From assembly GCA_004294265.1 (NCBI GenBank), contig REAG01000117.1, positions 540-64,539 on the forward strand: a stretch of DNA of 64,000 nucleotides, in the 5' to 3' direction. Both the position numbers and the translations under genes were made by a program. The stretch's first letter is position 1; each line of letters opens with the position of its first letter. This document shows positions 1 to 64,000 of the stretch, in pieces. A model generated the notes under the pieces. The model was not told the origin of the DNA, made no database searches, and was given only the letters and a program-made list of their open reading frames with translations. This DNA is from Cytophagales bacterium (GTDB lineage: Bacteria > Bacteroidota > Bacteroidia > Cytophagales > UBA9547).

Positions 1-187
1 AAAAGAACATAATAGAAGTATTTACAATATGATTTGTGCTTTTGCAACTGTTTCAGTCGTTTGCAGTTTGTGTGGCTTAGGTTTTTATCTCGGGTTTGCC
101 ACTCAATCTGCTTCCATAGCATGTAGTGTAATTGTAGCAAGCATTTTTGCTTTTGTAGGTTCAAAAGTTGTGCGACCTAATAATTAA
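1..187 (+). CDS. 3' end of a hypothetical membrane protein (open to the left window edge)
   Basis: The frame is open from base 2 to TAA at 185-187. The tail MICAFATVSVVCSLCGLGFYLGFATQSASIACSVIVASIFAFVGSKVVRPNN is strongly hydrophobic. It is too short for the ORF track and no family was recognised. Confidence 0.25.
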   Translation, partial: KEHNRSIYNMICAFATVSVVCSLCGLGFYLGFATQSASIACSVIVASIFAFVGSKVVRPNN

Positions 188-251
188 TATCTTACCTTTA
201 CTTCCCTTTCAAAACCGCAATTTCTAACTCTAATTTCAAAATGATATTGGC

Positions 252-473
252 TTACAAAGCAATTTGAGATTCGTAAGATTTTCTGAGCTCTTCAAGAAAA
301 CTATTGTCTATATAGCCATTGTTGCTATTAGTATTATTCATAAAACAAAACACCATTTTTGCGTCTAAATCCATCAAAGAAGGCACCGAAACCTCAAAAA
401 TTGAAACTAATTTTTCAATTTTTGAGGTATTTATATCTACTTCGCCACGCTCAATGTGGCTGTATATTTTAAA
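252..473 (-). pseudogene. 5'-truncated XRE-family helix-turn-helix regulator remnant
   Basis: My own reverse-strand translation gives FKIYSHIERGEVDINTSKIEKLVSIFEVSVPSLMDLDAKM...ESQIAL*. This matches only the second half of an HTH_3/XRE domain (IS.IE.G...P....L.KIA..L.V....L). An in-frame TAA lies immediately upstream at 474-476, and no start codon or first helices are present. Confidence 0.5.
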
Positions 474-510
474 TTAATTCATTTAAAAACTTCAATTTGT
501 TATAAATTTT

Positions 511-518
511 TATCTTTG
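511..518 (+). promoter_or_regulatory. candidate Bacteroidota -7 promoter box upstream of the RM gene
   Basis: TATCTTTG matches the Bacteroidetes -7 consensus TAnnTTTG, 42 nt upstream of the ATG at 560. No well-spaced -33 TTTG was found. Confidence 0.3.
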
Positions 519-559
519 CTATTGACTAAGCTTTTTTAATTTTAGAAAGTAAAAATAAA

Positions 560-3500
560 ATGACAACGCAACAATATATTGACAATATAAACAAACGCTA
601 CAAACTTGGAAATGCAACCGAGCATACTTTTCGTGGCGATTTGCAACAACTTTTAGAAAGTTTAGTGCCTGAAATAAGAGCGACCAACGAACCTAAAAGA
701 CAATCTTGCGGAGCTCCTGACTACATTCTGACCAAAAAAGAAATTCCAGTTGGTTTTATAGAAGCCAAAGACATTGGCGACAAAGACCTTGAAGGAGCTA
801 AGAAAACTGGAAATAAAGAACAGTTCGACCGCTACAAGGCTTCGCTAAACAACTTAATTTTTACCGATTATTTAGATTTCCATTTATATATTGATGGCGT
901 TTTTATTACAAAAATCGCTATTGCTGAAATTTCTCCCTCTCCTTTGGGGAGAGCTGGAGAGGGGGTTATCGTTCCCCTGCCCAACAACTTTGCAACTTTT
1001 ACAAATCTCATCAAAGATTTTTGTACACACGTTGGGCAGACCATAAAAAGTTCAAAAAAACTAGCAGAAATAATGGCAGGCAAAGCCAGATTACTTTCGG
1101 ATGTGATTGAAAAATCTTTAACCAGTGACGAGACCCACAACGAAGACAGTACCTTAAAAGATCAAATGATTGCTTTTAGGCAAATATTAATTCATGATAT
1201 TACCCCCAAAGGTTTTGCCGATGTGTATGCCCAAACCATCGCTTATGGTATGTTTGCAGCTCGTTTGCACGACCCAACTTTGGAGACTTTTAGCAGACAA
1301 GAAGCAGCAGAACTTATTCCAAAATCAAATCCGTTTTTACGCAAACTGTTTGGCTACATAGCTGGTCCTGACATTGACGACCGCATAAAATGGATTGTAG
1401 ATAGTTTGGTAGATATATTTTTGGCTTGCAATGTTGAAGAAATTTTAAAAAACTACGGAAAGCAATTCACCTCCTCCTCTGGGGGAGGACGGGAGGGGGC
1501 TGACCCCATCATCCATTTTTACGAAACATTTTTGAGTGAATACGACCCAGCACTAAGAAAAGCAAAAGGCGTTTGGTACACACCGCAACCCGTAGTAAAT
1601 TTTATTGTACGGGCTGTAGATGATATTTTAAAAACAGAATTTGATTTACCACAAGGGCTTGCTGACACCAGCAAAACAAAAATAAAGGTTGATATTCAAG
1701 GCAAAAAAACAGAACAGGAAGTTCATAAAGTGCAAATATTGGACCCTGCCACGGGTACAGGAACTTTTCTTGCCGAAGTAGTAAAACATATTCATAAAAA
1801 GTTTGAAGGACAAAAAGGGATTTGGAGCAATTATGTAGAAAACGATTTATTGCCACGAATTAATGGTTTTGAGCTACTTATGGCAAGTTACGCCATGGCA
1901 CATTTAAAATTAGATTTGCTTTTAAATGAAACAGGTTATTCTCCCTCCCCGATGGGGAGGGCTGGGGTGGGGTTTCAACGCCTTCGAGTTTATCTTACTA
2001 ATAGTTTAGAAGAAAGCCACCCAGATACAGGAACTTTATTTGCAAATTGGTTAAGCACAGAAGCCAATGAAGCCAATCATATCAAGAGAGAAACGCCCGT
2101 AATGTGTGTCATTGGCAATCCGCCTTATGCAGTAAGTTCTACAAACAAAGCAACATGGATAGAAAAACTTACAAAAGATTATAAAAAAGGGCTGAACGAA
2201 CGAAATATTCAACCGCTTTCGGATGATTATATTAAGTTTATTCGTTTTGGGCAGCATTTTGTAGAAAAAAACGGCAGTGGAATTTTGGCATACATTTCTA
2301 ATAATAGTTTTTTGGATGGTATTATTCACCGCCAAATGCGTAAGAATTTATTAGAATGTTTTGACACTATTTATATATTGGATTTACATGGGAATATTAA
2401 GAAAAAAGAAATTTGTACCGATGGAAGTCCAGATCAAAATGTTTTTGACATTATGCAAGGTGTTTCTATCAATATTTTTGTAAAAACAGGCAAGAAAAAG
2501 CAAGGCGAATTAGGCAAAGTTTTACATATTGATTTGCAAGGAAAACGACAATTCAAGTTTGATTTTTTGCTCAATAATTCATTAAAATCTGTTAGTTGGA
2601 ATAATTTACAAAACGACAATTTAAGTTATTTTTTTAGTAATAAACAATTTGATACAAGTGGCGTGTATGAAAATGGATTTAAGCTGAATGAATTGTTCGG
2701 TGAAAACAACGCAGGTTTAGTAACTTCGAGAGATAGTTTTATAATTCAAAACTCTGAAAATGAAGTAAAAAAAACGACACAAGATTTTGCTTACTTAGAC
2801 TCTGAAATTGCACGCAGAAAATACAATTTAGGAAAAGATAGCCGAGATTGGACAGTTAAAAACGCTCAAAAAGATTTAATTGCCCATAATCTTGATACTC
2901 AAAATATCAAACCCATTTTATACAGACCATTTGACATAAAATATTTGTATTATACTGCCAAATCCAAAGGATTTATTTCATACCCAAGAAACGAAATATT
3001 AAGGCATTTGAAAAATGATAATTTTGCTTTAATAACAACAAGACTTTTAAGTTCAACTTTATTCAGCCACTCTTTTATAAGTAATATTTTTGTAGATAAA
3101 TGTACGATTTCTAATCGAGGAAAAGAAACTAATTATGTATTCCCACTTTATCTTTATCCAAAACCAATAAATGAAATTCAAGAAGATGATTTTCAAAACA
3201 AATTGGCTCGATTGGAAGAATCTAAAGTGATTTATGAAAGTGCAAAAAAAGCGTTTATTCAAGTTCAAAAAATGTTTTCGGCAGTTTCAAATCCAGATAA
3301 AGAATTACTTACTTATTATAATCAACAGGTTAAAAACTTAAAGAAACTAGAACTTGAAGTAGAAAAATTTAAAATTCAGCTAGCAAATTCACAAGCAAAA
3401 CCATTATTTGAATCTGAAATTAAACGTAAACCCAACTTAAACCTAGCAATTATAAAACAAATAGCAGATGCGCTAGGCATACCCACCATGTTACCCAACG

Positions 3501-4021
3501 GAGAAGCCCCCTTCGGGGGTTTGGGGGCTCTTGATATTTTAGATTATATCTATGCCGTTTTACATTCGCCAACATACCGAGAAAAATACAAAGAATTTTT
3601 AAAAATAGATTTCCCTAAAATACCTTATCCAAAAACCTATAAGGTCTTCGAAGACCTTATAGGTTTGGGCAGCCAATTAAGACAAATCCATTTATTAGAA
3701 AGCCCAACAATTGAAAAATACATAACGCAATATCCCGAAGATGGAAACAATGTAATTACAAAACCACGTTTTTCTCCCTCTCCTTCGGGGAGGGCTGGGG
3801 TGGGGCTTGTTTATATAAACGAAACTCAATATTTCGATAATGTTCCACAAATAGCTTGGGATTTTTATATTGGCGGTTATCAACCCGCCCAAAAATGGCT
3901 CAAAGACCGCAAGGATAAAAAATTAGAATTTGATGATATTTTGCATTATCAAAAAATCATAGTTGCTTTGACAGAAACGGACAGATTGATGAAAGAAATT
4001 GATAATATTGAGATTGAATAA
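560..4021 (+). CDS. Type IIG single-polypeptide restriction-modification enzyme (N-terminal PD-ExK nuclease, gamma-class N6-adenine methyltransferase, C-terminal specificity domain)
   Basis: Nuclease-like motif GAPDYIL...GFIEAKD. AdoMet motif I ILDPATGTGTFL and catalytic motif IV VIGNPPYAVSS. C-terminal YIYAVLHSPTYREKYKEFLKIDFPKIPYP...IGGYQPAQKWLKDRKDKKLEFDDILHYQKIIVAL resembles the Type ISP/IIG specificity-domain tail. The 1153-codon ORF is intact. Confidence 0.85.
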   Translation: MTTQQYIDNINKRYKLGNATEHTFRGDLQQLLESLVPEIRATNEPKRQSCGAPDYILTKKEIPVGFIEAKDIGDKDLEGAKKTGNKEQFDRYKASLNNLIFTDYLDFHLYIDGVFITKIAIAEISPSPLGRAGEGVIVPLPNNFATFTNLIKDFCTHVGQTIKSSKKLAEIMAGKARLLSDVIEKSLTSDETHNEDSTLKDQMIAFRQILIHDITPKGFADVYAQTIAYGMFAARLHDPTLETFSRQEAAELIPKSNPFLRKLFGYIAGPDIDDRIKWIVDSLVDIFLACNVEEILKNYGKQFTSSSGGGREGADPIIHFYETFLSEYDPALRKAKGVWYTPQPVVNFIVRAVDDILKTEFDLPQGLADTSKTKIKVDIQGKKTEQEVHKVQILDPATGTGTFLAEVVKHIHKKFEGQKGIWSNYVENDLLPRINGFELLMASYAMAHLKLDLLLNETGYSPSPMGRAGVGFQRLRVYLTNSLEESHPDTGTLFANWLSTEANEANHIKRETPVMCVIGNPPYAVSSTNKATWIEKLTKDYKKGLNERNIQPLSDDYIKFIRFGQHFVEKNGSGILAYISNNSFLDGIIHRQMRKNLLECFDTIYILDLHGNIKKKEICTDGSPDQNVFDIMQGVSINIFVKTGKKKQGELGKVLHIDLQGKRQFKFDFLLNNSLKSVSWNNLQNDNLSYFFSNKQFDTSGVYENGFKLNELFGENNAGLVTSRDSFIIQNSENEVKKTTQDFAYLDSEIARRKYNLGKDSRDWTVKNAQKDLIAHNLDTQNIKPILYRPFDIKYLYYTAKSKGFISYPRNEILRHLKNDNFALITTRLLSSTLFSHSFISNIFVDKCTISNRGKETNYVFPLYLYPKPINEIQEDDFQNKLARLEESKVIYESAKKAFIQVQKMFSAVSNPDKELLTYYNQQVKNLKKLELEVEKFKIQLANSQAKPLFESEIKRKPNLNLAIIKQIADALGIPTMLPNGEAPFGGLGALDILDYIYAVLHSPTYREKYKEFLKIDFPKIPYPKTYKVFEDLIGLGSQLRQIHLLESPTIEKYITQYPEDGNNVITKPRFSPSPSGRAGVGLVYINETQYFDNVPQIAWDFYIGGYQPAQKWLKDRKDKKLEFDDILHYQKIIVALTETDRLMKEIDNIEIE
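932..967. repeat. in-frame GC-rich palindromic insert, copy 1 (encodes SPSPLGRAGEGV)
   Basis: tctccctctcctttggggagagctggagagggggtt. Exactly 12 codons (codons 125-136), GC-rich in an AT-rich gene, with a pyrimidine arm and purine arm that can pair. Confidence 0.8.
1469..1504. repeat. in-frame GC-rich insert, copy 2, diverged (encodes TSSSGGGREGAD)
   Basis: acctcctcctctgggggaggacgggagggggctgac. It has the same CT-run followed by G-run architecture as copies 1, 3 and 5, but is diverged and its boundaries are approximate. Confidence 0.55.
1940..1975. repeat. in-frame GC-rich palindromic insert, copy 3 (encodes SPSPMGRAGVGF)
   Basis: tctccctccccgatggggagggctggggtggggttt. Exactly 12 codons (461-472). 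CCCTCCCC and GGGGAGGG form an 8-bp stem around the 3-nt loop gat. It lies between methyltransferase motifs I and IV. Confidence 0.85.
3500..3529. repeat. in-frame GC-rich palindromic insert, copy 4, short variant (encodes GEAPFGGLGA)
   Basis: ggagaagcccccttcgggggtttgggggct. 10 codons. CCCCC-ttc-GGGGG forms a hairpin, with an alternative AGCCCCC/GGGGGCT pairing. It resembles the 3' half of copy 5. Confidence 0.55.
3773..3808. repeat. in-frame GC-rich palindromic insert, copy 5 (encodes SPSPSGRAGVGL)
   Basis: tctccctctccttcggggagggctggggtggggctt. Exactly 12 codons (1072-1083), in the same orientation and reading frame as copies 1 and 3. Confidence 0.85.
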
Positions 4022-4115
4022 CTAAAATACTACAAATTATTTGTATAAATTTAAACAAAAATAAATACATTTACTGTATGAATCCTGCAAATAAAAAACA
4101 CAAAAATTAGAAAAT

Positions 4116-4730
4116 ATGTCTTTAGAAGAAAATGAAAAAAAACGTTTTTTATTTCTGAAATATCTATACACTCAATCAAGTGGAGATGCTACCTATATTT
4201 TTATAATTAGTGAAGTTGGAAAAGAATTAGACTATGACGAAGTTAAACTTATAACTTCTTATCTTTTTGAAGAAAAATTAGTTAAATTCCCAGCTCTTGG
4301 TGGAGTTATTTCAATAACACACCAGGGAATAAAAGAAGTAGAAAATACAATTCGAAATCCAATAAAGAATACAGAACAAATTTTGCATTATAACACTATA
4401 AATATAGGGACAATGAATAATTCTTCATTGCAACAATCAACAACTAATTCAGGCATATCATTTGTGTATAACGAACAAAAATCTTTAGAATTAAATGATA
4501 TAATCAAATTACTAAAGGATATAAAGGATAGTTTTGAACTATCAAATGACTTACAAAATGAACTAATAACTGAACTTCAAACTATTGAATTACAATCTAA
4601 ATCAGTTAAACCTAAAAACATAATTATTTATGAATCTTTAAAAACCATTAGGACAATTCTGGAATCAGTTGCAAGTAACGCAATAGCTCCTTTAATTATT
4701 GACCGAATTACTGCACTTCTTTGTAGCTAA
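4116..4730 (+). CDS. hypothetical protein, 204 aa, function unknown
   Basis: Clean ORF 95 nt downstream of the RM gene on the same strand. The N-terminal ~75 aa look winged-helix-like (KKRFLFLKYLY...EVGKELDYDEVKLITSYLFEEKLVKF...ISITHQGIKEVE). The C-terminal half is helical and repeat-like. No family was recognised. Confidence 0.55.
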   Translation: MSLEENEKKRFLFLKYLYTQSSGDATYIFIISEVGKELDYDEVKLITSYLFEEKLVKFPALGGVISITHQGIKEVENTIRNPIKNTEQILHYNTINIGTMNNSSLQQSTTNSGISFVYNEQKSLELNDIIKLLKDIKDSFELSNDLQNELITELQTIELQSKSVKPKNIIIYESLKTIRTILESVASNAIAPLIIDRITALLCS

Positions 4731-4830
4731 TCATTAATATTTTTAAATGAAGAATTATAATTTTGTATACATGATATCAAATAACACTACCCGCCATGGC
4801 TCTAGGATGCACACTCTGTTGGGTTTTCGA

Positions 4831-5008
4831 TTTTAAAACCGTTTAAATTTGCATTTTTTGAAATATACCAAACCCCCTATCACAGTTTTTGAGCAAGTTA
4901 TCATTTTTTAAGTTCAATATTCCAAAAGCTTATTAAATTGCAAAATGAATATCAAGCTCAAACAAATCCCAAATCAGCAAAAAGCTGAAGAGTTATCAAA
5001 ACTGTTAA
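4831..5008 (+). repeat. direct repeat A: duplicated recJ upstream region plus first ~22 recJ codons
   Basis: Aligns by eye to 6231-6407 with about 10 differences over ~175 nt. The alignment includes the ATG (4945 vs 6344) and MNIKLK(Q/P)IPNQQKAEELSK. Confidence 0.85.
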
Positions 5009-5070
5009 AAGAAATAGAAAATAGTTTAAGAGAAAATTATAATCTAAAATATAATTGTTTAGTATCATAA
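4945..5070 (+). pseudogene. recJ 5' fragment (41-codon leader ORF made by the duplication)
   Basis: Translates as MNIKLKQIPNQQKAEELSKLLKEIENSLRENYNLKYNCLVS*. The first ~20 residues match RecJ at 6344, then the sequence diverges. The TAA at 5068-5070 is 1 nt before the ATG of the next gene (taacATG). Confidence 0.55.
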
Positions 5071-5071
5071 C

Positions 5072-6073
5072 ATGCAATACATACAAGAAATAAAACAAAT
5101 ATTAGCCAATGCAAGGCAAAAAGCCTACACCGCAATCAATGCTGCTATGACAGAAGCATATTGGAAGATAGGCGAAAAAATAGTGCTGGAAGAGCAAAAC
5201 GGAAAAAATCGTGCAGCGTATGGTGAAAGTATTTTAAAAGATTTGTCTATTGCATTAACACAAGAGTTTGGTAAAGGGTTTTCGTATGCTAACCTACGTA
5301 ATTTTAGACAATTTTATTTAACTTATCCCGACCCAGAGATTTGCTACGCAGTGCGTAGCAAATTGACATGGACGCATCATCGTTTGATAATGAGAGTAGA
5401 AAATACGGATGCTAGAAATTATTATCTAAATGAATGTGAAAATCAAAATTGGAGCTCTAGGGTGTTGGAACGAAATATTAATACTTTTTACTATCAAAGA
5501 ATTTTATCTACCAATGCACAATTTCCTGCAACACAGATAAGGGAAATTGAAACTCAAAATATTAAAGATTTCATTAAAGACCCTTACATATTTGAGTTTT
5601 TAAATATAGAACAACCCCATTATGCAAAAGAGCTAGAAATAGAAACCGCATTGATTGAAAATCTACAATCGTTTTTGTTAGAATTAGGCAAAGGTTTTTC
5701 GTTTGTCGCAAAGCAATTCAGAATAAGCACAGAAACAAGTCATTTTTATATAGACCTGGTTTTTTACAATTACATATTGAAATGTTTTGTAATCTTCGAC
5801 TTGAAAACCACCAAATTAACCCATCAAGACGTGGGACAGTTAGATATGTATGTGAGAATGTTTGACGACTTGAAAAAGCAAGACAACGACAACCCCAGTA
5901 TTGGCATCTTACTCTGTGCCGAAAAAGATGAAACCGTAGTGAAATATTCGGTATTGGCAGAAAATAAACAGCTTTTTGCCACCAAATATTTACCTTTCTT
6001 ACCTACCGAGCAAGAACTGATTGCCGAAATTGAAAGGGAAAAACTAAGCATCAAACAAAAACAAAATGAGTAG
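5072..6073 (+). CDS. YhcG-like PD-(D/E)XK nuclease family protein (DUF1016)
   Basis: N-terminal ARQKAYTAINAAMTEAYWKIGEKIV..EQNGKNRAAYGESILKDLS, central IKDPYIFEFL and the nuclease core ELGKGFSFVAKQFRI...YIDLVFYNYILKCFVIFDLKTTKLTHQDVGQLDMYV are characteristic of YhcG/DUF1016. Confidence 0.85.
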   Translation: MQYIQEIKQILANARQKAYTAINAAMTEAYWKIGEKIVLEEQNGKNRAAYGESILKDLSIALTQEFGKGFSYANLRNFRQFYLTYPDPEICYAVRSKLTWTHHRLIMRVENTDARNYYLNECENQNWSSRVLERNINTFYYQRILSTNAQFPATQIREIETQNIKDFIKDPYIFEFLNIEQPHYAKELEIETALIENLQSFLLELGKGFSFVAKQFRISTETSHFYIDLVFYNYILKCFVIFDLKTTKLTHQDVGQLDMYVRMFDDLKKQDNDNPSIGILLCAEKDETVVKYSVLAENKQLFATKYLPFLPTEQELIAEIEREKLSIKQKQNE

Positions 6074-6230
6074 AAATAAATTAACCCAAGTATTTCATTA
6101 TGACCTAACAAGCTATATCAATCTATGTTTTTACCAAGAAAAAATAATAAAAAGAGCAATTTAATTACAGTTTATACTATAAAAATTGGCTCAAGAATTC
6201 AACTTATAAATGCAAATTTTGTAATTAACA

Positions 6231-6407
6231 TTTTAAAGCCGTTTAAACTTGCATTTTTTGAATATACCAAACCCGCTATCACAGTTTTTGAGCGAATTAT
6301 CATTTTTTAGGTTCAATATGCCAAAAGCTTATTAAATTGCAAAATGAATATCAAGCTCAAACCAATCCCAAATCAGCAAAAAGCTGAAGAATTATCAAAG
6401 TTATTAA
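6231..6407 (+). repeat. direct repeat B: native recJ upstream region and 5' coding end
   Basis: Partner of 4831-5008. It continues into the full-length recJ ORF. Confidence 0.85.
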
Positions 6408-8041
6408 ATATCAATATTTTACTTTCAAACTTATTAATACAAAGAGAAATAGATAATTTTGAAAATGCAAAATCATTTTTCAGACCAAATCTAAATGAAA
6501 TTCACAATCCATTTTTGATGAAAAATATGGATAAAGCTGTGGAAAAAATAATAAAAGCCATCGAAAATAAAGAAAAAATATTAATTTATGGCGATTATGA
6601 CGTGGATGGAACTACTGCGGTTGCGTTAGTTTTTGATTTTCTAGGCAAATATCATACCCATATTGACTATTATGTTCCTGATAGATATACAGAAGGTTAC
6701 GGAATTTCAACTTTAAGTATAGATTTTGCAAAAGAAAATAATTTTTCGCTTGTAATAGCCCTAGATTGTGGCATTAAATCAAATGAAAAAATAAATTATG
6801 CTAACACTTTAGGAATTGATTTTATCATTTGCGATCATCACGAGCCAGGTGAAGAAATTCCAAAAGCGCTTGCCGTTCTTGATGCCAAGCAAAACGATTG
6901 TAACTATCCATACAAAGAACTTTCGGGTTGTGGCGTTGGGTTTAAATTAATGCAAGCATATTGTATTAAAAAAAACATTGAATTAGATAAATTATTTCCG
7001 TATTTAGATTTGCTTTGTGTAAGTATTGGAGCAGACATAGTGCCAATAGACGGAGAAAACCGTATTTTTTGCTATCATGGATTAAAAATAATCAATGAAA
7101 ACCCACGTTTTGGAATTAAATCTTTAATAGGAATATCAGGATTTAAAAAGCAATTTAAAATTTCAGACGTTGTTTTTAAACTCGCTCCTAGAATAAATGC
7201 CGCAGGAAGAATTCATCATGCGAAAGCTGCCATAAACTTACTCATTTCAAATACAGAAGAAGAAGCAGAAAAATGGGCTACAAAACTTAATGATAGTAAT
7301 ATTTACAGAAAAGAATTAGATAAAATAATCACAGAAGAAGCCATAGAAATGATAGAAAATCAAGTTGATTTTCTATCATTAAAATCAACAGTTTTATTTA
7401 AAAATGATTGGAACAAAGGCGTAATCGGAATTGTGGCTTCTCGTTGCATAGAAAAATATTATAAGCCAACCATTATTTTAACAGAATCTAACGGAATTGC
7501 AGCAGGATCGGCTCGTTCAGTTCATGGATTTGATTTATACAATGCCATTTCAAATTGCTCAGACTATTTAGCACAATTTGGAGGACACACCCATGCGGCA
7601 GGCATGACTTTAAAAATTGAAAATATTGAAAACTTTAGAAAAGCATTTGAAAAACAAGTTTCAAAAACAATAAAAGAAGACTCATTAACGCCACAAATGC
7701 TTGTCGATATGGAAGTTCCACTTTCATTTGTTAGTTTAAAAACAGAAAAAATAATTTCACAAATGCAACCTTTCGGACCAAAAAATATGACTCCCGTTTT
7801 TATTACTAAAGGATTAATTGACGGAGGAAACAGTCGAGTTGTAGGTGAAATTCATCTAAAATTAGATTTACATTGCCCCACTTCAAATATAAAAATTGCA
7901 GGTATTGCATTCCAAAAAGGAAATTTAATCAATCAAATTCAACAAAAACACCCATTTACAATCTGTTACACTTTAGAAGAAAATATATTTAACAATATTA
8001 AAACCGTCCAAGCTCAAGTCAAAGAAATCATATTTGAATAA
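6344..8041 (+). CDS. recJ: single-stranded-DNA-specific exonuclease RecJ
   Basis: DHH-family motifs GDYDVDGTTA, LDCG and ICDHHEP, plus the DHHA1 motif FGGHTHAAG. 565 aa. Confidence 0.95.
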   Translation: MNIKLKPIPNQQKAEELSKLLNINILLSNLLIQREIDNFENAKSFFRPNLNEIHNPFLMKNMDKAVEKIIKAIENKEKILIYGDYDVDGTTAVALVFDFLGKYHTHIDYYVPDRYTEGYGISTLSIDFAKENNFSLVIALDCGIKSNEKINYANTLGIDFIICDHHEPGEEIPKALAVLDAKQNDCNYPYKELSGCGVGFKLMQAYCIKKNIELDKLFPYLDLLCVSIGADIVPIDGENRIFCYHGLKIINENPRFGIKSLIGISGFKKQFKISDVVFKLAPRINAAGRIHHAKAAINLLISNTEEEAEKWATKLNDSNIYRKELDKIITEEAIEMIENQVDFLSLKSTVLFKNDWNKGVIGIVASRCIEKYYKPTIILTESNGIAAGSARSVHGFDLYNAISNCSDYLAQFGGHTHAAGMTLKIENIENFRKAFEKQVSKTIKEDSLTPQMLVDMEVPLSFVSLKTEKIISQMQPFGPKNMTPVFITKGLIDGGNSRVVGEIHLKLDLHCPTSNIKIAGIAFQKGNLINQIQQKHPFTICYTLEENIFNNIKTVQAQVKEIIFE

Positions 8042-8042
8042 A

Positions 8043-8271
8043 GGGAACCTCTAAAAACCCCAATATTATTTTTAAAAACCCCACCCAAACCCTCCCCAAG
8101 TGAGAGCAATGTCGTTAAGTTAAGATGCTCGAAAGTCCCTCCCCCTTTTTGGATTCTGCGTCTTCGTAGCAGAACTTGGATTTAGGGAGGGGTTTAATGA
8201 AAGTAATTTCTTTAACTTAACGACATTGCAAGTGAGAGAGCTTCATCGGAATTGAATTTTTAGGAGTTCAC
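8043..8271 (+). repeat. MITE-like GC-box element, composite/nested long copy (229 bp)
   Basis: Its ends match the 119-bp family (gggaacctctaaaaacc...tttttaggagttcac). The interior is a 122-bp unit bounded by an 18-bp perfect inverted repeat (8106-8123 / 8212-8229) and a 10-bp direct repeat caagtgagag (8097-8106 / 8229-8238). That unit carries an inverted second copy of the family core hairpin. Confidence 0.75.
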
Positions 8272-8281
8272 TAAATACAAA

Positions 8282-9187
8282 TTAAACTATAATATTACTT
8301 TTCTTATGAACGTGTTCGGGTAACTGACCGCCTCTTAAAATTGTGTTATTATTAAATTTTAAACCTAAATCAGTAGTTTCATTTAAAGTCCAATCCTCTT
8401 GTTTCATCATTCCAGTTTGTCCAAAAGCCAAAAGAGCATTTTCATAACATACTTTATTTATTGAATCAGCATCAAAACCACGTTCATTCATTAAACTAGC
8501 AGTTTTAGGAACTGCCAAAGGATCACTCACACCCCAATCGGCAGCACTATTGATGATAATTCTTTCAGTTCCATATTGCTTTACAATTTCTACCATACGT
8601 TCATTGCCCATTTTTGAATAAGGATAAATTGTAAATGCTGCCCAAAAACCTCTATCTAAAACCTCTTTTACAGTTTCTTCATTATTATGGTCAATTATTA
8701 CTTTACTAGGTAGTAAACCATGTTCTAAAGCTACATTCATGCTTTTAGTTGTGCCATTCTTTTTATCCCTATGAGGTGTATGAACTTGCACTAGAGTGTC
8801 CGTTTGTTTCGCTAACTCGAGCTGCAATCTATAAAATTTATCTTCTAAAGGCGTTTGTTCATCATAACCAATTTCTCCAATACCTACAACATGTTCTTTA
8901 CCTATAAAAAGAGGTAAAATGTCCATAACTTGTTCTGCTAATGCCTCATTGTTTGCTTCTCTAGAATTTAAACCCATTGTGCAATAATGTTGAATACCGA
9001 ACTGAGAAGCCCTAAATCTCTCCCAACCAATCAGACTTGAAAAATAATCTTTAAAAGTACCAACTGAAGTACGAGGTTGACCAAGCCAAAAAGAAGGTTC
9101 AATAACAGCAACTATTCCAGCTTTCGACATAGCTTCGTAATCATCTGTCGTTCGACTAACCATGTGAATGTGAGGATCAATAAACAT
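8282..9187 (-). CDS. TatD-family / amidohydrolase-fold metal-dependent hydrolase
   Basis: MFIDPHIHM has an HxH metal-binding start, with later VQVHTPH and IIDHNNE. The ORF track extends to 9259, but the ATG at 9187 (MFIDPHIH) matches the usual family N-terminus. Confidence 0.65.
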   Translation of the reverse strand: MFIDPHIHMVSRTTDDYEAMSKAGIVAVIEPSFWLGQPRTSVGTFKDYFSSLIGWERFRASQFGIQHYCTMGLNSREANNEALAEQVMDILPLFIGKEHVVGIGEIGYDEQTPLEDKFYRLQLELAKQTDTLVQVHTPHRDKKNGTTKSMNVALEHGLLPSKVIIDHNNEETVKEVLDRGFWAAFTIYPYSKMGNERMVEIVKQYGTERIIINSAADWGVSDPLAVPKTASLMNERGFDADSINKVCYENALLAFGQTGMMKQEDWTLNETTDLGLKFNNNTILRGGQLPEHVHKKSNIIV

Positions 9188-9320
9188 ATATAAATTAGAA
9201 TAAGAACAAAAGTAAAGGGCTTGAAACGAAACCATGGTTTCTCTCAAGCCCTCTAACATATATTTAAGTATTTACGTTATTAATTAGAATACAAATAACA
9301 TGCCAAACTACTTATAAGTA

Positions 9321-9464
9321 TCAGTTAAAAATTTCTTTTTTAACTGATTTATTTTTCTTTTCCCATGGATTAGTAGTTTTCCGAGACATATCATAAACAA
9401 AATATCCAACAAAAAGAAAAAAAACAATAGAAAGTAAGATAAATAAAAATCTTTTGAGACTCAT
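9321..9464 (-). CDS. possible small membrane protein (47 aa)
   Basis: My own translation gives MSLKRFLFILLSIVFFLFVGYFVYDMSRKTTNPWEKKNKSVKKEIFN*. It has one clear TM helix followed by a basic tail. It is below the ORF-track cutoff and no homology was recognised. Confidence 0.25.
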   Translation of the reverse strand: MSLKRFLFILLSIVFFLFVGYFVYDMSRKTTNPWEKKNKSVKKEIFN

Positions 9465-9496
9465 AAATTAAAACTTAATATTAAAGTAATATAAAT

Positions 9497-9535
9497 AATA
9501 AATGGCAACTATGAAAAACATAATTGCCATTTATT
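9497..9535 (-). terminator. hairpin downstream of the cytochrome oxidase operon
   Basis: 12-bp perfect stem aataaatggcaa / ttgccatttatt with a 15-nt loop, 20 nt after the coxI stop. The flanks are AT-rich on both sides. Confidence 0.45.
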
Positions 9536-9554
9536 TTTTAAAAAAATATAGTTA

Positions 9555-11396
9555 TTAATGAATAATTTCAGATTTAGCATCCTCTATCTCGTGAGGTAGA
9601 TTACTTTCTGGAGTATGATTTAAAGGTACAGTTTGAGGTATAAAATCACTTTCAGCACCTGGTTTTGAATAATCATAAGGCCAACGATAAACACTTGGTA
9701 TTTCACCCTCCCAATTTCCATGACCAACATTAACAGGAGTAGTCCATTCTAAAGTATTTGATTTCCAAGGGTTTTGAGTTGATCTACGTCCTTTAAAGAT
9801 GCTATAGAAAAAGTTAAAACCAAAAATCATTTGAGATGAAAATGTTATTATTGCTGCTACACTGATAAACATATTCAAATCGCCAAATGTACTAAAAGCA
9901 TCATAACTTGTAAATGAATAATATCTACGAGGGAAACCAGCTATACCAATATAGTGCATAGGAAAGAAAACCATATAAACTCCTATAAAAGTCATCCAAA
10001 AATGAACATAACCTAATCTTTCATCCATCATTCTACCAAACATTTTAGGAAACCAATGATAAACACCAGCCATAAATCCAAAGAAAGAAGCGGAACCCAT
10101 AACCAAATGAAAATGTGCTACAACATAATAAGTATCATGTAATTGTATATCAAGTGCTGAATTTCCTAATATGATACCAGTTAAACCACCAGAAATAAAC
10201 AATGAAACTAATCCAATAGAAAACAACATGGCGGGTGTAAAAACAATATTACCTCTCCAAAGTGTTGCAATATAATTAAATGCTTTTACTGCTGATGGAA
10301 CTGCAATTATGAGCGTTAAGAACATAAAAACTGAACCTAAGAAAGGATTCATGCCCGTTATAAACATGTGATGAGCCCATACAATGAATGAAAGGAATGC
10401 AATACCTAAAATTGAGCCAATCATTGCTCTATAACCAAATATTGGTTTGCGAGAATTTGTAGCTATAATTTCAGAAGTAATACCTAAAGCTGGTAAAAGT
10501 ACAATATAAACCTCAGGATGACCTAAAAACCAAAATAAATGTTGGAATAAAATTGGAGATCCTCCCATGTTATGCAAAGCTTCACCACCGATATAAATTT
10601 CAGATAAATAGAAGCTAGTTCCAAAGCTTCTATCGAATACTAACAACAAGGCTGCTGAAAACAAAACGGGAAAAGACAAAACACCAATAATTGCTGTTAT
10701 AAAGAAAGCCCATATTGTTAATGGTAATCTTGTAAAGCTCATACCATTAGTTCTCATATTAATAATAGTTGTAATATAGTTTATAGAACCTAACAATGAA
10801 GAAACTATAAAAATTGCCATAGAACATAACCATAAAGTCATTCCTAATCCTGACCCTGACATAGCTTGAGGTAAAGCACTTAAAGGAGGATAAATAACCC
10901 AACCTCCTGAAGCAGGACCTGTTTCTAAAAACAATGAAACAAACATAAGCATTGATGAAACAAAGAAAAACCAATATGATAACATATTAAGAAATCCAGA
11001 AGCCATATCTCTTGCTCCAATTTGCAAAGGAATTAGAAAATTAGAGAAAGTTCCACTCAAACCAGCAGTCAATACAAAGAAAACCATAATAGTACCATGC
11101 ATTGTAACAAGTGCAAGATAAAAAGATGGATCTAACTTACCATTTTGAATCCACTCTCCCAAAATAGGTTTTAACCACTCTAAATTTGCATCAGGAAAAC
11201 CCAATTGTAAACGAAATAGAATAGAAAATCCTCCGCCAATAAGAGCCCAAATCAGACCAGATATTAAAAACTGTTTTGAAATTACTTTGTGATCTTCACT
11301 GAAAATATATTTTTGAACGAAATTTAATTCATGATGATCATGCTCGTGTTCATGTGCATGAATGTCATGTGCTGAAATTGTTGCTGTTGCTGACAT
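9555..11396 (-). CDS. ctaD: cytochrome c oxidase subunit I (heme-copper oxidase)
   Basis: FWFLGHPEVYIVLLP, WAHHMFITGM, VAHFHLVMG and 12 or more TM helices. Confidence 0.95.
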   Translation of the reverse strand: MSATATISAHDIHAHEHEHDHHELNFVQKYIFSEDHKVISKQFLISGLIWALIGGGFSILFRLQLGFPDANLEWLKPILGEWIQNGKLDPSFYLALVTMHGTIMVFFVLTAGLSGTFSNFLIPLQIGARDMASGFLNMLSYWFFFVSSMLMFVSLFLETGPASGGWVIYPPLSALPQAMSGSGLGMTLWLCSMAIFIVSSLLGSINYITTIINMRTNGMSFTRLPLTIWAFFITAIIGVLSFPVLFSAALLLVFDRSFGTSFYLSEIYIGGEALHNMGGSPILFQHLFWFLGHPEVYIVLLPALGITSEIIATNSRKPIFGYRAMIGSILGIAFLSFIVWAHHMFITGMNPFLGSVFMFLTLIIAVPSAVKAFNYIATLWRGNIVFTPAMLFSIGLVSLFISGGLTGIILGNSALDIQLHDTYYVVAHFHLVMGSASFFGFMAGVYHWFPKMFGRMMDERLGYVHFWMTFIGVYMVFFPMHYIGIAGFPRRYYSFTSYDAFSTFGDLNMFISVAAIITFSSQMIFGFNFFYSIFKGRRSTQNPWKSNTLEWTTPVNVGHGNWEGEIPSVYRWPYDYSKPGAESDFIPQTVPLNHTPESNLPHEIEDAKSEIIH

Positions 11397-11424
11397 TTTA
11401 TGTTTTTTAAATAATTAATAATTT

Positions 11425-12441
11425 TTACTTTATAGCTATGTTTTTACTATCTAATTGAATATTTGCTAAATATTCAGGATTTTTTTTCAAAAAAGCTTCT
11501 TGAGATGAATACCATTTTTCAAAGTCTTCTGGTTCATCTACAACTAAAAGAAATTTCATCCCAAAATGCCCTTTTCCACAAACTTCCGTACAAGCTAATT
11601 CATATTTAAAATCTGATTTTCCTGTAATAGACTTCATTTCATCAGTTGTATATATTGGTGTAAACCAAAATGTGGTGGGCATACCAGGAACAGCGTCCAT
11701 TTTTTGCCTAAAATGAGGCAAGAAAACTGAATGTAATACATCTCTTGCTCTTATTTTAAACTGAACTGGTTTACCTTTAGGAATATGAATTTCTCTAGGA
11801 AGAAAGTCATCATAACTTAATTTGTCCGAAAAATCTATCCCAACTTCATTCGTAGCGTCAATCATTTTATAATTGTAAGTTCCTAACTTACCATCTTTTC
11901 CAGGATAACGAACAATCCAGTTGAATTGTTTGCCTGTAATTTCTAAAACAACAGCATCTTTAGGTGCTGGAGCTGTTATATCTGTCCAAGTTTTGTAACC
12001 ATAAATTACCAAAACAGTTAATACAATAGCAGGAATTACAGTCCAAATAATTTCCAATTTATGATTATCTGGATAAAAGAATGCTTTTCTATCTTCTTTA
12101 TATTGATATTTATAAGGAAAATAAAATAATAAAACATTAGTCGCTACAAAAGCAATCATAATAATGATTGTTATAATCCAAAAAAGATTATCAGTAATTA
12201 TACCATGTTCCGAAGCAGGTTTAGGTAAGTAAAATTCAGAAAATTTACTTGCTGACCAAAATATTAATGCCAAACCTACTATAAAAAATATTGGAAATAA
12301 AACAGCATTAATACTATTGCTTGAACCAACACGTTTATTATACGATCCTTTCAATATGGATAAAAGCGAACCAACTCTAACCAATAAAAAGAAAATAATT
12401 AACAATAATATTACAGTTGCAGAAATTATAAATGTATTCAT
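11425..12441 (-). CDS. ctaC: cytochrome c oxidase subunit II
   Basis: Two N-terminal TM helices and a CuA centre, HSVFLPHF...CTEVCGKGHFGM. Confidence 0.9.
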   Translation of the reverse strand: MNTFIISATVILLLIIFFLLVRVGSLLSILKGSYNKRVGSSNSINAVLFPIFFIVGLALIFWSASKFSEFYLPKPASEHGIITDNLFWIITIIIMIAFVATNVLLFYFPYKYQYKEDRKAFFYPDNHKLEIIWTVIPAIVLTVLVIYGYKTWTDITAPAPKDAVVLEITGKQFNWIVRYPGKDGKLGTYNYKMIDATNEVGIDFSDKLSYDDFLPREIHIPKGKPVQFKIRARDVLHSVFLPHFRQKMDAVPGMPTTFWFTPIYTTDEMKSITGKSDFKYELACTEVCGKGHFGMKFLLVVDEPEDFEKWYSSQEAFLKKNPEYLANIQLDSKNIAIK

Positions 12442-12499
12442 TAAATTATTATTTAAGTACTATACAAACTGTTATAGCACGTTGTTTTAAAATTTTAAA

Positions 12500-13798
12500 T
12501 TAAATATTATGTTGAATAGCTTCTTTTAGAAAAGGATGATTAGCTGGTATCAATTTTGCTTTAGTTAATGAATTAGTAACAACCATAATAAATAAAGTAC
12601 CGAATGAAATAGCTGTACCTAATTCTATAAGACCTAAATCACTAGTTCCTTTAGTTGTTCCTGGCATAATCATCAAATAAAAGTCAAACCAATGACCTAT
12701 AATAATTGCTATTGTTACAACTTTAAGCATTGATAGCTGTCTTTTTGCATCTCTAGTCATTAAAGCAAGAAATGGAAATGCAAAATTAATAAATAAATTA
12801 AAGAACAAAAGAAAAGTATATTTACCATCAAAACCTCTAATTCTATCAATAAAATAAACAGTTTCTTCAGGTAAATTTGCATAGAAAATCAACAAAAATT
12901 GACTAAACCAAATATATGTCCAAAAAATACTGAAAGCAAACATAAATTTACCTAAATCATGAAAATGATTCATATTCATCGCTTTCAAATATCCATTTTC
13001 TTTCAAAAACACACAAATCAAACATATTGTTGATAATCCAGTAACCCACCAGCTAGCAAAAACATACCATCCAAACATAGTTGAAAACCAATGTGTGTCA
13101 ATAGACATAATCCAATCCCAAGCTGCCATTGGCGTTGTTACTGCAAAAATAATTATAAATACAGCTGATAGATAACCTGATTTATGATAAAAAGATTCAC
13201 CACCTGTTAAATCTTCTTGTAATGAATAAGAACGTATTTTAGACCAAACAAAGTACCACAAACCGAAAAATGCAATCATTCTACCTAAATAAAAAGGCAA
13301 ATTTAACCACGCAGCTTTTCCCGCTATGATAGAATCATAATTTTCAGAGCCTTTTTCCATAATTCCATGATGCAACCAATGAAACAATAAATCATGATGT
13401 CCTAAAAAGTAATTTGCTAGAAAAATAACAACTATTATTGCACCACCAACTGGAATAAAAGCACCCATAGCTTCAGGTATTCTTTTCAAGACAGAAGACC
13501 ATCCAGCCCAAGCTACATACTGTACACAAACGAAAAACAAACCCATGGCTGAAATACCAGTAAAAAATATAGCATTTTGCCATAAAACTGCCCAAATACG
13601 CATCATAAATGAAGGACCATGACCATGAGATCCCTCAGAAGCTTCAGCGACTTCGTGACCATGTCCGCCAAACATAGCAAACAGAACTCCAACTGTAAAC
13701 AATAAAACACCAACTATTAAAGCGATATTTAAGTTCTTTTTAAATTTTGATGATAGAGACAACTGCTCATCTACCGATACTTCTATATGATGTAACAT
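12500..13798 (-). CDS. actF: Alternative Complex III subunit ActF (quinol:cytochrome c oxidoreductase quinone-binding subunit 2)
   Basis: Polytopic NrfD-like membrane protein in the last position of the actABCDEF order, immediately upstream of coxII as in flavobacterial ACIII-cox clusters. Confidence 0.7.
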   Translation of the reverse strand: MLHHIEVSVDEQLSLSSKFKKNLNIALIVGVLLFTVGVLFAMFGGHGHEVAEASEGSHGHGPSFMMRIWAVLWQNAIFFTGISAMGLFFVCVQYVAWAGWSSVLKRIPEAMGAFIPVGGAIIVVIFLANYFLGHHDLLFHWLHHGIMEKGSENYDSIIAGKAAWLNLPFYLGRMIAFFGLWYFVWSKIRSYSLQEDLTGGESFYHKSGYLSAVFIIIFAVTTPMAAWDWIMSIDTHWFSTMFGWYVFASWWVTGLSTICLICVFLKENGYLKAMNMNHFHDLGKFMFAFSIFWTYIWFSQFLLIFYANLPEETVYFIDRIRGFDGKYTFLLFFNLFINFAFPFLALMTRDAKRQLSMLKVVTIAIIIGHWFDFYLMIMPGTTKGTSDLGLIELGTAISFGTLFIMVVTNSLTKAKLIPANHPFLKEAIQHNI

Positions 13799-13822
13799 TA
13801 TGTAATTATAATATTCGATTAA

Positions 13823-14452
13823 TTATTCTTGATTTTGTAAAGTTTGGACATAAAGAACGATTTTCCATCGGTCTTCAGGATTTATTTGAGATGCATGAGA
13901 CCACATTCTGTTTCTTCCAAAAGTTATGGTATGCCAAATATGTCCTTCTGTATCCATTTTAACTGAACCTTTGCTGTAAGATGGCACCCCTTTATATATT
14001 TTACCTACTTCACCATCACCTTGACCATTTTCACCATGACAATGTTTACAAAAATTTGTATAAAGTACTTTACCCTGCTCTAACAATGCAACTGAATCAC
14101 TTAAAAAAGTAGATTTTAATTTGAGAGGATTTTTTAATGTTCTACCAGATAACTGAAAACTATCTTTATCTATGTGATATGTAGCTGGAATAACAACTCC
14201 AGAATTTCCAAAATTAAAATTAAACTTACTAATTTTTAATGTGTTAGTTACAGGCTTTCTCATATTCATCTTGTAAGGATTATTTGGATTGGAATTATAA
14301 TCCGCATTTTTTTCATCTACAATTTGAGATAAAGGCTCATAAGCCTCTGAATGATACATTTCATTAGCATATTCAGTTCCAGTATTATTCAAATCTTTTT
14401 TACAAGAAAAAAGAGTAATTGTTGTTGCAATTAATATAAATATATTTTTCAT
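13823..14452 (-). CDS. actE: ACIII monoheme cytochrome c subunit ActE (lipoprotein)
   Basis: Single CxxCH motif (CKHCHG). The likely start is MKNIFILIATTITLFSC (lipobox) at 14452, rather than the track start 14494, which would overlap actD. Confidence 0.75.
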   Translation of the reverse strand: MKNIFILIATTITLFSCKKDLNNTGTEYANEMYHSEAYEPLSQIVDEKNADYNSNPNNPYKMNMRKPVTNTLKISKFNFNFGNSGVVIPATYHIDKDSFQLSGRTLKNPLKLKSTFLSDSVALLEQGKVLYTNFCKHCHGENGQGDGEVGKIYKGVPSYSKGSVKMDTEGHIWHTITFGRNRMWSHASQINPEDRWKIVLYVQTLQNQE

Positions 14453-14459
14453 AATAAAA

Positions 14460-14984
14460 TTAAAGTTCTTTTTCGTTAACTTCAGTTGCTCCATGCGACA
14501 TTAAAATTTGAGACAACTCATCTTTGCTTAGTTTATTTTTTGATAAATCAATAGCAACTATAAATTTATCGTCTGTACTTCTTTTATCAAATATAACAGG
14601 TTTAGACCAAGGAGCTAATCCACTAGAAACAAAAAAAGTACCAACCATACCAAAAGCGGCAAACAAAACAGTTCCTTCAAAAGTGATTGGAATAAAGTTT
14701 GGAATTGAGGCATTAGGTTTTCCACCTACATTCATAGGCCAATCAATACCATTCATTGATATCATCATTGATAAAGCGAGTGTACAACCCGTTAATCCAA
14801 ATAGAAAAGCTGCCATAGGTAATCGAGATCTTTTATAACCTAAATTTTCATCTAACCCATGAATAGGATATGGAGTAAATACCTCTTGAATTTTTACACC
14901 AAGATTACGAATGTCATGAACACCATGCATTAATACATCTTCGTCATCAAAAACTCCCAAAATAAAATGTTTTGAAACTGACAT
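14460..14984 (-). CDS. actD: ACIII membrane subunit ActD (DUF3341)
   Basis: About 174 aa with a central TM pair. Its position between actC and actE is typical of the quinol:cytochrome c oxidoreductase membrane protein. Confidence 0.75.
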   Translation of the reverse strand: MSVSKHFILGVFDDEDVLMHGVHDIRNLGVKIQEVFTPYPIHGLDENLGYKRSRLPMAAFLFGLTGCTLALSMMISMNGIDWPMNVGGKPNASIPNFIPITFEGTVLFAAFGMVGTFFVSSGLAPWSKPVIFDKRSTDDKFIVAIDLSKNKLSKDELSQILMSHGATEVNEKEL

Positions 14985-14996
14985 TAAAATTATAAA

Positions 14997-16391
14997 TTAG
15001 TGTGAATGAACATTAGATTTAAAATCAACTACTGAATTAGTTTCAGAAGAAGACTTCAATACAGATTTGATTTCAGCCATATTTACCACTGGCAAAAACT
15101 TGCTAAAGAGGAAAAATAAAGTAAAAAACAAACCAAATGAATTTATATAAACGCCTACATCTACTGAAGTTGCATAAAACATAGCCCAACTAGATGGAAC
15201 ATAATCTCTGTGTAAGGATGAAACAATAATTACAAATCTTTCAAACCACATTCCAATATTTACAATAATTGAAATTATAAATGTAGCTGCAATACTTCTT
15301 CTTATTTTTTTAATCCAAAACAACTGTGGAGAAATCACATTACAAGTCATCATACACCAGTATGCCCACCAATACGGACCAGTTGCTCTATTAATAAAGC
15401 AATAGCTTTCATATTCAACACCCGAGTACCAAGCTATAAAAAATTCTGTTAAGTAGGCAACACCAACAATAGAACCAGTCAAAATAATGATTTTATTCAT
15501 TGTTTCAATATGTTCTAAAGTAATATAATCCTCTAATTTGTAAACTGATCTAGTTATAATCATCAAAGTTAAAACCATTGCAAAACCAGAAAAGATAGCT
15601 CCAGCAACAAAATAAGGAGGGAAAATAGTTGTATGCCATCCTGGAATAACAGAAGTTGCAAAATCCATAGATACTATTGTATGTACTGAAAGTACAAGTG
15701 GAGTAGATAAACCAGCCAATATTAACGAAACTGATTCATATCGAGACCAATCTTTTGCTCCGCCAGTCCAACCAAAAGACATGGCTCCATAAACGATTTT
15801 AGAGATTTTTGTAGTTGCTCTATCTCTTATGGTAGATAAATCAGGAATCATTCCAATATACCAAAACACCAAAGAAACAGATAAATAAGTAGAAATTGCG
15901 AATACATCCCAAACCAAAGGCGAATTAAAATTTACCCAAAGTGAACCAAAAGTGTTAGGAAGTGGTAAAGGCCAATATCCTACCCAAGGACGACCCATGT
16001 GGCATAAAATAAAACTAGCTGCACATAAAACGGCAAATATAGTCATTGCCTCAGCCGCTCTGTTAATCGATGTTCTCCATTTTTGACGGAACAACAATAA
16101 CACGGCAGAAATTAATGTACCTGCATGACCAATACCAACCCACCAAACAAAATTTGTAATATCCCATGCCCAACCAACAGTTTTATTTAATCCCCACTCC
16201 CCTATTCCATACCATAAAGTTCGATATACATTATAAAGACCATAAGAAAGTGTTAATACAGAGATTCCAAACGCAATCATCCATGTTGGATTCGGTTTAG
16301 CTTCTACATGACGACAAATATCGTTGGTAACATCGTGTAGTGTCTTTCCACCAGTTACTAAAGGTGGTCTAATAGATGAACTTACTTGCAT
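14997..16391 (-). CDS. actC: ACIII subunit ActC (NrfD/PsrC-like quinol-binding membrane protein)
   Basis: Ten-TM NrfD-like protein directly downstream of the Fe-S/molybdopterin-like subunit. Confidence 0.85.
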
Positions 16392-16415
16392 ATTCTAATT
16401 ATAAATTAATATTTT

Positions 16416-19400
16416 CTAAACATTTCTAATTTTTGACAAATAAGATACCGATGGCTTCACATTTATTTCTTCTAATAAATGATAAGCTCTTTCTTTATTT
16501 GTATCACTCAATAATTTGGTTATTCTGCTTTCTGGGTCATTCATATCTCCAAAAATAATCGCATCTGATGGACAAGACGAAGAACATGCTGTTTCAATTT
16601 CTCCATCAATAGGTCTTCTTTTTTCAATTTTAGCTGCCAACTTTCCAGATTGAATTCTTTGAACACACATTGAACATTTTTCCATAACGCCACGAGCACG
16701 AACTGTAACATCAGGATTTAAAACCATTTTACCTAATCCTTCGTTTTCACGAGAATCATGTGCAGGATTTATTCCAGAAAACTTCTCATTTGTGTAATAG
16801 CTAAACCAATTAAATCTACGAACTTTATATGGACAGTTGTTTGCACAATATCTTGTACCAACACATCTATTATAAGTCATTTGATTTAAACCTTCTGTAC
16901 TATGCGTTGTTGCTAAAACTGGACATACCGTTTCACAAGGAGCGTTATTACAATGTTGGCACATTACAGGTTGAAAAACAACTTGTGGATTTTCTGAGGG
17001 ATCTTCCATTGTGGTAAATCCTGCAATAGATTTATCTTCTTTATTATCAGAAGAATAATATCTATCAATTCGAATCCAATGCATTTCTCTTCGATTGATT
17101 ACCTCTTGTTTACCAACAACTGGCACATTATTTTCAGCTTGACAGCTAATAACACAGGAACCACAACCTGTACAAGAATTCAAATCTATGGCTAAACCCC
17201 AAAAGTGATTATTGTAATTATGTGTTTGTAAACCTTTAGTATCCCAAATTGATATATCCTCAGGTTTTTTCTCGCCCTCGTTTGTTTTAATCATTGGTCT
17301 AAAACGACCAGCATAAGGATCTTTAATATAATCTGACAATGAAGCTTCCTGAACAATAGGACGTGACATCATTGTTTGGTGCGTTTGTGTTTGTGCAATA
17401 GGAGAATTTTCTCCTGTTTTTTCTAAAGTACAAGTACCAGAAAAACTTGCAAAACCATCTAAAATTGAAATAAGTGGATAAGCATTTGCTCCTATACCAT
17501 TAGCTACTTTTCCTGCATTTTCTCTGCCATATCCTAAAGCAATCGAAACTGTATTGGCAGCTTGACCAGGTTGAATAAGAATAGGTAAAACTAACGAGAT
17601 TCCGTTTTTAGAGGTTAATTTAACTCTATCTCCTTGCTCTAAAGATTTTTCTTTGGCTAAAGATTTTGAAACACATATATAATTGTCCCATGTTGATTTG
17701 GTAATTGGTTCAGGAAATTCTTGTAACCAAGGGTTATTTGCTTGTGAACCATTTCCCATTCCAACTTTCTCATATAAAGAAAATTCTAATTCATTAGTCG
17801 ATTTTGAAATTGAAACGGCAGATGCGATTGAACTAGCATCAAAAGTGTATGGTAAAGATGAATTTGAACTAGGAAGTTCAAAAACACCATTATATTGAGC
17901 TTTATCCCAAAATAATTGAAAAGAAGTTATTTCCGATTGTTTAGGAAAAACATTAACTCTCCATACATATTGAACATAAGAAAAAGCATCCATCATTCCA
18001 CCTGACCATCTATTTAATGACTCAATAGATTGACGTGTAGAAAATAAAGATGATATTGTTGGTTGACAAATACTATATTTTCCCTCTGAAGGATTTGCAT
18101 CAGACCAACTTTCTAAAAAGTGATTATCTGGAGCAATAAAATTACAAATTGAAGAAGTTTCAGATGGTCTATCGCTAATGGCTACTCTTACTGCTACTTT
18201 AGATAAAGCAGATTTCAATTCTTTTCCTTTTGCAAAATCATAAATAGGATTACAACCTATAAAAATAACAGCTCCAGCATCGCCAGTCAGCAAACTAGAA
18301 ATTGTAGTTTCACTACCTTTTTTAAAGTTTGAAGGATTTGAAATAGAAATTGTTGAATCATAATTTCCCAACATTTGATTTATGTTGTTAATTATTAATT
18401 GTGTAGCTAAAACATTAGAAGAGGAAATAACTAAAGATTTACCTTTGGCATTAATTAAATCAGTCGATGCTGATTTAATCATTTTTGTATCTACCGAAGC
18501 AGCACCAGAAATTTGAGTTCCTCCCAAAGACGTTGCAATCGAATTGTGCAAAGCTATTACAAAAGACAATTCTTGTGATGGTTTTATAGCTGTTCTGAAA
18601 TCTGCGTTTGCACCAGTCAAGCTCATTGTTGTTTCAAACTGATAATGACGAGACATCGTTTTTTTATCTTTTGAAACTTTTCTATTTACAGAATAATCTT
18701 TAGTAAATTGAATTGGAGAAAGCCATGTTCCCAAAAAATCAGCTCCAAAAGAAACTATGACGTTAGCTTTTGAAAAATCGTAACTTGGAAGCGAATTAAC
18801 ATTAAAAGATTTACCGTTAGCAGCTAACATAGCAGATGATGAAATCGAATCATAAACTACGTGTGAAGCGGTTGGGAATTTTGCTATAAATTCATTGATG
18901 GCTTGTTGCAAAGAAATACTCAAAACAGTATTTGTAACTATTTTAATAGGCTTTCCTGCAGAAGAAACTTCAGATAAAGATTTACCTAACTGCGAATCTA
19001 AATCTTCCCAAGAAGATTTTTTACCTTCTATAACAGGATTTCTAAACCGTTCTTTATCATATAAAGACAAAACAGATGCTGCTACCCTTGCAGAAATAGC
19101 TCCTTTTGAAATTGAAGAATTTTTATTTCCTTCAATCTTAATCGGACGTCCTTCTCTTGTTTTAACGATTATAGAACAATAATCACCACCTTCGGCATAC
19201 GTAGAAGCATAATAATTAGGAATAGTAGCATCTACATCTTCAGGTTTATTCAAATAAGGTATGGCTTTTCTTACGGGAGTTTCGCAAGCAGCCAAAGTAG
19301 CAGCAGCAACGCCAAAACCCATCATTTTAAGAAAATCTCTTCTATAATGACCGCCATTTTCTGACTCAGAGGGAAGAAAATCAGGAAACTCTTGTTTTGC

Positions 19401-19472
19401 ATTTTTAACAAACTCAGGAGATTGTTCCAATTCCTCTAATCCTCTCCAATAGGTTTTGTTAGTAAGCGACAT
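16416..19472 (-). CDS. actB: ACIII subunit ActB (Tat-exported molybdopterin-oxidoreductase-like domain fused to a 4Fe-4S ferredoxin domain)
   Basis: Twin-arginine signal RRDFLKMMGFGVAAATLAAC. C-terminal cysteine clusters CTGCGSCVISC, CQHCNNAPCETVCP and CVGTRYCANNCP. Confidence 0.9.
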   Translation of the reverse strand: MSLTNKTYWRGLEELEQSPEFVKNAKQEFPDFLPSESENGGHYRRDFLKMMGFGVAAATLAACETPVRKAIPYLNKPEDVDATIPNYYASTYAEGGDYCSIIVKTREGRPIKIEGNKNSSISKGAISARVAASVLSLYDKERFRNPVIEGKKSSWEDLDSQLGKSLSEVSSAGKPIKIVTNTVLSISLQQAINEFIAKFPTASHVVYDSISSSAMLAANGKSFNVNSLPSYDFSKANVIVSFGADFLGTWLSPIQFTKDYSVNRKVSKDKKTMSRHYQFETTMSLTGANADFRTAIKPSQELSFVIALHNSIATSLGGTQISGAASVDTKMIKSASTDLINAKGKSLVISSSNVLATQLIINNINQMLGNYDSTISISNPSNFKKGSETTISSLLTGDAGAVIFIGCNPIYDFAKGKELKSALSKVAVRVAISDRPSETSSICNFIAPDNHFLESWSDANPSEGKYSICQPTISSLFSTRQSIESLNRWSGGMMDAFSYVQYVWRVNVFPKQSEITSFQLFWDKAQYNGVFELPSSNSSLPYTFDASSIASAVSISKSTNELEFSLYEKVGMGNGSQANNPWLQEFPEPITKSTWDNYICVSKSLAKEKSLEQGDRVKLTSKNGISLVLPILIQPGQAANTVSIALGYGRENAGKVANGIGANAYPLISILDGFASFSGTCTLEKTGENSPIAQTQTHQTMMSRPIVQEASLSDYIKDPYAGRFRPMIKTNEGEKKPEDISIWDTKGLQTHNYNNHFWGLAIDLNSCTGCGSCVISCQAENNVPVVGKQEVINRREMHWIRIDRYYSSDNKEDKSIAGFTTMEDPSENPQVVFQPVMCQHCNNAPCETVCPVLATTHSTEGLNQMTYNRCVGTRYCANNCPYKVRRFNWFSYYTNEKFSGINPAHDSRENEGLGKMVLNPDVTVRARGVMEKCSMCVQRIQSGKLAAKIEKRRPIDGEIETACSSSCPSDAIIFGDMNDPESRITKLLSDTNKERAYHLLEEINVKPSVSYLSKIRNV

Positions 19473-19531
19473 ATATTTTTACTTATTTAATAACTAATGA
19501 ATATTTTTAACAACAATTTTAATGATAAATC

Positions 19532-20788
19532 TTAATAATGGCATTTAGAACACTCTAATCCACCAATATCTTTTACTTTCATTGGTTCTTTAACTGCATT
19601 TCCATCTTGAGATTTAGTATGAGCAGCCATTAAAGCATCGTAATAATGATTATCTTTTCCGTTTACAGCTGTTTCTCTGTGACAATTAATACACCATCCC
19701 ATTGTTAAAGGCGAATATTGTTGAACAACTTCCATAGTTTCAATTGGACCATGACATTGTTGACATTCAATTCCACCTACTTTAGCATGTGTAGCATGAT
19801 TAAAATTAGCTAAATCAGGTAAATTATGAACTCTAACCCATTCAATCGGACGACCAGTTGATATTGCTTTGTAAATTTTTTGAATTTCAGGAGACTCTTG
19901 TTTGATTGCGTTATGACAATTCATACAAATATTGGCAGATGGAATACTTGCAGATTTAGACTTATAAACACCCGTATGACAATAATTACAACCTATTTTG
20001 TACTCGCCAGCGTGAAGTTTGTGCGAAAAAGCAATCGGTTGAGTAGGTGCATATCCTTGTGAAATACCAATTCCTACCAGCCCATCTAAACAAGCTTTTC
20101 CAATAACTAAAATAAAAGCAAATGTAGCTATACCTTTAAACGCTTTGCTGTTATAAACTGCAGACAAATCAAATTTACTTTCAATAACTTCTTTATCAAT
20201 ATCTGAAATATTTGTACTTGAATTCAAATATTTTGTTATAATAGATAGTATTAAAACTAAGACTATTAGTATAATTACTAAAACAAGAACAAATAAAACC
20301 AGAATAAAATTATTTGATACACCATCATTTGAAGATACTTGCTGAACACCACCTCCACCTTGAGGAACTGCAGCTGCAGCAACAACGGGAACTTTTTCAG
20401 ATTCAGACTTAATATATGCAACAATAGATATTATTTCAGCATCTTTAAAATCAAAAGATTGCATTTGTGTCTTTCCAAACTTATTATAAATTTCATTTGC
20501 ATAAGCATCACCGCTATTAATTAATAAAGTAGAATTTTTAATCCATTTGATTAACCAAGGCAAAGGACGTCTTGCATGAACACCTTTAAGACCAGGACCA
20601 ACTACAACATCATCTGAAACTCCATGACATTGAGTACAATTATTTTCAAATAAAGCCTTACCTGCCGAAATAACTGCATCATCTGTAGGAATAGTTTGAC
20701 CCTTTGAAAATGAAAATGAAAAAAGGATGAGTGTAAGTACAGTAAATTTAGCGGAAATTTTTCTTAAAACTTTGTAATCGTAAGACAT
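19532..20788 (-). CDS. actA: ACIII multiheme cytochrome c subunit ActA with an N-terminal monoheme domain
   Basis: CxxCH motifs CTQCH, CNYCH, CMNCH, CQQCH, CINCH and CSKCH. A central TM segment is present and the gene is first in the cluster. Confidence 0.85.
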   Translation of the reverse strand: MSYDYKVLRKISAKFTVLTLILFSFSFSKGQTIPTDDAVISAGKALFENNCTQCHGVSDDVVVGPGLKGVHARRPLPWLIKWIKNSTLLINSGDAYANEIYNKFGKTQMQSFDFKDAEIISIVAYIKSESEKVPVVAAAAVPQGGGGVQQVSSNDGVSNNFILVLFVLVLVIILIVLVLILSIITKYLNSSTNISDIDKEVIESKFDLSAVYNSKAFKGIATFAFILVIGKACLDGLVGIGISQGYAPTQPIAFSHKLHAGEYKIGCNYCHTGVYKSKSASIPSANICMNCHNAIKQESPEIQKIYKAISTGRPIEWVRVHNLPDLANFNHATHAKVGGIECQQCHGPIETMEVVQQYSPLTMGWCINCHRETAVNGKDNHYYDALMAAHTKSQDGNAVKEPMKVKDIGGLECSKCHY

Positions 20789-20974
20789 ATATGCAAATTC
20801 TATTTTGATTGGTACAAATTTAATATCACAATTTTTATAATCAAATATAAAATGTATAAAAAAAATATAAATTTTAATTTAAAAGAAAAAAACGCATCAA
20901 AAATGCCTAAAAACGAGTTTTTAAAGGAAATTAAAAAAAAAAAACGCTTAATTTAGAATAATTTTAAATAACAA

Positions 20975-22189
20975 CTAAAGTCTTGATATTAAAAAAAGTT
21001 TAATGTCTTTAAATTTTAGCTCAAATCTTTTTGCAATAGATTGATTTGTTAGACTTCCTTTATAAGAATAAACACCTTTCATTAACCATTCTTTTGAAAA
21101 AATAGCATCATCGATTCCTCCATGATTGTCAATTTGAAGTAATAAAGGAGTAAATATATTGCTTAAAGCAGTTGTTGCTGTACGAGCTACTCTTGAAGCA
21201 ATATTTGGAACACAATAATGTATAACTCCATGCGATTTGTAAGTTGGTCTTTTAAGTGAAGTTAGCTTTGATGTTTCAAAACAACCGCCTTGATCAATAC
21301 TTACATCTACTATAACACTATCAGACTTCATATTAGAAACCATTAACTCTGTAACTACACAAGGACTTCTATCATCTTCAGAACGTAAAGCACCTATAAC
21401 TACATCGGCTTCAGATAAAGCATGAGAAAGTGTAAAAGTATCAAGAGTTGATGTGTAAATATGAGCTCCCAAATTTTGTTTAAGTCTTCTTAATTTATAA
21501 ATATGATTATCAAAAATTTTAACTTCAGCTCCCAGACCCATTGCGGTTCTTGCTGCATACTCAGCAACAGTTCCAGCACCCAAAATAACAACTTTTGTGG
21601 GTGGAACACCTGTAATTCCTCCTAAAATCATCCCTTTACCTTCATTAGCACTGCTCAAATACTCGGCAGCAATTAACATTACTGTACTTCCAGATATCTC
21701 ACTCATTGCTCTTACAATGGGCTTTCCTCCAACTTTATCTTCAATAAATTCTAAAGCAATTCCAGTAATTCTTTTTTGGACAATAGATTCAATATATTCA
21801 GATGTAACTTTTGCCATTTGCAAAGCCGAAAATAATGTTTGACCAGCCCTCATGTATTCCAATTCAGATAAAGTTGGAGGCATAACCTTCAAAATAATAT
21901 CAGCTTTATAAACTTCAAATGTAGAATATACTATTTTTGCACCTGCCTCACTAAAATCATTATCAGAATATTTTGCAGTTTCACCAGCTTTAGACTCTAC
22001 CCAAACTTCATGCCCGTTATTAACTAACAACAAAACACCTTCAGGTGTTAGCATAATTCGACTTTCATACTCTTCAATCTCTCTGGGAATACCAATAAAT
22101 AAACTTTTTGAATCTCTTTTAATTTTTAATAATTGCTCTTGAGGATATAATGCGTGCATTTGAGCAAGTTCTGAAATTCCTTTTTTCAT
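20975..22189 (-). CDS. ald: alanine dehydrogenase / PNT-family NAD(H)-dependent dehydrogenase
   Basis: GIPREIEEYESRIMLTPEGVLLLVNNGHEVWVESKAG matches the AlaDH/PNT N-terminal domain. Rossmann motif VVILGAGTVAEYAAR. Confidence 0.75.
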   Translation of the reverse strand: MKKGISELAQMHALYPQEQLLKIKRDSKSLFIGIPREIEEYESRIMLTPEGVLLLVNNGHEVWVESKAGETAKYSDNDFSEAGAKIVYSTFEVYKADIILKVMPPTLSELEYMRAGQTLFSALQMAKVTSEYIESIVQKRITGIALEFIEDKVGGKPIVRAMSEISGSTVMLIAAEYLSSANEGKGMILGGITGVPPTKVVILGAGTVAEYAARTAMGLGAEVKIFDNHIYKLRRLKQNLGAHIYTSTLDTFTLSHALSEADVVIGALRSEDDRSPCVVTELMVSNMKSDSVIVDVSIDQGGCFETSKLTSLKRPTYKSHGVIHYCVPNIASRVARTATTALSNIFTPLLLQIDNHGGIDDAIFSKEWLMKGVYSYKGSLTNQSIAKRFELKFKDIKLFLISRL

Positions 22190-22233
22190 CTGTAAAGAAT
22201 CTAAAATTTAATAATAACCAAATATAAAAAAAA

Positions 22234-22671
22234 TTAAGAAATAACAATATTTAATTTTCTTGATAAATTATCTAAAACTTCAAAATTTAATTTAAGTACT
22301 TTATGTGGTAACAAACTTGAAACCATGGAAGACCATTCAATAAAACAATAATTACCGGAATCTAAATATTCATCAAAACCTAAATCTAATGCTTCAGATT
22401 CGTGTTTAATTCTGTAAAAATCAAAATGATAAATTACTATATTATCTAAAGAAATATATTCATTAACAACAGAAAAGGTAGGACTATTAACTAAAGAAAT
22501 AACATTTAATTCTTTACAAAGCTCTTTTATAAAGGTAGTTTTTCCAACTCCCATTGAACCATTAAAGAGCCAAATTTTATAGTCAGAATAATTTAAAATC
22601 AAAAACCTTACAATTGAATTGATTTCATATAAATTAAAAATAAATGATTTATTAGTCATAGTTATTACCAA
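22234..22671 (-). CDS. tsaE: tRNA t6A37 biosynthesis ATPase TsaE
   Basis: P-loop GSMGVGKTTFIK, SPTFSVVNEY and HFDFYR, at ~140 aa. Confidence 0.85.
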   Translation of the reverse strand: MVITMTNKSFIFNLYEINSIVRFLILNYSDYKIWLFNGSMGVGKTTFIKELCKELNVISLVNSPTFSVVNEYISLDNIVIYHFDFYRIKHESEALDLGFDEYLDSGNYCFIEWSSMVSSLLPHKVLKLNFEVLDNLSRKLNIVIS

Positions 22672-23191
22672 TTGTAAAAACTAAACCAACAGTAAAAGTA
22701 AAAAATTGTCTATCATAAATTTCAGAGAAAACATGGTTATATTTAAAATTAAAATTTGTTGCCCATTTTTCAGAAAATTCATACAATAAACCCACATTTG
22801 GAGCTAAACCTATTCCACTAAAATTTAACTGAGCTCTATTAAAACCTTGAAAAGAAGTGGACATATTATAATACGCAAAATCACAACCAATGTAGGGAGT
22901 TAAATTTGATTTTTTAAAAAAATAATCAAAGCTACCTCCTAAAGTGTACATAGTTGGAGTAATTCCTAAGAATTGAGAATTAAAAACATAGTAATTTGCC
23001 AAACCGCCAATAGCAAAATTTTCAGTTAGCAAATATTTTGCATTAAAACCAATTCCAAAACCTCTTCCAATTTGTTGATTATTTATGCCTGTTGGTAAAG
23101 TGAAATTTGCATTAGCACCAATTTTAAATTGTCCAAAAATATTAAGATTTAAAAAAATAAAAAAAAGTAAAAAAAACTTAAAAATAACCAT
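22652..23191 (-). CDS. small outer-membrane beta-barrel protein (porin-family-like)
   Basis: Signal peptide, alternating aromatic/glycine beta-strand pattern, and a C-terminal FTFTVGLVF-type strand. Confidence 0.5.
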   Translation of the reverse strand: MVIFKFFLLFFIFLNLNIFGQFKIGANANFTLPTGINNQQIGRGFGIGFNAKYLLTENFAIGGLANYYVFNSQFLGITPTMYTLGGSFDYFFKKSNLTPYIGCDFAYYNMSTSFQGFNRAQLNFSGIGLAPNVGLLYEFSEKWATNFNFKYNHVFSEIYDRQFFTFTVGLVFTIGNNYD

Positions 23192-23253
23192 TTAATTAAA
23201 AATAAAATTCTACAAATAAAGCAAAAAAGAGCCCTAAGGCTCTTTTTATATTT

Positions 23254-24261
23254 TTAAAATTCCCAAAGATTATGTTCAAATTCCATTAAATCATTTGCAG
23301 CTTTTTCAGAACCATACCTTCCTTTTTTTAAGTCCCCTCCATAAGTATCAACAATTTGTTCATCATTAGGATTAGAAACTTTATATATATAAGAAGAAAA
23401 TAATCTTAAATCAAAAGCATCAGAATAATTTCTGTGTTCAGAATCATTTTCGCGATTAAACCAGTTTGCTCTGTTGTCTTTTTTGAAAAGTTCAACTAAA
23501 TCTTTAAACTTTACAGTTGCAACAGGCTGGTTAAACCCCCTAGGATTGATTGAGGCGGGAATATAAACTGTTATTGCAACAATATCATAATAAATTCTTG
23601 ATCTTTTTCTATCGAATATAGCATCTTCTCTAATACTCATCAAAGTCATTTGTTTTGGATCAAGATTTGCCGAATTAGCATAGCTTTTTAAAGCTTCACG
23701 TTTTTCATCAGGAGCCATTCCAGAAGTGTCAGGTGCTTGAACATTAGGATCAACAATGTTAGCTTTAAACTGTTCGTCAGTTAAAATTTTACCTTCATCC
23801 AAAGAGTCAGTTGAATATGGTTTTAACTTTCCTAATTTTAGATATTCCAAAATCAGAGTAGGAAGTTCATGGTTTACAGACATAAAAGATTTATTTTGTT
23901 TTTCTTTCATATCCATAAATCTCCAAACAGTTTTTCGATACATTATATCCTTATCCAAAATAGGGCGAACAGAATATTTATTAAAATTATCAGGGGAAAT
24001 AACCCTTCTGATTTTTGCTTCATATTCAGCTAATCTTCGTTGACGTTCAGCTTCAGCTTCAGCTTTCTTTTTATTTTCTTCATCAGCTTTAGCTTGATTA
24101 GCAGCTGCTGCTTCGGCTTTCATTTGCTCAGAAGACTTTGATGGAACAGCTGAAACAGTTGGTTTTTTTCCTTTTTTTTGAGAAAAAGCCGGATTTATAC
24201 CTAAAGCCAAAATAAGTGAACACGATAATAATGTATTACGAATCATATTTGTATTATTCAA
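23254..24261 (-). CDS. gldN: gliding motility / T9SS protein GldN (PorN)
   Basis: Signal peptide, size ~335 aa, and immediately downstream of gldM in the conserved gldKLMN order. Confidence 0.8.
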   Translation of the reverse strand: MNNTNMIRNTLLSCSLILALGINPAFSQKKGKKPTVSAVPSKSSEQMKAEAAAANQAKADEENKKKAEAEAERQRRLAEYEAKIRRVISPDNFNKYSVRPILDKDIMYRKTVWRFMDMKEKQNKSFMSVNHELPTLILEYLKLGKLKPYSTDSLDEGKILTDEQFKANIVDPNVQAPDTSGMAPDEKREALKSYANSANLDPKQMTLMSIREDAIFDRKRSRIYYDIVAITVYIPASINPRGFNQPVATVKFKDLVELFKKDNRANWFNRENDSEHRNYSDAFDLRLFSSYIYKVSNPNDEQIVDTYGGDLKKGRYGSEKAANDLMEFEHNLWEF

Positions 24262-24264
24262 TTT

Positions 24265-25890
24265 TTAAATAATAGGAACTGTATATATTGTTTGTGAGAT
24301 ATTAACTGTTTCAGTTTTATCATAGAAATTTGTTCTCAAAACTTCTTTTATTTCTATAGTAATCCTATCATTAGGAGCTGCCAAGGAAGCAAAAGAACTC
24401 AAATCAATTAATTCCGAAGATGCATCCATTTGTTTTACCAATCTAGAACCTCTTAATAAGTAAGCTGACCATTTTGATACTTTATAACGAGCATCTTTAG
24501 GGTTTGAAGCTAAGAAATCTGGTAAAGGAACGGCTTTGATTTGTAACTGACGTGGTCCAGGAGATTTAATTCCATTTTTCAAATCAACTAATTTTCCACC
24601 TGTCAAGATATTAATATCAGGTTTTGGAACACCTTTAACAGGAAAAGTAACATCACCAATATAATTACCACTACTTGAAACTTTAATAGCAACATTCTTG
24701 GTGTTAGGAATAACAAATATAGAACCTTTTTGAGCTCCGTTTTGAATTGCAGCACCACTTGCTTGGAAAGTAGGATTATAAACTGAACCTAAGGCAGGTA
24801 CATTTATCTGTAATGGGTTTCCACAATTCATATAAAGTGCTGAAACAGCACCAGACTGAACTTGAATAACTGGTTTAGCAACTACATATTCTCCTTTTAC
24901 TGTAAAAGAAGTATCTTTACCTCTGTTTTTGAAAGTAACTGTTGAATTCCAAGATTTTTTTGCTAAACCATCTTTATCATACGCACCACCAGTTGCAGTA
25001 AATTCTAATTTACCACGACCGTCTTTATCCACTACTAACTGACGACCGTCAACTTTAATAACAGGTTTAAGAGCTGAAGAAGAAGCAGCTAAAAACACTT
25101 CAGCATTATATTTAGTTCCAGCAGCAACAACTCTTGAATCAGCTCTGTACATGGCAAATACTTGATCAAACTTTATGTCAGAAGCACCTAATTCAGCAGC
25201 TAATAAACTTAAAGCATCTGATTCGTATTTTAAAACCTCAGATTCCATCATACTCATTACTGCCATAGAAGCACACATTGGAGTTTGACCAAAATTTAAT
25301 GCTGCGAAATCTTTACGTTTTTGTTCTTTACTTGTAATACGTGGGTCATCTTTAGCGTCAAGTGCAATGTACTTAAAAGATCTAGTTTTGGCATTTTCTG
25401 AATCACCTTCTTTTAATTTGAGGTTATTAAGATAATCAACAAAACCATTAATTTTCTTTTGAAAATCATAGGCTTTACCATTTTTTCTACCTTCAGCACC
25501 AATCATAAGTTGCTCAACTTCCGTTTCAGCTTTCGCACCTTTCCAGTTTACACCATCTTCTTCATAACCACCAGTTACCTTAACTAACTCTTCACGAGTT
25601 TTATCAATGTATAGTTTTATTTCACGTGCTTCTTTTACAACTTCTTCTGCACGTTTTAGAACTGCCTGGTCGCTACTTTTATTACCATTATCAGCAACAG
25701 ATTTAGCAATTACTTGCTTTATTTCTGTATTATTTGTATCATTTTCATCGTTAGAAAATTGTAAACTTTCATCAAGGAATTTGAATTTTTCCATGATTGC
25801 TGAACTTACTTGAAGTGCTAACAATGCAAGCAAAACGAGGTACATCAGACCTACTAATTTTTGCCTTGGGGTTTCTTTACCACCAGCCAT
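24265..25890 (-). CDS. gldM: gliding motility / T9SS protein GldM (PorM)
   Basis: The N-terminus MAGGKETPRQKLVGLMYLVLLALLALQVS closely resembles the conserved GldM start (MAGGKLTPRQK..NLMYLV). Confidence 0.92.
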   Translation of the reverse strand: MAGGKETPRQKLVGLMYLVLLALLALQVSSAIMEKFKFLDESLQFSNDENDTNNTEIKQVIAKSVADNGNKSSDQAVLKRAEEVVKEAREIKLYIDKTREELVKVTGGYEEDGVNWKGAKAETEVEQLMIGAEGRKNGKAYDFQKKINGFVDYLNNLKLKEGDSENAKTRSFKYIALDAKDDPRITSKEQKRKDFAALNFGQTPMCASMAVMSMMESEVLKYESDALSLLAAELGASDIKFDQVFAMYRADSRVVAAGTKYNAEVFLAASSSALKPVIKVDGRQLVVDKDGRGKLEFTATGGAYDKDGLAKKSWNSTVTFKNRGKDTSFTVKGEYVVAKPVIQVQSGAVSALYMNCGNPLQINVPALGSVYNPTFQASGAAIQNGAQKGSIFVIPNTKNVAIKVSSSGNYIGDVTFPVKGVPKPDINILTGGKLVDLKNGIKSPGPRQLQIKAVPLPDFLASNPKDARYKVSKWSAYLLRGSRLVKQMDASSELIDLSSFASLAAPNDRITIEIKEVLRTNFYDKTETVNISQTIYTVPII

Positions 25891-25934
25891 CTTATATAAT
25901 ATTAAATTTTAAATTAAAAGAACCTTTGAAAATA

Positions 25935-26753
25935 TTAACCTTTCATTGCAGAAAGCATGTTACCATATACTGTATTTAAAGAAGTTAAATTACCAGTTAA
26001 TTTAGATAATTCACCTTTAAAAACTTGAGTATCTTTACTTGCCTCTGACATATTTTCCATAGCAGAAGAAAGAGTACCATAAAATTTATTCATTGATTTC
26101 AAATGAACATTAACATCTTGTAATTCCATTTCATAAACTGCATTTAAAGCACTAAGATTTTTCGTAATACTTTGAACTTGCGTATGATATTCTTTTGCAT
26201 CTGAAGAAGCATTTGCCATAGAAGACATTGCAGTTACAGTTGTTGAATAGGATTTGTTTAACTCTTGTATAGATGCTGTTGCAGCTTTAACATTAGTAGC
26301 ATATTCGTCAGATGCAATAGCTGCATTTGCAACAGATCCCATTTGAGAAACAGACTGACTAAGAGCAGAAAAACCTGAACCTAATTTAGAAAGAGTATCT
26401 GGAGTAATGTTGGCTTCTGCCATCATATCATCCATTTTCTTTACTAAACCTTTTCCATCTTTTTTCTCTTCTTTTTTATGAGAAACGTGAGAATGTACTT
26501 CGCCTAATTCTGGATAAACAATAGTCCAATCAGGTTCAGTAACTGGGGGTGCAAAAGCAAAAAGTAAGAATAAAATAGCTTCAGTACCTAAACCGACAAT
26601 AAGCATAGGAGCGGCACCAGGCCAGTGCATGATTTTAAAAAGGGCACCTAAAATAACGATTGCTGCACCTACTCCAGTTATAACAGGAGCTATTTTTGAA
26701 TAAAATTTATCTTTTCCAGTAAGGGCGTGGGAAGATCTGTAAGAAGTACTCAT
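25935..26753 (-). CDS. gldL: gliding motility / T9SS protein GldL (PorL)
   Basis: Two N-terminal TM helices with GAAIVILGALFKIMHWPGA and GLGTEAILFLLFAF, followed by a cytoplasmic helical domain. Confidence 0.9.
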   Translation of the reverse strand: MSTSYRSSHALTGKDKFYSKIAPVITGVGAAIVILGALFKIMHWPGAAPMLIVGLGTEAILFLLFAFAPPVTEPDWTIVYPELGEVHSHVSHKKEEKKDGKGLVKKMDDMMAEANITPDTLSKLGSGFSALSQSVSQMGSVANAAIASDEYATNVKAATASIQELNKSYSTTVTAMSSMANASSDAKEYHTQVQSITKNLSALNAVYEMELQDVNVHLKSMNKFYGTLSSAMENMSEASKDTQVFKGELSKLTGNLTSLNTVYGNMLSAMKG

Positions 26754-26820
26754 TTTTTGAAATTAATTAAGGTTAAATAAATTGTTAAAGTTGAAAGAAA
26801 AATTGATTAAAAGTTAAGGA

Positions 26821-27921
26821 TTAAAATTCTTGTCCAGATGAGCGACCCAAATAGGTCATGGCACATCTGAAACCAATAAATGATTTTGTTGAATCTGCAT
26901 ATTCAAATGTACGTGTACCAAGTTCCAAATAATAGGCAACATCTTTCCATGAGCCACCTCTAAGAATCTTTCTTTTTTCTTTATCGTCAAAATAGGTTGG
27001 GTTCATGTCCCAAACTACTGGTACTGCAGATTCATAAAAAGCATCTTCACACCATTCAGAAACATTACCCGACATATCATACAAGCCATAGTCATTAGAA
27101 AAATAAGAACCTACAGGAGATGTGTACATAAAACCATCATCATAATAATTTCCTCTTCCTGGTTTTAAATTAGCTAACATGCAACCTTTAGAATTACGAA
27201 TGTATGGACCGCCCCAAGGATATTTAGCCATATCACGACCACCTCTTGCTGCATATTCCCATTCAGCTTCAGAAGGTAATCTAAAGTTAGGATTAGCAAA
27301 CAAATTCATTCCACTTAAATCTGTTCTCCATTCGTTCATAAAACGAGTTCTCCAATTACTAAATATACGTGAAGCATACCAATCTACACCTACAACTGGA
27401 TATTCATCAAAAGCTGGATGGTAATAGTAATATTCCATCATTGGGTCTCCCATGTGATGAGCAAAATCTCTAACCCAAACGGTAGTATCAGGATAAAGTT
27501 CTCTAACTATATATTCTTCTCCTTTAGACTTGATAGTAGAATCTAACCAAGCTTGCGTGTTTTTCCAATCCGGATAAAGATCTGGTTTAGATAAAAACTC
27601 AACAAACTGTCTATATTCATTATTAGTAATTTCCGTTTCATCCATATAAAACCCACCTATGGTAATTTGCTTATTATAATTAATTTGAGTTGCAGGAACA
27701 TCTTGATCTGCTTGACCCATGTGAAAAGTACCTGAAGGACAAACTACCATTCCATAAGGAACTTGTTGAGTCCAACCAACTCTATCTGGAACTCCTACCA
27801 AGTCGCCAGTAGGCATACCTGAATTTCCTCCTCCTTTTTTACCGCAAGAATCTATAACGACAAGGGTAGTAACTGCTACCAAAAAGTTGATTGAAATTTT
27901 AACTATTTCTCTTTTATTCAT
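26821..27921 (-). CDS. gldK: gliding motility / T9SS lipoprotein GldK (PorK; FGE-sulfatase fold)
   Basis: Lipobox VVIDSC, and formylglycine-generating-enzyme-like motifs RLPSEAEWEYAARGG, RGGSWKD and GFRCA. The likely start is MNKREIV at 27921; the track start is 27957. Confidence 0.9.
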   Translation of the reverse strand: MNKREIVKISINFLVAVTTLVVIDSCGKKGGGNSGMPTGDLVGVPDRVGWTQQVPYGMVVCPSGTFHMGQADQDVPATQINYNKQITIGGFYMDETEITNNEYRQFVEFLSKPDLYPDWKNTQAWLDSTIKSKGEEYIVRELYPDTTVWVRDFAHHMGDPMMEYYYYHPAFDEYPVVGVDWYASRIFSNWRTRFMNEWRTDLSGMNLFANPNFRLPSEAEWEYAARGGRDMAKYPWGGPYIRNSKGCMLANLKPGRGNYYDDGFMYTSPVGSYFSNDYGLYDMSGNVSEWCEDAFYESAVPVVWDMNPTYFDDKEKRKILRGGSWKDVAYYLELGTRTFEYADSTKSFIGFRCAMTYLGRSSGQEF

Positions 27922-28009
27922 AATGGATAATACTGAAAATCTTATAAAACCTTTCAAAACTATATTAAATTTTTAATAAACAAAACTTTTTTTTAAAAAA
28001 TATTTTAAA

Positions 28010-29005
28010 TTAATACCTAAAACGTGGAGTTCTTATCATTGGTTTAGGTAATAAATCTCTGACAGGAATGAAAAAAGATGCCATAATCTCGTGAGAAGTG
28101 CCCATTTTAGCCGCTTTTCCTATGATTGTGAGGTCAAAACCATAGCCAACTCGCAAAGCATTATTTTTTAAAAAACTTATACCAATTAATGCAATCATTG
28201 CATCAGTATGTCGATAAGAAATTCCTCCCCAGAATTTATAATTAGAATAACTTGCCAAAACAGTTAGGTCAGCTTGAGTATTATTAAGTGCTTGCAAACT
28301 TGATCTTAAAAGTAAAGTAGGCAATAAATTCCAGTTTTCATTTAGAATAAGTTTATATTGAAAAAAAAGATAAGCATGTCTTTTCAATGTACTTGAAAAT
28401 TCTTTAGAATTTATTTGTTGTTTGAATAATTGAGGTTGTAAAAGATGAGATAAACTAATACCCATAGAAATTTTTTTAGACAACAGCCATAAACCTCCAT
28501 CAATGTCAAAAGAACTTTGGCTCGGATTAGCAACCACTTGGTCTAATCTAGGGTCATTATCTTGGTTTGGTTTCCATAAATCCGTGCTAATTCGTTGGTT
28601 AAAATAGCCGGCTCCTATTCCAATTCCTAATTTGACATCTTCTGATATATTTATATGATATGAATAATTGGCTTTTAAGTACAAGTTATTCAATGTAGCA
28701 ATATTATCATTAACTATATTAAAGCCTATACCACTGTTAAAAGCCTTAATTTTGGTTGATGCATTAATAAATTGTGTTACTGGAACTCCGGAAAAATTAT
28801 CATTTCCGCCTGAATTTCTAAAACCTGTCCATTGACTTCTGTAAATTCCTACAAATTCAGTTTGTTCGTTTATGCCAACATAAGCAGGGTTAAAATATGA
28901 ATTTACGAACATATATTGACTAAACTGTGCATCTTGCTGTGCGAATGAAACTATAGAAAAGGATAATAAAAAAATAATTGCTCGAATTTTATTGGTAATT
29001 TCCAT
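28010..29005 (-). CDS. porP: T9SS membrane protein PorP/SprF family
   Basis: AQQDAQFSQYMFVNSYFNPAYVG is the hallmark PorP/SprF N-terminus. The likely start is MEITNK at 29005, which removes the overlap with hemD. Confidence 0.88.
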   Translation of the reverse strand: MEITNKIRAIIFLLSFSIVSFAQQDAQFSQYMFVNSYFNPAYVGINEQTEFVGIYRSQWTGFRNSGGNDNFSGVPVTQFINASTKIKAFNSGIGFNIVNDNIATLNNLYLKANYSYHINISEDVKLGIGIGAGYFNQRISTDLWKPNQDNDPRLDQVVANPSQSSFDIDGGLWLLSKKISMGISLSHLLQPQLFKQQINSKEFSSTLKRHAYLFFQYKLILNENWNLLPTLLLRSSLQALNNTQADLTVLASYSNYKFWGGISYRHTDAMIALIGISFLKNNALRVGYGFDLTIIGKAAKMGTSHEIMASFFIPVRDLLPKPMIRTPRFRY

Positions 29006-29024
29006 AATAAAAATTTTATTGAAG

Positions 29025-29810
29025 CTAAATTGTATTTGCATTTTTAATATAAACTTCCAATGCTCCTGTCATAGATGGAGCGTTTGGCATTGGTGCTTGA
29101 ATATCCAAAACAAGCCCTGCGTCAAGCACAGCTTTTGCGGTAGTGCTTCCAAAGGCTGCTATTCTGGTTTTTTCTTGTTTGAAATTTGGAAAATTTGTAA
29201 ATAAGGAGGTTACTCCCGAAGGACTAAAGAAAACTAATACATCATATTTTACATCTGATAAATCCGAAAGATTTGATGCAACAGTATTATATATTATACC
29301 TTCGCTAAAATTAAAATCATTTTGTTTAAGAAAACTTGGAATATCATCGCTTCTTAGGTCAGAACAAGGATAAAGAAATTTTTCAGTTTTATGTTTTTTT
29401 AATATTTCAAATAAATCTGAGGCTTTTTTTTCGCCAACAAATATTTTCCGTTTACGAATCACTATGTATTTTTGAAGGTAATTTGCGGTTTGGTCAGAAA
29501 CGCAAAAATATTTTAAAGTAGGTTCTAATTCTACCTTTCCTTCTTTGCAAAGTCTAAAGAAATGATCAACTGCATTTCTGCTTGTTAGAATAATTGCAGA
29601 GAATTGTCCAATTTCAATTTTTTGTTTTCTAAATTCTTTAAAAGGCACTCCTTCAACATCAATAAAAGCTCTAAAATCCACTTTTAGTCCATATTTATTT
29701 GCTAACGATAAATATGGAGTATCGTCTGAAGGTTTTGCTTGCGTTACGAGTATGCTTGCTACTTTATTTAGTCTATTTTCTGAAACTTCTTTTATTTCTG
29801 CACCCTGCAT
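29025..29810 (-). CDS. hemD: uroporphyrinogen-III synthase
   Basis: Two-lobe HemD-like pattern (ILTSRNAVDHFF...VFFSPSGV...IAAFGSTTAKA), ~260 aa. Confidence 0.65.
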   Translation of the reverse strand: MQGAEIKEVSENRLNKVASILVTQAKPSDDTPYLSLANKYGLKVDFRAFIDVEGVPFKEFRKQKIEIGQFSAIILTSRNAVDHFFRLCKEGKVELEPTLKYFCVSDQTANYLQKYIVIRKRKIFVGEKKASDLFEILKKHKTEKFLYPCSDLRSDDIPSFLKQNDFNFSEGIIYNTVASNLSDLSDVKYDVLVFFSPSGVTSLFTNFPNFKQEKTRIAAFGSTTAKAVLDAGLVLDIQAPMPNAPSMTGALEVYIKNANTI

Positions 29811-29826
29811 GAGTAATTGATGTAAT

Positions 29827-30921
29827 TTAAGTGAGCTTTAGGATATATACAAAAGGATATAAATCGCAAATGCAAATATACGCAAATAAATAATTCTTAT
29901 TAAAACCAAACTTAAATAGAAGTAAATAAAATTCTCTTACGAATAAAATTATGAAAAGTAAAAATGGTAAAACCCACTTAAAATCATAATTTAAGTGTAT
30001 TAAGGTAAAAAATGGTGTTAATGTAAAAAATAAAAATAAAGCAATAATTAATAAAAAAAGAGCCAAAAAACGAAATATTTCTGTTACAATAGTTACTGTA
30101 AAACTTTGAATTTTCAAAAAATAACCAAAAATGAGATGTAAAAATATTTTTATGATTATCAATTTAACAGTAAACTTTATAAAAAATAAAAAAAAATCAG
30201 AAGTTTCTTTCGTTTGTGTTTCATTATAAAAATTATGATTAAACGCAAGATATAACAATGTTAGAATTGAAAATATGGTTACACTAAGCAAAATAATTTC
30301 AATTTTAGAGAAATTTGGTTTTGAATTTAATCTTGTTGAATAGTGATTAAAACTTATATTGGAAGATTTTTTAAATAAAAAGTGGGTTTCTATTCCCATT
30401 TGTTTTGCAATTGCAACTACTGTTAAAAATATAATAAAACATATTATAAATATAGTATTAAATGAAGTTCTTTTTTGTTGAATTTCATAATATGTTTTTT
30501 TTTCATTTTCTTTAGTTTTAGATAATTTTTGATGAATTTTGAAACTATCATTAATTTTAATGGAAATTTCTGTTAAAGGTTGGTTGGCATAAATAGTTAT
30601 TAGGTCATTTGCTTTAAATTTAGTTTCTTTTAATTGTATTGTTAGGATTTGACTCGCTGTTTTAAGGCAATTATATTTATTATTATGAAAAATGTGATTT
30701 TCTGAATTAGATTCAATTGTTAAAAAATGATTGATATAATCTTTTTTAATAATAAAACTAATTTGATTATTTTCAGAATATTGATTTAAAATAGGTACAT
30801 AAATATTTTCTTTCTTTGAAAAAACTAGCAAGTCTTCTTTTTCTATTTGTTTAGAGAAGGAGCTAAAACAAACAAAAAGTGATAAAAAAAAATGATAGTG
30901 GTTAAATTTTGACTTTTTCAA
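29827..30921 (-). CDS. polytopic membrane protein (DUF4271-like)
   Basis: N-terminal soluble part plus about 6 TM helices. Adjacency to hemD matches the usual DUF4271 context in Bacteroidota. The family call is from memory of that context only. Confidence 0.45.
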   Translation of the reverse strand: MKKSKFNHYHFFLSLFVCFSSFSKQIEKEDLLVFSKKENIYVPILNQYSENNQISFIIKKDYINHFLTIESNSENHIFHNNKYNCLKTASQILTIQLKETKFKANDLITIYANQPLTEISIKINDSFKIHQKLSKTKENEKKTYYEIQQKRTSFNTIFIICFIIFLTVVAIAKQMGIETHFLFKKSSNISFNHYSTRLNSKPNFSKIEIILLSVTIFSILTLLYLAFNHNFYNETQTKETSDFFLFFIKFTVKLIIIKIFLHLIFGYFLKIQSFTVTIVTEIFRFLALFLLIIALFLFFTLTPFFTLIHLNYDFKWVLPFLLFIILFVREFYLLLFKFGFNKNYLFAYICICDLYPFVYILKLT

Positions 30922-31933
30922 CTTTATTTGCGTAAAAATATACCAAAAGAAGTGTTAAAACTACAAAACTAATTTGTATTGTAAGAGCAATATTAATTTC
31001 TAGCTCTGAAGTTAAAAAAGCAATTGCATACATAAAAAGACTAAAAGTTAAAATCACAACAATAATTCCGGAGTTTGGGTATCCAAGTTTTTTTAAATGA
31101 TGATGTATATGGTTTTGATCAGGGGAAAAAGGTGATTTACCGTTAATAATTCTAATAAAAAAGACTTTTAAAGTATCTATAACAGGAATGATTAACATTG
31201 ATAAAGCTACAACTGGAGAGTTAGCAACTGGTTTGAGTTCAATGAACTTGACAGCAAGTATTGCAATTATGAATCCACAAACGAGCGAACCTGTATCACC
31301 CATAAAAATAATGGCGTTTCTAAAGTTGTATCTTAAAAAACCGATTAGACTACCTGCCAGACAAAAAGCTAAATCAGAATAAGACCTAACTCCGTTTTCT
31401 ATTTGAAAATAAATGTAAAAACCAATAATAGTTGCTATATAAATGCAAATTGAACCTGCTAAACCATCTATTCCATCAATCAAATTAATAGCGTTTGTAA
31501 TACCAATTATTACTAAAAAAGTAAATGCATAGCTAATTCCATCAGGCAAAGTTTGCAAACCAAACAATCCTTGAAAAGAAGTAATACGAATATTTCCAAT
31601 AAAAACAACGATTCCTGTTGCTAAAACTTGAACAAAAAATTTTTTGAAAGGCGAAACTGAAACTAAGTCATCTTTTATTCCAATAAAAAACAGTAAAATA
31701 CAACCAGCAATTACTTGTTGAACTTCTTTATTAACATGTCCAAAAATCGTAATTGAAGAAACTAAACCAGCAAAAATAGCAATTCCACCTAAACGTGGGG
31801 TTAATGATCTGTGAATGGTTCTGTAATTAGGCTCATCAAGAAGCTGTTTGAGATGAGCTACATTTATAATTGATGGTATTGCAAATACTGAAATTAAAAA
31901 TGCCCATAAAAAACATAATACCGAATTTATCAT
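30902..31933 (-). CDS. polyprenyl-phosphate N-acetylhexosamine-1-phosphate transferase (MraY/WecA, glycosyltransferase family 4)
   Basis: NAINLIDGIDGLA, FMGDTGS and 10-11 TM helices. Confidence 0.85.
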   Translation of the reverse strand: MINSVLCFLWAFLISVFAIPSIINVAHLKQLLDEPNYRTIHRSLTPRLGGIAIFAGLVSSITIFGHVNKEVQQVIAGCILLFFIGIKDDLVSVSPFKKFFVQVLATGIVVFIGNIRITSFQGLFGLQTLPDGISYAFTFLVIIGITNAINLIDGIDGLAGSICIYIATIIGFYIYFQIENGVRSYSDLAFCLAGSLIGFLRYNFRNAIIFMGDTGSLVCGFIIAILAVKFIELKPVANSPVVALSMLIIPVIDTLKVFFIRIINGKSPFSPDQNHIHHHLKKLGYPNSGIIVVILTFSLFMYAIAFLTSELEINIALTIQISFVVLTLLLVYFYANKVEKVKI

Positions 31934-32204
31934 TTTGCAAACTTAAACTATTTATTACTAATAGTTATAAAAAGTAAGCAATATTTACACTAAAATAAGA
32001 AAATAAATAGTTTTTTATTAATAATTATTACTTTTAAAGTTCTTATGCTAAAATATTTTAAAAATAATAATAATTTCAATCTAAATACATTTGCTTTTAT
32101 TTATTTTTTCCTCCCAATGTATATTTCTTTGCTGCATATTTATCGAAAGAAAAATAATATAATTTTCCTTCGTGTGGATTCAATTCAATTTTTATATTTT
32201 GAAG

Positions 32205-34013
32205 TTATCCAAATTCAACTGATTTATCTTCTAAATATTCACTCACAAAAAGTTTTGGTTTTTTTACAAGTGAATTTATAGTGTAATCAACCGATTTTTT
32301 ATTTTCATTTCTATTAATTGCATATACAATCCAAGTGTTTTCGGATACTATTTCTTTTACCAAGACTTCAATATCTTCTTGTTTATCAATAAATGGAAAT
32401 GTAGCAGTTGTTTTAAAAGAATTTGGTTCAAACGATCTAAAAAAGTCTATTTTATCTTTATCCAATATTGAAAAATCTTCAGAAGTGCAAATCATTCCAC
32501 CCTGCAAACCCATCCAAGTATTGATAGTTTTGGATTCCATAGGAGTCATTTTATTGAATTTTGTTCTTAAAATCATGGCATCTGGGTCGTTTTGCCACCA
32601 CACATTATTTATATGCTGATTGCCAACTGTTTCTTTAAACATACTTTCAGCACCATCCCATTTTGCAGTAATATCTGCCGAAACTCTCATGCCATCAACG
32701 TAGCCAATAAATGAAGGATATGTAGCGATACAACCTAACCAAAACGATTCTTCTCCAATTTCTTCACGAATCATTTTAAAGAATTCTCGCTGATATTCTA
32801 TACTGGTTTTGCCAGGCGTATGACGTTTTAAGTTTTGCGATTGTTGATCACCCCACATCATAAAATCCGTTTTAAAATAAGTTATACCCATTTTTCTTAG
32901 TTTTCTAAAAACACCTCTTAAATATGCCATCACCTCTGGATTGCTTGTATCGAGCGTAAAATATTCTTCGTCCATTGCTCCCCATAGCCGTTGTTCGTCA
33001 AAAAACTGAAACCAACGAACTTGTGTGTTATCTCCCCATTTTAAAATCCAATCGGGATGTTCTATAAAAACTTTACTTCTATTTCCGACCATATATGGAC
33101 CAATCCAAATGCCTGCTTTGTAGCCTTTTGATATTATATTTTTAATAGATGGCTCTAAACCTTTAGGAAATTTCAAACTTGGTTCGAGCCAATCTCCCAA
33201 ATGAGGATGATAACCTGCATCTATTTGAATGGTTTGTAAAGGAATTTTTGGTTTGATAGTTTCAAAACCTTTTACATAATCAAACAACATTTTTTCTGTC
33301 AAAAAATCGAAAGAATAATACCACGAACACCACAAATAGGCTTGAGGTTTGTTGGTTCGGGCTTTCATTGTAGTACCAATTTCTTGGGCTTCGGCTCGCA
33401 TACCTTCGTAATATTTTTCGGTTTCTGAAAAATATAAAGTAGGCAAATTAGTTGGTAAAACTTTTTCGGTTTGAATACATACAGAAATACTTTTTTTGTT
33501 TTCAATCGTTTTTAAATCTGTGTAAGATACATATTTATTTATATCATGAGTTGAAACTATCAATGCTGTACCACTATCAGGCAATAATCCAGTAAGTAAA
33601 GTACTTTTTTCTACTTCTTTTTCATTCCATTTTTTTATGCCACCATCTCCCATAATTCCTCCAGAAGTTCTGTAAAAACGATTTGCTCCATCAATAGCAC
33701 AATTATGAATAGGTGATATTATGTCAGCGATACCTTGAGGCAACGAAGTTTGCGTTTTGAGGCTCAAATATTTGCCTTCAGTAGAAAATATAAGTTCTAA
33801 TTTTCCATTTTCTAACACATATTCAATACTCGAGGCTGTTGTTTTGATTTGAATTGGACGAATTGAAATGCCATTAATTGCTGGATAACAGTTTGTAAGT
33901 TTTATCGATTTTCCAATAATATCAAAAGAGCCGTTGGATGCAATTTTATAGCTTATATTTTGAGCGGATAAAAATAAATTTAATAGTAAAAATACTATAA
34001 TAATCTTTTTCAT
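32205..34013 (-). CDS. secreted glycoside hydrolase, alpha-galactosidase-like (clan GH-D, GH36/27-like)
   Basis: Signal peptide. TIM-barrel segment QIDAGYH..GDW, GIWIGPY, HPDW and LDTSNPEV, plus YFKTDFM, a KxD-type nucleophile motif. Confidence 0.55.
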   Translation of the reverse strand: MKKIIIVFLLLNLFLSAQNISYKIASNGSFDIIGKSIKLTNCYPAINGISIRPIQIKTTASSIEYVLENGKLELIFSTEGKYLSLKTQTSLPQGIADIISPIHNCAIDGANRFYRTSGGIMGDGGIKKWNEKEVEKSTLLTGLLPDSGTALIVSTHDINKYVSYTDLKTIENKKSISVCIQTEKVLPTNLPTLYFSETEKYYEGMRAEAQEIGTTMKARTNKPQAYLWCSWYYSFDFLTEKMLFDYVKGFETIKPKIPLQTIQIDAGYHPHLGDWLEPSLKFPKGLEPSIKNIISKGYKAGIWIGPYMVGNRSKVFIEHPDWILKWGDNTQVRWFQFFDEQRLWGAMDEEYFTLDTSNPEVMAYLRGVFRKLRKMGITYFKTDFMMWGDQQSQNLKRHTPGKTSIEYQREFFKMIREEIGEESFWLGCIATYPSFIGYVDGMRVSADITAKWDGAESMFKETVGNQHINNVWWQNDPDAMILRTKFNKMTPMESKTINTWMGLQGGMICTSEDFSILDKDKIDFFRSFEPNSFKTTATFPFIDKQEDIEVLVKEIVSENTWIVYAINRNENKKSVDYTINSLVKKPKLFVSEYLEDKSVEFG

Positions 34014-34090
34014 TTATGTAGTTTTTAAAATGTATACGTAAACATATCAAAACAAAACTTAAATTAAAAATAAATAATTAAAATACTAAT

Positions 34091-34209
34091 AGGAACCCCT
34101 AAAAACCTCCATTCCGTTAAAGCCCTCCCACTTGGATTCTGCGGTTTCGTAGCAGAAATTGGTTTGGGTGTGGTTTTTAAAAATAATATTGGGGTTTTTA
34201 GAGGCTCCC
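34091..34209 (-). repeat. MITE-like GC-box element, 119-bp copy (reverse orientation)
   Basis: aggaacccctaaaaacc...ggtttttagaggctccc. It aligns over its full length (about 85% by eye) to the reverse complement of 62186-62304, including the core hairpin ggattctgcggtttcgtagcagaa. Confidence 0.85.
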
Positions 34210-34223
34210 AAATTTCATTTAAA

Positions 34224-34264
34224 GAAAAAAAAGCCTTTTCGTTTCCGAAAAGGCTTTTTTTGAT
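34224..34264 (-). terminator. rho-independent terminator of groES-groEL (bidirectional shape)
   Basis: 13-bp perfect stem aaaagccttttcg / cgaaaaggctttt with loop tttc, flanked by A-run and T-run, about 20 nt after the groEL stop. Confidence 0.8.
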
Positions 34265-34282
34265 ACAAAAATGAAAGGAATA

Positions 34283-35920
<1,638 letters not shown>

Positions 35921-35971
35921 TTTTTTAGTTATAAGTTATAAATTATGAATTATTATTTTTGGAATATTAAA

Positions 35972-36262
35972 CTAGATGATAGCGAAAATATCAGCTTCAC
36001 GCATGATTAAATATTCTTTACCATCAAAAGTAACTTCAGTACCCGAATATTTGCCGTAAAGGACACTATCGCCCACTTTTACTTGAGGTTTCATCACGTT
36101 TCCGCTCTCTGATACTTTGCCAGCACCAACCGCAATAACTACTCCTTTTTGTGGTTTTTCTTTTGCTGAATCTGGAATATACAGGCCTGAAGCGGTTTTT
36201 GTTTCTGCAGCAGCAGGTTCTACTAGAACTCTATCTGCCAATGGTGTTAAATTTATTGCCAT
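35972..36262 (-). CDS. groS: co-chaperonin GroES
   Basis: [42 protein letters not shown], 96 aa, directly upstream of groEL. Confidence 0.97.
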
Positions 36263-36557
36263 TATTTGATTTAATTATTTTTGATTAATATTTTAATGAA
36301 AATCATTGTACTCAAATATTAACATTAACTATGCCAATTTTAAAAATTATCTTTTAGAATGAAATTTTGACATATAATATAGGTGTTTTAAAATGGAAAG
36401 AAAACAAAAAAAATAATTTCAAATTCAAAATCTTACAATATTTATTTGCTCTAATAAAAAACTAAAATTTAATTTTAGATTTTAAAAAATATAAATATAA
36501 TTATTTTTCGATTTGATTAAATTTGTTTAATTTTGATTACGTTAAATTTCATTTGCC

Positions 36558-36854
36558 ATGCAACATTTACTTATTTCAGTTTCAGATAATGCAAATTTGG
36601 GAGCAATTCAATCGCTTTTGCTCCAAACAAAAGGCATAGAGCGCGTGGAAACCATAGAAAACGACAATTTTTTGGAATCAGAAACTGATTGGATAAATAA
36701 TTTACATAAACCAGGTCCAAAACTTACTGAAGCTCAGTTAGATGAATTGGTTCAAGCCATGGACAATGAAGAAGATACAGGAATATCAGAAACAGAATTG
36801 GATAAAAAATTTAATGCTTATTTTTTTAATAAATGGGGAATACAAATTTCGTAA
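36558..36854 (+). CDS. putative antitoxin of ParE-type TA pair 1
   Basis: Small acidic protein overlapping the downstream ParE-like ORF by 22 nt. The assignment rests on context only. Confidence 0.45.
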   Translation: MQHLLISVSDNANLGAIQSLLLQTKGIERVETIENDNFLESETDWINNLHKPGPKLTEAQLDELVQAMDNEEDTGISETELDKKFNAYFFNKWGIQIS

Positions 36855-37138
36855 TAAAATACGCTAAAATGTCAGATAGAGATATAATTAAAATGGCAGA
36901 TTATATTACCGAAAATTCAAGTTTTGAAGTAGCTTACAAATATTATCTTAGATTAAAACTTCACATTAATTCATTATCACTTTATCCAGACCGAAACTTA
37001 CCTTGTCGTTACTTTCGATTTTCTAAAAAAAAATATCTTTGTACCGCATTTGAGGAAACTTATATTATTGCCTACGTGATAAAAAAGAATGAAATAGTAA
37101 TAAAAAGAGTTATTCATGGTAAAATATTAGGATTGTAA
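36833..37138 (+). CDS. RelE/ParE-family toxin (pair 1)
   Basis: About 100 aa with the ParE pattern: SDRDIIKMADYI, then L..YPDRNLPCRYF, then YIIAYVIKKNEIVIKRVIHGK. Confidence 0.6.
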   Translation: MGNTNFVIKYAKMSDRDIIKMADYITENSSFEVAYKYYLRLKLHINSLSLYPDRNLPCRYFRFSKKKYLCTAFEETYIIAYVIKKNEIVIKRVIHGKILGL

Positions 37139-37148
37139 ATAAATAAAT

Positions 37149-37182
37149 AAACCTATAAGGTTTGAAAAAAACTTATAGGTTT
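37149..37182 (+). terminator. hairpin after TA pair 1
   Basis: 11-bp stem aaacctataag / cttataggttt with a 12-nt loop, 11 nt after the stop codon. The T-tract is weak. Confidence 0.4.
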
Positions 37183-37439
37183 TAATACTTGTTCTTATTT
37201 TTAGTCCCCAAACTAAATCTCAATAGAAGTAAATCTCTAACGTGTTCATCATTAAACAAAATCCAACCTTATTTTACATACAAAAATAAGTCTTTAATTT
37301 GTTTTTCGATGGTTTATATTTTAAAATTGCAAATATAAAAGTTTTGTAGTATATTGTATTTATAGCTTTCAACTTACAAGAACTTTCTATACAAACGAAG
37401 GCAAATAGGAGCAAAATTAACAAATTTCAAAATAATATT

Positions 37440-37676
37440 ATGTACACAACATATCATTTAGAATCAGCACAGGAAGTAAGCACTGATATTTTAGACGCTA
37501 TAAAAGCTACTTTTAAATCTAAGCCAATTACTATTATTGTGGAAGAAGACGATAACAATTTTGAGCTAACTGCTGATTTAAAAGCCGTTTTGGAAGATCG
37601 TTTGCATGAAGATGAAGGTTCGTATCTGTCCGCTGAAGAGTCTATCTTTCAACTTAATAAAAAATATGGATTATAA
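37440..37676 (+). CDS. putative antitoxin of ParE-type TA pair 2
   Basis: 78-aa acidic protein (ITIIVEEDDNNFELTADLKAVLEDRLHEDEG) overlapping the downstream toxin by 11 nt. Confidence 0.5.
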   Translation: MYTTYHLESAQEVSTDILDAIKATFKSKPITIIVEEDDNNFELTADLKAVLEDRLHEDEGSYLSAEESIFQLNKKYGL

Positions 37677-37962
37677 AATTATCATTTCGCCTCGTGCTCA
37701 AAAAGAGATTGAAAACGCCATTGATTACTACGTTTTGTACAGCATAGGCGTTCCTATGTATTTTATAACTGCACTTAAAGAAGCTTACAGAATATTAGAA
37801 ACAAACCCATTTTTTAGGGTTCGTTATAAAAATATTAGGGCTTTAAAGATAAAGAAGTTTCCGCATTCTTTGTATTTTATCATCAACGAAGAAAAAAATA
37901 CGGTTCGAGTACTTTCTTGTTTTAACAACAAAAGAAATCCTAATAAAAGACCAAGATACTAA
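37666..37962 (+). CDS. RelE/ParE-family toxin (pair 2)
   Basis: MDYKIIISPRAQKEIENAIDYY...FPHSLYFIINEEKNTVRVLSCFNNKRNP is a typical ParE/RelE layout. The start is taken at the internal ATG 37666, not the track start 37606. Confidence 0.7.
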   Translation: MDYKIIISPRAQKEIENAIDYYVLYSIGVPMYFITALKEAYRILETNPFFRVRYKNIRALKIKKFPHSLYFIINEEKNTVRVLSCFNNKRNPNKRPRY

Positions 37963-38121
37963 ACCCAAAAGATATCGGAGATAAAGACTTTTAGATAATT
38001 CATTTTCAAAAAACATTTAGATTTGTTCTATCTAATTATTTTAAGTATATATAGATGCTATCTTAAAAACCATGTAACACAAGTATAAAAACCTTAAAAA
38101 ATCATATAAATCAAATTTAAA

Positions 38122-39297
38122 CTACACTTCAACCACTTTTTTTAAAGGATTTCTTTCAATGGTTTTTACAGATCTATCCTTCCATTGGCATTTCATCCAA
38201 GCATCCAACATTTTACCTTTTATTGTTAAAAGCTTAATTAAAAATACCTTTTCAACTCTTTTAGCACCCAAATTTAGTTTTGCATCTAAAGAACTTCTGC
38301 CTAATTTTAGTGTTTTTTTCTTGTTTTCAATCGCATTTTCTAAACCTAAAAAAAGCATATTGAAATATAAATTGTATTTTTTATTTATTACTTTATCATA
38401 GCCCAAGTAATACATTTCAATTTCAGAATCATTTTCTAAAGTAGAATAAAAAGCAACCATTTTATTTGAAATAAATAAGGCATAAATTTTAAAATTAGAT
38501 GAATGAATTTGGCTCATAGAATACCAAAAAGATTTATTAACGACCGAAAACACAAAATCTTGTTCTTCAATAGTTTCTAAATATAAATTTTGTAAGTCAT
38601 TTTGAAAAATTTCAATTTCTGAGATTGAAAGTAAACGAATTTCAAAATGATTTTGACTTTCAGTAATTTTTTTATAGCGAGATGCATATTTCCTAGAAAG
38701 CATTTCGGCATAATCTTCTATTTTAGTCCAATGGTTTTCTATTTGAAAATCCATAAAAATATCAGGAATTTGCTGAAAAAAACCATTTTGATTTAAAAAA
38801 ACAGCTTGATTAGAATTAAATTCAATTTCTTTTCCAATCAAAGCTGTACATTTTAACTTTTTTGCTAAAGTTTCACTTCCTTCGAGCCAAAAATCAAGGC
38901 TTAAATCTTGGTTTAAAATTAAACTATCATGAATAAAAGCAGGAAAATTATTTCTTAAAATATTACCTAAAACCAAAACTTTAAATTGAGAAATTCCCAA
39001 TAAAATTTGAATTAAACTAGAAAATTGATTTGATTCCGAAATTTTCTTAACCGTTAATTCATTAGGTCTTACAAATTGATAATAAGAAAAAAAAATAGGT
39101 ATATTTTCAAAAAAAATTACTGTATAATAAGTATGAATATTTAAAGAAGCTAATTGAATTTCTTGAAAAAATAAAATATGATTTTTAAAAAATAAATCGT
39201 TTTTTATACTTTCAATATCTTTAAAATTTTCAGTAATAATTTGAGAATACTCTAATTTATTTTTTATAATTTTATTCTGTATAAGTAGTGTTTTCAA
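38122..39297 (-). CDS. hypothetical protein, possibly GNAT/FemAB-like acyltransferase fold
   Basis: 391-aa ORF. The C-terminal segment VAFYSTLENDSEIEMYYLGYD...YNLYFNMLFLGLENAIENKKKTLKLGRSS resembles GNAT-type FemAB/BioF2-like domains. This is a weak recognition only. Confidence 0.35.
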   Translation of the reverse strand: MKTLLIQNKIIKNKLEYSQIITENFKDIESIKNDLFFKNHILFFQEIQLASLNIHTYYTVIFFENIPIFFSYYQFVRPNELTVKKISESNQFSSLIQILLGISQFKVLVLGNILRNNFPAFIHDSLILNQDLSLDFWLEGSETLAKKLKCTALIGKEIEFNSNQAVFLNQNGFFQQIPDIFMDFQIENHWTKIEDYAEMLSRKYASRYKKITESQNHFEIRLLSISEIEIFQNDLQNLYLETIEEQDFVFSVVNKSFWYSMSQIHSSNFKIYALFISNKMVAFYSTLENDSEIEMYYLGYDKVINKKYNLYFNMLFLGLENAIENKKKTLKLGRSSLDAKLNLGAKRVEKVFLIKLLTIKGKMLDAWMKCQWKDRSVKTIERNPLKKVVEV

Positions 39298-39302
39298 TAT
39301 TT

Positions 39303-40040
39303 TTATAATTCGTTATTTTTAATATCTTTTGTAAGTAATTTTTTGTAATATTTGCTATTTAAACTTTTCTGTAAAGCCAAAATATGATTGCCATGATGCG
39401 TATCCGAACCTACAAAATCTATCATATCGGCATCAATTAATTTTTGAGCCATTTTTTTGCAATCATCTTCGTAATAACCTGACAATGAGTTGATATTTAA
39501 CTGAAAACTCAATCCATAGTTTTTTAAAATTTGATATTTATTTAGGTTAAAATGGTAATAATTATACCTTTCGGGATGAGCTAAGATAGGAGAATATCCA
39601 TTAGACAAAAGCAAATATACAGCTTCGTGAATTAAATGTGATTCGTTTATATATGAAAGTTCAAATAAAATATGTTTATCACCAAAAGTAAGTAATGGTT
39701 CATTATTTTTAATTTTATTTAAAAAGAAATCATCTAAATAGTATTCAGCAGCAGCTTCAATTTCTATTTCACAATTTTGAGTTTTAAAGTAAGATTTTAG
39801 TTCTTCAAGTTTTGGTAAAATAGTTTCCGGAGAATTATTGTATTTAGAATTATAAATATGTGGAGTAGTAATAATTTTAGTAATTCCCGTTTTTTTTAAT
39901 TCTAAAATTAATTCTAAAGATTGTTCAAAGGTTCTAACACCATCATCTAATCCAGGCAAAAGATGCGAATGAAAATCGGTTGTAAAACCATATTTATTGT
40001 CAGAGTTTACCCCAAAAATGCTTTTAATATTACTAATCAT
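39303..40040 (-). CDS. CpsB/CapC-type PHP-family protein-tyrosine phosphatase
   Basis: DFHSHLLPGLDDG, TTPHIY, LAHPERY and GSDTHH metal-binding motifs. Confidence 0.75.
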   Translation of the reverse strand: MISNIKSIFGVNSDNKYGFTTDFHSHLLPGLDDGVRTFEQSLELILELKKTGITKIITTPHIYNSKYNNSPETILPKLEELKSYFKTQNCEIEIEAAAEYYLDDFFLNKIKNNEPLLTFGDKHILFELSYINESHLIHEAVYLLLSNGYSPILAHPERYNYYHFNLNKYQILKNYGLSFQLNINSLSGYYEDDCKKMAQKLIDADMIDFVGSDTHHGNHILALQKSLNSKYYKKLLTKDIKNNEL

Positions 40041-40177
40041 GGTCTAATAATGGATTCCAAATATTGATTTTAAAAATTTTAAAATCAAATATTGATTCAA
40101 ATGTTTTGAAAAACATAGATCAATTAATTTTGCAAAAATATAATTAAAATATCATCAAACAAAACTCTATTTTTGAA

Positions 40178-40951
40178 TTATTTTATATCTTTTAAAAATG
40201 GAAATTTTTTTCTATAATCACTTAATAATGAAGTGCATAACTCAAATTGAATTACTTTTTCAATTTCCCCAAAATTCTTATTATGTTCAGGTAAAGCAAA
40301 CGAAAATGCACTATTTCCATTATATTTTTGTTTTCTACCATCCTCCCCTATTCTGTTTATGCCAATTACAAAGCAAGAATTTTCAATAGCCCTTGCTTCT
40401 AACAAATGATTCCAAGCCAAAACTCTACTTTCTGGCCAGTTAGCACAATAAATAATTAAATCAAAAGCATATTTATCATCAATAATTTGATTTCTAGCAT
40501 TTTCAGGAAACCGTAAATCGTAACAAATCTGCGGATTAATTTTCCAATTTTTATAGTCAATAATTACTTTTTTTGAACCAGAATTATAGACTTTATCTTC
40601 ACCAGCAAAGCAAAAAGTATGTATTTTGTCGTAAGTTTGTATATTTCCATTTGGAGTAACAAACAAAAAACGATTATAATAAAAACCGTTTTCTTTAATA
40701 GCTATTGAACCGCAAATGGCAGATTTTGTTTGAACTGCTATCATTTTCATCCACTTTGTAGTGTGTCCGTTTGAGGGCTCAGAAAAAGTTTTTGGATTCA
40801 TAGAAAAACCTGTATTAAACATTTCAGGCAATATTATTAAATCAAAGTCGTTAGAAATATTCCATATTTTTTCTTCCAATATGGCTAAATTTGCAGCTAT
40901 GTTTTCCCAAAAAATATCAGTTTGAATAAGAACTATTTTTAGATTTTCCAT
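40178..40951 (-). CDS. carbon-nitrogen hydrolase (nitrilase superfamily, omega-amidase-like)
   Basis: ILPEMF (Glu), a central Lys region, and ICYDLRFPE (catalytic Cys). 257 aa. Confidence 0.85.
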   Translation of the reverse strand: MENLKIVLIQTDIFWENIAANLAILEEKIWNISNDFDLIILPEMFNTGFSMNPKTFSEPSNGHTTKWMKMIAVQTKSAICGSIAIKENGFYYNRFLFVTPNGNIQTYDKIHTFCFAGEDKVYNSGSKKVIIDYKNWKINPQICYDLRFPENARNQIIDDKYAFDLIIYCANWPESRVLAWNHLLEARAIENSCFVIGINRIGEDGRKQKYNGNSAFSFALPEHNKNFGEIEKVIQFELCTSLLSDYRKKFPFLKDIK

Positions 40952-40976
40952 TGTAAAAAAGTAAGAATAAAAAATA

Positions 40977-41612
40977 TTATTTTTTTACTTTTAATGGAAA
41001 TACTTTTCTGAACTTTTCAATTTTAGGCTTAATCACAAAATAGCAATAAGGTTGCGAACCATTTAGATTATAGTAGTTTTGATGATAATTTTCAGCTACA
41101 TAAAAAGTTGAAGAGGGAGATATTTCGGTTACTAATGGTTTTGAATAAGCTCCAGAACTATTCAAATCAATTTTTAATTTATCTGCAATGTTTTTTTGTA
41201 TTTCATTATGATGAAATATTACTGAGCGGTATTGCGTTCCTGCATCGTTTCCCTGTCTATTTAGCGTAGTGGGGTCATGTGTTTTCCAAAAAATTTCTAA
41301 AATATCTGAAATAGAAATTTTATCAGAATCAAAAGTGATTTGAACAACTTCTGCATGACCAGTTTCTCCAGTACATATATCTTTGTAAGTCGGATTTTTG
41401 AGAGAACCGCCCATGTAACCAGATTCTACTTTTAAAATTCCATCGGCTTGTAAAAAAACTGCTTCTACACACCAAAAACAACCTGCTCCTAAAGTTATCA
41501 TTTCTTTTTTTTCCATTTTTACTGTTTTTTTATTGGTTTGCCCACTTGAAAAATCCGATATTATTAGCAATATAAAAACGGATAAAAAGATATAATTTTT
41601 TAAAATTTTCAT
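40977..41612 (-). CDS. msrA: peptide-methionine (S)-S-oxide reductase MsrA (with signal peptide)
   Basis: GAGCFWCVEAVF, GHAEVVQITFD and YHQNYY. Confidence 0.95.
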   Translation of the reverse strand: MKILKNYIFLSVFILLIISDFSSGQTNKKTVKMEKKEMITLGAGCFWCVEAVFLQADGILKVESGYMGGSLKNPTYKDICTGETGHAEVVQITFDSDKISISDILEIFWKTHDPTTLNRQGNDAGTQYRSVIFHHNEIQKNIADKLKIDLNSSGAYSKPLVTEISPSSTFYVAENYHQNYYNLNGSQPYCYFVIKPKIEKFRKVFPLKVKK

Positions 41613-41788
41613 TAACTTTTATCTTAAGTAGTATTACAAATTAAACGAATGAATTTAATGATTGTTATTTAAAATTCAAAATATTTATTTATTGAAATAT
41701 AAATAGCAAATAAAACTGACATTTTTACAGTTTTTTATACTTGGAATAACTTTTGAAAAGTATAAATAAATCATAAATTAAAATTACC

Positions 41789-43606
41789 ATGGAAGAGAAA
41801 GGCACACTTTCGATACATACAGAAAATATATTTCCTATTATCAAGAAATTTCTGTATTCAGACCACGAAATATTTCTTCGTGAATTAGTTTCAAATGCAC
41901 AAGATGCAACTCAAAAACTCAAAAAACTGTCGCTAATGGGCGAGTTTAAGGGTGAATTAGGCGATTTAAAATTGAAAGTAAAAATTGATGAAGTTGCCAA
42001 AACTCTTACTATTAGCGATGCTGGTATTGGTTTGACTGCCGATGAGATGAAAAAATATATCAACCAAATTGCTTTTTCGGGAGCAACTGAATTTGTTGAG
42101 AAATTTAAAGACAAAATTGAAAATCCTCAAGACTTAATTGGTAAGTTTGGATTAGGATTTTACTCTGCATTTATGGTAGCTGAAAGGGTTGAAATTCTTT
42201 CATTAAGCTATAAAGATGGAGCCGAAGCGGCACTTTGGAGCTGCACAGGCACAACAGATTATGCCATTACGCCAGCAACAAAATCGGAAAGAGGAACTGA
42301 TATTGTGCTTTATATTAATGAAGAAAGTGCAGAGTTTTTAGAAAAATCAAGAATAAGTTCTATTTTAACTAAATATTGTAAATTCTTACCTATCGAAATC
42401 GAATTTGATGAAAAAATAATCAATAATCCTCACCCAATCTGGACCAAACAACCAGCCGATTTGAAAGATGAAGATTATGTTAATTTTTACAAAGAATTAT
42501 ATCCATTTTCTGAAGATCCACTTTTTTGGATTCACTTAAATGTAGATTATCCTTTTAATCTTACTGGAGTTTTGTATTTTCCGAAAGTAAAACAAGAGTT
42601 TGAATTACAAAAAAATAAAATACAATTATATAGCCGTCAAGTTTTTATAACAGACGAAGTAAAAGATGTTGTTCCTGAGTTTTTGATGCTGATGCATGGA
42701 GTAATTGATTCTCCAGATATTCCTTTAAATGTATCTCGTTCTTACTTACAAGCTGATGGAAATGTAAAGAAAATAAACTCACATATTACTAAAAAAGTAG
42801 GTGATAAATTAGCTGAACTTTTCAAAAACGATCGACCAAGTTACGAATCTAAATGGGATAGTTTAGGACTTTTTGTAAAATATGGTATGATTACAGATGA
42901 TAAGTTTTTTGAAAAAGCAAAAGATTTTTGTTTATTCAAAAACATTGATAATCAGTATTTTACAATCGATGAATATCGTGAAAAAGTTCAAGTAGTTCAA
43001 GAAGATAAAAACAATAATATTGTTTACCTTTATACAAATGATGAAGGAAAACAAGATTCATACATTCAATCAGCAAAGAAAAAATCTTACGATGTTTTGA
43101 AATTTGAAACTCCTATTGATAATCATTTTGTTTCGCATATCGAACGCAAGTTAGACAAAACAAGTTTCAAGAGAATTGATTCAGATATTGCAGATAAAAT
43201 CATAGAAAAAGATGTAATATTAGAAAGTATCTTGAGTGATTCTCAAAAAGAAGAGTTAAAAACTTTGTTTGATAAAGTAATAAACAATAAAAATTACGCA
43301 GTACAAATTGAAGCACTTTCAGCCGATGAAATGCCAGTTGCAGTAACTTTACCTGAATTCATGCGAAGAATGAAAGAGATGAACATGGGCGGAGGTGGAA
43401 TGAATTTTATGGGTGCAATGCCAGATAGTTATACAGTTGCAGTGAATGCAAATCACGCAATTATGCAAAAAATATTGGCTGCAAACGAGGATTCTAAAGA
43501 GTTAATTGCCAAATACGCTTTTGATTTAGGATTATTAAACCAAAATTTATTAACAGGTGCTGCTCTTACAAATTTTATCAATAAAAGTGTAAATTTAGTA
43601 AGTTAA
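41789..43606 (+). CDS. htpG: molecular chaperone HtpG (Hsp90)
   Basis: FLRELVSNAQDA, IGKFGLGFYSAFMVA and SPDIPLNVSRSYLQ. Confidence 0.95.
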   Translation: MEEKGTLSIHTENIFPIIKKFLYSDHEIFLRELVSNAQDATQKLKKLSLMGEFKGELGDLKLKVKIDEVAKTLTISDAGIGLTADEMKKYINQIAFSGATEFVEKFKDKIENPQDLIGKFGLGFYSAFMVAERVEILSLSYKDGAEAALWSCTGTTDYAITPATKSERGTDIVLYINEESAEFLEKSRISSILTKYCKFLPIEIEFDEKIINNPHPIWTKQPADLKDEDYVNFYKELYPFSEDPLFWIHLNVDYPFNLTGVLYFPKVKQEFELQKNKIQLYSRQVFITDEVKDVVPEFLMLMHGVIDSPDIPLNVSRSYLQADGNVKKINSHITKKVGDKLAELFKNDRPSYESKWDSLGLFVKYGMITDDKFFEKAKDFCLFKNIDNQYFTIDEYREKVQVVQEDKNNNIVYLYTNDEGKQDSYIQSAKKKSYDVLKFETPIDNHFVSHIERKLDKTSFKRIDSDIADKIIEKDVILESILSDSQKEELKTLFDKVINNKNYAVQIEALSADEMPVAVTLPEFMRRMKEMNMGGGGMNFMGAMPDSYTVAVNANHAIMQKILAANEDSKELIAKYAFDLGLLNQNLLTGAALTNFINKSVNLVS

Positions 43607-43622
43607 TTTATTTATGTTGAGA

Positions 43623-43672
43623 AAAGCTAATTCGTTATTTCAAAATATTGAATTAGCTTTTTTTATTTTTTT
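43623..43672 (+). terminator. rho-independent terminator of htpG
   Basis: 11-bp stem aaagctaattc / gaattagcttt followed by tttttattttttt, 17 nt after the stop. Confidence 0.75.
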
Positions 43673-43779
43673 AGCACTAAAATAATTTATTTTAGAAATT
43701 TTTAGACAAAATGTCAGATAAATTTAGAATAAAACATAAATATTTTTTAATATTGTAATCATAAAACAATTTCATTTCA

Positions 43780-45030
43780 TTGACCGCTCAAGAAATACAA
43801 TCTATTAAACAACGCTTTGGAATTATAGGAAATAGTTCGTTGTTGAACTATGCCATTGAAGTTGCTGCTCAAGTAGCTACAACCAATATGACTGTGATGA
43901 TTTCGGGTGAAAGCGGTACAGGAAAAGAATCATTTTCTAAAATTATTCACCAATTAAGTCCACGCAAACATGGACAATTTATTGCTGTAAATTGCGGAGC
44001 AATTCCGGAAGGTACTATTGATTCAGAACTTTTTGGACACGATAAAGGTTCTTTTACTGGAGCTACCGATGCCAGAAAAGGCTATTTTGAAGTTACAGAT
44101 GGTGGTACAATTTTTTTGGATGAAATTGGAGAAATGCCGCTTGGTACGCAAGCAAGACTTCTTCGGATTTTAGAAAATGGCGAGTATTTAAGAGTTGGTT
44201 CTTCAAAAGTTCAAAAAACTGATGTGCGTGTAGTGGCTGCAACCAATGTCAATTTATTGAAAGCCATTGATGAAAAAAGATTTAGAGAAGATTTATATTA
44301 TAGAATAAATACCGTTCCTATTCATGTGCCTGCTTTAAGAGAGCGTGGTCATGATATTTATTTATTATTTAGAAAATTTGCTAATGATTTTTCTGAAAAA
44401 AATCGCATAGATCCAGTTAAACTTACTAAAGAAGCACAAGATGAGCTAAATAAATATAAATTTCCGGGTAATATTCGGCAATTAAAAAACATTGTAGATC
44501 AGGTTTCTTTGCTCGAAATAAACAGAGAATTAGGAATTACAGAATTAGCAAAATACTTACCAAACTACAAACAAAATACAATGCCTAGCATTTCAGGAAA
44601 CTATTCTCAATCGGATAGTTATACTGACAAAGAAATTATTTTTAAATTTCTTTTTGAAATGAAAAGGGATTTGAATGATTTGAAAAGTATGGTTTTGGAA
44701 TTGGCAAAAAATCCATCTGATATAGAACAAATTGTTAATAGCCGACCCGATTTATTTGTAAATCAAGACACAAAATTATTAGAGAAATCAAATTTTAACG
44801 CTAATTCTAGCCAAGAAAACCAACATTCTGAAGAGGAAATATCCAAAGTTGAAGATATTTTACATGTGGTAGAAGAAGAAAATTTATCCATTAATGTAAA
44901 AGAAAAAGAGTTGATAATCAAGGCTTTAAAAAAATATAATGGCAAACGAAAATTTGCTGCTGATGATTTAGGAATTTCAGAACGCACTTTATATAGAAAA
45001 CTTAAAGAGTATGATTTAGAACATTTGTAA
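43780..45030 (+). CDS. sigma-54-dependent transcriptional activator (AAA+ plus Fis-type HTH, no N-terminal sensor domain)
   Basis: Walker A GESGTGKE, the GAFTGA-like loop GSFTGA, Walker B TIFLDEIGEM, and C-terminal AADDLGISERTLYRKLKEY. TTG start per the ORF track. Confidence 0.85.
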   Translation: MTAQEIQSIKQRFGIIGNSSLLNYAIEVAAQVATTNMTVMISGESGTGKESFSKIIHQLSPRKHGQFIAVNCGAIPEGTIDSELFGHDKGSFTGATDARKGYFEVTDGGTIFLDEIGEMPLGTQARLLRILENGEYLRVGSSKVQKTDVRVVAATNVNLLKAIDEKRFREDLYYRINTVPIHVPALRERGHDIYLLFRKFANDFSEKNRIDPVKLTKEAQDELNKYKFPGNIRQLKNIVDQVSLLEINRELGITELAKYLPNYKQNTMPSISGNYSQSDSYTDKEIIFKFLFEMKRDLNDLKSMVLELAKNPSDIEQIVNSRPDLFVNQDTKLLEKSNFNANSSQENQHSEEEISKVEDILHVVEEENLSINVKEKELIIKALKKYNGKRKFAADDLGISERTLYRKLKEYDLEHL

Positions 45031-45039
45031 TCAAAAAAA

Positions 45040-45567
45040 ATGAAATATTTAAAAGCATTTAAAAATAAATTTTTATTTTTTTTTAACCTAATTTTAATAG
45101 CTTTATTAGTAAGTTCTTGCAGAGTTTATAACTTTTCTGGCTCTTCACTTTCACCTGATTTAAAAACGATTTCTATTTCTAATTTTGCAAACGAAGTCGG
45201 AACTGGACCTGCAAGAATGGCTCAAAATTTTACGGAAAAATTAAAAGATTATTACTCTTCTAATACAAGCCTGAAAATTGTTAAAAGCAATGCAGATTTA
45301 TATTTAGATGGTGCAATTGTTGGTTATCAACTTACGCCACTCGCCCCTACCGGACAAGAAACTGCTTCTCAAAACCGACTTACGATTTCAATAAAATACA
45401 AATATGAAAACACCAAGGATTCGACCCAAAATGTATCGCTACAAACTAATCAATATGCAGATTTTGCTCAAAATGTATCGTTTAGTTCGGTAGAAAACGA
45501 AAAAATAGATGAAATTATTGAAAAATTATTGTTAGATATTTTTCAAAAAACAACAGCAAATTGGTAA
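45040..45567 (+). CDS. lipoprotein, LptE-like
   Basis: Lipobox LLVSSC, ~175 aa, 9 nt downstream of the sigma-54 activator. The LptE assignment comes from remembered flavobacterial context and general pattern. Confidence 0.45.
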   Translation: MKYLKAFKNKFLFFFNLILIALLVSSCRVYNFSGSSLSPDLKTISISNFANEVGTGPARMAQNFTEKLKDYYSSNTSLKIVKSNADLYLDGAIVGYQLTPLAPTGQETASQNRLTISIKYKYENTKDSTQNVSLQTNQYADFAQNVSFSSVENEKIDEIIEKLLLDIFQKTTANW

Positions 45568-45729
45568 TAATTTACGTTAATATTGAAAAAAAATATAAAT
45601 ATATACTAAATAAGTTCTTTTTAATTGAGTTTTAAAGCAAAAAACTATTGCTAAACTAATTATTAATATTTTGTGTCTTTTTTATTTGAAATAAATTGTG
45701 CAATTTTGCAAAAATATTATTCTTAATTT

Positions 45730-46356
45730 ATGCGTACAACCCCATTAGAAATCAGACAAAAAAGTTTTGAAAAAGGATTTAGAGGTTACGAAAAAGAAGA
45801 AGTGGATGCTTTTTTGCTTACACTTTCGATGGAATGGGAAAAAAGTTTAGAGATAAATAGAGAATTAAAAAGCAAAGTAGAATATCAAGAAAAAGAACTT
45901 TTAAAGTTGCGTGAAGTTGAAAGTTCGCTTTACAAAACACTTAAAACTGCCGAAACCACTGGCAGCACATTGGTTGAACAAGCCAATAAATCTGCAGAAT
46001 TGATTCTTAAAGAGGCACAAATGAACGCAGATATGTTGATAAACCAATCAAAATATAATGCAAAAAACTGTATTGAAGAGGCTGAAAATAAAGCAAAAAA
46101 CATAATTGAAGAAACTCAAGACCATGTCAAGATTGCTAATCGGGAGTTGAAAGAAATTGAAAATTTGAAAGAGAATTTACTCTTAGATTTAAGAAATCTT
46201 TCAAACGATGTGCTTGAAAAAATAAATAAAATGTATTCTCAAGCGAATAAAAAACAAGAGGAAGCTGCTTCTTTAAAAAGAGCTGCTCAAACTAGCATTT
46301 TTGTTGAAAAAGAAACAGAAATTAAACCTCAAAAAAGCTTTTTTGATTCTATTTAA
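45730..46356 (+). CDS. DivIVA-domain protein
   Basis: TPLEIRQKSFEKGFRGYEKEEVDAFL is the DivIVA N-terminal signature. The rest is coiled-coil. Confidence 0.8.
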   Translation: MRTTPLEIRQKSFEKGFRGYEKEEVDAFLLTLSMEWEKSLEINRELKSKVEYQEKELLKLREVESSLYKTLKTAETTGSTLVEQANKSAELILKEAQMNADMLINQSKYNAKNCIEEAENKAKNIIEETQDHVKIANRELKEIENLKENLLLDLRNLSNDVLEKINKMYSQANKKQEEAASLKRAAQTSIFVEKETEIKPQKSFFDSI

Positions 46357-46362
46357 AAACTA

Positions 46363-47547
46363 TTAAATGGTTTTTCCACCCATCGCATCTGCTTGAGCTT
46401 TGGTAAGTTTATAAAGCATTATTCTTCCAAACCTTCCAGCGACATACATTTTTACAACTAATGCTACGCCACCATCGGAGGTTGAAATGAGGTTGCAAAC
46501 TTCAGTTTTACTACCTGAACCATAATAAGCCGTGTGTATAAGTTTCCCAGCTGATTCATCATAAATTTGAATAATAGCCTGTCCGTTTTTTGAGTTTGCC
46601 AAAAGTGCCACACAATTTATATTATTCAATAATATCTTATTTAATTTTACTTCAGAATATAAACTTAAATCTTGCAAAATATTACCTTCAAGCGAATTAA
46701 TTGATGAAATTGACTCTGAATTAATATTTGCTTGAATTGCCAATCGAGCGTTTCCAAAAACATCAAATAAAGTTGCAGAAAACTTACCATTTGAAAGTGG
46801 TAAAATTGCACTCAGTGCCGATTCGTATCTAACTCCATTCATAATTCCTGACTGAGAACCGTTTGCGTTTGCAAAAGTTAAGGCATGTGTAAAATTTGTA
46901 AATCCATTAAAAAAAAGCTTTCCAGTAGGTAATTCGCCTGTCATGAAAGGCTTTCGTTTTCCTTGCCTTGTTAAATGCCCAAAAACTAAAGGTCGGACAT
47001 CTTCAAAAACATCAAATTTACCAGTTGATTCTGTATTTCCACTGGAATTTAATTTTGTTAAAATACTTTGTCTGTCTTCAGGATTGTAACTCAAAAGTGC
47101 TATTCCAGAACTTGTTTTTTGAGCGGCTAAAGGGTAATAAACGTCAGAAAATGATTTTACTTTTGAAAGCGTTTCATCTGCCTTTATTAACGTAGCTAAT
47201 AAGGTGCTTTTGTTCATAGCAATTATTTGAAATTCCGAACCATTTTCAATTAAATTTGGCGTAGGACTTACTAAATCATCATTTCGTTTTTCCCACAAAA
47301 CTTTACCTTTATCATCGGTTTTTAAAAGATATAAAACAGGGAAATCTGACGTTGAAACTTGAATTTCGGCTAGAATCAAAAAACCATTATCGGCAGTTTG
47401 TTTTATATCCAATGGAAAATAATCATGTCCGCTATTGTTATTTTCAAAAATAGTTGTGAACTGACTTTGAGGTAAGGGCTTATTTTTTGAAATATCACAA
47501 CTTAATAATCCAATAATTAAGGTAATAAATATTATAATTTTCTTCAT
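46363..47547 (-). CDS. hypothetical lipoprotein
   Basis: Signal peptide with lipobox LLSC, and a beta-rich repetitive body. No family was recognised. Confidence 0.5.
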   Translation of the reverse strand: MKKIIIFITLIIGLLSCDISKNKPLPQSQFTTIFENNNSGHDYFPLDIKQTADNGFLILAEIQVSTSDFPVLYLLKTDDKGKVLWEKRNDDLVSPTPNLIENGSEFQIIAMNKSTLLATLIKADETLSKVKSFSDVYYPLAAQKTSSGIALLSYNPEDRQSILTKLNSSGNTESTGKFDVFEDVRPLVFGHLTRQGKRKPFMTGELPTGKLFFNGFTNFTHALTFANANGSQSGIMNGVRYESALSAILPLSNGKFSATLFDVFGNARLAIQANINSESISSINSLEGNILQDLSLYSEVKLNKILLNNINCVALLANSKNGQAIIQIYDESAGKLIHTAYYGSGSKTEVCNLISTSDGGVALVVKMYVAGRFGRIMLYKLTKAQADAMGGKTI

Positions 47548-47585
47548 ATTGGTTTTGATAGTTAAAAGAATAATAAAACAATAAA

Positions 47586-48890
47586 CTAGGAATTCAAATA
47601 TTCAATAATAGCATCTCTCAAATTTTTGAAAATATCTTTTAATAGATCTTCGTTTTCTTCCAATAAAGTTATTCTAAAACCTTGTAAATCAGAGCAAAAC
47701 GAAGATATTGGCACCACACAAATTCCTTTAGCACCCAGCAAATAATACACAAATTGCTTATCCAATGGCATATTAGGAACAGAAACCCAATTTTGAACTA
47801 AATTTTCGATATTTTTATCTTTTATTTTTAATTTTTGACTTACTTTTAAAGAACCTTCTCTAAAAATAATGGTATTATAAAAAGCTCCGTAGGTAGGATT
47901 AAATGCCAATTCGGGAATATCTTTAAGATAATCACTAATTATAGTGCTTCTTTTTCCAATTTTTTCATTCAAATCATGTCTATAAGCCCAATAACGGTTA
48001 TCTCCCATAATTTTAGGTATAGTTTTTTGTGGTATTTTTGTGCTACAAACCTCTATCATTTTTGCATTATCAATGGCAGAACAAAGTTTTCCAAAATCAA
48101 TATCTTTATCTTTGTTGTAATATTCCATCCAACCGCAACGAGATCCGGGCCAAGGCAATTCTTTAGAAATTCCTTTCAAGGAAATGCCCGGAACATCTTC
48201 AATTACTTCAGAAAGTGCGTAAGCTCTGGCTCCATTATAAGTAATATTTAAGTAAATCTCATCACTAATAATGAATAAATTAAATTCTCTTGCAATCTCA
48301 ACAATTCGTTTTAAACTTTCTAAAGGATAAACCATTCCTGTTGGATTATCAGGATTAATTATCAAAATTCCTACGATATTAGGATTGTATTTTATCTTTA
48401 AATAAAGGTCTTCAAGATCTGGAAACCAATGATTTTCAGGATCTAATTTATAGGTTATTGGATTGGCATGTGCATGTGCACTTTCGCTCGAAGAGTGCGT
48501 AGAATAACCAGGAGAAGGCTGAATAATGCGAGAAGTTGCACTCAAAAATTGATAAACCTTACCAATAGCATCTCCTAAACCGTTGAAAAAACAAATATCA
48601 TCTGCAGTAATTTGAGCACCTTTTCTGTCGTTATTTAAGGTTGCTAGAAATTGCCTAGTTTCTAGCACACCTTTAGAAGGGCAATAGCCATAGCTATCAT
48701 TTTCACGCACCGTTTCTACGATGATTTCTTTCATCCAATCAGGCATTTGATGATTTTTAGCTATCGGATCACCAATATTTTCCCAAAAAATAGTTTGTCC
48801 TAATTGCTTAATTAAGTCGGCTTTTTTTACTATTTCACGTATTTCATAGCTCAACTCTTTTGCTCCTTCGCTCAGTAAACGCTGTCTCAT
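47586..48890 (-). CDS. class I/II PLP-dependent aminotransferase (alanine aminotransferase-like)
   Basis: INPDNPTG, FIISDEIY and the PLP-lysine context SKELPWPGSRCGW. Confidence 0.8.
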   Translation of the reverse strand: MRQRLLSEGAKELSYEIREIVKKADLIKQLGQTIFWENIGDPIAKNHQMPDWMKEIIVETVRENDSYGYCPSKGVLETRQFLATLNNDRKGAQITADDICFFNGLGDAIGKVYQFLSATSRIIQPSPGYSTHSSSESAHAHANPITYKLDPENHWFPDLEDLYLKIKYNPNIVGILIINPDNPTGMVYPLESLKRIVEIAREFNLFIISDEIYLNITYNGARAYALSEVIEDVPGISLKGISKELPWPGSRCGWMEYYNKDKDIDFGKLCSAIDNAKMIEVCSTKIPQKTIPKIMGDNRYWAYRHDLNEKIGKRSTIISDYLKDIPELAFNPTYGAFYNTIIFREGSLKVSQKLKIKDKNIENLVQNWVSVPNMPLDKQFVYYLLGAKGICVVPISSFCSDLQGFRITLLEENEDLLKDIFKNLRDAIIEYLNS

Positions 48891-49066
48891 TTTTATTTTT
48901 TTTCTATAATCCTATAAAAAGTGTGTAAAAATACTATTTTTATGGAAAAAATTAACATTTTTGCTTTTTTAAAACAGGATTAAATTTAAAATTTATTTTA
49001 TTGATAAATTATTTTAAATTTAAACTAAAATATTGAAATAAATTAATCTAAAATAATACTTTTTGA

Positions 49067-49546
49067 ATGGTTGAAATTTTTACAGATGGTGCTTGTGAGC
49101 CTAATCCTGGCAAAGGTGGATTTGGTATTATTTTATCTTTTAATGGTCATACAAAAGAAATTTCAGGAGGCTATAAACTTACTACTAATAATAGAATGGA
49201 ATTATTAGCAGTAATTATAGGTTTAGAGGCTTTAAAAATTGATAATCAGGATGTTACAGTGTTTTCAGATAGTCAATATGTGTGTAATTCCGTTGAAAAA
49301 GGATGGATTTGGGGATGGCAAAAAAAAGGATTTGTAGGAAGAGTCAATGTAGATTTATGGAGGCGTTATATAGTTTTGCATCACAAACATAAAGTAAGAT
49401 TTAAGTGGATTAAAGGTCATGCAGGTCATCCTCAAAATGAAAGGTGCGATAGATTGGCAGTTGCAGCCTCTCAAATTCCAAACCTTCCAGACGATGTAGG
49501 TTATTTGAATTCAAAAAATAAAATCACAAACAAACTTGATATTTAA
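49067..49546 (+). CDS. rnhA: ribonuclease HI
   Basis: VEIFTDGACEPNPGKGGFG, TNNRMEL, SDSQYV and ERCDRLA. Confidence 0.9.
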   Translation: MVEIFTDGACEPNPGKGGFGIILSFNGHTKEISGGYKLTTNNRMELLAVIIGLEALKIDNQDVTVFSDSQYVCNSVEKGWIWGWQKKGFVGRVNVDLWRRYIVLHHKHKVRFKWIKGHAGHPQNERCDRLAVAASQIPNLPDDVGYLNSKNKITNKLDI

Positions 49547-49674
49547 TTAAATAAAAATTCTTACTTTATTTTAAAATATTTTAAATAAAAATTTAGATTA
49601 TTTTTATATTTGTTTAATAATTAAAAAAAATTAACTAACATTGAAAATAATAAGCTAAAAATCCTAACAAATCA

Positions 49675-51582
49675 ATGGAAAGGTATAAAATAACTATTTC
49701 GCAACGCATTCGGTATTATTTTGATAATTTAATAAGTCAAGGCACACCAGCTTTGATTGCTTTGCTGTTTTTAACATTCTTAATTGTAGCGTTTCTTACT
49801 AGTTTGCTTTTGTATTTTATGAAAGCAAAAGATGAAGCTGGTTTAGATATGACCTTTTTCGAGGCGTATTGGTCGAGTTTGATGCACGTTATTGACCAAG
49901 GAACTATCACAGGCGACACAGATTGGCAGTTACGAATAGCAACTTTAGCAACTACTTTTATAGGTATATTTTTAATAAGTTCTTTAGTAACAATTCTAAA
50001 TACAGGTTTTTCAAACAAATTAGATGAATTAAAAAAAGGACGTTCGCTAGTTTTAGAAGAAAATCATACGGTTATTTTGGGATGGAGTAGTAAAGTTTTT
50101 TCAATAATTTCAGAATTAATGATTGCACACGAAAATCAATCTTCGTCTTGCATAGTTATTTTAGCCGATGAAAATATTGATATGATAAAAGATGAAATTA
50201 AGGGTAAATTGGGCAGCACGGGCAAAACAAAAGTGATTGTAAGGCATGGAAATCCACGAGATCCTATTGATATAATGATTGCAAATTTGAATACTGCAAA
50301 ATCAATAATCATACTTTCTCCAGAAGAGGCAAAATCAGATGCTTATGTAATAAAAACAATTTTAGCAATCGTTAATAATCCTATTCGCAAAAAAGAACTT
50401 TACACTATAATTGCTGAAATACATAGTGATGTTAATAAAGATATTGCAAAAATTATTGGGAAGGAAGAAGTAACAGTTGTAGTTTCTAATGATATTATAT
50501 CAAAAATAACGGTTCAAACTAGCCGTCAATCAGGTTTAAGTTTAATTTATAATGATTTAATTGATTATAATGGCGTTGAAATTTACATTTTACCTGTTAA
50601 AAATATTTCAGGTCATACTTTTAAAGAAGCCATGTTTGCTTTTGAAGATGTGTTGGCGATAGGAATTAGAAAAGCAAATGGCGATATTCAACTTAATCCT
50701 CCAGTAGATACAATAATTAATGTTTCAGATAAGTTAATTGTGATAGCTGAAGATGATATTGATTTAACTTATGTTCCAAATGTTAAATATAAACCACAAC
50801 CCGTTGATAAAGAATTGTTAAAGAAAAACACAAAAGCTAAATCTTTGCAAAAAACTTTAATTTTAGGGTGGAACGACAACACAAAAATTATTGTTAAAGA
50901 ACTTGATAATTATGTTTTGAAAAATTCGGAAGTTTTGATTTTAGCTGAAATTTCCGATTTAACTGAAAAGGTAAAAGAATTGGATGAGTTTACGCCAAAT
51001 CAACATGTAACTTGTATAAAAGGCGATATTAACGACCGAGCCACCCTTAACAAAATCAATTTTGAATACTATGATGACATTATAATAAACAGTTATTCGG
51101 ATTTATACGAAACGCAAGAAGCCGATGCCATCACACTCATAACATTGATGCATGTTCGAGATATTGCAGAAAAATTAGGCAGGAAATTCAGTATTGTGAG
51201 TGAAATGCTAGATGTTAAAAATCGAGCTTTGGCAGATACTACTCGTGCAGATGATTTTATAGTAAGTGATCGTATAATTAGTTTAGTTTTGGCTCAATTA
51301 TCAGAAAATAAAGAACTTGCCGCAATTTTTGAAGATATTTTCGATTCTGATGGTAACGAAATTTATATAAAACCCGCAACTAATTATGCCTTTGAAAATA
51401 CTGAAGTTGATTTTTATGAAATTTCAGACGTGGCTTCACAAAAGAAAGAAATTGCGATTGGATATAGAATTATGAGTAATATAAATGATCCAAACAGCTT
51501 TGGTATTGTTCTTAATCCGCCAAAATCCGAAAAAATAAAATTCACTTCCGAGGATAAAGTTATTGTTATTTCTGAAGATTAA
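49675..51582 (+). CDS. CASTOR/POLLUX-like ion channel with tandem RCK/TrkA-type domains
   Basis: N-terminal TM helices and a pore-like loop (DQGTITGDTDW), followed by HTVILGWSSKVFSIISEL, which resembles the DMI1/CASTOR signature ILGWSDK. A second copy, LILGWNDNTKIIVKEL, is present. Confidence 0.65.
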   Translation: MERYKITISQRIRYYFDNLISQGTPALIALLFLTFLIVAFLTSLLLYFMKAKDEAGLDMTFFEAYWSSLMHVIDQGTITGDTDWQLRIATLATTFIGIFLISSLVTILNTGFSNKLDELKKGRSLVLEENHTVILGWSSKVFSIISELMIAHENQSSSCIVILADENIDMIKDEIKGKLGSTGKTKVIVRHGNPRDPIDIMIANLNTAKSIIILSPEEAKSDAYVIKTILAIVNNPIRKKELYTIIAEIHSDVNKDIAKIIGKEEVTVVVSNDIISKITVQTSRQSGLSLIYNDLIDYNGVEIYILPVKNISGHTFKEAMFAFEDVLAIGIRKANGDIQLNPPVDTIINVSDKLIVIAEDDIDLTYVPNVKYKPQPVDKELLKKNTKAKSLQKTLILGWNDNTKIIVKELDNYVLKNSEVLILAEISDLTEKVKELDEFTPNQHVTCIKGDINDRATLNKINFEYYDDIIINSYSDLYETQEADAITLITLMHVRDIAEKLGRKFSIVSEMLDVKNRALADTTRADDFIVSDRIISLVLAQLSENKELAAIFEDIFDSDGNEIYIKPATNYAFENTEVDFYEISDVASQKKEIAIGYRIMSNINDPNSFGIVLNPPKSEKIKFTSEDKVIVISED

Positions 51583-51759
51583 TTTAAAAATCTATTCTAT
51601 AAATCTCAATGTAAACAAAACTTAATATTGTAAATTATATTTTATCAAAATCATTTTGTAATTTTATATCAAATAAATAGGTAGAATTTATCTAAGTTAA
51701 TTTCAAAATTAACTTTCAATTTGAATATTTATTATTATACATTTTTAGAATAATCAAAA

Positions 51760-52455
51760 ATGAAAAAAGAAAAATATAAAATATTAATTGTAGATGACGA
51801 ACCTGATATTTTAGAGTTATTGGAATATAATTTAGAAAAAGAGGGTTATGATGTAAAAACGTGCAAAAACGGCAAAGATGCACTTGAAAAAGCAAAAACT
51901 TTTTTGCCAAACCTTATCATCATGGATGTGATGATGCCAATTATGGATGGTGTTGAAAGTTGCCGTAGAATTAAAGAAACGCCCGAATTAGCAAAAATTT
52001 TTATTTTATTTTTAACGGCTCGAACAGAAGAGTATTCAGAAGTAGCGGCTTTTGATGCAGGTGCAGATGATTTTATTCATAAGCCTATCAAACCTAAAGC
52101 TCTCATTAGCAGAGTTCAAGCGATTTTTAAAAGAGATAAAAAAAATGACGAGGAAAAATCAAGTGTATTTAAAATTGCCGATTTAACTATTGATAGAAAT
52201 GAATATGTAATCTATCAAGGCGAAAAACAAATAATAATGCCTAGAAAAGAATTTGAACTTTTGTTTTTTTTAGCTTCAAATCCAAACAAAGTTTTTAATA
52301 GAGATGAGCTTTTACAAAAAGTTTGGGGAAGTGATGTTTATGTACTTTCAAGAACTGTGGATGTTCATGTGCGTAAAGTTCGAGAGCGAATTGGGGAAGA
52401 TTACATTACAACTATAAAAGGAGTTGGCTATAAATTTGAAACCAAAGAAAATTAA
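51760..52455 (+). CDS. OmpR/PhoB-family response regulator
   Basis: Receiver domain ILIVDDEPD...IIMDVMMP...KP, and winged helix RTVDVHVRKVRERIG..YITTIKGVGYKF. No histidine kinase gene is adjacent. Confidence 0.9.
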   Translation: MKKEKYKILIVDDEPDILELLEYNLEKEGYDVKTCKNGKDALEKAKTFLPNLIIMDVMMPIMDGVESCRRIKETPELAKIFILFLTARTEEYSEVAAFDAGADDFIHKPIKPKALISRVQAIFKRDKKNDEEKSSVFKIADLTIDRNEYVIYQGEKQIIMPRKEFELLFFLASNPNKVFNRDELLQKVWGSDVYVLSRTVDVHVRKVRERIGEDYITTIKGVGYKFETKEN

Positions 52456-52463
52456 AAAATATA

Positions 52464-52506
52464 ATACAGGTTTATAATTTAAAAAGTTATAAACCTGTAT
52501 TTTAAA
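52464..52506. terminator. bidirectional terminator between the response regulator and glutathione peroxidase genes
   Basis: 14-bp perfect stem atacaggtttataa / ttataaacctgtat, loop tttaaaaag, with A/T runs on both sides. It lies between convergent stops at 52455 and 52510. Confidence 0.75.
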
Positions 52507-52509
52507 GTT

Positions 52510-53070
52510 TTAATCCAACATACTAATTATATCCAAACTCATTGGGCTAACATTGGATTTGAAAAATGCGACTACATTTCCATCCTCATTTACCAAATAT
52601 TTGCAAAAATTCCAACTTGGTGCTTGATTTATATTTCCATTTTCGGTTTTTTTGGATAAAAATTTGTAAAGCGGGTGCATATCCGAACCAGAAACTGATA
52701 TTTTTTCAAACATTTGAAAAGTTACGCCATAATTTTTTTGACAAAAGCTAGCAATTTCACCATTTGAACCTGGCTCTTGTCCGCCAAAATTATTAGCAGG
52801 AAAACCTAAAATTGTTACTTTTTTACCAAACTTATCTTGTAATTTTTGTAAGTCTTCGTATTGAGGCGTGTATCCACAAGCTGAGGCGGTATTTACAATC
52901 AATATTTTTTTTCCTTTATAAGCCGCAAAACTTATTTCCTTGCCATCTAATCCTTTCATTTTAAAATCATAAATAGATTTTTTGGATTGAACTAATTCAT
53001 CTTTTGCAACAATAGTGCTATTTTTGGTGCTACAAAAAGAGGATATAAACATTAATACTTTGTAAATCAT
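52510..53070 (-). CDS. glutathione peroxidase (Cys-type), exported
   Basis: NTASACGYTPQY, ILGFPANNFGGQEPG and WNFCKYLV. Confidence 0.9.
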   Translation of the reverse strand: MIYKVLMFISSFCSTKNSTIVAKDELVQSKKSIYDFKMKGLDGKEISFAAYKGKKILIVNTASACGYTPQYEDLQKLQDKFGKKVTILGFPANNFGGQEPGSNGEIASFCQKNYGVTFQMFEKISVSGSDMHPLYKFLSKKTENGNINQAPSWNFCKYLVNEDGNVVAFFKSNVSPMSLDIISMLD

Positions 53071-53329
53071 TGTTAAATTAATTAAGAATTAAGCGATAAA
53101 TTGATTGGTTTTGAAATTTAATTGTAAAGTAAATAGATGTTAATTTTGTTTAATATTTTTTAAAAAAAATATTAAACAAAAAATATGAATATTTCATTTT
53201 TCATTTAATTGAAATTATTTTGAAAAAAATTGGTATATCACAAAACCTACAATCATTAAAATCATGGATAAATACATTAATACATCCACCCTAATATAAT
53301 CTTTGTATTTTTGAAAAAAAGCAATAAAT

Positions 53330-54097
53330 TTAGTCATCGTTTTTAACCACAGATTTTTTTGGAAAATTAAAAAAGTAAGAGGTTAATAATGGCACAAAAA
53401 AGAAACTGGCTGTTATTAAAGAAAATATTAAATCTGCGGTATGTCCGTTTACGATTGCACGAACTTCTTCGGTTGCAAAATAATCAACACCAGCCGAAAC
53501 AATCAATTTTAAACCCAAAATTCCAATGACTGCAAAAGCAGTATCTTCCAAAAAAGAGTATGTTTCCATCAATTGCACAAAACTTTGAGCGACAAATCGC
53601 ATTGCTAAAATTCCAATAAAAACGCCAATACATATTATATATATGTTGTTTGTAATGGCAACAGCAGCAAAAATATTGTCAATAGAAAAAGCTAAATCCA
53701 TAACCTCAACTAAAATTACAGTTGACCAAAAAATCCCAATCGCTCCGCCTGTGATTTTATAAATCCAATTTTCTCGTTTTTCAAGCATTTCTTCTACTTC
53801 AGTTTTTTGTTCGCTAAAATATTTTTTGAAATGATTAAAAGTAATATAAGCTAAATAAAAACCACCAAGAGCTTTAAGCCAAAGAATTTTGACCATATAA
53901 CTGGCAAAAAACAAACAAATTCCTCTAAAAACATACGCTCCAATAATTCCATATTGTAAGGCTTTATTGCGGAATTTTTTAGGCAAATCCATAACCATTG
54001 TAGCCAAAACAGCTGCATTATCAACTGACAGTAAGCTTTCTATGAGAATTAAATCTAATATAATAAATATGGCTGTACTTAAATCTTCTCCAAACAT
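53330..54097 (-). CDS. terC: TerC-family integral membrane protein
   Basis: Duplicated signature LLSVDNAAVLA and AFSIDNIFAAVA, with ~7 TM helices. Confidence 0.85.
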   Translation of the reverse strand: MFGEDLSTAIFIILDLILIESLLSVDNAAVLATMVMDLPKKFRNKALQYGIIGAYVFRGICLFFASYMVKILWLKALGGFYLAYITFNHFKKYFSEQKTEVEEMLEKRENWIYKITGGAIGIFWSTVILVEVMDLAFSIDNIFAAVAITNNIYIICIGVFIGILAMRFVAQSFVQLMETYSFLEDTAFAVIGILGLKLIVSAGVDYFATEEVRAIVNGHTADLIFSLITASFFFVPLLTSYFFNFPKKSVVKNDD

Positions 54098-54222
54098 AGA
54101 TTAACTTTTTAAACTTTTTATTACGGCAAAATTGTGAGTAAATTATGAGAATAACAAATTTTTTATTTTTATTAACAAAATAAGTTTAGTTTAATTTTTT
54201 CGATTTAATTTGCAATGTAAAT

Positions 54223-54296
54223 CGGGAAGTAGCGTAGTCTGGTATCGCGCCAGCATGGGGTGCTGGAGGTCGTGGGTTCGAATCCCGCCTTTCCGA
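54223..54296 (+). tRNA. tRNA-Pro (anticodon GGG)
   Basis: Hand-folded cloverleaf. Acceptor cgggaag/ctttccg (one G-U), D-arm gcg..cgc with GG in the loop, anticodon stem ccagc/gctgg with loop a-t-GGG-g-t, variable loop aggtc, T-arm gtggg-ttcgaat-cccgc, discriminator A. CCA is not encoded. Confidence 0.9.
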
Positions 54297-54426
54297 CTTT
54301 TTAAGTGTATTTTAGTCTATTTTTTTAAAAAATTATTTCTTACATTTAGAAATAGTTTAATAAATAAAATTTCAAAAAAATAACTTTTTTTTATATAATT
54401 CTAATTAAAAACATATATAAAAATTA

Positions 54427-55587
54427 ATGAAACCGACAAGAAAAATTAAAATGGGAATGGTTGGTGGAAGCACTGACGCCTTTATTGGAGGAGTACATCG
54501 AATGGCTGCAAATTTAGACGGTCAAATTGAATTGGTTTGTGGTTCGTTTAGTAGTAATCCAGAAAAAACAAAGCAAACGGCAGAGTCATTATTTTTAAAT
54601 CCCAATAGGGCTTATTCAACATTTCAGGAGATGATTTTGGCAGAATCTAAAATGTCTAAAGAAGAAAGGATGGAAGTGGTTTCGATAGTTACTCCAAATC
54701 ATTTGCATTTTGAACCAGCCAAAATGGCTTTAGAACATGGCTTTCATGTAATTTGTGATAAACCTGTAACTTTTAACCTACACGAAGCAATTGAATTAGA
54801 GAAAATTATTACAAAAACTGGTTTAGTTTTTGCTCTTACTCATACTTATACGGGTTACCCTATGATAAAGGAAGCACGTCATATTATTCAATCTGGCAAA
54901 TTAGGAAAGGTAAGAAAAGTAGTTGTTGAATATCCGCAAGGTTGGTTAAGCACTCCTTTAGAATTTAGTGGACAAAAGCAAGCGGATTGGCGAACCGACC
55001 CCAAAAGGTCTGGAATAAGTTGTTGTATGGGTGATATTGGAACGCATGCCGAAAACTTAGCAGAATATGTTTCGGGTTTAAATATTACGGAGGTTTGTGC
55101 TGATTTATCAACTTTTGTGAGCGGTAGATTACTTGATGACGATGGAAATGTTCTTTTAAGATTTGAAAATGGTGCAAAGGGATTGTTGCATGCCAGTCAG
55201 ATTTCAACTGGCGAAGAAAACGATATAAACATACGTGTATGGGGCGATAAAGGTGGATTGGAATGGCATCAAAAAGATTGTAACTCATTGATAATCAAAT
55301 GGTTAGATAAACCAGCTGAGATATTAAGAACTGGAGGAAATGGACTTTCTGGAATTGCATCTGCTACCAATACGAGAGTTCCCGCTGGACATCCCGAAGG
55401 ATACTTGGAAGCATTTGCCAATATTTATAGAAATTTTGCTTTTGCTGTCAGAGCACATCAAAATAATATAAAACATGATAGTATTTCTTACGATTTCCCT
55501 TCTATTAATGAAGGCGTTCGAGGAATGTTATTTGTGGAAAAAGTGGTTGAATCAAGTAAGGAGGGTGCTATTTGGAAAAAAATGTAA
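54427..55587 (+). CDS. Gfo/Idh/MocA-family NAD(P)-dependent oxidoreductase
   Basis: KIKMGMVGGS Rossmann start, VSIVTPNHLHFEPA and HVICDKP. Confidence 0.85.
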   Translation: MKPTRKIKMGMVGGSTDAFIGGVHRMAANLDGQIELVCGSFSSNPEKTKQTAESLFLNPNRAYSTFQEMILAESKMSKEERMEVVSIVTPNHLHFEPAKMALEHGFHVICDKPVTFNLHEAIELEKIITKTGLVFALTHTYTGYPMIKEARHIIQSGKLGKVRKVVVEYPQGWLSTPLEFSGQKQADWRTDPKRSGISCCMGDIGTHAENLAEYVSGLNITEVCADLSTFVSGRLLDDDGNVLLRFENGAKGLLHASQISTGEENDINIRVWGDKGGLEWHQKDCNSLIIKWLDKPAEILRTGGNGLSGIASATNTRVPAGHPEGYLEAFANIYRNFAFAVRAHQNNIKHDSISYDFPSINEGVRGMLFVEKVVESSKEGAIWKKM

Positions 55588-55644
55588 TTATTGTTTTCAA
55601 AATAAAATATATTAATTAATTTTCAGCTTTAAATATCAAAATAA

Positions 55645-56604
55645 ATGTTTACTATCAAAACAATTCCGTTTGGAAAAACGACCGAAATAAAGTTAATAAA
55701 CATTCATACAGGCGAATATGTTGCAATTTTGCCAGATTTTGGTTGTGCAATTAATAGTTTGATATTAAAAAAAGGTGATAAGCTATTTGATTTAATTGAG
55801 GGTTCAGAAAGTTATGATCATTTATTGTTAAATGGCTTAAGTGAATATAAGGGTTCATTTTTATTTCCATTTCCAAACCGATTAAAAGGTGGAAAATATA
55901 GTTTTGATGGAAAAAATTATGAATTTGAAAACAATGATTCAGATGGAAAGCCAAATGCCTTACACGGTATATTAAATGATTGTAAATTTAATATGGTAAG
56001 ATTTGAAGATTTTTATACTAAAGCTGAAATCGACTTTAGCTATACTTCAAGCGGAATTGATTCTCAGTATCCATTTTTATATCAAGTAATAATTAGATAT
56101 ACTTTAGATGTTAATAATGGTTTGAGTATTCAAACTTTTGTTACTAACAAAGGTAATGTTTCTATGCCAGTTGGTTTAGGATGGCATCCCTATTTCAAAA
56201 CTTCGGGAAAGATTGATGAAATGATGATTCACTTCCCTAATTCTGAACATATAGAACTTGATAATTTTGGAATTCCGACCATGAAAATTACACCCTCAAA
56301 ATTATTTAAACTTACAGACAGTGTAAATGACACATTATTAGATGATTCTTTTAGAGTTGTTGAAAATATTCCTATTTCAGAAATATTTCTTTTCGATTCC
56401 GATAACAACGTGAAAGTAAGTATTTGGCAAGAAAATGGCAAAAATAAGTTCAATTTTTTTCAAACTTATATTCCTCCACACCGCAAAACAATCGCCATTG
56501 AACCCATGACTTGTGCACCTGATAGTTTTAACAATGGTTTAGGATTAATAAAATTATCTGCTAACGAAAAATTTGATTGTTCTTGGGGAATTAAATTAAT
56601 TTAA
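55645..56604 (+). CDS. aldose 1-epimerase family protein
   Basis: FPFPNRLKGG, ALHGIL, GLGWHPYF and IAIEPMT are typical of galactose-mutarotase-like proteins. Confidence 0.75.
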   Translation: MFTIKTIPFGKTTEIKLINIHTGEYVAILPDFGCAINSLILKKGDKLFDLIEGSESYDHLLLNGLSEYKGSFLFPFPNRLKGGKYSFDGKNYEFENNDSDGKPNALHGILNDCKFNMVRFEDFYTKAEIDFSYTSSGIDSQYPFLYQVIIRYTLDVNNGLSIQTFVTNKGNVSMPVGLGWHPYFKTSGKIDEMMIHFPNSEHIELDNFGIPTMKITPSKLFKLTDSVNDTLLDDSFRVVENIPISEIFLFDSDNNVKVSIWQENGKNKFNFFQTYIPPHRKTIAIEPMTCAPDSFNNGLGLIKLSANEKFDCSWGIKLI

Positions 56605-56699
56605 GTGAACCTCTAAAAACCCCAATATTATTTTTAAAAACCCCACCTAAACCAATTTCTGCTACGAAACCGCAGAATCAAAAAGCAGGGGGACGTTCC
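56605..56699 (+). repeat. MITE-like GC-box element, truncated copy (~95 bp)
   Basis: gtgaacctctaaaaaccccaatattatttttaaaaaccccacctaaaccaatttctgctacgaaaccgcagaatc is near-identical to the left two-thirds of 62186-62304. The right arm is degenerate. It starts on the base after the TAA of the epimerase gene. Confidence 0.8.
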
Positions 56700-56773
56700 A
56701 ATTTTATGAAATATTACTAATATATTGATTAGTTAAAGTTAAAATACATATATGGGCTTTTCTAAAACAATTT

Positions 56774-59700
56774 TTAATTAAGTCTATATTTTAATCTGCT
56801 TTCAGTCATAATTTTAAAAAACTCATTGCTGGGATTAATTGTAAATTTTCGAGAAAACATACTTAAATTAGAACCATTATGTGTAATATTTAATCGCAAT
56901 TCACAATTTCCTTTATGTTGAGAAGCCGCTTTTTCTAATTCATCAATAAGCCTTGAAGTAATGCTTTCAGATGGAATTTCTAAAGTTACTTTTTTGGTTC
57001 GTTTGCTACGAATTTCTTGTAATAATTCCACTGAAATTGGCTTTATTTCATATTTATCTATCACATTCCATTTGGGCTGTACTTTACAACGCAAAAATAA
57101 ATACTGCCCCAAAACCATCATATAACCTAATTTCAAAAAATCTTCTTTAAAAAGTAAGAATTCTTGCGAGCCTGTGTAGTCTTCAATTTTATAAATTCCA
57201 AAACTTTGTCCGTTTTTACCTGTTCGAGTTTGAGCCGAAGTAACTACACCTGCAACCGTAATTTCTTTGTCTTTAAAATTATCAATATTATTTAAAGTGG
57301 CGTTCACAAAAGTATCAAATTCCAATTTAAACTCATCGAGCGGATGCCCAGAAATATAAAAACCTACTACTTCTTTTTCCAAACGTAATTTTTCTATTTG
57401 TCCCCACGTTTCGCATACGGGCAAACGTGGATTTGAAATGGCAACCGAATTGCCCATATTTCCAAAAAGCGAGTTTGTATTTGAGTTTTTCAACTCTTGC
57501 ACTTGCCCAGCATGGCGTATTATTTTCTCTATAAAAGTAGATTCTTCGCCTGGCTCTTTATGAAAAAACATACCTCTGTGTACGTCTTCAAAACAATCAA
57601 ATCCGCCTGCTTGTGCAAAGGCTTCAAAGGTTTTTTTGTTGACAGTTCGTAAGTTTACTCGTTCTGAAAACTCAAATATATTTTTAAAAATTCCTTTATT
57701 ATTACGTTCATCAATGATAGCTTCAATGGCAGCTCCGCCAGTTCCTTTGATTGCTCCCATTCCAAAAAGTATCTCTCCTTTTGCATTTACGCCAAATTCA
57801 GAATCGGATTCGTTCACATTGGGTCCTAAAACTTTTAAGCCCATGCGTTTACATTCTTCCATAAAAAAAGTTACTTTATCTATGTTGTCTTTTTCGTTGG
57901 TTAAATTGGCTGCCATATATTCTGATGGATAATGTGTTTTGAGCCAAGCCGTTTGAAACGCCACAAAAGCATAGCAAGTGGAGTGTGATTTATTGAACGC
58001 ATATTGAGCAAAAGCCTCCCAATCAGTCCAAACTTTTTCGAGTTTATCTTTAGCATGCCCTTTGGAAACAGCTCCCTCAATAAATTTGGCTTTCATTTTG
58101 TCTAGCACGTCTTTCTGTTTCTTACCCATTGCCTTACGCAAAACATCGGCTTCGCCTTTTGTAAAACCCGCCAAAGATTGAGATAAAAGCATTACCTGCT
58201 CTTGGTAAACCGTAATTCCGTAAGTTTCTTCCAAATATTCTTTCATATCATCAATATCATAAACCACAGCTTCTCGCCCATGTTTACGGTTGATATAATT
58301 AGGAATATAGGCAATAGGACCGGGTCTGTAAAGGGCGTTCATAGCAATAATATCCTCAAAACGATCGGGCTTGAGGTCTTTCATGTGCTTTTGCATCCCA
58401 GGACTTTCAAACTGAAAAATGCCGTTTGTTTCGCCTCTTTGAAAGGTTTCGAGCGTTGCTTTATCCAATAAATCAATATCATCAATTATTATATCAATGC
58501 CATGGTTTTGCTTTATTAATTTTAAAGTATTTTTGATTATAGTGAGTGTTTTTAATCCCAAAAAATCCATTTTTATTACTCCAGCATCTTCAATAATTGA
58601 GCCTTCATATTGAGTAAGTAAAAAATTGGAATCTTTTGCAGTTGCCATTGGCATAAGTTCAGTGAGGTCGGATGGAGCAATAATTATACCTGCTGCATGC
58701 ACACCCGTACTGCGAACCGAACCTTCCAAAACTTCTGCATCTTTTAAAATTTTACCTTTTATTGAGTCCGATTCATAAATTTCTCTTAGCTGACGTATTC
58801 GTTCGAGTTCATCGCTATCTAAATTTTCTTTTTCAGATAATGAGGTATATTTTTTTTCTAACTTACCTTTTAACTCTTTTTTAGCTTCGTCCGTTAGGTT
58901 TTTTCCTTGCGATTGTTTTTCAAATTGTTCTTTCTTTTTCTTATCGCCTTCTTGAGCGTTGAGCGGTGCATGAAATATGCGTCCTAAGGATATACCTGCT
59001 GTATCAGGTATTAATTTTGCCAAATAATTGGCTTCATCCAAGGGCAAATCCATCACTCTCGATACGTCTTTTATGCTCGATTTGGCAGCCATCGAACCAT
59101 AAGTTACAATTTGAGCTACTTGTGTTTTGCCATATTTTTCGACCACATAATCAATTACTTTTTGCCGCCCAGCATCGTCAAAATCCGTATCAATATCGGG
59201 CATTGACTTACGATCAGGATTCAAAAAACGCTCAAAAAGTAGGTTATATTTGATAGGATCAATGTTGGTAATGCCGATGCAATATGCTACTACTGAACCA
59301 GCAGCCGAACCACGACCTGGACCTACAAATACACCCATATTTCTGCCCTCTTTTATAAAATCAGCAACTATCAAAAAATAACCCGCAAAACCCATGGTTT
59401 TGATTATAAATAGTTCAAAATCTATGCGTTCTTGGGCTTCTTGGCTAATATCAATATACCGCTTTTTGGCACCCTCGTAAGTAATATGTTTCAAATATTC
59501 CCATTGTCCATCAAAGCCAGAAGGCACAGGGAAGTTTGGTAATAATATATCGGTTTTTAGTTTTAAAGTTTCAACCTTGTCAACTACTAAATTTGTGTTA
59601 TCAATGGCTTCAGGCAAGTCGTGAAAAGTTTCACACATTTCCTCGGTGGTTTTAAAATAAAACTCATCGTTAGAAAAAGCAAATCTGCGTTTGCCAGTAG

Positions 59701-60445
59701 CATTAGCTTCGTCATCCTCGCTCGTATCTTTTGAGGATGGGTCGCTCATTTTTGAACCAGTGTTGATGGCAAGCAAAATTTCGTGTGGTCCTGCATTTTC
59801 TCGCTCCAAATAATGGCTGTCGTTGCTGGCAATAATTGGCACATTGTGTTTGCGAGCAAATTTTATCAAAACTTCGTTCACTATATCTTGATCTGCAATG
59901 CCATGGCGTTGCAATTCCACAAAATAATCATCACCAAAAAGATTAAGCCACCATAAAAATTCTTTTTCGGCTTCAGCTTCCGATTTTCGTAAGATTGTTT
60001 TGGGAACCATAGCTCCAATGCAACACGTAGTAGCGATTAATCCTTCATGATATTTTTCTATTAATTCTTTATCGATGCGAGGAAAAGAGCCGTATTTTCC
60101 TTCAATCCAGCCTAGTGAACATAGTTTTGAAAGATTTTTATAGCCTTCTTTATTTTTTGCTAGTAATAATTGATGATAACGAATGTCTTTTTCGGGCTTT
60201 GTAAATGATTTTTTGTGCCTGTCTGCCACCACATAAAATTCGCATCCCACAATAGGTTTTACACCCGCTTTTGCAGCCTCATTAACAAATTGAAAAGCTC
60301 CAAACATATTGCCATGATCTGTAATTGCAACGGCTTTCATGCCATCTGAGGCTGCTTTTTTCATCATATCACCGATATCAGTTGCTCCATCTAGCAACGA
60401 AAATTTGGTGTGGCAATGCAAGTGATTAAAAATCATAAGGCTCAA
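56774..60445 (-). CDS. dnaE: DNA polymerase III alpha subunit
   Basis: PHP domain HLHCHTKFSLLDG, GPGRGSAAGS and PDIDTDF, with a C-terminal OB fold. 1223 aa. The start could instead be the ATG at 60436. Confidence 0.97.
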   Translation of the reverse strand: MSLMIFNHLHCHTKFSLLDGATDIGDMMKKAASDGMKAVAITDHGNMFGAFQFVNEAAKAGVKPIVGCEFYVVADRHKKSFTKPEKDIRYHQLLLAKNKEGYKNLSKLCSLGWIEGKYGSFPRIDKELIEKYHEGLIATTCCIGAMVPKTILRKSEAEAEKEFLWWLNLFGDDYFVELQRHGIADQDIVNEVLIKFARKHNVPIIASNDSHYLERENAGPHEILLAINTGSKMSDPSSKDTSEDDEANATGKRRFAFSNDEFYFKTTEEMCETFHDLPEAIDNTNLVVDKVETLKLKTDILLPNFPVPSGFDGQWEYLKHITYEGAKKRYIDISQEAQERIDFELFIIKTMGFAGYFLIVADFIKEGRNMGVFVGPGRGSAAGSVVAYCIGITNIDPIKYNLLFERFLNPDRKSMPDIDTDFDDAGRQKVIDYVVEKYGKTQVAQIVTYGSMAAKSSIKDVSRVMDLPLDEANYLAKLIPDTAGISLGRIFHAPLNAQEGDKKKKEQFEKQSQGKNLTDEAKKELKGKLEKKYTSLSEKENLDSDELERIRQLREIYESDSIKGKILKDAEVLEGSVRSTGVHAAGIIIAPSDLTELMPMATAKDSNFLLTQYEGSIIEDAGVIKMDFLGLKTLTIIKNTLKLIKQNHGIDIIIDDIDLLDKATLETFQRGETNGIFQFESPGMQKHMKDLKPDRFEDIIAMNALYRPGPIAYIPNYINRKHGREAVVYDIDDMKEYLEETYGITVYQEQVMLLSQSLAGFTKGEADVLRKAMGKKQKDVLDKMKAKFIEGAVSKGHAKDKLEKVWTDWEAFAQYAFNKSHSTCYAFVAFQTAWLKTHYPSEYMAANLTNEKDNIDKVTFFMEECKRMGLKVLGPNVNESDSEFGVNAKGEILFGMGAIKGTGGAAIEAIIDERNNKGIFKNIFEFSERVNLRTVNKKTFEAFAQAGGFDCFEDVHRGMFFHKEPGEESTFIEKIIRHAGQVQELKNSNTNSLFGNMGNSVAISNPRLPVCETWGQIEKLRLEKEVVGFYISGHPLDEFKLEFDTFVNATLNNIDNFKDKEITVAGVVTSAQTRTGKNGQSFGIYKIEDYTGSQEFLLFKEDFLKLGYMMVLGQYLFLRCKVQPKWNVIDKYEIKPISVELLQEIRSKRTKKVTLEIPSESITSRLIDELEKAASQHKGNCELRLNITHNGSNLSMFSRKFTINPSNEFFKIMTESRLKYRLN

Positions 60446-60636
60446 AATTATCTAATTACAAATTAAACCTTATTAGATTCATAGTTTTAAACAAGTTATT
60501 CACAAATAGATGATTGTTTGAACCTTTGATTTTAAAAGGGTTAAAGGATTACTCAGTTTTTTTAAAGATAGCATCCTTCCACGCAGATTTAAAAAAAGGA
60601 TGGTATCATTAGATGGCTGATATCGGCTAAGGCAAC

Positions 60637-60671
60637 TAGACTTACCAAGTTTTAAAAACTTGGTAAGTCTA
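60637..60671. repeat. 35-bp perfect palindrome (16-bp arms, 3-nt centre)
   Basis: tagacttaccaagttt-taa-aaacttggtaagtcta, read directly. It lies in the divergent dnaE / araC-family intergenic region. Confidence 0.9.
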
Positions 60672-60963
60672 ACTCGCATCTTTGTTGAGGATAATCATGG
60701 TTCAAAATAAAATCATAATTCGAGTTTTCTACTGCAAAGATTCTAGAGACTTTGGTCTAAAAACCTTGCATTTGAAGTATTTGTAAATTATAAAAATATC
60801 CATTATCTTTAAGAATTAAAAATTTTAGTTTTTCTACAGACCCTACATAAACAAAATATGAATTAAATTTTGGAATAATCACTATATTTAAAGAGGATGC
60901 AATAAAGCCATAATAAACTTACATAAACTTTTTTATTGCATTTTCATTTTTTTCATTTAGTTT

Positions 60964-62049
60964 GTGATTGATATTAAAAAAATCGAAATTTTTATGATAT
61001 TACAATCAATAGAAAGATGGTTTCTTGACTTCCGAAAGTATTTTTACTACTATCGTGATGGTTTTTTTGAAATCCCGTTTGTAGGAAATACTCCCGAAAC
61101 AACAATAGCAAGTGCGATTCGATTGCCGTTTAAAAAATACGATGCCAAACAACAAAAAATAACGACCGACAATCCTTTTATAAAAGGCGAAATGCACTTT
61201 GAATACTTAGAGCCAGGTTTTGCCATTACTTTTTTGGATATGGAATTTAGAGCCAACTGCAATTTCAAATCTATTTATGATAAATATCTGCCTATTGATC
61301 ACTATTTATTGATTTTTCAAGTGAATAACAATGATTTTCCGATGATAACTTCCTATCTTAATGGAAACAAATACACGCTCAAAACTTGGGAATTTTACAA
61401 GCCAGGGTTTAAACACGCCTATATTTTTAAGGGTACGCATGGTTTATATTTTAATATTTATATGAGCGAAGCATGGTTGAAAAATAAAATTGATAATTCA
61501 GAGGAATTTAAAATCCTACTGAATTTTTTAAAATCCGATTCTAACTATATTACATTTCCAGAAAAAGCTGCAATAGAATTGCTTTATACACCTATTGTTG
61601 AAACTATTAAATCAAAAGGAGAACAAGGAGTAAGTAACCCTGAGTTGCTAAAAAAACTAACATACGACTGTGTTATAAGTTTTCTGTCAAAAATCAGACA
61701 AGAAGATATTTACAATCCCGAACTGGAAATAAACGATGCAGAGCGAAAAAAAACAAAAGATGTAGAGCGGAAATTGGTCGAAAATTTGTTTACAGCCTTT
61801 CCTGGAATCGAGAATTTGGCACAAGAAGTAGGAATGTCCGAAACAAAACTAAAAGCAAGTTTTAAAACCATGTTTGGCAATACTTTATTGCAATATTTTA
61901 AAGAAAGACAATTAGAATTAGCCAAATTTTTGTTAGAAACCGAAAAAGTAAAAATCAATGAACTTGCCTTACGCTTTGGTTACGAAAGTGCAGGGAAATT
62001 TTCTAATGCCTTTAAAAACCAGTTTGGCGTGTTGCCTTCGGAGGTGTGA
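60964..62049 (+). CDS. AraC-family transcriptional regulator
   Basis: C-terminal double HTH: LAQEVGMSETKLKASFKTMFG.TLLQYFKERQLELAKFLL...INELALRFGYESAGKFSNAFKNQFGVLPSEV. The N-terminal domain is unassigned. GTG start per the track, with an alternative ATG at 60994. Confidence 0.8.
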   Translation: MIDIKKIEIFMILQSIERWFLDFRKYFYYYRDGFFEIPFVGNTPETTIASAIRLPFKKYDAKQQKITTDNPFIKGEMHFEYLEPGFAITFLDMEFRANCNFKSIYDKYLPIDHYLLIFQVNNNDFPMITSYLNGNKYTLKTWEFYKPGFKHAYIFKGTHGLYFNIYMSEAWLKNKIDNSEEFKILLNFLKSDSNYITFPEKAAIELLYTPIVETIKSKGEQGVSNPELLKKLTYDCVISFLSKIRQEDIYNPELEINDAERKKTKDVERKLVENLFTAFPGIENLAQEVGMSETKLKASFKTMFGNTLLQYFKERQLELAKFLLETEKVKINELALRFGYESAGKFSNAFKNQFGVLPSEV

Positions 62050-62185
62050 TTTATTGAAACTATTTTTTATAGAAAAGAAATTTATTTGTATTTTTACAAT
62101 AAATAGTAAAAGAATGTAAGCCATACACATAAAAGTATTTATAGCCATTCGTTGTGGGTATTCGTTCATAAAATTTGCCACTTTA

Positions 62186-62304
62186 GGGAACTTCTAAAAA
62201 CTCTAATATTGTTTTCAAAAACCCCACCCAAACCAATTTCTGCTACTAAACCGCAGAATCCAAGTAGGAGGGATTTATCGGAATTGAGGTTTTTACGAGT
62301 TCCC
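62186..62304 (+). repeat. MITE-like GC-box element, 119-bp reference copy
   Basis: 16-bp imperfect terminal inverted repeats, gggaacttctaaaaac and (reverse complement) gggaactcgtaaaaac. Internal GC boxes ccccaccc and ggaggg flank the hairpin ttctgc-tactaaacc-gcagaa. Confidence 0.85.
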
Positions 62305-63174
62305 TATTATGTTTAACAATTTTATCTTTTTATTTACTTTTGTTTTTGAATAAATAATAGTCATGATAACAAATTCAAAATTTTCTATTCTTAAAATCGA
62401 AATATCTTCGTAAGATTTGTGTGTTTTAGCATTATAAATTAAATTACCTGATAGGTTATGAATAAAAATTTCTACTTGTTCGTTTAACACATTATCAAAA
62501 TTAAGTTCTCCATTTTTTATAAAAATCTCAGTTTTATTTAGTTCTAACTTCTCTAAACTACTTGGGTTTTGAAATCGTATTTCATAAGCCAAATTTGAAC
62601 CCTAACAACCTACTGAATCTGTTATATAAGCATTGATTTGAAGACTTTCTCCAGAAGACGTTAGGGTTTGTTTATAAAAAGCAGGGTTTGAAAACGGCTT
62701 TTTTATTCCTTCCGATGGCTCCCATTTAAGAAATGCAAGAGGTGCTATTCCGCCAACAATCGGTATAGACTTTAATTCCATACTGTCACCAGGCGATAAA
62801 TATCTAGTAAAAAAAGCCGTTGTATATGCAAATTGAGAAACTCTAATATTTATACTATCTTTATAAATATTACTATTTTGAGAAACTGTTAAAACAAACT
62901 TTAGCCATTCATTTGATGGTAAATTTGAAACAATAGGGCTTGCTACAGTCGTATTGCTTAGGAAATTTGATGCCGTATAGGTGCGATTTCCTAGTATATA
63001 TTTGCAAGACCAATTGTAAGACACATTTAAAGAACCACCCGTAATGGTTAATTTATTTCCTATTTGTGGATTAATTAAATTACTGCAAAAGGTAGTGTCT
63101 TTACCTAAATTAATTTGACCAAACCCAATTTTTGACATCATGACAAGGATTAGTATTATTGTTAATTTTTTCAT
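62293..63174 (-). pseudogene. T9SS-secreted protein gene interrupted by a single in-frame TAG
   Basis: ORFs 62602..63174 (signal peptide MKKLTIILILVMMSKIGFGQ) and 62293..62592 (T9SS C-terminal-domain-like FQNPSS...VEIFIHNLSGNLIYNAK...) are in the same frame. Only one TAG separates them (62602-62604): ...DSVGC*GSNLAYEIRF.... Confidence 0.55.
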
Positions 63175-64000
63175 AGTAATATAATTTTAAAGGTTTTAGA
63201 ATTATTTTTAATTTTTAAGTAATAAATGCCAATACTGTAATCTTTAAGACATACTTCAAAAGCGTTAGATGATTGATTCTGAATAGAAAACATAACTTTA
63301 TTTCCTATCGAATTGTAAATTTCAATTGGTAAGTTATTAGAAGTAATGCCACTAATTTTAATGCAATTATCAAGATTTGGATTAGTAACAATTATTTCAG
63401 AATCTGCTTTTATGTTCGTATTTAAACCTGTAAATGTTGGCAGTTGAAAATAATCACAATCTTCATTTTGAACTTTTATAGATGTAAAAGCATCTGAATA
63501 ACAATTAAAACTTTCGGTATCGCAAACATCAACAACAACAGCTTGGTAAGCAAATTTAGCATTAAACCCATGTTCACTTCCTAAATTATAGTAATATAAA
63601 ATTGTTCTGGAATCTGTCATAAAAAAATAACCATCATCTAACATTTCTAATTTACACCACTTTGTTTTTTTTCCATTATATGAAACCGAACCAGTATCAA
63701 TTATTTTTACATTTCGGTTTTCGGTTGCCACGCTACTCAAATTTATGTTGCAAGTAGTGTTTTTTGTCCAAAGTGTATCATAAAATGTAACCCATCTAGT
63801 TTCAGAATTACTAAACTTAAATTCTCGCTTGCTACCATTTGTACGTATCAAAACACCTAAAGTAGTAAAATTTTGCATTAATATGTTACCTAAAAACGGA
63901 GTGCTCAAACTGCCGGGTGTAGAAATTAATTTAAGTTTTTTGGATTTAAACCCGTCAATTAAAGTGTCTTTAATAACAAAATATTCATTAAAACCATAAC
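63171..64000 (-). CDS. T9SS-secreted protein (partial; 5' end beyond the window)
   Basis: The C-terminal sorting-domain pattern LPIEIYNSIGNKVMFSIQNQSSNAFEVCLKDYSIGIYYLKIKNNSKTFKIILL resembles Por_Secre_tail. My translation shows the frame stays open upstream of the track start (63908) to the window edge. It overlaps the next gene by 4 nt (ATGA). Confidence 0.6.
   Translation of the reverse strand, partial: YGFNEYFVIKDTLIDGFKSKKLKLISTPGSLSTPFLGNILMQNFTTLGVLIRTNGSKREFKFSNSETRWVTFYDTLWTKNTTCNINLSSVATENRNVKIIDTGSVSYNGKKTKWCKLEMLDDGYFFMTDSRTILYYYNLGSEHGFNAKFAYQAVVVDVCDTESFNCYSDAFTSIKVQNEDCDYFQLPTFTGLNTNIKADSEIIVTNPNLDNCIKISGITSNNLPIEIYNSIGNKVMFSIQNQSSNAFEVCLKDYSIGIYYLKIKNNSKTFKIILL

Follow-up and report, generated by a model that had tools for sequence, protein, structure and literature searches.

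A putative mosaic defence islet with a Type IIG enzyme, an AbiTi-like DNA-binding protein and a DUF1016 nuclease in a Cytophagales contig

Do the restriction-modification (RM) gene, the 204-aa open reading frame and the nuclease gene that follow one another at positions 252-6073 form one multi-gene defence system, or are they modules that were gathered separately? The window considered here is the whole stretch of 64,000 nucleotides, which comes from a metagenome-assembled contig; an independent short contig was found to confirm the left junction only up to position 4951. The four features named in the preliminary description, namely an HTH remnant, a Type IIG RM gene, a 204-aa ORF and a DUF1016 nuclease, were all present at the coordinates it had given. 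The defence character that it had proposed for the islet was also borne out, as PADLOC models matched three of the three intact genes (REase_MTase_IIG, PDC-M14B and PDC-S02). The features are as follows.

252-473, minus strand: 5′-truncated XRE-type HTH gene remnant (translation, Pfam HTH_3, PADLOC HTH_VI)
511-518, plus strand: candidate Bacteroidota-type -7 box TATCTTTG (match to the TAnnTTTG consensus only)
560-4021, plus strand: Type IIG single-chain RM enzyme, 1153 aa, intact (PADLOC, Pfam, motifs, PDB matches)
4116-4730, plus strand: 204-aa protein with winged HTH, linker and AbiTi-like/PDC-M14B-like domain (AF2, Foldseek, PADLOC, homologues)
4826-5009, plus strand: left copy of the duplication that covers the recJ upstream region and first 21 codons (alignment)
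5072-6073, plus strand: DUF1016/YhcG PD-(D/E)xK nuclease, PADLOC candidate PDC-S02 (Pfam, PADLOC, motif)
6225-6408, plus strand: right copy of the recJ 5′ repeat, running on into the intact recJ (6344-8041)

The Type IIG enzyme, the 204-aa AbiTi-like DNA-binding protein and the DUF1016 nuclease are three separate modules, and the region is judged, with modest confidence, to be a mosaic defence islet of separately mobile modules and not a single multi-gene system.

The Type IIG enzyme and the left edge

The Type IIG protein was found to match the PADLOC model REase_MTase_IIG over its full length (E = 0, alignment from residue 2), and the Pfam models Eco57I, N6_Mtase and MmeI_Mtase were all above their cut-offs. 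The N-terminal part of the chain contained an intact PD-(D/E)xK nuclease motif, PDYILTKKEIPVGFIEAK (PD...EAK, residues 53-70), followed by the intact gamma-class N6-adenine methylase motifs GVWYTP (337), DPATGTG (395) and NPPY (520). The C-terminal target-recognition domain was found in the same chain, as a match to Pfam Type_ISP_C at residues 711-1146 (E 2e-83). The domain order and the motifs were the same as in the single-chain Type IIG enzymes DrdV, BpuSI and MmeI, and the window enzyme contained three in-frame GC-rich hairpin insertions that were missing from most homologues. With its complete single-chain architecture and intact motifs, the enzyme is predicted to be autonomous. The candidate -7 box was located 42 nt upstream of its start codon.

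The NCBI name of its relatives is 'type ISP', and a true Type ISP enzyme was considered and rejected because no SF2 helicase-like ATPase motor was found; no Helicase, ResIII or DEAD match of Pfam was present in the protein. No part of the protein before residue 313 was covered by the PDB matches LlaBIII (3.5e-33), DrdV (3e-32) and LlaGI, which were confined to the methylase-specificity region. For LlaBIII and LlaGI the alignment began at query residue 313-314 and at residues 842 and 677 of the respective chains, beyond their motors. The methylase-specificity half is shared with the Type ISP enzymes LlaGI and LlaBIII, whereas the helicase-like motor is absent from the window enzyme.

Four close relatives of the enzyme (64-73% identity) were found either as single genes in a housekeeping context or in tandem arrays, and none of the four had a 204-aa homologue nearby. 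An obligate multi-gene system is not supported by these relatives, which are of the kind that the preliminary description itself had named as speaking against its proposal.

At the left edge, the HTH remnant had an open frame between 473 and its stop at 252-254, with stop codons directly upstream and with no start codon before an internal GTG at 386. The remnant weakly matched PADLOC HTH_VI (E 0.0015) and only the C-terminal half of Pfam HTH_3 (positions 26-52 of 55, E 0.02, also weak), which is consistent with a 5′-truncated XRE-type gene. The candidacy of an RM controller (C) protein was rejected, as no intact XRE-HTH gene accompanied the RM gene and the remnant was without its N-terminal half and start codon; moreover, no homologue of the remnant was found to adjoin related Type IIG genes. 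The remnant probably marks the left edge of an inserted two-gene cassette, in which the self-sufficient Type IIG enzyme would be followed by the 204-aa gene. Such a cassette, spanning about 480-4830, would have landed beside or inside the XRE-HTH gene and left the truncated remnant behind, and the earlier suggestion that the truncated HTH is a rearrangement edge fits these limits.

The DUF1016 nuclease and the recJ duplication

The nuclease gene was found to match DUF1016_N (162 bits, 1e-47) and YhcG_C (188 bits, 1.7e-55), for which the Pfam cut-offs are about 33 bits, as well as PADLOC PDC-S02 (5.7e-134), and the protein contained a D...DLK motif at residues 228-245. The gene lay between the two copies of a ~180-nt direct repeat (4826-5009 versus 6225-6408), in which 169 of the 185 aligned columns were identical and which includes part of the target gene, recJ. 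The repeat also contains the recJ promoter region and had been overlooked in the preliminary description. The left copy contained the -7 box TAAATTTG at 4844-4851 and headed a 41-codon recJ′ ORF (4945-5070) upstream of the DUF1016 gene; the recJ that continues from the right copy contained DHH, DHHA1 and RecJ_OB domains. No integrase or recombinase was found between the repeats, where the DUF1016 gene was the only plus-strand ORF of at least 60 aa.

A DUF1016 gene was also found beside the orthologous Type IIG/204-aa pair of another locus (L009), and the two nucleases were 29% identical. From its sequence context, the DUF1016 gene of the window appears to be an independent arrival, separate from the Type IIG and 204-aa cassette. 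It may have entered by single-crossover (Campbell-type) or att-like recombination in the recJ 5′ end, an event that would have duplicated about 180 nt, so that recJ remained intact. DUF1016 genes are known beside or inside RM loci (PMC9881135), and the presence of the window gene near a Type IIG gene fits this published pattern. Among the other DUF1016 genes examined, no flanking duplication of this kind was seen, apart from the Type IIG repeats in L009.

The 204-aa protein, its family and its neighbourhoods

The ORF at 4116-4730 is a real gene, given its homologues (23 at 43-65% identity; 3,806 representative clusters at 50% identity). The protein (AF2 model, pLDDT 75.8) was found to contain a winged HTH at residues 3-80 followed by an invariant linker at 86-114 and a four-helix AbiTi-like/PDC-M14B-like domain at 120-203. 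By Foldseek, the N-terminus matched the winged helices of MarR, GntR and CggR with a probability of 0.98-1.00 over 74-86 aligned columns, at E-values of 0.34 or above, so that the match is fold-level evidence only. The winged-helix N-terminus proposed earlier was retained in this architecture, and the C-terminus, described earlier as repeat-like, was found to be a four-helix bundle. The invariant linker of the family reads PTEHFLPxNIINIGxMxNSxxQQGT, and some relatives contained a second winged helix. No conserved Rx4-6H-type motif was found in the family, and in the 204-aa protein no catalytic motif of a nuclease or HEPN type was recognised.

No Pfam or NCBIfam model was found for the family. 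The protein, for which no family had been recognised in the preliminary description, nevertheless belongs to a recognisable PDC-M14B/AbiTi-like family. Its best database match was PADLOC PDC-M14B (E 1.9e-5; residues 94-192 to model positions 157-255 of 275), the other PDC-M14B models being weaker; the first 155 model positions were unmatched and only about 100 C-terminal residues of the protein were aligned. Across the family, the C-terminal half matched PDC-M14B in 144 of 150 representatives and PADLOC AbiTi in 119 of them (best E 3e-13). The window protein itself gave no direct match to the AbiTi model, and in the homologue of L033 the AbiTi match extended over residues 97-191, that is, the linker and the helical bundle. 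PADLOC PDC-M14 is a computationally proposed candidate system, unvalidated, and it was unmentioned in the literature searched. For its component A, no PDC-M14A match was found among the window proteins scanned or about 40 neighbours in related loci. No phage matches were found for the family. The C-terminal domain was also found on conjugative and mobilizable plasmids.

The neighbourhoods of about 35 loci were compared, and several of these were copies of one mobile module, so perhaps 12-15 independent associations are represented. Within this sample, the 204-aa homologues were recurrently associated with defence genes, those for restriction and for nucleases included, in agreement with the linkage that had been proposed from adjacency. 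Immediately upstream of the family member were found an ISP_C-type Type IIG gene (window, L009), a divergent Type IIG-like enzyme of 820 aa (L010-L013 and L002, 10-nt gap), HamA plus HamB of Hachiman (L014, also with a 10-nt gap), the remnant of a Type II REase (L015), a RelA_SpoT protein (L031) and AbiTii (L019, L020, L036). Downstream of family members were found DUF1016 (L033, 16-nt gap), SIR2, an AbiP/AbiC-like protein and HKD-Snf2. In L035, another Type IIG gene of the ISP_C type was present about 1.8 kb from the family member, on the opposite strand. The 820-aa partner, which is usually solitary, contained FYTP, DMAAGTG and NPPF motifs, and its best Foldseek matches were BpuSI, DrdV and MmeI.

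Positions 3533-4709 of the window and 1348-2456 of L009 formed a single colinear block of 75% nucleotide identity with different flanks. Judged from this block, the Type IIG gene and the 204-aa gene are co-mobile in the two MAGs. The 204-aa ORF starts about 95 nt past the Type IIG stop codon in the same direction, and neither a terminator-like site nor an exact -7 box was found in the gap of 94 nt; the two genes may be co-transcribed. The preliminary description had offered both the 204-aa protein and the nuclease as possible partners of the RM enzyme. This is supported in part: the 204-aa gene is co-mobile with the enzyme gene, and the DUF1016 gene was inserted separately.

Possible roles of the 204-aa gene

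The most likely role of the 204-aa gene is that of an AbiT-like second-line module of the abortive-infection type. In the proposed scheme, a winged-helix DNA-binding domain would be joined through the invariant linker to an AbiTi-like helical domain, the gene would probably be transcribed together with the restriction enzyme, and the AbiTi-like domain would arrest growth once infection passes the first line. PrrC with EcoprrI is a second-line suicide module attached to an RM system, and HEPN-RM combinations are a further point of comparison. Here, too, a small accessory gene travels with a restriction system, while relatives of that gene are found with many other first-line defences; the comparison concerns the possible mode of action and not membership. 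Such a multi-layer defence strategy has been described (PMC3710099).

AbiT is a two-gene abortive-infection system of lactococci with AbiTi and AbiTii (PMC13064643); for a Coprococcus catus homologue of AbiTi, toxicity in E. coli and a lack of neutralisation by AbiTii have been reported (PMC3985639). The endoribonuclease-like fold of AbiTi is a structural prediction only. In the 204-aa family the C-terminal half is homologous to AbiTi, whereas the extra N-terminal winged helix is a feature of the window protein. The window gene comes after a Type IIG gene and not after AbiTii, which comes first where it adjoins a family member. No AbiTii was found in the 64-kb window when an HMM of three AbiTii sequences was used (ORFs of at least 60 aa, E up to 10), so the defining two-gene arrangement of AbiT is missing. 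In one plasmid protein, an AbiTii segment was found fused to the AbiTi-like domain of the family.

It is possible, though unlikely, that the 204-aa protein is a BrxR/CapW-like transcription regulator of the upstream defence gene or of its own operon, in which the helical domain would mediate dimerisation or sense a signal and would be non-toxic. The N-terminal winged helix, like the DNA-binding domains of MarR, GntR and CggR, would suit a plain transcription regulator equally, the second winged helix of some relatives points the same way, and the 10-nt gaps to many different defence genes resemble those of modular defence regulators. Such regulators are, however, usually upstream of or divergent from their targets, whereas the 204-aa gene is consistently last. 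A controller is not obviously needed by a fused single-chain Type IIG enzyme, most relatives of which are without one, and the homology of the C-terminal half to AbiTi, with one toxic AbiTi homologue, also argues against a mere regulator.

A two-gene unit of the 204-aa protein as DNA-binding sensor and the DUF1016 nuclease as effector, associating with restriction enzymes, is improbable. The DUF1016 gene lies directly downstream of the family member in the window, L009 and L033, and a DUF1016 gene was found 6 kb from the family member in L008. The low identity between the nucleases of the window and L009 means that at least two adjacencies arose independently, and the three direct adjacencies could reflect a real, under-weighted link; by a rough estimate, which assumes that DUF1016 makes up 2% of island genes, at least three adjacencies in 25 loci have p ~0.02. 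However, about 30 of the 35 family loci were without a DUF1016 gene. The two genes are separated by the recJ fragment in the window, where the nuclease has a flanking duplication of its own, and by a Type IIG fragment in L009. DUF1016 genes are among the commonest residents of RM loci, so repeated adjacency is to some degree expected. In addition, one PDC-S02 gene alone was not among the four of eight candidates reported to be protective (T4, T5, T7).

Even less probable is a gene unrelated to defence, for example a mobile-element DNA-binding protein with coincidental neighbours: no function has been demonstrated for any family member, Pfam and NCBIfam are without a model, and the C-terminal domain occurs on plasmids, but defence genes of many kinds recur as neighbours in different phyla, and the homology to AbiTi and PDC-M14B and the lack of phage matches argue in the same direction. 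The least probable reading is a single undescribed defence system in which the three genes work together; their adjacency, shared direction and the same trio of gene types in L009 speak for it, and against it stand the solitary Type IIG relatives, the non-orthologous DUF1016 genes of the two loci, the boundaries of the DUF1016 insertion, and the pairing of the 204-aa family with Hachiman, AbiTii and other genes elsewhere.

Members of the 204-aa family were found just 3′ of a wide variety of defence genes, and the second-line role preferred for the window gene can be extended, tentatively and at rather low probability, to the family as a whole. The family would then be a general plug-in second-line module located 3′ of unrelated first-line defences, among them two sequence-unrelated Type IIG-like families, Hachiman, REases and AbiTii, and would arrest growth when these are bypassed or inhibited. 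The invariant linker would serve as a coupling or oligomerisation element, and in a distant branch the effector role would be taken by a membrane-anchored partner.

Gene content of the segment and the insertion in front of recJ

The features named in the preliminary description (an HTH remnant, a Type IIG enzyme, a 204-aa ORF and a DUF1016 nuclease) were all confirmed by the ORF list and domain scans in the window, which derives from a Cytophagales MAG, and the segment was found to contain the following genes.

Features of the segment (window coordinates; strand where noted)
252-473, minus strand: XRE-type HTH gene remnant, 5′-truncated, matching the C-terminal half of HTH_3 (E 0.02)
560-4021: single-chain Type IIG enzyme of 1153 aa (PADLOC REase_MTase_IIG, E = 0; Pfam Type_ISP_C, 2e-83)
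4116-4730, plus strand: 204-aa ORF
5072-6073: DUF1016/YhcG nuclease (PADLOC candidate PDC-S02)
6344-8041: recJ

On translation, the frame of the HTH remnant was found to be open solely from 473 downward, with stop codons directly upstream, and it was read as a 5′-truncated XRE-type gene because the match was restricted to the C-terminal half of HTH_3. No full-length relative of the remnant was found in the fetched loci. The remnant also contained, at 391-428, a perfect inverted repeat (arms of 16 bp, loop of 6 nt) with a T-rich stretch after it, which may be the terminator of a small membrane-protein ORF (29-187) or a former operator.

The DUF1016 gene was found to be flanked by direct repeats (4826-5009 and 6225-6408; 169 of 185 aligned columns identical) containing the recJ upstream/promoter region and the first 21 recJ codons. 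The left copy led into a 41-codon recJ′ ORF and has kept a -7 box of the Bacteroidota consensus (TAAATTTG, 4844-4851); the right-hand copy, before the intact recJ, reads TAAACTTG. No recombinase was present in the ORF list between the two repeats. Such a duplication is what a single-crossover or att-like insertion would be expected to leave if the incoming DNA carried the 5′ part of recJ of a related strain, and it shows cleanly how one defence gene can enter an essential-type gene at its 5′ end and leave that gene intact. The DUF1016 gene reached its site in front of recJ separately. Its product shared only 29% identity with the DUF1016 protein of L009, a comparison locus which also carries the Type IIG and 204-aa genes, and among the other loci direct repeats around DUF1016 genes were found in L009 alone, where they were repeats of the Type IIG gene. 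The presence of DUF1016 genes beside or within RM loci is a published pattern (PMC9881135), and in a challenge with T4, T5 and T7 protection was reported for four of eight candidates, the one PDC-S02 gene tested not being one of them (bioRxiv 10.1101/2024.09.26.614923).

The 204-aa protein and its family

The 204-aa protein was found to be identical to NCBI EAZ27_02135 and to have 23 homologues of 43-65% identity, and a search with the family profile gave 3,806 representative clusters at E <= 1e-3, 380 of them at 1e-30. Most members were about 205 aa in length, and some contained N-terminal extensions without a recognised domain. As judged from these comparisons, the ORF is a real, conserved gene. 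The protein did not match any Pfam or NCBIfam model, the family profile found nothing significant among PDB sequences, and no match was obtained when the protein was used as query against the phage database.

The AlphaFold2 model (pLDDT 75.8) contained a winged helix at residues 3-80, followed by a linker at 86-114 and a four-helix bundle at 120-203. The linker was modelled with low confidence, yet it was the best-conserved stretch of the family (PTEHFLPINIINIGTMNNSxLQQGT). In a Foldseek search against the PDB, the winged helices of MarR, GntR and CggR were matched by the N-terminus only and the C-terminal bundle remained unmatched.

The C-terminal half was found to match PDC-M14B, a PADLOC candidate-system model (E 2e-5). 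When 150 family representatives were scanned singly, PDC-M14B was found in 144 and AbiTi, one half of the lactococcal AbiT system, in 119 (best E 3e-13). In the homologue of locus L033 the match to AbiTi extended over residues 97-191, the linker and the bundle. The preliminary description had recognised no family for this ORF, a view which the matches across the representatives overturned. No relationship was found by hhalign between the family and an AbiTii protein, AbiTii being the other half of AbiT. The description that fits the 204-aa protein best is a winged helix joined to a domain resembling AbiTi. The lactococcal AbiT system acts by abortive infection through an unknown mechanism and comprises two genes, of which AbiTi is one (PMC13064643), and AbiTi of Coprococcus catus was toxic in E. 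coli, where AbiTii failed to neutralise the toxicity (PMC3985639). In the literature searched, no paper on PDC-M14 was found.

A 211-aa hypothetical protein on an Enterobacter plasmid (NZ_CP091084.1; L065 4599-5231) was found to contain the C-terminal part of AbiTii fused to a PDC-M14B/AbiTi-like domain, and from its sequence it would be in effect a single-chain AbiT. Similar proteins were matched on Aeromonas and Klebsiella plasmids, the plasmids being conjugative and mobilizable.

Partners of the 204-aa family

The neighbourhoods of about 35 family loci from genomes and metagenomes were compared, and in nearly all of them the family gene was found close to its upstream gene and in the same direction.

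Neighbours of the 204-aa family gene
Upstream, ISP_C-type Type IIG: window (gap of about 95 nt) and L009 (44-nt gap)
Upstream, 820-aa protein (10-nt gap): L010-L013, L002-L004 and L025
Upstream, HamA and HamB of Hachiman (10-nt gap): L014
Upstream, Type II REase remnant: L015
Upstream, AbiTii: L019, L020 and L036
Upstream, RelA_SpoT protein: L031
Fused to the N-terminus, Pol-beta nucleotidyltransferase: L017
Downstream, DUF1016 (16-nt gap): L033
Downstream, SIR2: L020
Downstream, AbiP/AbiC-like: L016
Downstream, HKD-Snf2: L013
Downstream, NucS_C protein: L008

In L035, an ISP_C-type Type IIG gene was found 1.8 kb from the family member on the other strand. These varied neighbours show that the family is repeatedly associated with defence genes, and two Type IIG-like enzymes, unrelated to each other in sequence, are the partners met most often in the closest branch of the family. 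A family gene directly adjoined DUF1016 in three loci (the window, L009 and L033), which is suggestive and within reach of defence-island clustering. In the distant branch (230-260 aa) the gene upstream was always that of a conserved protein of some 150 aa with a C-terminal membrane helix, the stop and start codons overlapping or nearly so (L022 4974-5471, L023, L038, L040, L042-L045 and L047); the pair may be a separate two-gene system.

The window and L009 were found to share one colinear stretch of 75% nucleotide identity, which runs from the 3′ block of the Type IIG gene across the intergenic region into the 204-aa gene and has unrelated flanks; the two genes therefore move as a cassette. 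In L009 (1-5129) a full Type IIG gene heads the cassette, which ended exactly at the 204-aa stop codon. Directly after it came a second, 5′-truncated Type IIG copy with a different specificity region, which a DUF1016 gene splits where its methylase and specificity parts meet. The whole insert had on either side a direct repeat of some 500 nt (80% identity) from the 3′ block of Type IIG; the arrangement is possibly an assembly effect, since the contig ends inside the first Type IIG copy. In the 94-nt gap between the two genes of the window, neither a terminator-like site nor an exact Bacteroidota -7 box was found, so that their co-transcription is plausible.

The Type IIG enzyme was found to contain intact PD..EAK, GVWYTP, DPATGTG and NPPY motifs, and its PDB sequence matches (LlaBIII, DrdV and LlaGI) were confined to the methylase-specificity part. 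Relatives of the enzyme are named 'type ISP', yet no helicase domain was found in the window protein, and for this reason it was assigned to Type IIG. The Type IIG family is very large, with 8,000 or more members at E <= 1e-50. Four close relatives of the enzyme (64-73% full-length identity) had housekeeping flanks or belonged to a tandem run of three paralogues, and none of the four had a 204-aa homologue nearby. The enzyme does not need the 204-aa gene, and an obligate partnership found no support in these relatives; of the partnership suggested in the preliminary description, the recurrent association with defence genes across loci stood. The tandem array of same-family paralogues was on one Cytophagales-type MAG contig (L055 1-9354).

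Within the Type IIG gene, a GC-rich hairpin of some 36 nt recurred in frame at three places (921-967, 1929-1975 and 3762-3808, plus strand), all in one orientation and one frame and encoding SPSPxGRAGxG, with a degenerate copy at 8079-8108 (minus strand). The encoded loop insertions of 8-11 aa were absent from most homologues, and a few clade members contained similar ones in the same loops; across 663 kb of fetched loci the hairpin was confined to the Type IIG genes of the window and L009. The same ORF contained a perfect 34-nt palindrome at 3633-3666 (plus strand), the sole perfect one of at least 24 nt in the 64-kb window, in a conserved block, some 100 nt beyond the 3′ side of the variable specificity region. 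A palindrome of other sequence occupied the same gene position in each of the two Type IIG copies of L009, and an intergenic terminator-like hairpin at 37149-37182 of the window had arms similar to those of the 34-nt palindrome. The latter may be a recombination or regulatory site.

The 820-aa protein (L013 7528-9990; also L010-L012, L002 and L059-L064) contained FEGEFYTP, DMAAGTG and NPPF motifs and an N-terminal D..EFK, and had no model in Pfam, PADLOC or NCBIfam. Its family comprised 1,719 homologues, the best 120 of which were 72-90% identical to the query. The best Foldseek matches of its low-confidence model (pLDDT 61) were BpuSI (8.7e-5), DrdV and MmeI. Only motif I was aligned by hhalign between this family and the Type IIG family, both alignments being shallow, and the Type IIG-like call rests on the motifs and on Foldseek from the pLDDT 61 model. 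The protein is probably a divergent, unannotated Type IIG-like family of unusually conserved sequence. Its gene was usually solitary in the loci examined, and no relationship was found by hhalign between the 204-aa family and a 266-aa gene 3′ of a solitary copy.

In L010-L013, the 206-aa family gene was followed by a conserved stretch of some 130 nt, whose 22-bp stem stays paired through about 10 compensatory double changes (copies at L010 4300-4465 and L011 10650-10815, and in L012, L013 and L002); the stretch had no Rfam match and was absent from the window. A structured or partner RNA was rejected on finding extra copies elsewhere by BLAST (L011 11937-12033 and 13006-13124, L026 4096-4244 and L015 7321-7395); with several copies per locus, the element looks like a mobile or REP-like Bacteroidota intergenic palindromic repeat.

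Reading of the islet and of the 204-aa family

The segment as a whole was considered somewhat more likely than not to be a mosaic defence islet, in which a co-mobile cassette of the Type IIG and winged-helix/AbiTi-like genes would have been inserted beside an XRE gene, now truncated, and the DUF1016 nuclease would have been inserted independently in front of recJ. No evidence for mutual dependence of the three genes was found in the motifs, neighbourhoods and repeats of the window and related loci. Taken together, the islet is ordinary; Type IIG genes beside DUF1016 nucleases have been published before.

The reading adopted for the 204-aa protein, tentatively and at somewhat below an even chance, is that of a second-line abortive-infection module, in which the AbiTi-like domain would be the growth-arresting effector and the winged helix a sensor or regulator. 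The main rival is a plain regulator. The useful result is the 204-aa ORF itself, through which the window adds a member to a very large family that has no name and travels with many different defence genes. The family offers a testable handle on AbiT, a 20-year-old abortive-infection system, and on an unvalidated PADLOC candidate.

What the first reader, a model, noticed from the sequence alone, without database searches (positions are those of the whole stretch)
932..3808. Five in-frame GC-rich palindromic mini-insertions inside an intact Type IIG restriction-modification gene
**Seen in the sequence.**
- The 1153-codon ORF is AT-rich, but five short, strongly GC-rich segments punctuate it: 932-967, ~1469-1504, 1940-1975, 3500-3529 and 3773-3808.
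- Each is a whole number of codons (10-12) and none introduces a stop.
- Three are near-identical 36-mers with consensus TCTCCCTCYCC-NNN-GGGGAGRGCTGGRGWGGGGNTT.
- Those three sit in the same orientation and the same reading frame, giving SPSP(L/M/S)GRAG(E/V)G(V/F/L). All six frames of the element are stop-free, so stop avoidance alone does not force this agreement.
- Each can fold as a hairpin, for example CCCTCCCC-gat-GGGGAGGG.
- They lie between recognisable modules rather than inside motifs. One is after the PD-ExK nuclease motif and one is before DPIIHFYETFL. One is between methyltransferase motif I (DPATGTGTF) and motif IV (NPPY), and two are in the C-terminal specificity region.

**Established knowledge.** Rickettsia palindromic elements and cyanobacterial small dispersed repeats are precedents for tiny repeats that insert in frame into functional genes.

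**Inference.**
- These look like a Bacteroidota counterpart colonising a defence gene, adding surface loops while leaving the enzyme intact.
- Alternatively, they could be RNA hairpins or G-tracts that throttle or phase-vary expression of a potentially toxic enzyme.
Basis: partly seen in the sequence, partly recalled or inferred. Interest (0 to 1): 0.85.

Follow-up and report, generated by a model that had tools for sequence, protein, structure and literature searches.

The report
Hairpin mini-repeats inside a restriction gene
Five short GC-rich hairpin repeats sit in frame inside an intact restriction-modification enzyme gene; they belong to widespread repeat families that invade many bacterial genes, and the same repeats also flank a small nuclease cassette (DUF559) that inserts, unspliced, into essential proteins.

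Summary
The 1153-codon Type IIG gene (560-4021) holds 5 of the window's 8 short GC-rich islands. Most homologues lack these segments, and all five fall in predicted loops.

Three segments are copies of a sharply bounded 32-nt unit (CTCCCTCCCC-TTC-GGGGAGGG-CT-GGGGWGGGG). That unit occurs in at least 120 loci from genomes of 29-71% GC, mostly Bacteroidota but also other phyla. It lies in intergenic DNA and inside many unrelated genes, housekeeping ones included. Segment 4 belongs to a second, 27-nt family. Segment 2 is a related variant whose dispersal is not shown.

The RPE-like reading is therefore supported, but the repeats are specific neither to defence genes nor to Bacteroidota. Phase variation is not supported.

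New here: the same units occur as inverted repeats flanking a ~0.45-kb DUF559 (Vsr-fold nuclease) cassette. That cassette sits in frame in IleRS, LeuRS-type, MetH and UvrD-type genes and in sites 4 or 5 of this enzyme family. Free-standing DUF559 genes carry similar flanking hairpins. Copies shared between homologues are 80-100% identical in DNA, while synonymous sites around them match only ~55%.

I infer that the repeats are partners or remnants of a nuclease-driven selfish element. No movement was observed, and how solo copies arise is unresolved.

The parts
560..4021 (+). Intact single-chain Type IIG restriction-modification gene (N-terminal PD-ExK nuclease, N6-adenine methyltransferase, C-terminal specificity domain). 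It hosts the five repeats.
   Evidence: - Pfam: Type_ISP_C, Eco57I, N6_Mtase, MmeI_Mtase.
- PADLOC: REase_MTase_IIG, 1115 bits.
- Solved relatives: LlaBIII, DrdV and LlaGI.
- Catalytic columns D54/E68/K70, DPATGTGTF and NPPY are invariant in 110-sequence alignment A4.
932..967 (+). Site 1: family-1 repeat (32-nt core 933-964), read as SPSPLGRAGEGV. It replaces a 4-residue beta-hairpin turn, for a net gain of 8 codons.
- Intact copies lie at the same site in L002B and L097; L135 has a decayed copy and L003 a variant.
- It lies in coil between E122-126 and E135-139.
1463..1501 (+). Site 2: family-1-like variant (unit 1470-1499, CCTCCTCC-TCT-GGGGGAGG-AC-GGGAGGGGG), read as QFTSSSGGGREGA, for a net gain of 8 codons.
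- 9 of 120 homologues are filled at this site; L001 has a decayed copy.
- The only other relative found is the upstream inverted repeat of a DUF559 cassette in L099.
- pLDDT is below 50 for residues 302-313.
1940..1975 (+). Site 3: family-1 repeat (core 1941-1972; it matches the consensus except in the loop), read as SPSPMGRAGVGF, for a net gain of 7 codons.
- L003, L211 and L212 carry same-frame copies at this site.
- L135 carries a copy in a different frame with different junctions, indicating an independent hit.
3504..3530 (+). Site 4: family-2 repeat (27-mer AAGCCCCC-TTC-GGGGGTTT-GGGGGCT, 26 of 27 bases match the consensus), read as (E)APFGGLGA(L). It is a near equal-length replacement of the usual FTNEKETxxxTFAP loop.
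   Evidence: - Its 23-mer has 73 exact matches in metagenome contigs, and the unit has sharp borders.
- Homologues L153 and L169 carry it at the same site with 29/30 and 30/30 nt identical.
3773..3808 (+). Site 5: family-1 repeat (core 3774-3805, a perfect match to the consensus), read as SPSPSGRAGVGL. It replaces a 4-residue turn, for a net gain of 8 codons.
- L212 carries the same copy with 34/36 nt identical, and L211 with 30/36 (counted from the alignment).
- It lies in coil between E1070-1073 and E1081-1085.

Best explanation
**What it is (shown).** The five segments are copies of miniature GC-rich hairpin repeats that have overwritten five loop-coding positions of an otherwise intact Type IIG enzyme gene. 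They are translated as Gly/Pro/Ser/Ala-rich loops.
- Three are a 32-nt unit (family 1).
- One is a 27-nt unit (family 2).
- One is a family-1-like variant.
- All share one design: a C-rich arm, a 3-nt loop, a G-rich arm, and a second G-rich arm that can pair with the C-arm instead.

**The association (shown).** These units are widespread in coding and non-coding DNA. They are also the inverted repeats that flank a ~0.45-kb cassette encoding a DUF559 (Vsr-fold PD-(D/E)xK) nuclease domain. That cassette is found free-standing and in frame inside host proteins.

**How it works (inferred).**
- Nuclease plus hairpin ends form a selfish unit. It spreads by nuclease-triggered repair or copying into tolerant loops.
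- It needs no intron or intein. All frames of the ends are open, and the usual frames encode flexible linkers.
- The solo copies in this gene are either non-autonomous partners moved or refreshed by such nucleases, or remnants of earlier cassette invasions.
- Repeated conversion from other copies would explain why some copies stay near-perfect in a 31% GC genome while others decay.
For: **Dispersed repeat**
- There are at least 120 genome loci with the 27-nt core pattern.
- A logo of 132 copies shows a 32-nt core with random flanks.
- 47 of 123 copies are internal to long ORFs from 113 Pfam families, and 33 of 123 lie in no ORF of 100 aa or more.
- Family 2 has 73 metagenome loci. 24 of its 79 copies are intragenic.

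**Insertion, not ancestral sequence**
- Most of the 120 homologues have short loops at these positions.
- The L002 paralogues have identical flanks. 13 nt in the empty copy are replaced by 37 nt in the filled one.
- L135 site 3 is in a different frame with different junctions.

**DNA-level conservation**
- Site 4 is 29/30 and 30/30 nt identical. In the rest of those genes, third-codon positions at identical residues match only 0.54 and 0.59 of the time.
- Sites 3 and 5 show the same pattern against L212.
- Decayed copies exist in L135 and L001.

**DUF559 link**
- 16 of 210 motif-selected loci hold a DUF559 domain.
- All 14 full-length hits have a GC hairpin unit within 130 nt, and 10 have one on both sides.
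- The inverted repeats are 22-37 nt, 84-96% complementary, and 424-460 nt apart.
- Hosts are IleRS, MetH and UvrD-type helicases, with no intein domains, plus LeuRS-type genes.
- About 10 of 120 homologues of this enzyme carry such cassettes at site 4 or 5. They come from three DUF559 lineages, each with its own repeat type.
- Four of four free-standing DUF559 genes, chosen by protein similarity alone, have hairpin repeats within about 150 nt.
- The frames of solo copies match the frames of the cassette ends.
- Vsr-fold nucleases are established homing endonucleases, and DUF559 is grouped with them (PMC3424549, PMC3239194).
Against: - No movement was observed. There is no strain-level filled/empty polymorphism apart from the mosaic L002 paralogues.
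- The 64-kb window holds no DUF559 gene and no other canonical repeat copy. The rest of this genome could not be examined.
- Solo copies far outnumber cassettes, and their flanks show no cassette remnant.
- In the IleRS cassettes the distance between the two repeat starts is 458-503 nt, always 2 mod 3. A simple deletion between the identical repeat termini would therefore break the frame.
- DUF559 clustering follows repeat type only loosely.
- The association could arise if cassettes merely land beside hairpins.
- Segment 2's dispersal is unproven.
- Both structure models have only moderate confidence (pLDDT 61 and 70).
Confidence: 0.6

Rival explanations
1. The mini-repeats are an independent REP/RPE-like repeat class, moved by some other unidentified enzyme or by repair accidents. 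DUF559 cassettes merely tend to insert next to such hairpins, or use them as landing sites, so the link is one of target preference rather than partnership.
For: - Solo copies vastly outnumber cassettes and have random flanks.
- No DUF559 gene lies in the window.
- The simple deletion route from cassette to solo copy fails the frame test.
- In L217 the flanking units are direct rather than inverted repeats.
Against: - Complete units sit on both sides of the cassette in inverted orientation, at a fixed distance, in unrelated hosts.
- Each DUF559 lineage in the enzyme family has its own repeat type.
- The frames of solo copies equal the frames of the cassette ends.
Confidence: 0.25
2. The host selects the segments as nucleic-acid structures (hairpin, G-quadruplex or slippery G-tracts) that slow translation or phase-vary expression of a potentially toxic restriction enzyme.
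For: - All five segments are in the same orientation, with the G-rich strand in the mRNA.
- Segments 3 and 5 carry a four-tract G-quadruplex motif.
- The element DNA is conserved beyond synonymous sites.
Against: - The longest homopolymer run is 5, too short for typical slipped-strand switching (established knowledge).
- Only 2 of the 5 segments have a G4 motif.
- The same units occur in housekeeping genes, in all frames, in both orientations and in intergenic DNA.
- Folding is only modestly better than in shuffled sequences.
Confidence: 0.06
3. The segments are ancestral or convergent flexible protein linkers of this enzyme family, not inserted DNA.
For: Some homologues only ~67% identical carry similar peptides at the same loops, including AT-rich versions.
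Against: - 78-111 of 120 homologues have the short loop at each site.
- The same nucleotide unit occurs in unrelated genes, in other frames and in intergenic DNA.
- Synonymous positions within the unit are conserved while the flanks are not.
- The AT-rich versions align base by base as decayed copies.
Confidence: 0.02
4. Assembly or sequencing artefact, such as chimeric reads or adapter-like sequence in metagenome bins.
For: Many of the loci come from metagenome-assembled genomes.
Against: - The units are also present in isolate and complete genomes, for example Flavobacterium branchiophilum, F. glaciei DSM 19728, Cnuella takakiae and Flavobacteriaceae GF1.
- They are always in frame within long ORFs.
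- Lineage-specific sub-variants and decayed copies exist.
- The GC content of the loci fits their stated taxa.
Confidence: 0.01

Closest known systems
Rickettsia palindromic elements (RPE)
   Same: Dispersed palindromic repeats found both between genes and in frame inside functional, even essential, genes. They add peptide segments at tolerated positions. (My own knowledge of Ogata et al. 2000; RPEs are mentioned in PMC1779305, which appeared in the list.)
   Different: - RPEs are roughly 100-150 bp and confined to Rickettsia. These units are 27-32 nt and occur across phyla and across genomes of 29-71% GC.
- No sequence relationship to RPEs was tested.
- No nuclease partner is known for RPEs. 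These units flank DUF559 cassettes.
Cyanobacterial small dispersed repeats (SDR)
   Same: Very small (about 20-30 nt) mobile-looking repeats without target duplications, found nested and within genes. (My own knowledge of Elhai et al. 2008; I did not retrieve the paper.)
   Different: Different sequences and taxa. As far as I know, no flanking-nuclease architecture has been described for SDRs.
REP/REPIN sequences and their RAYT transposases
   Same: Short hairpin repeats in many copies, plus a small nuclease-type gene that is itself flanked by copies of the repeat. Searches show the analogous layout here. REP background comes from PMC3733652, listed.
   Different: - REPs are extragenic and carry a GTAG or CGTC tag. 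These units have neither property.
- RAYTs are IS200-type Y1 transposases, whereas the gene here is a Vsr-fold PD-(D/E)xK nuclease.
- The nuclease cassette here also sits in frame inside host proteins.
Homing endonuclease genes in inteins and group I introns, including the Vsr-fold EDxHD family (I-Bth0305I)
   Same: A small nuclease gene that invades conserved sites of essential genes. The nuclease fold is related: the VSR/DUF559 clade in PMC3424549 and PMC3239194.
   Different: No self-splicing element is present. Pfam finds no intein or Hint domain, and the ORFs read straight through. The cassette stays in the host protein, bounded by hairpin repeats that encode linker-like peptides. Homing activity is not shown.
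MITEs and solo terminal repeats of insertion sequences
   Same: Short non-coding derivatives that outnumber the protein-coding parent element and share its terminal inverted repeats.
   Different: There is no target-site duplication. A single 27-32-nt unit stands alone rather than a pair of repeats around a spacer. Copies are in frame in coding DNA, and the parent encodes a nuclease domain without its own start or stop when it is embedded.

Membership tests
Type IIG (single-chain nuclease-methyltransferase) restriction-modification enzymes (host gene) | One polypeptide with a PD-(D/E)xK nuclease, a gamma-class N6-adenine methyltransferase (motif I, NPPY) and a target-recognition domain. | tested here: met
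   - Pfam: Type_ISP_C, Eco57I, N6_Mtase, MmeI_Mtase.
- PADLOC: REase_MTase_IIG, 1115 bits.
- Columns D54, E68, K70, D395-T400 and N520-Y523 are invariant.
- PDB relatives: DrdV, LlaBIII and LlaGI.
RPE-like in-frame palindromic repeats (as a kind) | The same short palindromic nucleotide unit recurs at many unrelated loci. | tested here: met
   At least 120 genome loci for family 1 and 73 metagenome loci for family 2. Both have sharply bounded cores.
RPE-like in-frame palindromic repeats (as a kind) | Copies lie inside intact ORFs in frame, as well as in intergenic DNA. | tested here: met
   - 47 of 123 family-1 copies are internal to ORFs of 250 aa or more, and 33 of 123 lie in no ORF of 100 aa or more.
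- 24 of 79 family-2 copies are internal to ORFs.
RPE-like in-frame palindromic repeats (as a kind) | Inserted peptides lie in loops or at the surface, away from catalytic motifs. | tested here: inconclusive
   In both AlphaFold models all five segments lie in coil between secondary-structure elements, and they coincide with indel-prone columns. However, the models have only moderate confidence (pTM 0.35-0.36) and solvent exposure was not computed.
RPE-like in-frame palindromic repeats (as a kind) | Multiple copies elsewhere in the same genome. | not testable with these tools
   Only 64 kb of this genome is available, and it holds no canonical copy outside the gene.
Rickettsia palindromic elements proper | Sequence homology to the RPE-1 to RPE-8 consensus sequences, in the genus Rickettsia. 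| not tested
   Size (27-32 nt against roughly 100-150 bp) and taxon differ. Not filed as a member.
REP/RAYT (REPIN) systems | A hairpin repeat with a conserved GTAG or CGTC tag, located outside genes. | tested here: not met
   The logo shows no such tag, and 38% of copies are intragenic.
REP/RAYT (REPIN) systems | An associated IS200/IS605-type Y1 transposase flanked by the repeats. | tested here: not met
   The flanked gene is DUF559/MTES_1575 (PF04480/PF18741), a PD-(D/E)xK fold. The layout resembles REP/RAYT but the enzyme class differs.
MITEs | Terminal inverted repeats plus a target-site duplication. | tested here: not met
   The flanks are random, with no duplication.
Intein-borne or intron-borne homing endonucleases | The nuclease gene is embedded in a self-splicing intein or intron. 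| tested here: not met
   Host ORFs of 860-1323 aa containing DUF559 show no intein or Hint Pfam domains at E <= 1e-6, and the reading frames are continuous. Splicing itself cannot be tested here.
Intein-borne or intron-borne homing endonucleases | The nuclease cleaves the empty allele and is copied in by repair. | not testable with these tools
   This needs biochemistry or genetics. The only support is the fold relationship to Vsr/EDxHD homing enzymes and invariant E/D/H columns in the inserted domains.
Phase-variable simple-sequence contingency loci | A homopolymer or short tandem tract long enough to slip (typically 7-8 units or more). | tested here: not met
   The longest G or C run in any segment is 5.
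G-quadruplex motifs | Four G3+ tracts separated by loops of 1-7 nt. | tested here: inconclusive
   The motif is present in segments 3 and 5 and in the family-1 consensus. It is absent from segments 1, 2 and 4. Folding into a G4 was not tested.

The most novel reading that the evidence does not exclude
DUF559 genes with their hairpin ends are a compact (~0.5 kb), previously unrecognised class of selfish element that invades essential and defence genes without any intron or intein.
- The Vsr-fold nuclease would nick or cut at hairpin or loop-coding targets. The T:G-containing stems of the repeats may be involved.
- The cassette would then be copied in.
- The GC-rich ends, open in all six frames, would be translated as flexible linkers, so that the host protein tolerates an extra domain in a loop.
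- The 27-32-nt solo repeats seen in this gene, and in hundreds of genes across phyla, would be the element's non-autonomous offspring or footprints, kept uniform by ongoing nuclease-triggered conversion.
Probability: 0.4. Interest if true: 0.85.

Novelty: new variant of a known kind. Interest (0 to 1): 0.72.

Why it matters
- **A second strategy for invading essential genes.** Besides self-splicing, selfish DNA could colonise conserved genes by bringing its own linker-coding ends and settling in tolerant loops.
- **A role for DUF559.** It would give a concrete function to a very large family of small 'endonuclease domain-containing' proteins of unknown role.
- **Explaining odd loops.** It would account for a common source of unexplained Gly/Pro-rich loops and GC spikes in proteins from AT-rich genomes. 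These affect annotation, alignment, phylogenetic 'signature indels' and structure prediction.
- **Permissive sites in this enzyme family.** The five loops are mapped as naturally permissive insertion sites, which is useful for engineering.
- **Open question made testable.** How 30-nt units stay nearly identical across phyla could now be addressed with a named candidate enzyme.

Tried and rejected
- **Rfam.** No credible family matched the gene region or the 8-kb intergenic structure.
- **Phage vector.** Only 11 hits in 2.9 million viral contigs, so there is no sign that phages carry the repeat.
- **Literature.**
  - The sequence search found only a herpesvirus G4 paper.
  - Peptide strings found nothing relevant.
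  - Keyword searches on in-frame palindromic elements found nothing on this family.
  - 25 papers mention DUF559, and none describes repeat-flanked or in-frame cassettes.
  - The library is incomplete, so absence of a paper is not proof of novelty.
- **Hairpin stability.** As evidence of selection it is weak, because C-run/G-run shuffles fold almost as well.
- **Defence-gene specificity.** Rejected: only 1 of about 120 family-1 loci is a homologue of this enzyme.
- **Segment 2 as a dispersed family.** There was one relative among 219 loci and none in viral contigs, so this is left open.
- **Solo copies from simple deletion.** Deletion between the identical 8-nt termini of the cassette's two repeats fails the frame test in the IleRS cassettes.
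- **Remnant at site 4.** The 'PTM' residues before segment 4 resemble the 'PTV' linker of the IleRS cassettes. Other solo copies show no such upstream conservation, so I treat this as coincidence.
- **DUF559 subtype versus repeat family.** They co-vary clearly within the enzyme family but only weakly between hosts.
- **Structure.** The first AlphaFold run, with 24 sequences, was poor (pLDDT 61). The second, with 110 sequences, reached only 70. Only secondary-structure placement was used.

Full report
**1. The observation**

The window is 30.7% GC. ORF 560..4021 (+) encodes an uninterrupted 1153-aa protein. A 30-nt sliding scan at GC >= 0.66 finds eight islands in the 64 kb. Five are in this gene, at 932-967, ~1469-1504, 1940-1975, ~3500-3529 and 3773-3808. 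One of the other three is a tRNA-Pro gene. Five of eight islands falling in 5.4% of the window has P = 2e-5.

The gene is 34.7% GC, or 33.0% without the segments, against 30.4% for the rest of the window.

**2. The host gene**

- Pfam finds Type_ISP_C, Eco57I, N6_Mtase and MmeI_Mtase.
- PADLOC gives REase_MTase_IIG at 1115 bits.
- A profile of the family matches the solved enzymes LlaBIII, DrdV and LlaGI over the methyltransferase and specificity parts.
- The PD-ExK residues (D54, E68, K70), motif I (DPATGTGTF) and NPPY are invariant in the alignments.

The enzyme therefore looks intact. This is an inference from sequence.

The neighbours are a hypothetical gene, a YhcG-type nuclease that matches the candidate defence family PDC-S02, then RecJ, TatD and cytochrome oxidase.

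**3. Insertions relative to homologues**

The 120 best homologues are 64-77% identical, and most are about 1040 aa long. I aligned them and measured each loop. The table compares the usual loop with the loop in the window.

| Site | Usual loop length (aa) | Homologues with the usual length | Length here (aa) |
|---|---|---|---|
| 1 | 4 | 102/120 | 12 |
| 2 | 5 | 111/120 | 13 |
| 3 | 5 | 99/120 | 12 |
| 4 | 17 | 89/120 | 18 |
| 5 | 4 | 78/120 | 12 |

So segments 1, 2, 3 and 5 are net gains of 8, 8, 7 and 8 codons that replace 4-5 ancestral codons. Segment 4 is a near equal-length replacement.

Two AlphaFold models (pLDDT 61 and 70, pTM about 0.35) agree on the local placement:
- All five segments lie in coil between secondary-structure elements.
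- Sites 1 and 5 are beta-hairpin turns.
- Sites 2, 3 and 4 have pLDDT below 50.

I use only this local placement. Solvent exposure was not computed.

**4. What the segments are**

Most are Bacteroidota. Others are Alphaproteobacteria, Thermaceae, Desulfamplus, Cloacimonadales, Ignavibacteria, Melainabacteria, Burkholderiales and more. The GC content of those contigs (0.57-0.70 for the proteobacterial, Thermaceae and Gemmatimonadales ones) fits their stated taxa. Several groups have their own sub-variants. At least one high-GC hit (L076) lacks the G-rich tail and may be a chance match.

A logo of 132 copies shows a sharply bounded 32-nt core, CTCCCTC(C/T)CC-TT(C/T)-GGGGAGGG-CT-GGGG(T/A)GGGG. 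The flanks are random. There is no target duplication and no further inverted repeat.

- 47 of 123 copies lie at least 30 codons inside ORFs of 250 aa or more.
- 33 of 123 lie in no ORF of 100 aa or more.
- The host ORFs match 113 Pfam families, including class I tRNA synthetases, RsgA, urocanase, UvrD helicases and methyltransferases.
- Only one locus, L097, is a homologue of our enzyme.
- All six frames are open, yet one reading, PSPxGRAGxG, accounts for 23 of the 47 intragenic copies. That explains why the three window copies agree in frame.

*Family 2.* Segment 4's 23-mer has 73 exact matches in metagenome contigs. The unit is a sharply bounded 27-mer, AAGCCCCC-TTC-GGGGGTTT-GGGGGCTT. 24 of 79 copies are intragenic. 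The commonest reading, APFGGLGA, is the one used here.

*Shared design.* Both families have a C-arm, a 3-nt loop, and two alternative G-arms.

*Segment 2.* It has the same design. Apart from same-site copies in homologues, it has only one relative in the data held.

No Rfam family matches. Phage contigs rarely carry the unit.

**5. History in this gene family**

Codon alignments show the state of each site in the homologues for which I hold DNA.

| Site | Intact or near-intact copy | Variant | Decayed copy |
|---|---|---|---|
| 1 | window, L002B, L097 | L003, L153 | L135 |
| 2 | window, L136, L211 | - | L001 |
| 3 | window, L003, L211, L212 | - | L135 holds a degraded copy in another frame (see below) |
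| 4 | window, L153, L169 | - | - |
| 5 | window, L211, L212 | - | - |

At site 3, L135 holds the unit in another reading frame with different junctions. That indicates an independent hit on the same loop.

In L002, two mosaic paralogues differ at site 1. With identical flanks, 13 nt (CACCGACACGGGA) in one correspond to 37 nt carrying the unit in the other, a net +24 nt.

The element DNA is far better conserved than its surroundings:
- The site 4 copy is 29/30 nt identical in L153 and 30/30 in L169. Those proteins are 71% and 56% identical to ours, and third-codon positions at identical residues match only 0.54 and 0.59 of the time.
- Site 5 is 34/36 and site 3 is 32/36 identical in L212 (counted from the alignment).
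- Decayed copies, in contrast, sit at background identity: 22/36 at site 1 in L135 and 16/39 at site 2 in L001.

So copies are either kept uniform (by selection on the DNA or RNA, by recent arrival, or by conversion from other copies) or left to decay.

Other homologues carry different mini-elements in the same loops. Examples are RQAQGD..., NSPPLEGCPxGGVV (read as HPSKGGEF on the other strand), TPPFGHPSKGE and CFVPRSDG. These loops are general landing pads.

**6. The DUF559 link**

*In this enzyme family.* About ten of the 120 homologues carry a 160-240-aa insertion at site 4 or 5. It is a DUF559/MTES_1575 domain bracketed by mini-element peptides read from opposite strands.

*In the motif-selected loci.* An HMM of these domains hit 16 of the 210 loci that had been chosen only by the short DNA motifs. 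The junctions show one recurring layout, all in one reading frame with the host:
- a mini-element in antisense orientation,
- then 40-100 nt,
- then the DUF559 domain of about 115 aa,
- then 40-90 nt,
- then a mini-element in sense orientation.

*Formal repeat detection*:

| Locus | Arm length (nt) | Complementarity | Distance between arms (nt) |
|---|---|---|---|
| L201 | 27 | 89% | 437 |
| L206 | 22 | 95% | 437 |
| L189 | 22 | 91% | 424 |
| L026 | 37 | 84% | 460 |
| L211 (P0068, site 4 of this enzyme family) | 23 | 96% | 427 |

*Hosts.*
- IleRS: L175, L191, L198, L201 and L206.
- MetH: L189.
- UvrD-type helicases: L099 and L106.
- LeuRS-type synthetases: L026 and L071. Here the two 'sites' seen are the two ends of one cassette. 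The LeuRS label rests on the Pfam hits plus the TTRPDT motif, and is my inference.
- None of the eight host ORFs scanned has an intein or Hint domain.

*Which repeats flank the cassette.* Family 2 in IleRS and MetH. Family 1 in the LeuRS-type genes. A segment-2-like unit plus family 1 in the helicases.

*Adjacency.* All 14 full-length DUF559 hits have a GC hairpin unit within 130 nt, and 10 have one on both sides.

*Lineages.* Three DUF559 lineages, each with its own repeat type, have entered this enzyme family.

*Free-standing genes.* The inserted domains are 43-62% identical to a very large set of free-standing 110-180-aa DUF559 proteins from Flavobacteriia, Neisseria and others. I picked four of these by protein similarity alone. 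All four have hairpin repeats within about 150 nt, and three have them on both sides. The Neisseria one has a family-1-like unit, CTCTCTCCCC-GTG-GGGAGAGAG-CT-AGAGAGAGGG.

*Catalytic residues.* Invariant E, D, G, H and R columns in the inserted domains suggest a maintained active site.

**7. Mechanism**

*Shown:*
- These are dispersed repeat families.
- They lie in frame at loop positions.
- Their DNA is conserved beyond that of the surrounding gene.
- They are physically associated with DUF559 as its flanking repeats.

*Inferred:*
- DUF559 plus its hairpin ends is a selfish unit. DUF559 is grouped with Vsr and with the Vsr-fold homing endonuclease I-Bth0305I (PMC3424549; PMC3239194). A homing-type route, in which the nuclease cuts and repair copies the element in, is therefore the most economical proposal.
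- The ends are open in all frames. In their usual frames they encode Gly/Pro/Ser/Ala-rich peptides, which would act as linkers. That would make splicing unnecessary.
- Solo copies share the frames of the cassette ends: sense PSPxGRAGxG or APFGGLGA, and antisense P(S/T)PALPxGEG or SPQTPEGG. This fits an origin from, or co-mobilisation with, cassettes.

*Unresolved:*
- How solo copies arise. A simple deletion between the identical termini of the two repeats would shift the frame, because the spacing is 2 mod 3 in all four IleRS cassettes. These four may descend from a single insertion.
- Whether the nuclease acts on the hairpins at all.

*Speculation:* the family-2 stem, and about a quarter of family-1 stems, contain a T:G pair. 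That is the lesion Vsr recognises.

**8. Why five copies in this gene**

The rest of the window has none, and no DUF559 gene lies in the window. Homologues show the same loops hit repeatedly. One, P0068, has all five sites filled, including a cassette.

The likeliest reading is that this horizontally mobile, loop-rich enzyme family is a frequent and tolerant target. It would have accumulated copies through both inheritance and exchange between homologues, given the mosaic paralogues seen. I could not test whether the host genome holds other copies.

**9. Comparison and novelty**

It is not a member of those families, nor of REP/RAYT, MITEs or intein-borne homing genes. Defining features of each were tested and not met (see the membership table).

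I found no description of these two repeat families, nor of repeat-flanked in-frame DUF559 cassettes, in the searchable literature. That library is incomplete.

I rate it a new variant of a known kind, with interest 0.72.

Noticed in passing
window 8060-8245, minus strand: The intergenic region between convergent genes holds a ~150-nt nested palindrome that folds strongly (RNA MFE -60.9 kcal/mol, z = -4.9).
- It has an 18-bp outer stem (GCAATGTCGTTAAGTTAA and its complement).
- Inside that is a CCCCTCCC...GGGGGAGGG stem.
- It is followed by GGGGAGGGTTTGGGTGGGG plus T5, a G-tract motif like that of family 1.
- There is no Rfam match, and the 18-mer occurs nowhere else in the window.
- It may be a nested repeat or a terminator.
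   Followed up: partly
homologues P0026, P0028, P0037, P0061, P0070, P0076, P0112 and others (alignment): The same five loops carry several other GC-rich mini-element types in other homologues: RQAQGD(S)KFE or VLRQAQDDSPT, NSPPLEGCPxGGVV (HPSKGGEF on the other strand), TTPPFGHPSKGE, and CEERSNPNNTTKDCFVPRSDGD. This points to a larger zoo of in-frame palindromic repeats.
   Followed up: partly
L097:2893-3942: The closest N-terminal relative (93% identical over 326 aa) has an extra 7-residue insertion, NLSRLGG, inside the PD-ExK nuclease region, between the PDY and EAK motifs.
   Followed up: no
L002:2147-5587 and L002:10001-13459: One contig carries two paralogues of this enzyme. They share blocks of 100% identical DNA separated by diverged blocks, mainly in the specificity region. 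This suggests gene conversion or specificity-domain swapping between copies.
   Followed up: partly
window ~3170-3390 (aa ~870-944): A subgroup of homologues, including this gene, has a ~75-residue insertion in the specificity domain. It is predicted as two long helices (H870-908 and H914-944) and is absent from the ~1040-aa majority.
   Followed up: no
window 4116-4730 and 5072-6073: Downstream of the enzyme gene lie a 204-aa ORF with no family match and a YhcG/DUF1016 PD-(D/E)xK nuclease that matches the PADLOC candidate defence family PDC-S02. Together with the enzyme they may form a small defence cluster.
   Followed up: partly
L148:69-289 and L161:139-503: Family-2 units also occur as tandem arrays, with three copies at a 99-nt period in L148 and at a ~170-nt period in L161. 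The spacers between them are conserved.
   Followed up: no
L219 (Neisseria sicca CP059566) and L095: Free-standing DUF559 genes in Neisseria-type DNA are accompanied by a family-1-like unit (CTCTC(TC)CCC-GTG-GGAGAG...). They lie among sequences that resemble DNA-uptake sequences (GTCGTCTGAAAA).
   Followed up: no
L026, L066, L071 (LeuRS-type genes): A third loop (alignment column ~732) is occupied in all three orthologues by different variants: SPSPLGRAGER, SPPERGQGGE and TPPFGGQGG. L066 has only a solo antisense unit where the other two have a full DUF559 cassette.
   Followed up: partly

Follow-up and report, generated by a model that had tools for sequence, protein, structure and literature searches.

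An intact gene for a YhcG/DUF1016 nuclease, in the genome of an uncultured Cytophagales bacterium, lies between two direct copies of the promoter region and 5′ coding end of the housekeeping gene recJ. Here, we report the anatomy of this locus and its variation among strains, and compare it with related loci. The duplication is probably a recombination scar, produced by one homologous crossover in recJ together with one illegitimate join, as in homology-facilitated illegitimate recombination (HFIR) or a Campbell-type integration. All coordinates refer to the window, which is the whole 64,000-nt stretch of DNA that we analysed (Table 1).

The two repeats, copy A (180 nt) and copy B (179 nt), are identical at 167 of 180 positions (92.8%), with 12 mismatches and 1 one-base indel. 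The copies match without interruption over at most 42 nt (4922-4963 in copy A, 6321-6362 in copy B), and identity drops sharply beyond either edge of the repeat; among 20,000 random ungapped 113-nt pairs taken within the window, none had 100 or more identities. The repeated sequence comprises 115 nt upstream of the recJ start codon (6344), the ATG itself and 21 codons plus 2 nt. An earlier note, made by eye, had placed the repeats at 4831-5008 and 6231-6407 with about 10 differences, and had them covering the recJ upstream region, the ATG and about 20 codons ahead of an intact recJ. Its coordinates are right to within 1-2 nt and its account of the repeat content agrees with our measurement, as does the downstream gene, in which the DHH, DHHA1 and RecJ_OB domains are all present. 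Copy A, judged from its sequence, is a pseudo-5′ end of recJ that now heads a leader open reading frame (ORF).

Table 1 Features of the recJ locus in the window.
Feature	Coordinates	Strand	Details
Variable restriction/defence island (hotspot)	465-6270	.	Flanks 354-464 and from 6271 conserved among strains
Type IIG restriction-methyltransferase gene, 1153 aa	560-4021	+	N6_Mtase, Eco57I, Type_ISP_C (Pfam); PADLOC REase_MTase_IIG, E=0
h204, 204-aa ORF, resident island allele	4116-4730	+	No Pfam match; weak PADLOC match to PDC-M14B, 1.9e-5
Repeat copy A	4830-5009	+	U40 segment 4830-4871, then conserved core 4872-4944, ATG 4945, 21 recJ codons + 2 nt
Chimeric leader ORF, 41 codons	4945-5070	+	21 RecJ codons in frame with 20 codons from Type IIG 3′ end and spacer
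Illegitimate junction and tail	5007-5071	+	AAA microhomology 5007-5009; last ~9 Type IIG codons and ~35-nt spacer
YhcG/DUF1016 PD-(D/E)XK nuclease gene, 333 aa, intact	5072-6073	+	Pfam, PADLOC PDC-S02, alignment
Perfect 12+1+12 palindrome inside YhcG ORF	5339-5363	.	Codons 90-98; kept family-wide by compensatory changes
Type_ISP_C specificity-domain ORF remnant	6066-6112	+	First ~14 codons (MSRNKLTQVFHYDL); overlaps YhcG stop
Spacer, 117 nt	6113-6229	.	Between ISP_C remnant and copy B
Repeat copy B	6230-6408	+	Functional recJ upstream region and 5′ coding end
recJ, intact, 565 aa	6344-8041	+	DHH, DHHA1, RecJ_OB domains (Pfam)

A tandem structure of this kind might arise in an assembly if the 42-nt core, at which a k=31 graph is ambiguous and at which the Logan unitigs break exactly, had caused two strains, or a chromosome and a 1.4-kb circle, to be merged into one sequence. 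Unitig L171, recovered from 3 samples, reproduces window 3637-4951 at 100% identity, L081 does the same for 4934-6350, and the two break off solely at this shared core. However, a 4.9-kb contig from another sample and another strain (L084, 1.2% diverged and with its own variants) runs unbroken from copy A through YhcG and copy B into recJ, the junction between the truncated recJ and the tail is present in both L081 and L084, and the contig of the metagenome-assembled genome was assembled independently. The tandem structure is not an assembly artefact, the chance of such a collapse being negligible.

The nuclease assignment is carried by Pfam matches to DUF1016_N (PF17761; 162.2 bits, 9.9e-48, cut-off 32.8) and YhcG_C (PF06250; 187.6 bits, 1.7e-55, cut-off 32.5) and by a PADLOC match to PDC-S02 (5.7e-134), which figures in the survey literature as a candidate defence gene only. 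The predicted catalytic residues E204, D228 and D243-x-K245 are present and are invariant in a 14-sequence alignment, and E. coli YhcG is 34% identical to the window protein across the catalytic region. An AlphaFold model based on the same alignment is of low confidence (pLDDT 50.9), and a sequence search detected no solved structure for YhcG.

The leader ORF encodes the RecJ-derived segment MNIKLKQIPNQQKAEELSKLL, which carries one substitution, followed by KEIENSLRENYNLKYNCLVS. Its TAA stop codon (5068-5070) is separated by a single C from the YhcG ATG at 5072. Both the 41-codon recJ-derived ORF and the 1-nt gap had been pointed out before, and we find them as described. The leader is still open in L084 despite 4 amino-acid changes, the promoter region of copy A is no more degenerate than that of copy B, and the same overlap of leader stop and ATG is seen at an independent locus (L148). 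Capture of the recJ promoter and translational coupling of the leader to YhcG are plausible; however, the TAAcATG spacing itself looks like a by-product of a lost Type IIG stop codon, and in the sister strain YhcG has already become a pseudogene. A sigma-70 scan returned 13 sites against 15.5 expected, the sigma-70 model not being informative for Bacteroidota promoters; no canonical Bacteroidota -33/-7 motif was found by eye and no terminator-like site in a scan between YhcG and recJ. Rfam 15 covariance models run over window 4000-8300, which includes the recJ leader and the intragenic palindrome, gave no match at E<=1.

At the left end of the sequence between the repeats, recJ (...TTAAA|T) and the Type IIG gene (...TGAA|AGAAAT) are joined as ...TTAAA|AGAAAT, with AAA common to both partners and the frame kept at recJ codon 22. 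The tail that follows aligns to window 3991-4047, that is, the 3′ end of the Type IIG gene and its spacer, (p=0.0055 when dinucleotide shuffles are the reference, 0.0005 when random genomic windows are); the similarity is short and AT-rich and its significance is moderate. The distance from the Type IIG end within the tail to the YhcG ATG, roughly 30-35 nt, is canonical, the spacing between Type IIG and YhcG genes being 29-35 nt in two related loci (L167, L168). The closest YhcG relatives lie either directly 3′ of a Type IIG gene (L167, L168, L169) or 5′ of an ISP_C ORF (L166), and the DNA similarity of L166, L168 and L169 to the window spans exactly 5071/2-6112, corresponding to YhcG and the first 14 ISP_C codons. 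The ISP_C remnant was compared as a peptide with the ISP_C ORF of L166 and with residues ~651-665 of the Type IIG enzyme in the window. The best reading of these similarities is that the insert carries what is left of a foreign module in which a Type IIG enzyme, YhcG and a specificity domain follow one another. The spacer at 6113-6229 shows no significant similarity to the sequence downstream of the Type IIG gene, to the region preceding copy A or to the flanks in L082, L084, L166 and L168.

Several kinds of mobile unit were considered for the insert. The ISP_C start was examined as a universal cassette end, but it is confined to the 3 closest relatives, and a defined mobile unit was therefore rejected. 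A transposon or insertion sequence was rejected as well: Pfam searches of the insert and the island, with PADLOC searches also of the island, gave no transposase or integrase domains, positions 5010/6229 show no terminal inverted repeats, and the duplication measures 180 nt here and 33-488 nt elsewhere. The rejection of a transposase target duplication in the earlier note is borne out by the same observations. As for an integron gene cassette, the repeats are recJ sequence and not attC-like imperfect palindromes, and Pfam found no intI-like gene within the island. No tRNA lies at the island borders.

Comparison among strains reveals that the region upstream of recJ is exchanged between alternative islands. 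Three strain contigs (L082, L083, L085) carry recJ without YhcG and with a different Type II restriction-modification (R-M) island instead, typed by PADLOC in L082 as HTH, Type II REase and MTase. Similarity between L082 and the window is limited to 354-464 and to the sequence from 6271 on, and homology in all three contigs begins exactly at 6271, the position equivalent to 4872 in copy A. The island of the window contains the Type IIG gene, h204 and PDC-S02, and its junction between h204 and copy A is confirmed by L171. In L084, the truncated recJ, tail, YhcG and copy B are arranged as in the window but stand behind a different upstream island; here the left part of the island is replaced, and a different Type IIG allele and two small ORFs are present. 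The extent of the left copy varies by strain, the variant upstream of the core in copy A being U40 in the window and of the L082 type in L084. With constant flanks and alternative contents, the site upstream of recJ is a defence-island hotspot. Two further alleles are predicted if islands were stacked here, a donor (Type IIG-YhcG-ISP_C...U40-recJ, without copy A) and a recipient (Type IIG-h204-U40-recJ, without YhcG); both are absent among the five strain-level contigs. Beyond these strains, 80 GTDB-representative recJ loci yielded RecJ proteins at most 68% identical and no shared neighbour genes, and a metagenome scan with the 38-nt repeat core gave 0 matches. Three of four related strains lack the duplicated arrangement; its presence in all relatives, which the earlier note would have taken as a refutation, is not observed. 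The suggestion that the integrated unit might be the whole 0.25-6.2 kb island is not supported: the repeat-bracketed unit is only ~1.4 kb, and the island (~465-6270), though variable, is composite.

The divergence between the copies places them in relation to these strains. Over a 136-nt core, copies A and B differ at 10 sites (7.4%), about four times the strain background (~1.6%; range among strains 0.4-3%). Changes private to one copy and common to both strains number 3 in copy A and 5 in copy B and are interspersed; no clean donor/recipient mosaic is seen in this core, and the two copies are closest to each other, with 10 shared derived sites relative to the YhcG-free strains. Downstream, 6271-7020 is diverged by 6.4-8.8% from L082/L085, and divergence falls to 1.6% at 7021. 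The first ~750 nt of recJ (to ~7020) are best read as a diverged recombination tract, and the A/B divergence equals that of the tract. The nuclease gene itself decays rapidly, as YhcG of the sister strain L084 is a pseudogene with two stop codons within ~1% divergence; an intact YhcG in the window is thus hard to square with 7.4% accumulated in situ. YhcG homologues are 72-89% identical across Bacteroidota, in contrast to the 69% of the next RecJ, a signature that supports horizontal transfer of YhcG.

The observed anatomy, donor remnants, strain polymorphism and divergence pattern are accommodated by the following course of events. In a hotspot that exchanges alternative restriction/defence islands, the anchor of homology on the right would be recJ with its promoter. 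The incoming fragment, derived from a diverged relative, would have contained the terminal part of a Type IIG gene, then YhcG, the first part of a specificity-domain ORF, a spacer and the relative's own recJ promoter and 5′ coding region. It would have entered as a linear fragment (HFIR) or as a circularized one (Campbell-type single crossover). Homologous crossover would have taken place inside recJ, near 7020 or further downstream, whereas at the other end microhomology would have allowed resident recJ, at codon 21/22, to be joined illegitimately to the 3′ end of the donor Type IIG gene. The resident recJ 5′ end would then have been left upstream as copy A, and the incoming one would serve the gene as copy B, so that the two island alleles became stacked with no replacement of one by the other. 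Since the promoter and start of copy A would drive a 41-codon leader ending 1 nt before the YhcG ATG, YhcG is probably regulated like recJ. We infer further that the 1.4-kb unit can be lost through recombination between the repeats and that copy A can act as a further anchor when islands are swapped later on, as exemplified by strain L084. The earlier proposal that foreign DNA with a homeologous recJ flank was integrated here gains from the donor remnants, the microhomology, the 7.4% against ~1.6%, the 6-9% recJ tract and the island swaps; and, as in products of HFIR, the insert lies between direct repeats of the anchor, one junction shows microhomology and there are insertion-free relatives, here with a different island.

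Similar brackets surround other members of the family. Tight bracketing by duplicated neighbour-gene ends was found for 8 of 48 YhcG homologues (17%), as against ~1% of control genes (2/124 neighbouring genes, p=6e-4; 7/668 genes in recJ loci, p=1e-6). YhcG ORFs from Bacteroidota to E. coli K-12 also contain a covarying palindrome, which is repeated three times in tandem in yhcG of E. coli K-12; compensatory substitutions preserve it even though they alter amino acids. G.U and A.C changes, counted as an asymmetry that would separate an RNA from a DNA role, number 12 and 14. The covariation points to an unrecognized cis-acting DNA or RNA element within YhcG.

Several other origins of the duplication have to be weighed against one-sided recombination. 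Insertion of 5010-6229 in situ at recJ codon 22, duplicating ~140-180 nt of target through a process such as the filling-in of staggered breaks or MMBIR-like template switching during replication, would leave copies that were at first identical, and copies A and B are indeed nearest relatives in the 136-nt core. The donor remnants fit such an insertion equally well, and ~10 independent YhcG loci have a target-insert-target architecture at unrelated genes (ruvC, hsdM, hsdS), implying a de novo duplicating step at first insertion unless each of them arose by allele stacking. What makes this route unlikely is the divergence of the copies, ~four times the strain background and matching the imported recJ tract, together with the private changes, of which the functional copy B has at least as many as the non-functional copy A (5 versus 3). 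It would also require a rapidly decaying YhcG to have stayed intact, and it leaves unexplained why the left repeat ends where two island alleles would cease to be homologous. A different precedent comes from SXT/R391 in the 5′ end of prfC and from e14 and phage 21 in the 3′ end of icd, which leave the old gene end on one side and supply a diverged replacement end (in SXT also a promoter), so that the gene stays functional; they bring their own tyrosine integrase gene, and their recombination takes place at a defined att core. By analogy, the repeats could represent attL and attR on either side of a small element that lacks an integrase, is mobilized in trans and provides a replacement recJ 5′ end. 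The succession of old gene end, element, new gene end and rest of the gene is shared, and a 42-nt identical core lies within otherwise diverged repeats. In contrast to those elements, neither insert nor island contains an integrase and no tRNA is present, the insert is built of truncated pieces of neighbour genes, the extent of the left copy varies by strain and the metagenome scan for the core gave no further copies, leaving a site-specific element very improbable.

The family-wide pattern raises the question of whether YhcG mobilizes itself. In a homing-like process, breaks made by its own PD-(D/E)XK domain would drive insertion, the duplications would be the footprint and the palindrome a cis site. 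Such a process would agree with the enrichment of bracketing repeats around YhcG in independent events, with the strong conservation of YhcG across taxa and with the covarying palindrome that extends to E. coli yhcG. But there are no conserved cassette ends, since the flanks are shared by the nearest relatives only and are fragments of neighbour genes, and repeat lengths range from 33 to 488 nt. Moreover, YhcG is a regular, overlapping member of R-M operons (PMC9881135), and the few control genes that have such brackets are unrelated in their products (AAA_14-DUF4143, RhuM, HEPN), which argues for a host process acting on often-transferred genes rather than an activity specific to YhcG. We consider self-mobilization a doubtful origin for this duplication. 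Extended to the family, it would make YhcG/DUF1016 genes selfish recombinogenic single-gene elements, with the palindrome as a putative cis site (hairpin, cruciform or dyad) for the encoded nuclease, whose breaks drive insertion at gene junctions; this is a speculative and rather unlikely idea. In a weaker version, the palindrome alone would be new, as a nucleic-acid element that has an autoregulatory or structural role and is conserved between phyla.

One-sided recombination, the reading that we prefer, has close counterparts. Of 60 events obtained in E. coli HFIR assays, 56 proved to be single crossovers involving a circular molecule, and these left duplications of the homologous locus of 109-950 bp around the insert (PMC3240628). 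Those products and the recJ locus share a direct duplication of the anchor around the insert, with one homologous junction and one illegitimate junction at microhomology; here, however, the event is natural, and the anchor is a promoter and gene 5′ end, which is how a chimeric leader ORF was created. At Rhs and T6SS effector-immunity loci, where C-terminal displacement and arrays of orphan immunity genes occur, HFIR has been put forward as the way in which alleles come to be stacked (PMC5361080). There too, an incoming module uses a conserved anchor, displaces the resident and leaves truncated remnants, but the anchor is the conserved core of a toxin gene, whereas at this locus it is the 5′ end of a housekeeping gene and the remnant is the recJ pseudo-5′ end. 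Defence-island hotspots in E. coli and P. aeruginosa are the subject of published work (PMC10121019, PMC10250203). The site beside recJ resembles hotspots between core genes in its common flanks, its alternative contents (Type IIG and PDC-S02 versus Type II R-M) and its lack of mobility genes; it differs in lying beside recJ in Cytophagales and in having undergone a partial event that stacks alleles and duplicates the anchor. For the family, DUF1016 is 17-fold enriched beside R-M specificity genes undergoing programmed rearrangement and occurs between Type I core genes and beside Type IIG cj0031-like genes (PMC9881135). The R-M contexts that we see are alike, but neighbour-end duplications and the palindrome within the ORF are not part of that work, and we found no description in the literature of junction duplications around DUF1016 genes or of an intragenic palindrome.

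The scar itself is of an ordinary kind; the YhcG family carries such scars unusually often. On the preferred reading, the locus is a clean natural example of defence-island growth by one-sided recombination, in which stacking gives the newcomer ready-made expression signals, in the form of a duplicated promoter and start, as well as a new anchor for swaps. Solitary nuclease or defence genes, YhcG and apparently also AAA_14-DUF4143, RhuM and HEPN, often lie between duplicated neighbour ends, and this bracketing could serve as a genomic footprint by which integrase-free gene acquisition is dated and traced. The palindrome, in turn, concerns a very widespread nuclease family that includes an uncharacterized gene of E. 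coli K-12.

The direct repeats of the recJ upstream region and 5′ coding end on either side of YhcG, previously described by eye, were confirmed with coordinates right to within 1–2 nt. The window derives from a 65.6-kb contig of a Cytophagales MAG, and the two repeat copies, A and B, agree at 167 aligned positions, with 12 mismatches and one 1-nt indel; their longest identical run is 42 nt, and similarity is lost abruptly at both repeat edges. Of 20,000 ungapped 113-nt pairs taken at random from the window, none had as many as 100 identities. Copy A heads a leader ORF whose TAA is followed by a C and then by the YhcG ATG. This leader is open in both YhcG-bearing strains, the window and L084 (a contig from a different sample, strain 1.2% diverged), with its stop 1 nt before the YhcG ATG, and the peptide is not conserved (four replacements between the two). 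L084 carries copy A, the segment between copy A and YhcG (the tail), YhcG, copy B and recJ on a single contig. Two Logan unitigs match the window at 100% identity, L171 (three samples) over 3637–4951 and L081 (another run) over 4934–6350; the breaks are confined to the 42-nt shared core, where a k=31 graph has to break, and such a graph by itself would be the same whether the copies lie in tandem or a chromosome is accompanied by a circle, whereas the single L084 contig has them in tandem.

Coordinates of features in the window and of bracketed genes in other loci.
Feature	Location	Size	Description
Type IIG ORF	560–4021		restriction-methyltransferase
GC-rich hairpin element	931–964, 1939–1972, 3772–3805		within the Type IIG ORF
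Small ORF	4116–4730	204 aa	between Type IIG gene and copy A
Copy A	4830–5009	180 nt	
Leader ORF	4945–5070	41 codons	headed by copy A
YhcG	5072–6073	333 aa	DUF1016_N (9.9e-48), YhcG_C (1.7e-55)
Palindrome	5339–5363	12+1+12	YhcG codons 90–98
Copy B	6230–6408	179 nt	recJ upstream region, ATG (6344) and 21 codons plus 2 nt
recJ	ATG 6344	565 aa	DHH, DHHA1, RecJ_OB
Hairpin, partial inverted copy	8076–8098		
YhcG loci with bracketing repeats	L093, L102, L109, L110/L114, L111, L119, L135, L139, L148, L157		
Bracketed control genes	L001 8079–9266; L023 7067–8422; L039 14182–15537; L029 11718–12737; L117 4124–5680		

The nearest YhcG homologues (80–89% identity) occupy a canonical module. YhcG lies directly 3′ of a Type IIG gene in L167, L168 and L169 (spacer 29–35 nt), directly 5′ of a Type_ISP_C specificity ORF in L166, where the ORF ATG overlaps the YhcG stop, and between hsdM and the next gene, with overlaps, in L170. 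The DNA similarity of these loci to the window extends exactly from 5071/5072 to 6112, that is, over YhcG plus 39 nt. These 39 nt encode MSRNKLTQVFHYDL, a match both to the beginning of the L166 ISP_C ORF (MSNNKLAQVFHFDLQGKR) and to residues ~651–665 of the window's own Type IIG enzyme. The 62-nt tail aligns with the last nine codons of the window Type IIG gene and its downstream spacer (3991–4047; p=0.0055 against dinucleotide shuffles, 0.0005 against 2,000 random genomic windows), and the implied lost stop lies ~35 nt before the YhcG ATG, as in the canonical module; this modest, statistical signal suggests that the tail is a remnant of a Type IIG 3′ end and spacer. At the junction, with the join marked by a slash, the recJ side reads ...TTATTAAA/TATC, the Type IIG side ...GATGAA/AGAAATTGAT and copy A as found ...CTGTTAAA/AGAAATAGAA, with a 3-nt microhomology and both reading frames kept in register. 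The remaining 117 nt (6113–6229) match no sequence tested. The insert is made of module remnants and thus appears to be a truncated piece of a foreign Type IIG–YhcG–ISP_C module rather than a defined element. Searches there for a transposase, an integrase, a tRNA and terminal inverted repeats were all negative, which upholds the view that the repeat did not come from a transposon. Among the related loci, L166 (18–2547) has a split Type IIG system in which YhcG is present twice in tandem, upstream of an ISP_C specificity ORF that stands on its own. L168 (1–4329) has a full Type IIG gene, YhcG and a second, internally deleted ISP_C copy (start and last 33 nt), YhcG again being flanked by duplicated specificity-domain sequence.

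Among GTDB representative genomes the closest RecJ has 68% identity, and its locus is not syntenic with the window. The 90% RecJ cluster contained three strain variants, and the comparison covered five strain-level contigs. L082, L083 and L085 contain recJ without YhcG, and upstream of it an HTH gene, a Type II restriction enzyme and a methyltransferase, so the YhcG-less arrangement looked for in relatives does exist, though with a different island. Their homology to the window begins at 6271, 73 nt before the recJ ATG (4872 in copy A), and resumes in the far-side flank at 354–464. In between, the window holds the Type IIG gene, the 204-aa ORF and YhcG (PADLOC candidate defence gene PDC-S02). 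L084 has a 77%-identical Type IIG allele and two small ORFs adjoining copy A, and the upstream part of its copy A is of the L082 type, not the 40-nt leftmost segment present in both window copies. These differing contents identify the site upstream of recJ as a restriction/defence-island hotspot, whose right-hand recombination anchor is recJ with its promoter; by sequence comparison, L084 would show copy A itself serving as the anchor for a later island swap. The 204-aa ORF has no Pfam domain, weak PADLOC PDC-M14B matches (E about 2e-5) and no homologue in any fetched locus.

A GC-rich hairpin element (TTCTCCCTCnCCnnnGGGGAGGGCTGGGGTGGGG) is present in three copies in the window Type IIG gene. 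All three share one orientation and codon phase and are translated as SPSPxGRAG(V/E)G. The element is absent at these positions from homologous Type IIG enzymes, which indicates in-frame insertions, and its core motif recurs in two other contigs, L005 (four copies) and L074. Palindromic elements that insert into coding sequences are known in Rickettsia, and the hairpin element resembles them.

Whether the copies arose identical and diverged in place, or differed when the arrangement formed, was assessed on the 136-nt core common to all strains. A and B differ at 10 positions, each differs from the YhcG-free strains at 15, and they share 10 derived sites; private changes found in both YhcG-bearing strains number three in A and five in B. 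The window diverges from L082 by 0.4–3% beyond 9271 and 1.6% at 7021–7270 but by 6.4–8.8% over 6271–7020, which marks the recJ promoter and first ~750 nt as a recombination tract from a diverged source. The A/B divergence of 7.4% is at the level of this imported tract, about four times background. Within about 1% divergence, the L084 YhcG gene (1937–2938, equivalent to window 5072–6073) has gained two premature stops (Q5*, E191*) without any indel, beside an intact recJ. The cassette is decaying there, and with decay this fast, the intact window YhcG is hard to square with a duplication of the age that 7.4% divergence in place would require. This modest, statistical evidence favours, without proving, copies that were homeologous at formation. 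Differences between the window and L084 are clustered (about 4% at 4874–5225 and 7280–7585, about 0.6% elsewhere), indicating further recombination with a third lineage of the same arrangement. At the other end of recJ, divergence from L082/L085 rises from 1.6% to 18.4% in the last 250 nt (7771–8020), the recJ–tatD intergenic region (8042–8272) has about 230 nt extra where L082 has 20 nt, and the tatD region (8271–9270) is 5–9% diverged against the 0.4–3% background, indicating a second mosaic or hotspot on the 3′ side of recJ.

The simplest history would comprise one homologous crossover in recJ and one illegitimate join. The join would connect resident DNA up to recJ codon 21/22 with a donor fragment that started in a Type IIG 3′ end and reached into recJ, carrying in between YhcG, the ISP_C remnant, the spacer and the recJ upstream region native to the donor. 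This would be homology-facilitated illegitimate recombination (HFIR) or, equivalently, Campbell-type single crossover of a circularised fragment; the left repeat end would be the point where two island alleles lose homology, and the right end the illegitimate join. In E. coli HFIR assays, 56 of 60 events were single crossovers that left the insert flanked by duplicates of 109–950 bp of the homologous locus (PMC3240628), as the recJ 5′ end is duplicated around YhcG. For T6SS effector–immunity and Rhs arrays, alleles have been proposed to stack in the same way (PMC5361080). The donor remnants, microhomology junction and imported-level A/B divergence support the earlier note's proposal that foreign DNA with a homeologous recJ flank was integrated by recombination; the integrated unit, which it took to be possibly the whole 0.25–6.2 kb island, is corrected to 1.4 kb. 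Copy A keeps the conserved 73-nt upstream core, differing from the functional promoters of YhcG-free strains at four positions (B at five), so its promoter may well have stayed active and drive transcription of the leader and YhcG. A sequence scan found no terminator-like site between YhcG and recJ. The place where the leader ends seems to follow incidentally from the loss of the Type IIG stop codon, and translational coupling of leader to YhcG is possible, if unproven. The 1.4-kb unit should be deletable by homologous recombination between the repeats.

Direct repeats of local sequence bracket many of 80 metagenomic loci with YhcG homologues. In this survey of metagenomic contigs, with ORF-based controls and 600-nt flanks, 8/48 YhcG homologues (17%) were tightly bracketed, compared with 2/124 other genes in the same loci (Fisher p=6e-4) and 7/668 genes in recJ loci (p=1e-6), about 1% of controls overall. 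The repeats are unrelated from locus to locus, except that L110 is the same locus as L114. The duplicated segment is the 5′ end of the downstream gene, as at recJ, for ruvC (L093) and hsdM (L148), and the 3′ end of the upstream gene for hsdM (L114, L135) and hsdS (L139). In L148 (5909–5990) a leader derived from hsdM, read out of frame, ends where its stop codon and the YhcG start overlap as ATGA. This is a second, independent leader ORF that originates in the gene downstream and runs up to the YhcG ATG; the first three YhcG codons (MNA) align there with hsdM codons 24–26 of the duplicated 5′ end. The enrichment could reflect an activity of YhcG itself. However, the bracketed controls are solitary defence-type genes for unrelated proteins: AAA_14–DUF4143 in three cases, of which the one in L001 lies immediately upstream of recJ, together with RhuM and a HEPN protein. 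The footprint is therefore better read as the trace of one-sided recombination by which genes were acquired without an integrase than as YhcG activity. Association of DUF1016 and RhuM with rearranging R–M loci, where duplications were not described (PMC9881135), fits one-sided recombination, and bracketing may mark, more generally, solitary defence genes that were taken up with no integrase involved.

YhcG itself contains a perfect palindrome (ATTTGCTACGCA G TGCGTAGCAAAT). Across 87 homologues the arms vary yet stay complementary (CTACACA/TGTGTAG, GGCTCCGCG/CGCGGAGCC, CGGCAGACA/TGTCTGCCG, TGGCACTCG/CGAGTGCCA), and the encoded amino acids consequently change. In 48 distinct sequences, 89% of cells pair, 9 of 12 pairs have changes on both sides, and compensatory cells number 69 compared with 24.2 ± 4.2 in shuffles (0/500 reaching the observed value); the covariation score is 0.320, falling to 0.014–0.094 when the partner column is slid. 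The palindrome folds at −20 kcal/mol (z = −4.75). In viral-contig homologues (42–63% identity) this position is likewise palindromic, with arms of unrelated sequence and a centre of 0–3 nt, L125, L145 and L149 have two to three units, and E. coli K-12 yhcG (L201, 7828–8955; 34% identity) has three tandem units at nt ~300–410 of the gene, including a perfect 15+3+15 palindrome. The E. coli insertion suggests that this part of the protein, for which the AlphaFold model was too poor to use, tolerates insertions. G.T and A.C mismatches are equally frequent (12 and 14), favouring neither an RNA nor a DNA role; Rfam 15 gave no match in window 4000–8300, and the literature searched holds no description of an intragenic YhcG palindrome. 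The covariation argues that compensatory changes preserve the palindrome throughout the family, at the expense of the protein sequence.

The proposed mechanism is already known, and the recJ/YhcG locus would be a further example of it; what the analysis adds is a picture of a hotspot with allele stacking, a family-wide bracketing statistic and the intragenic palindrome.
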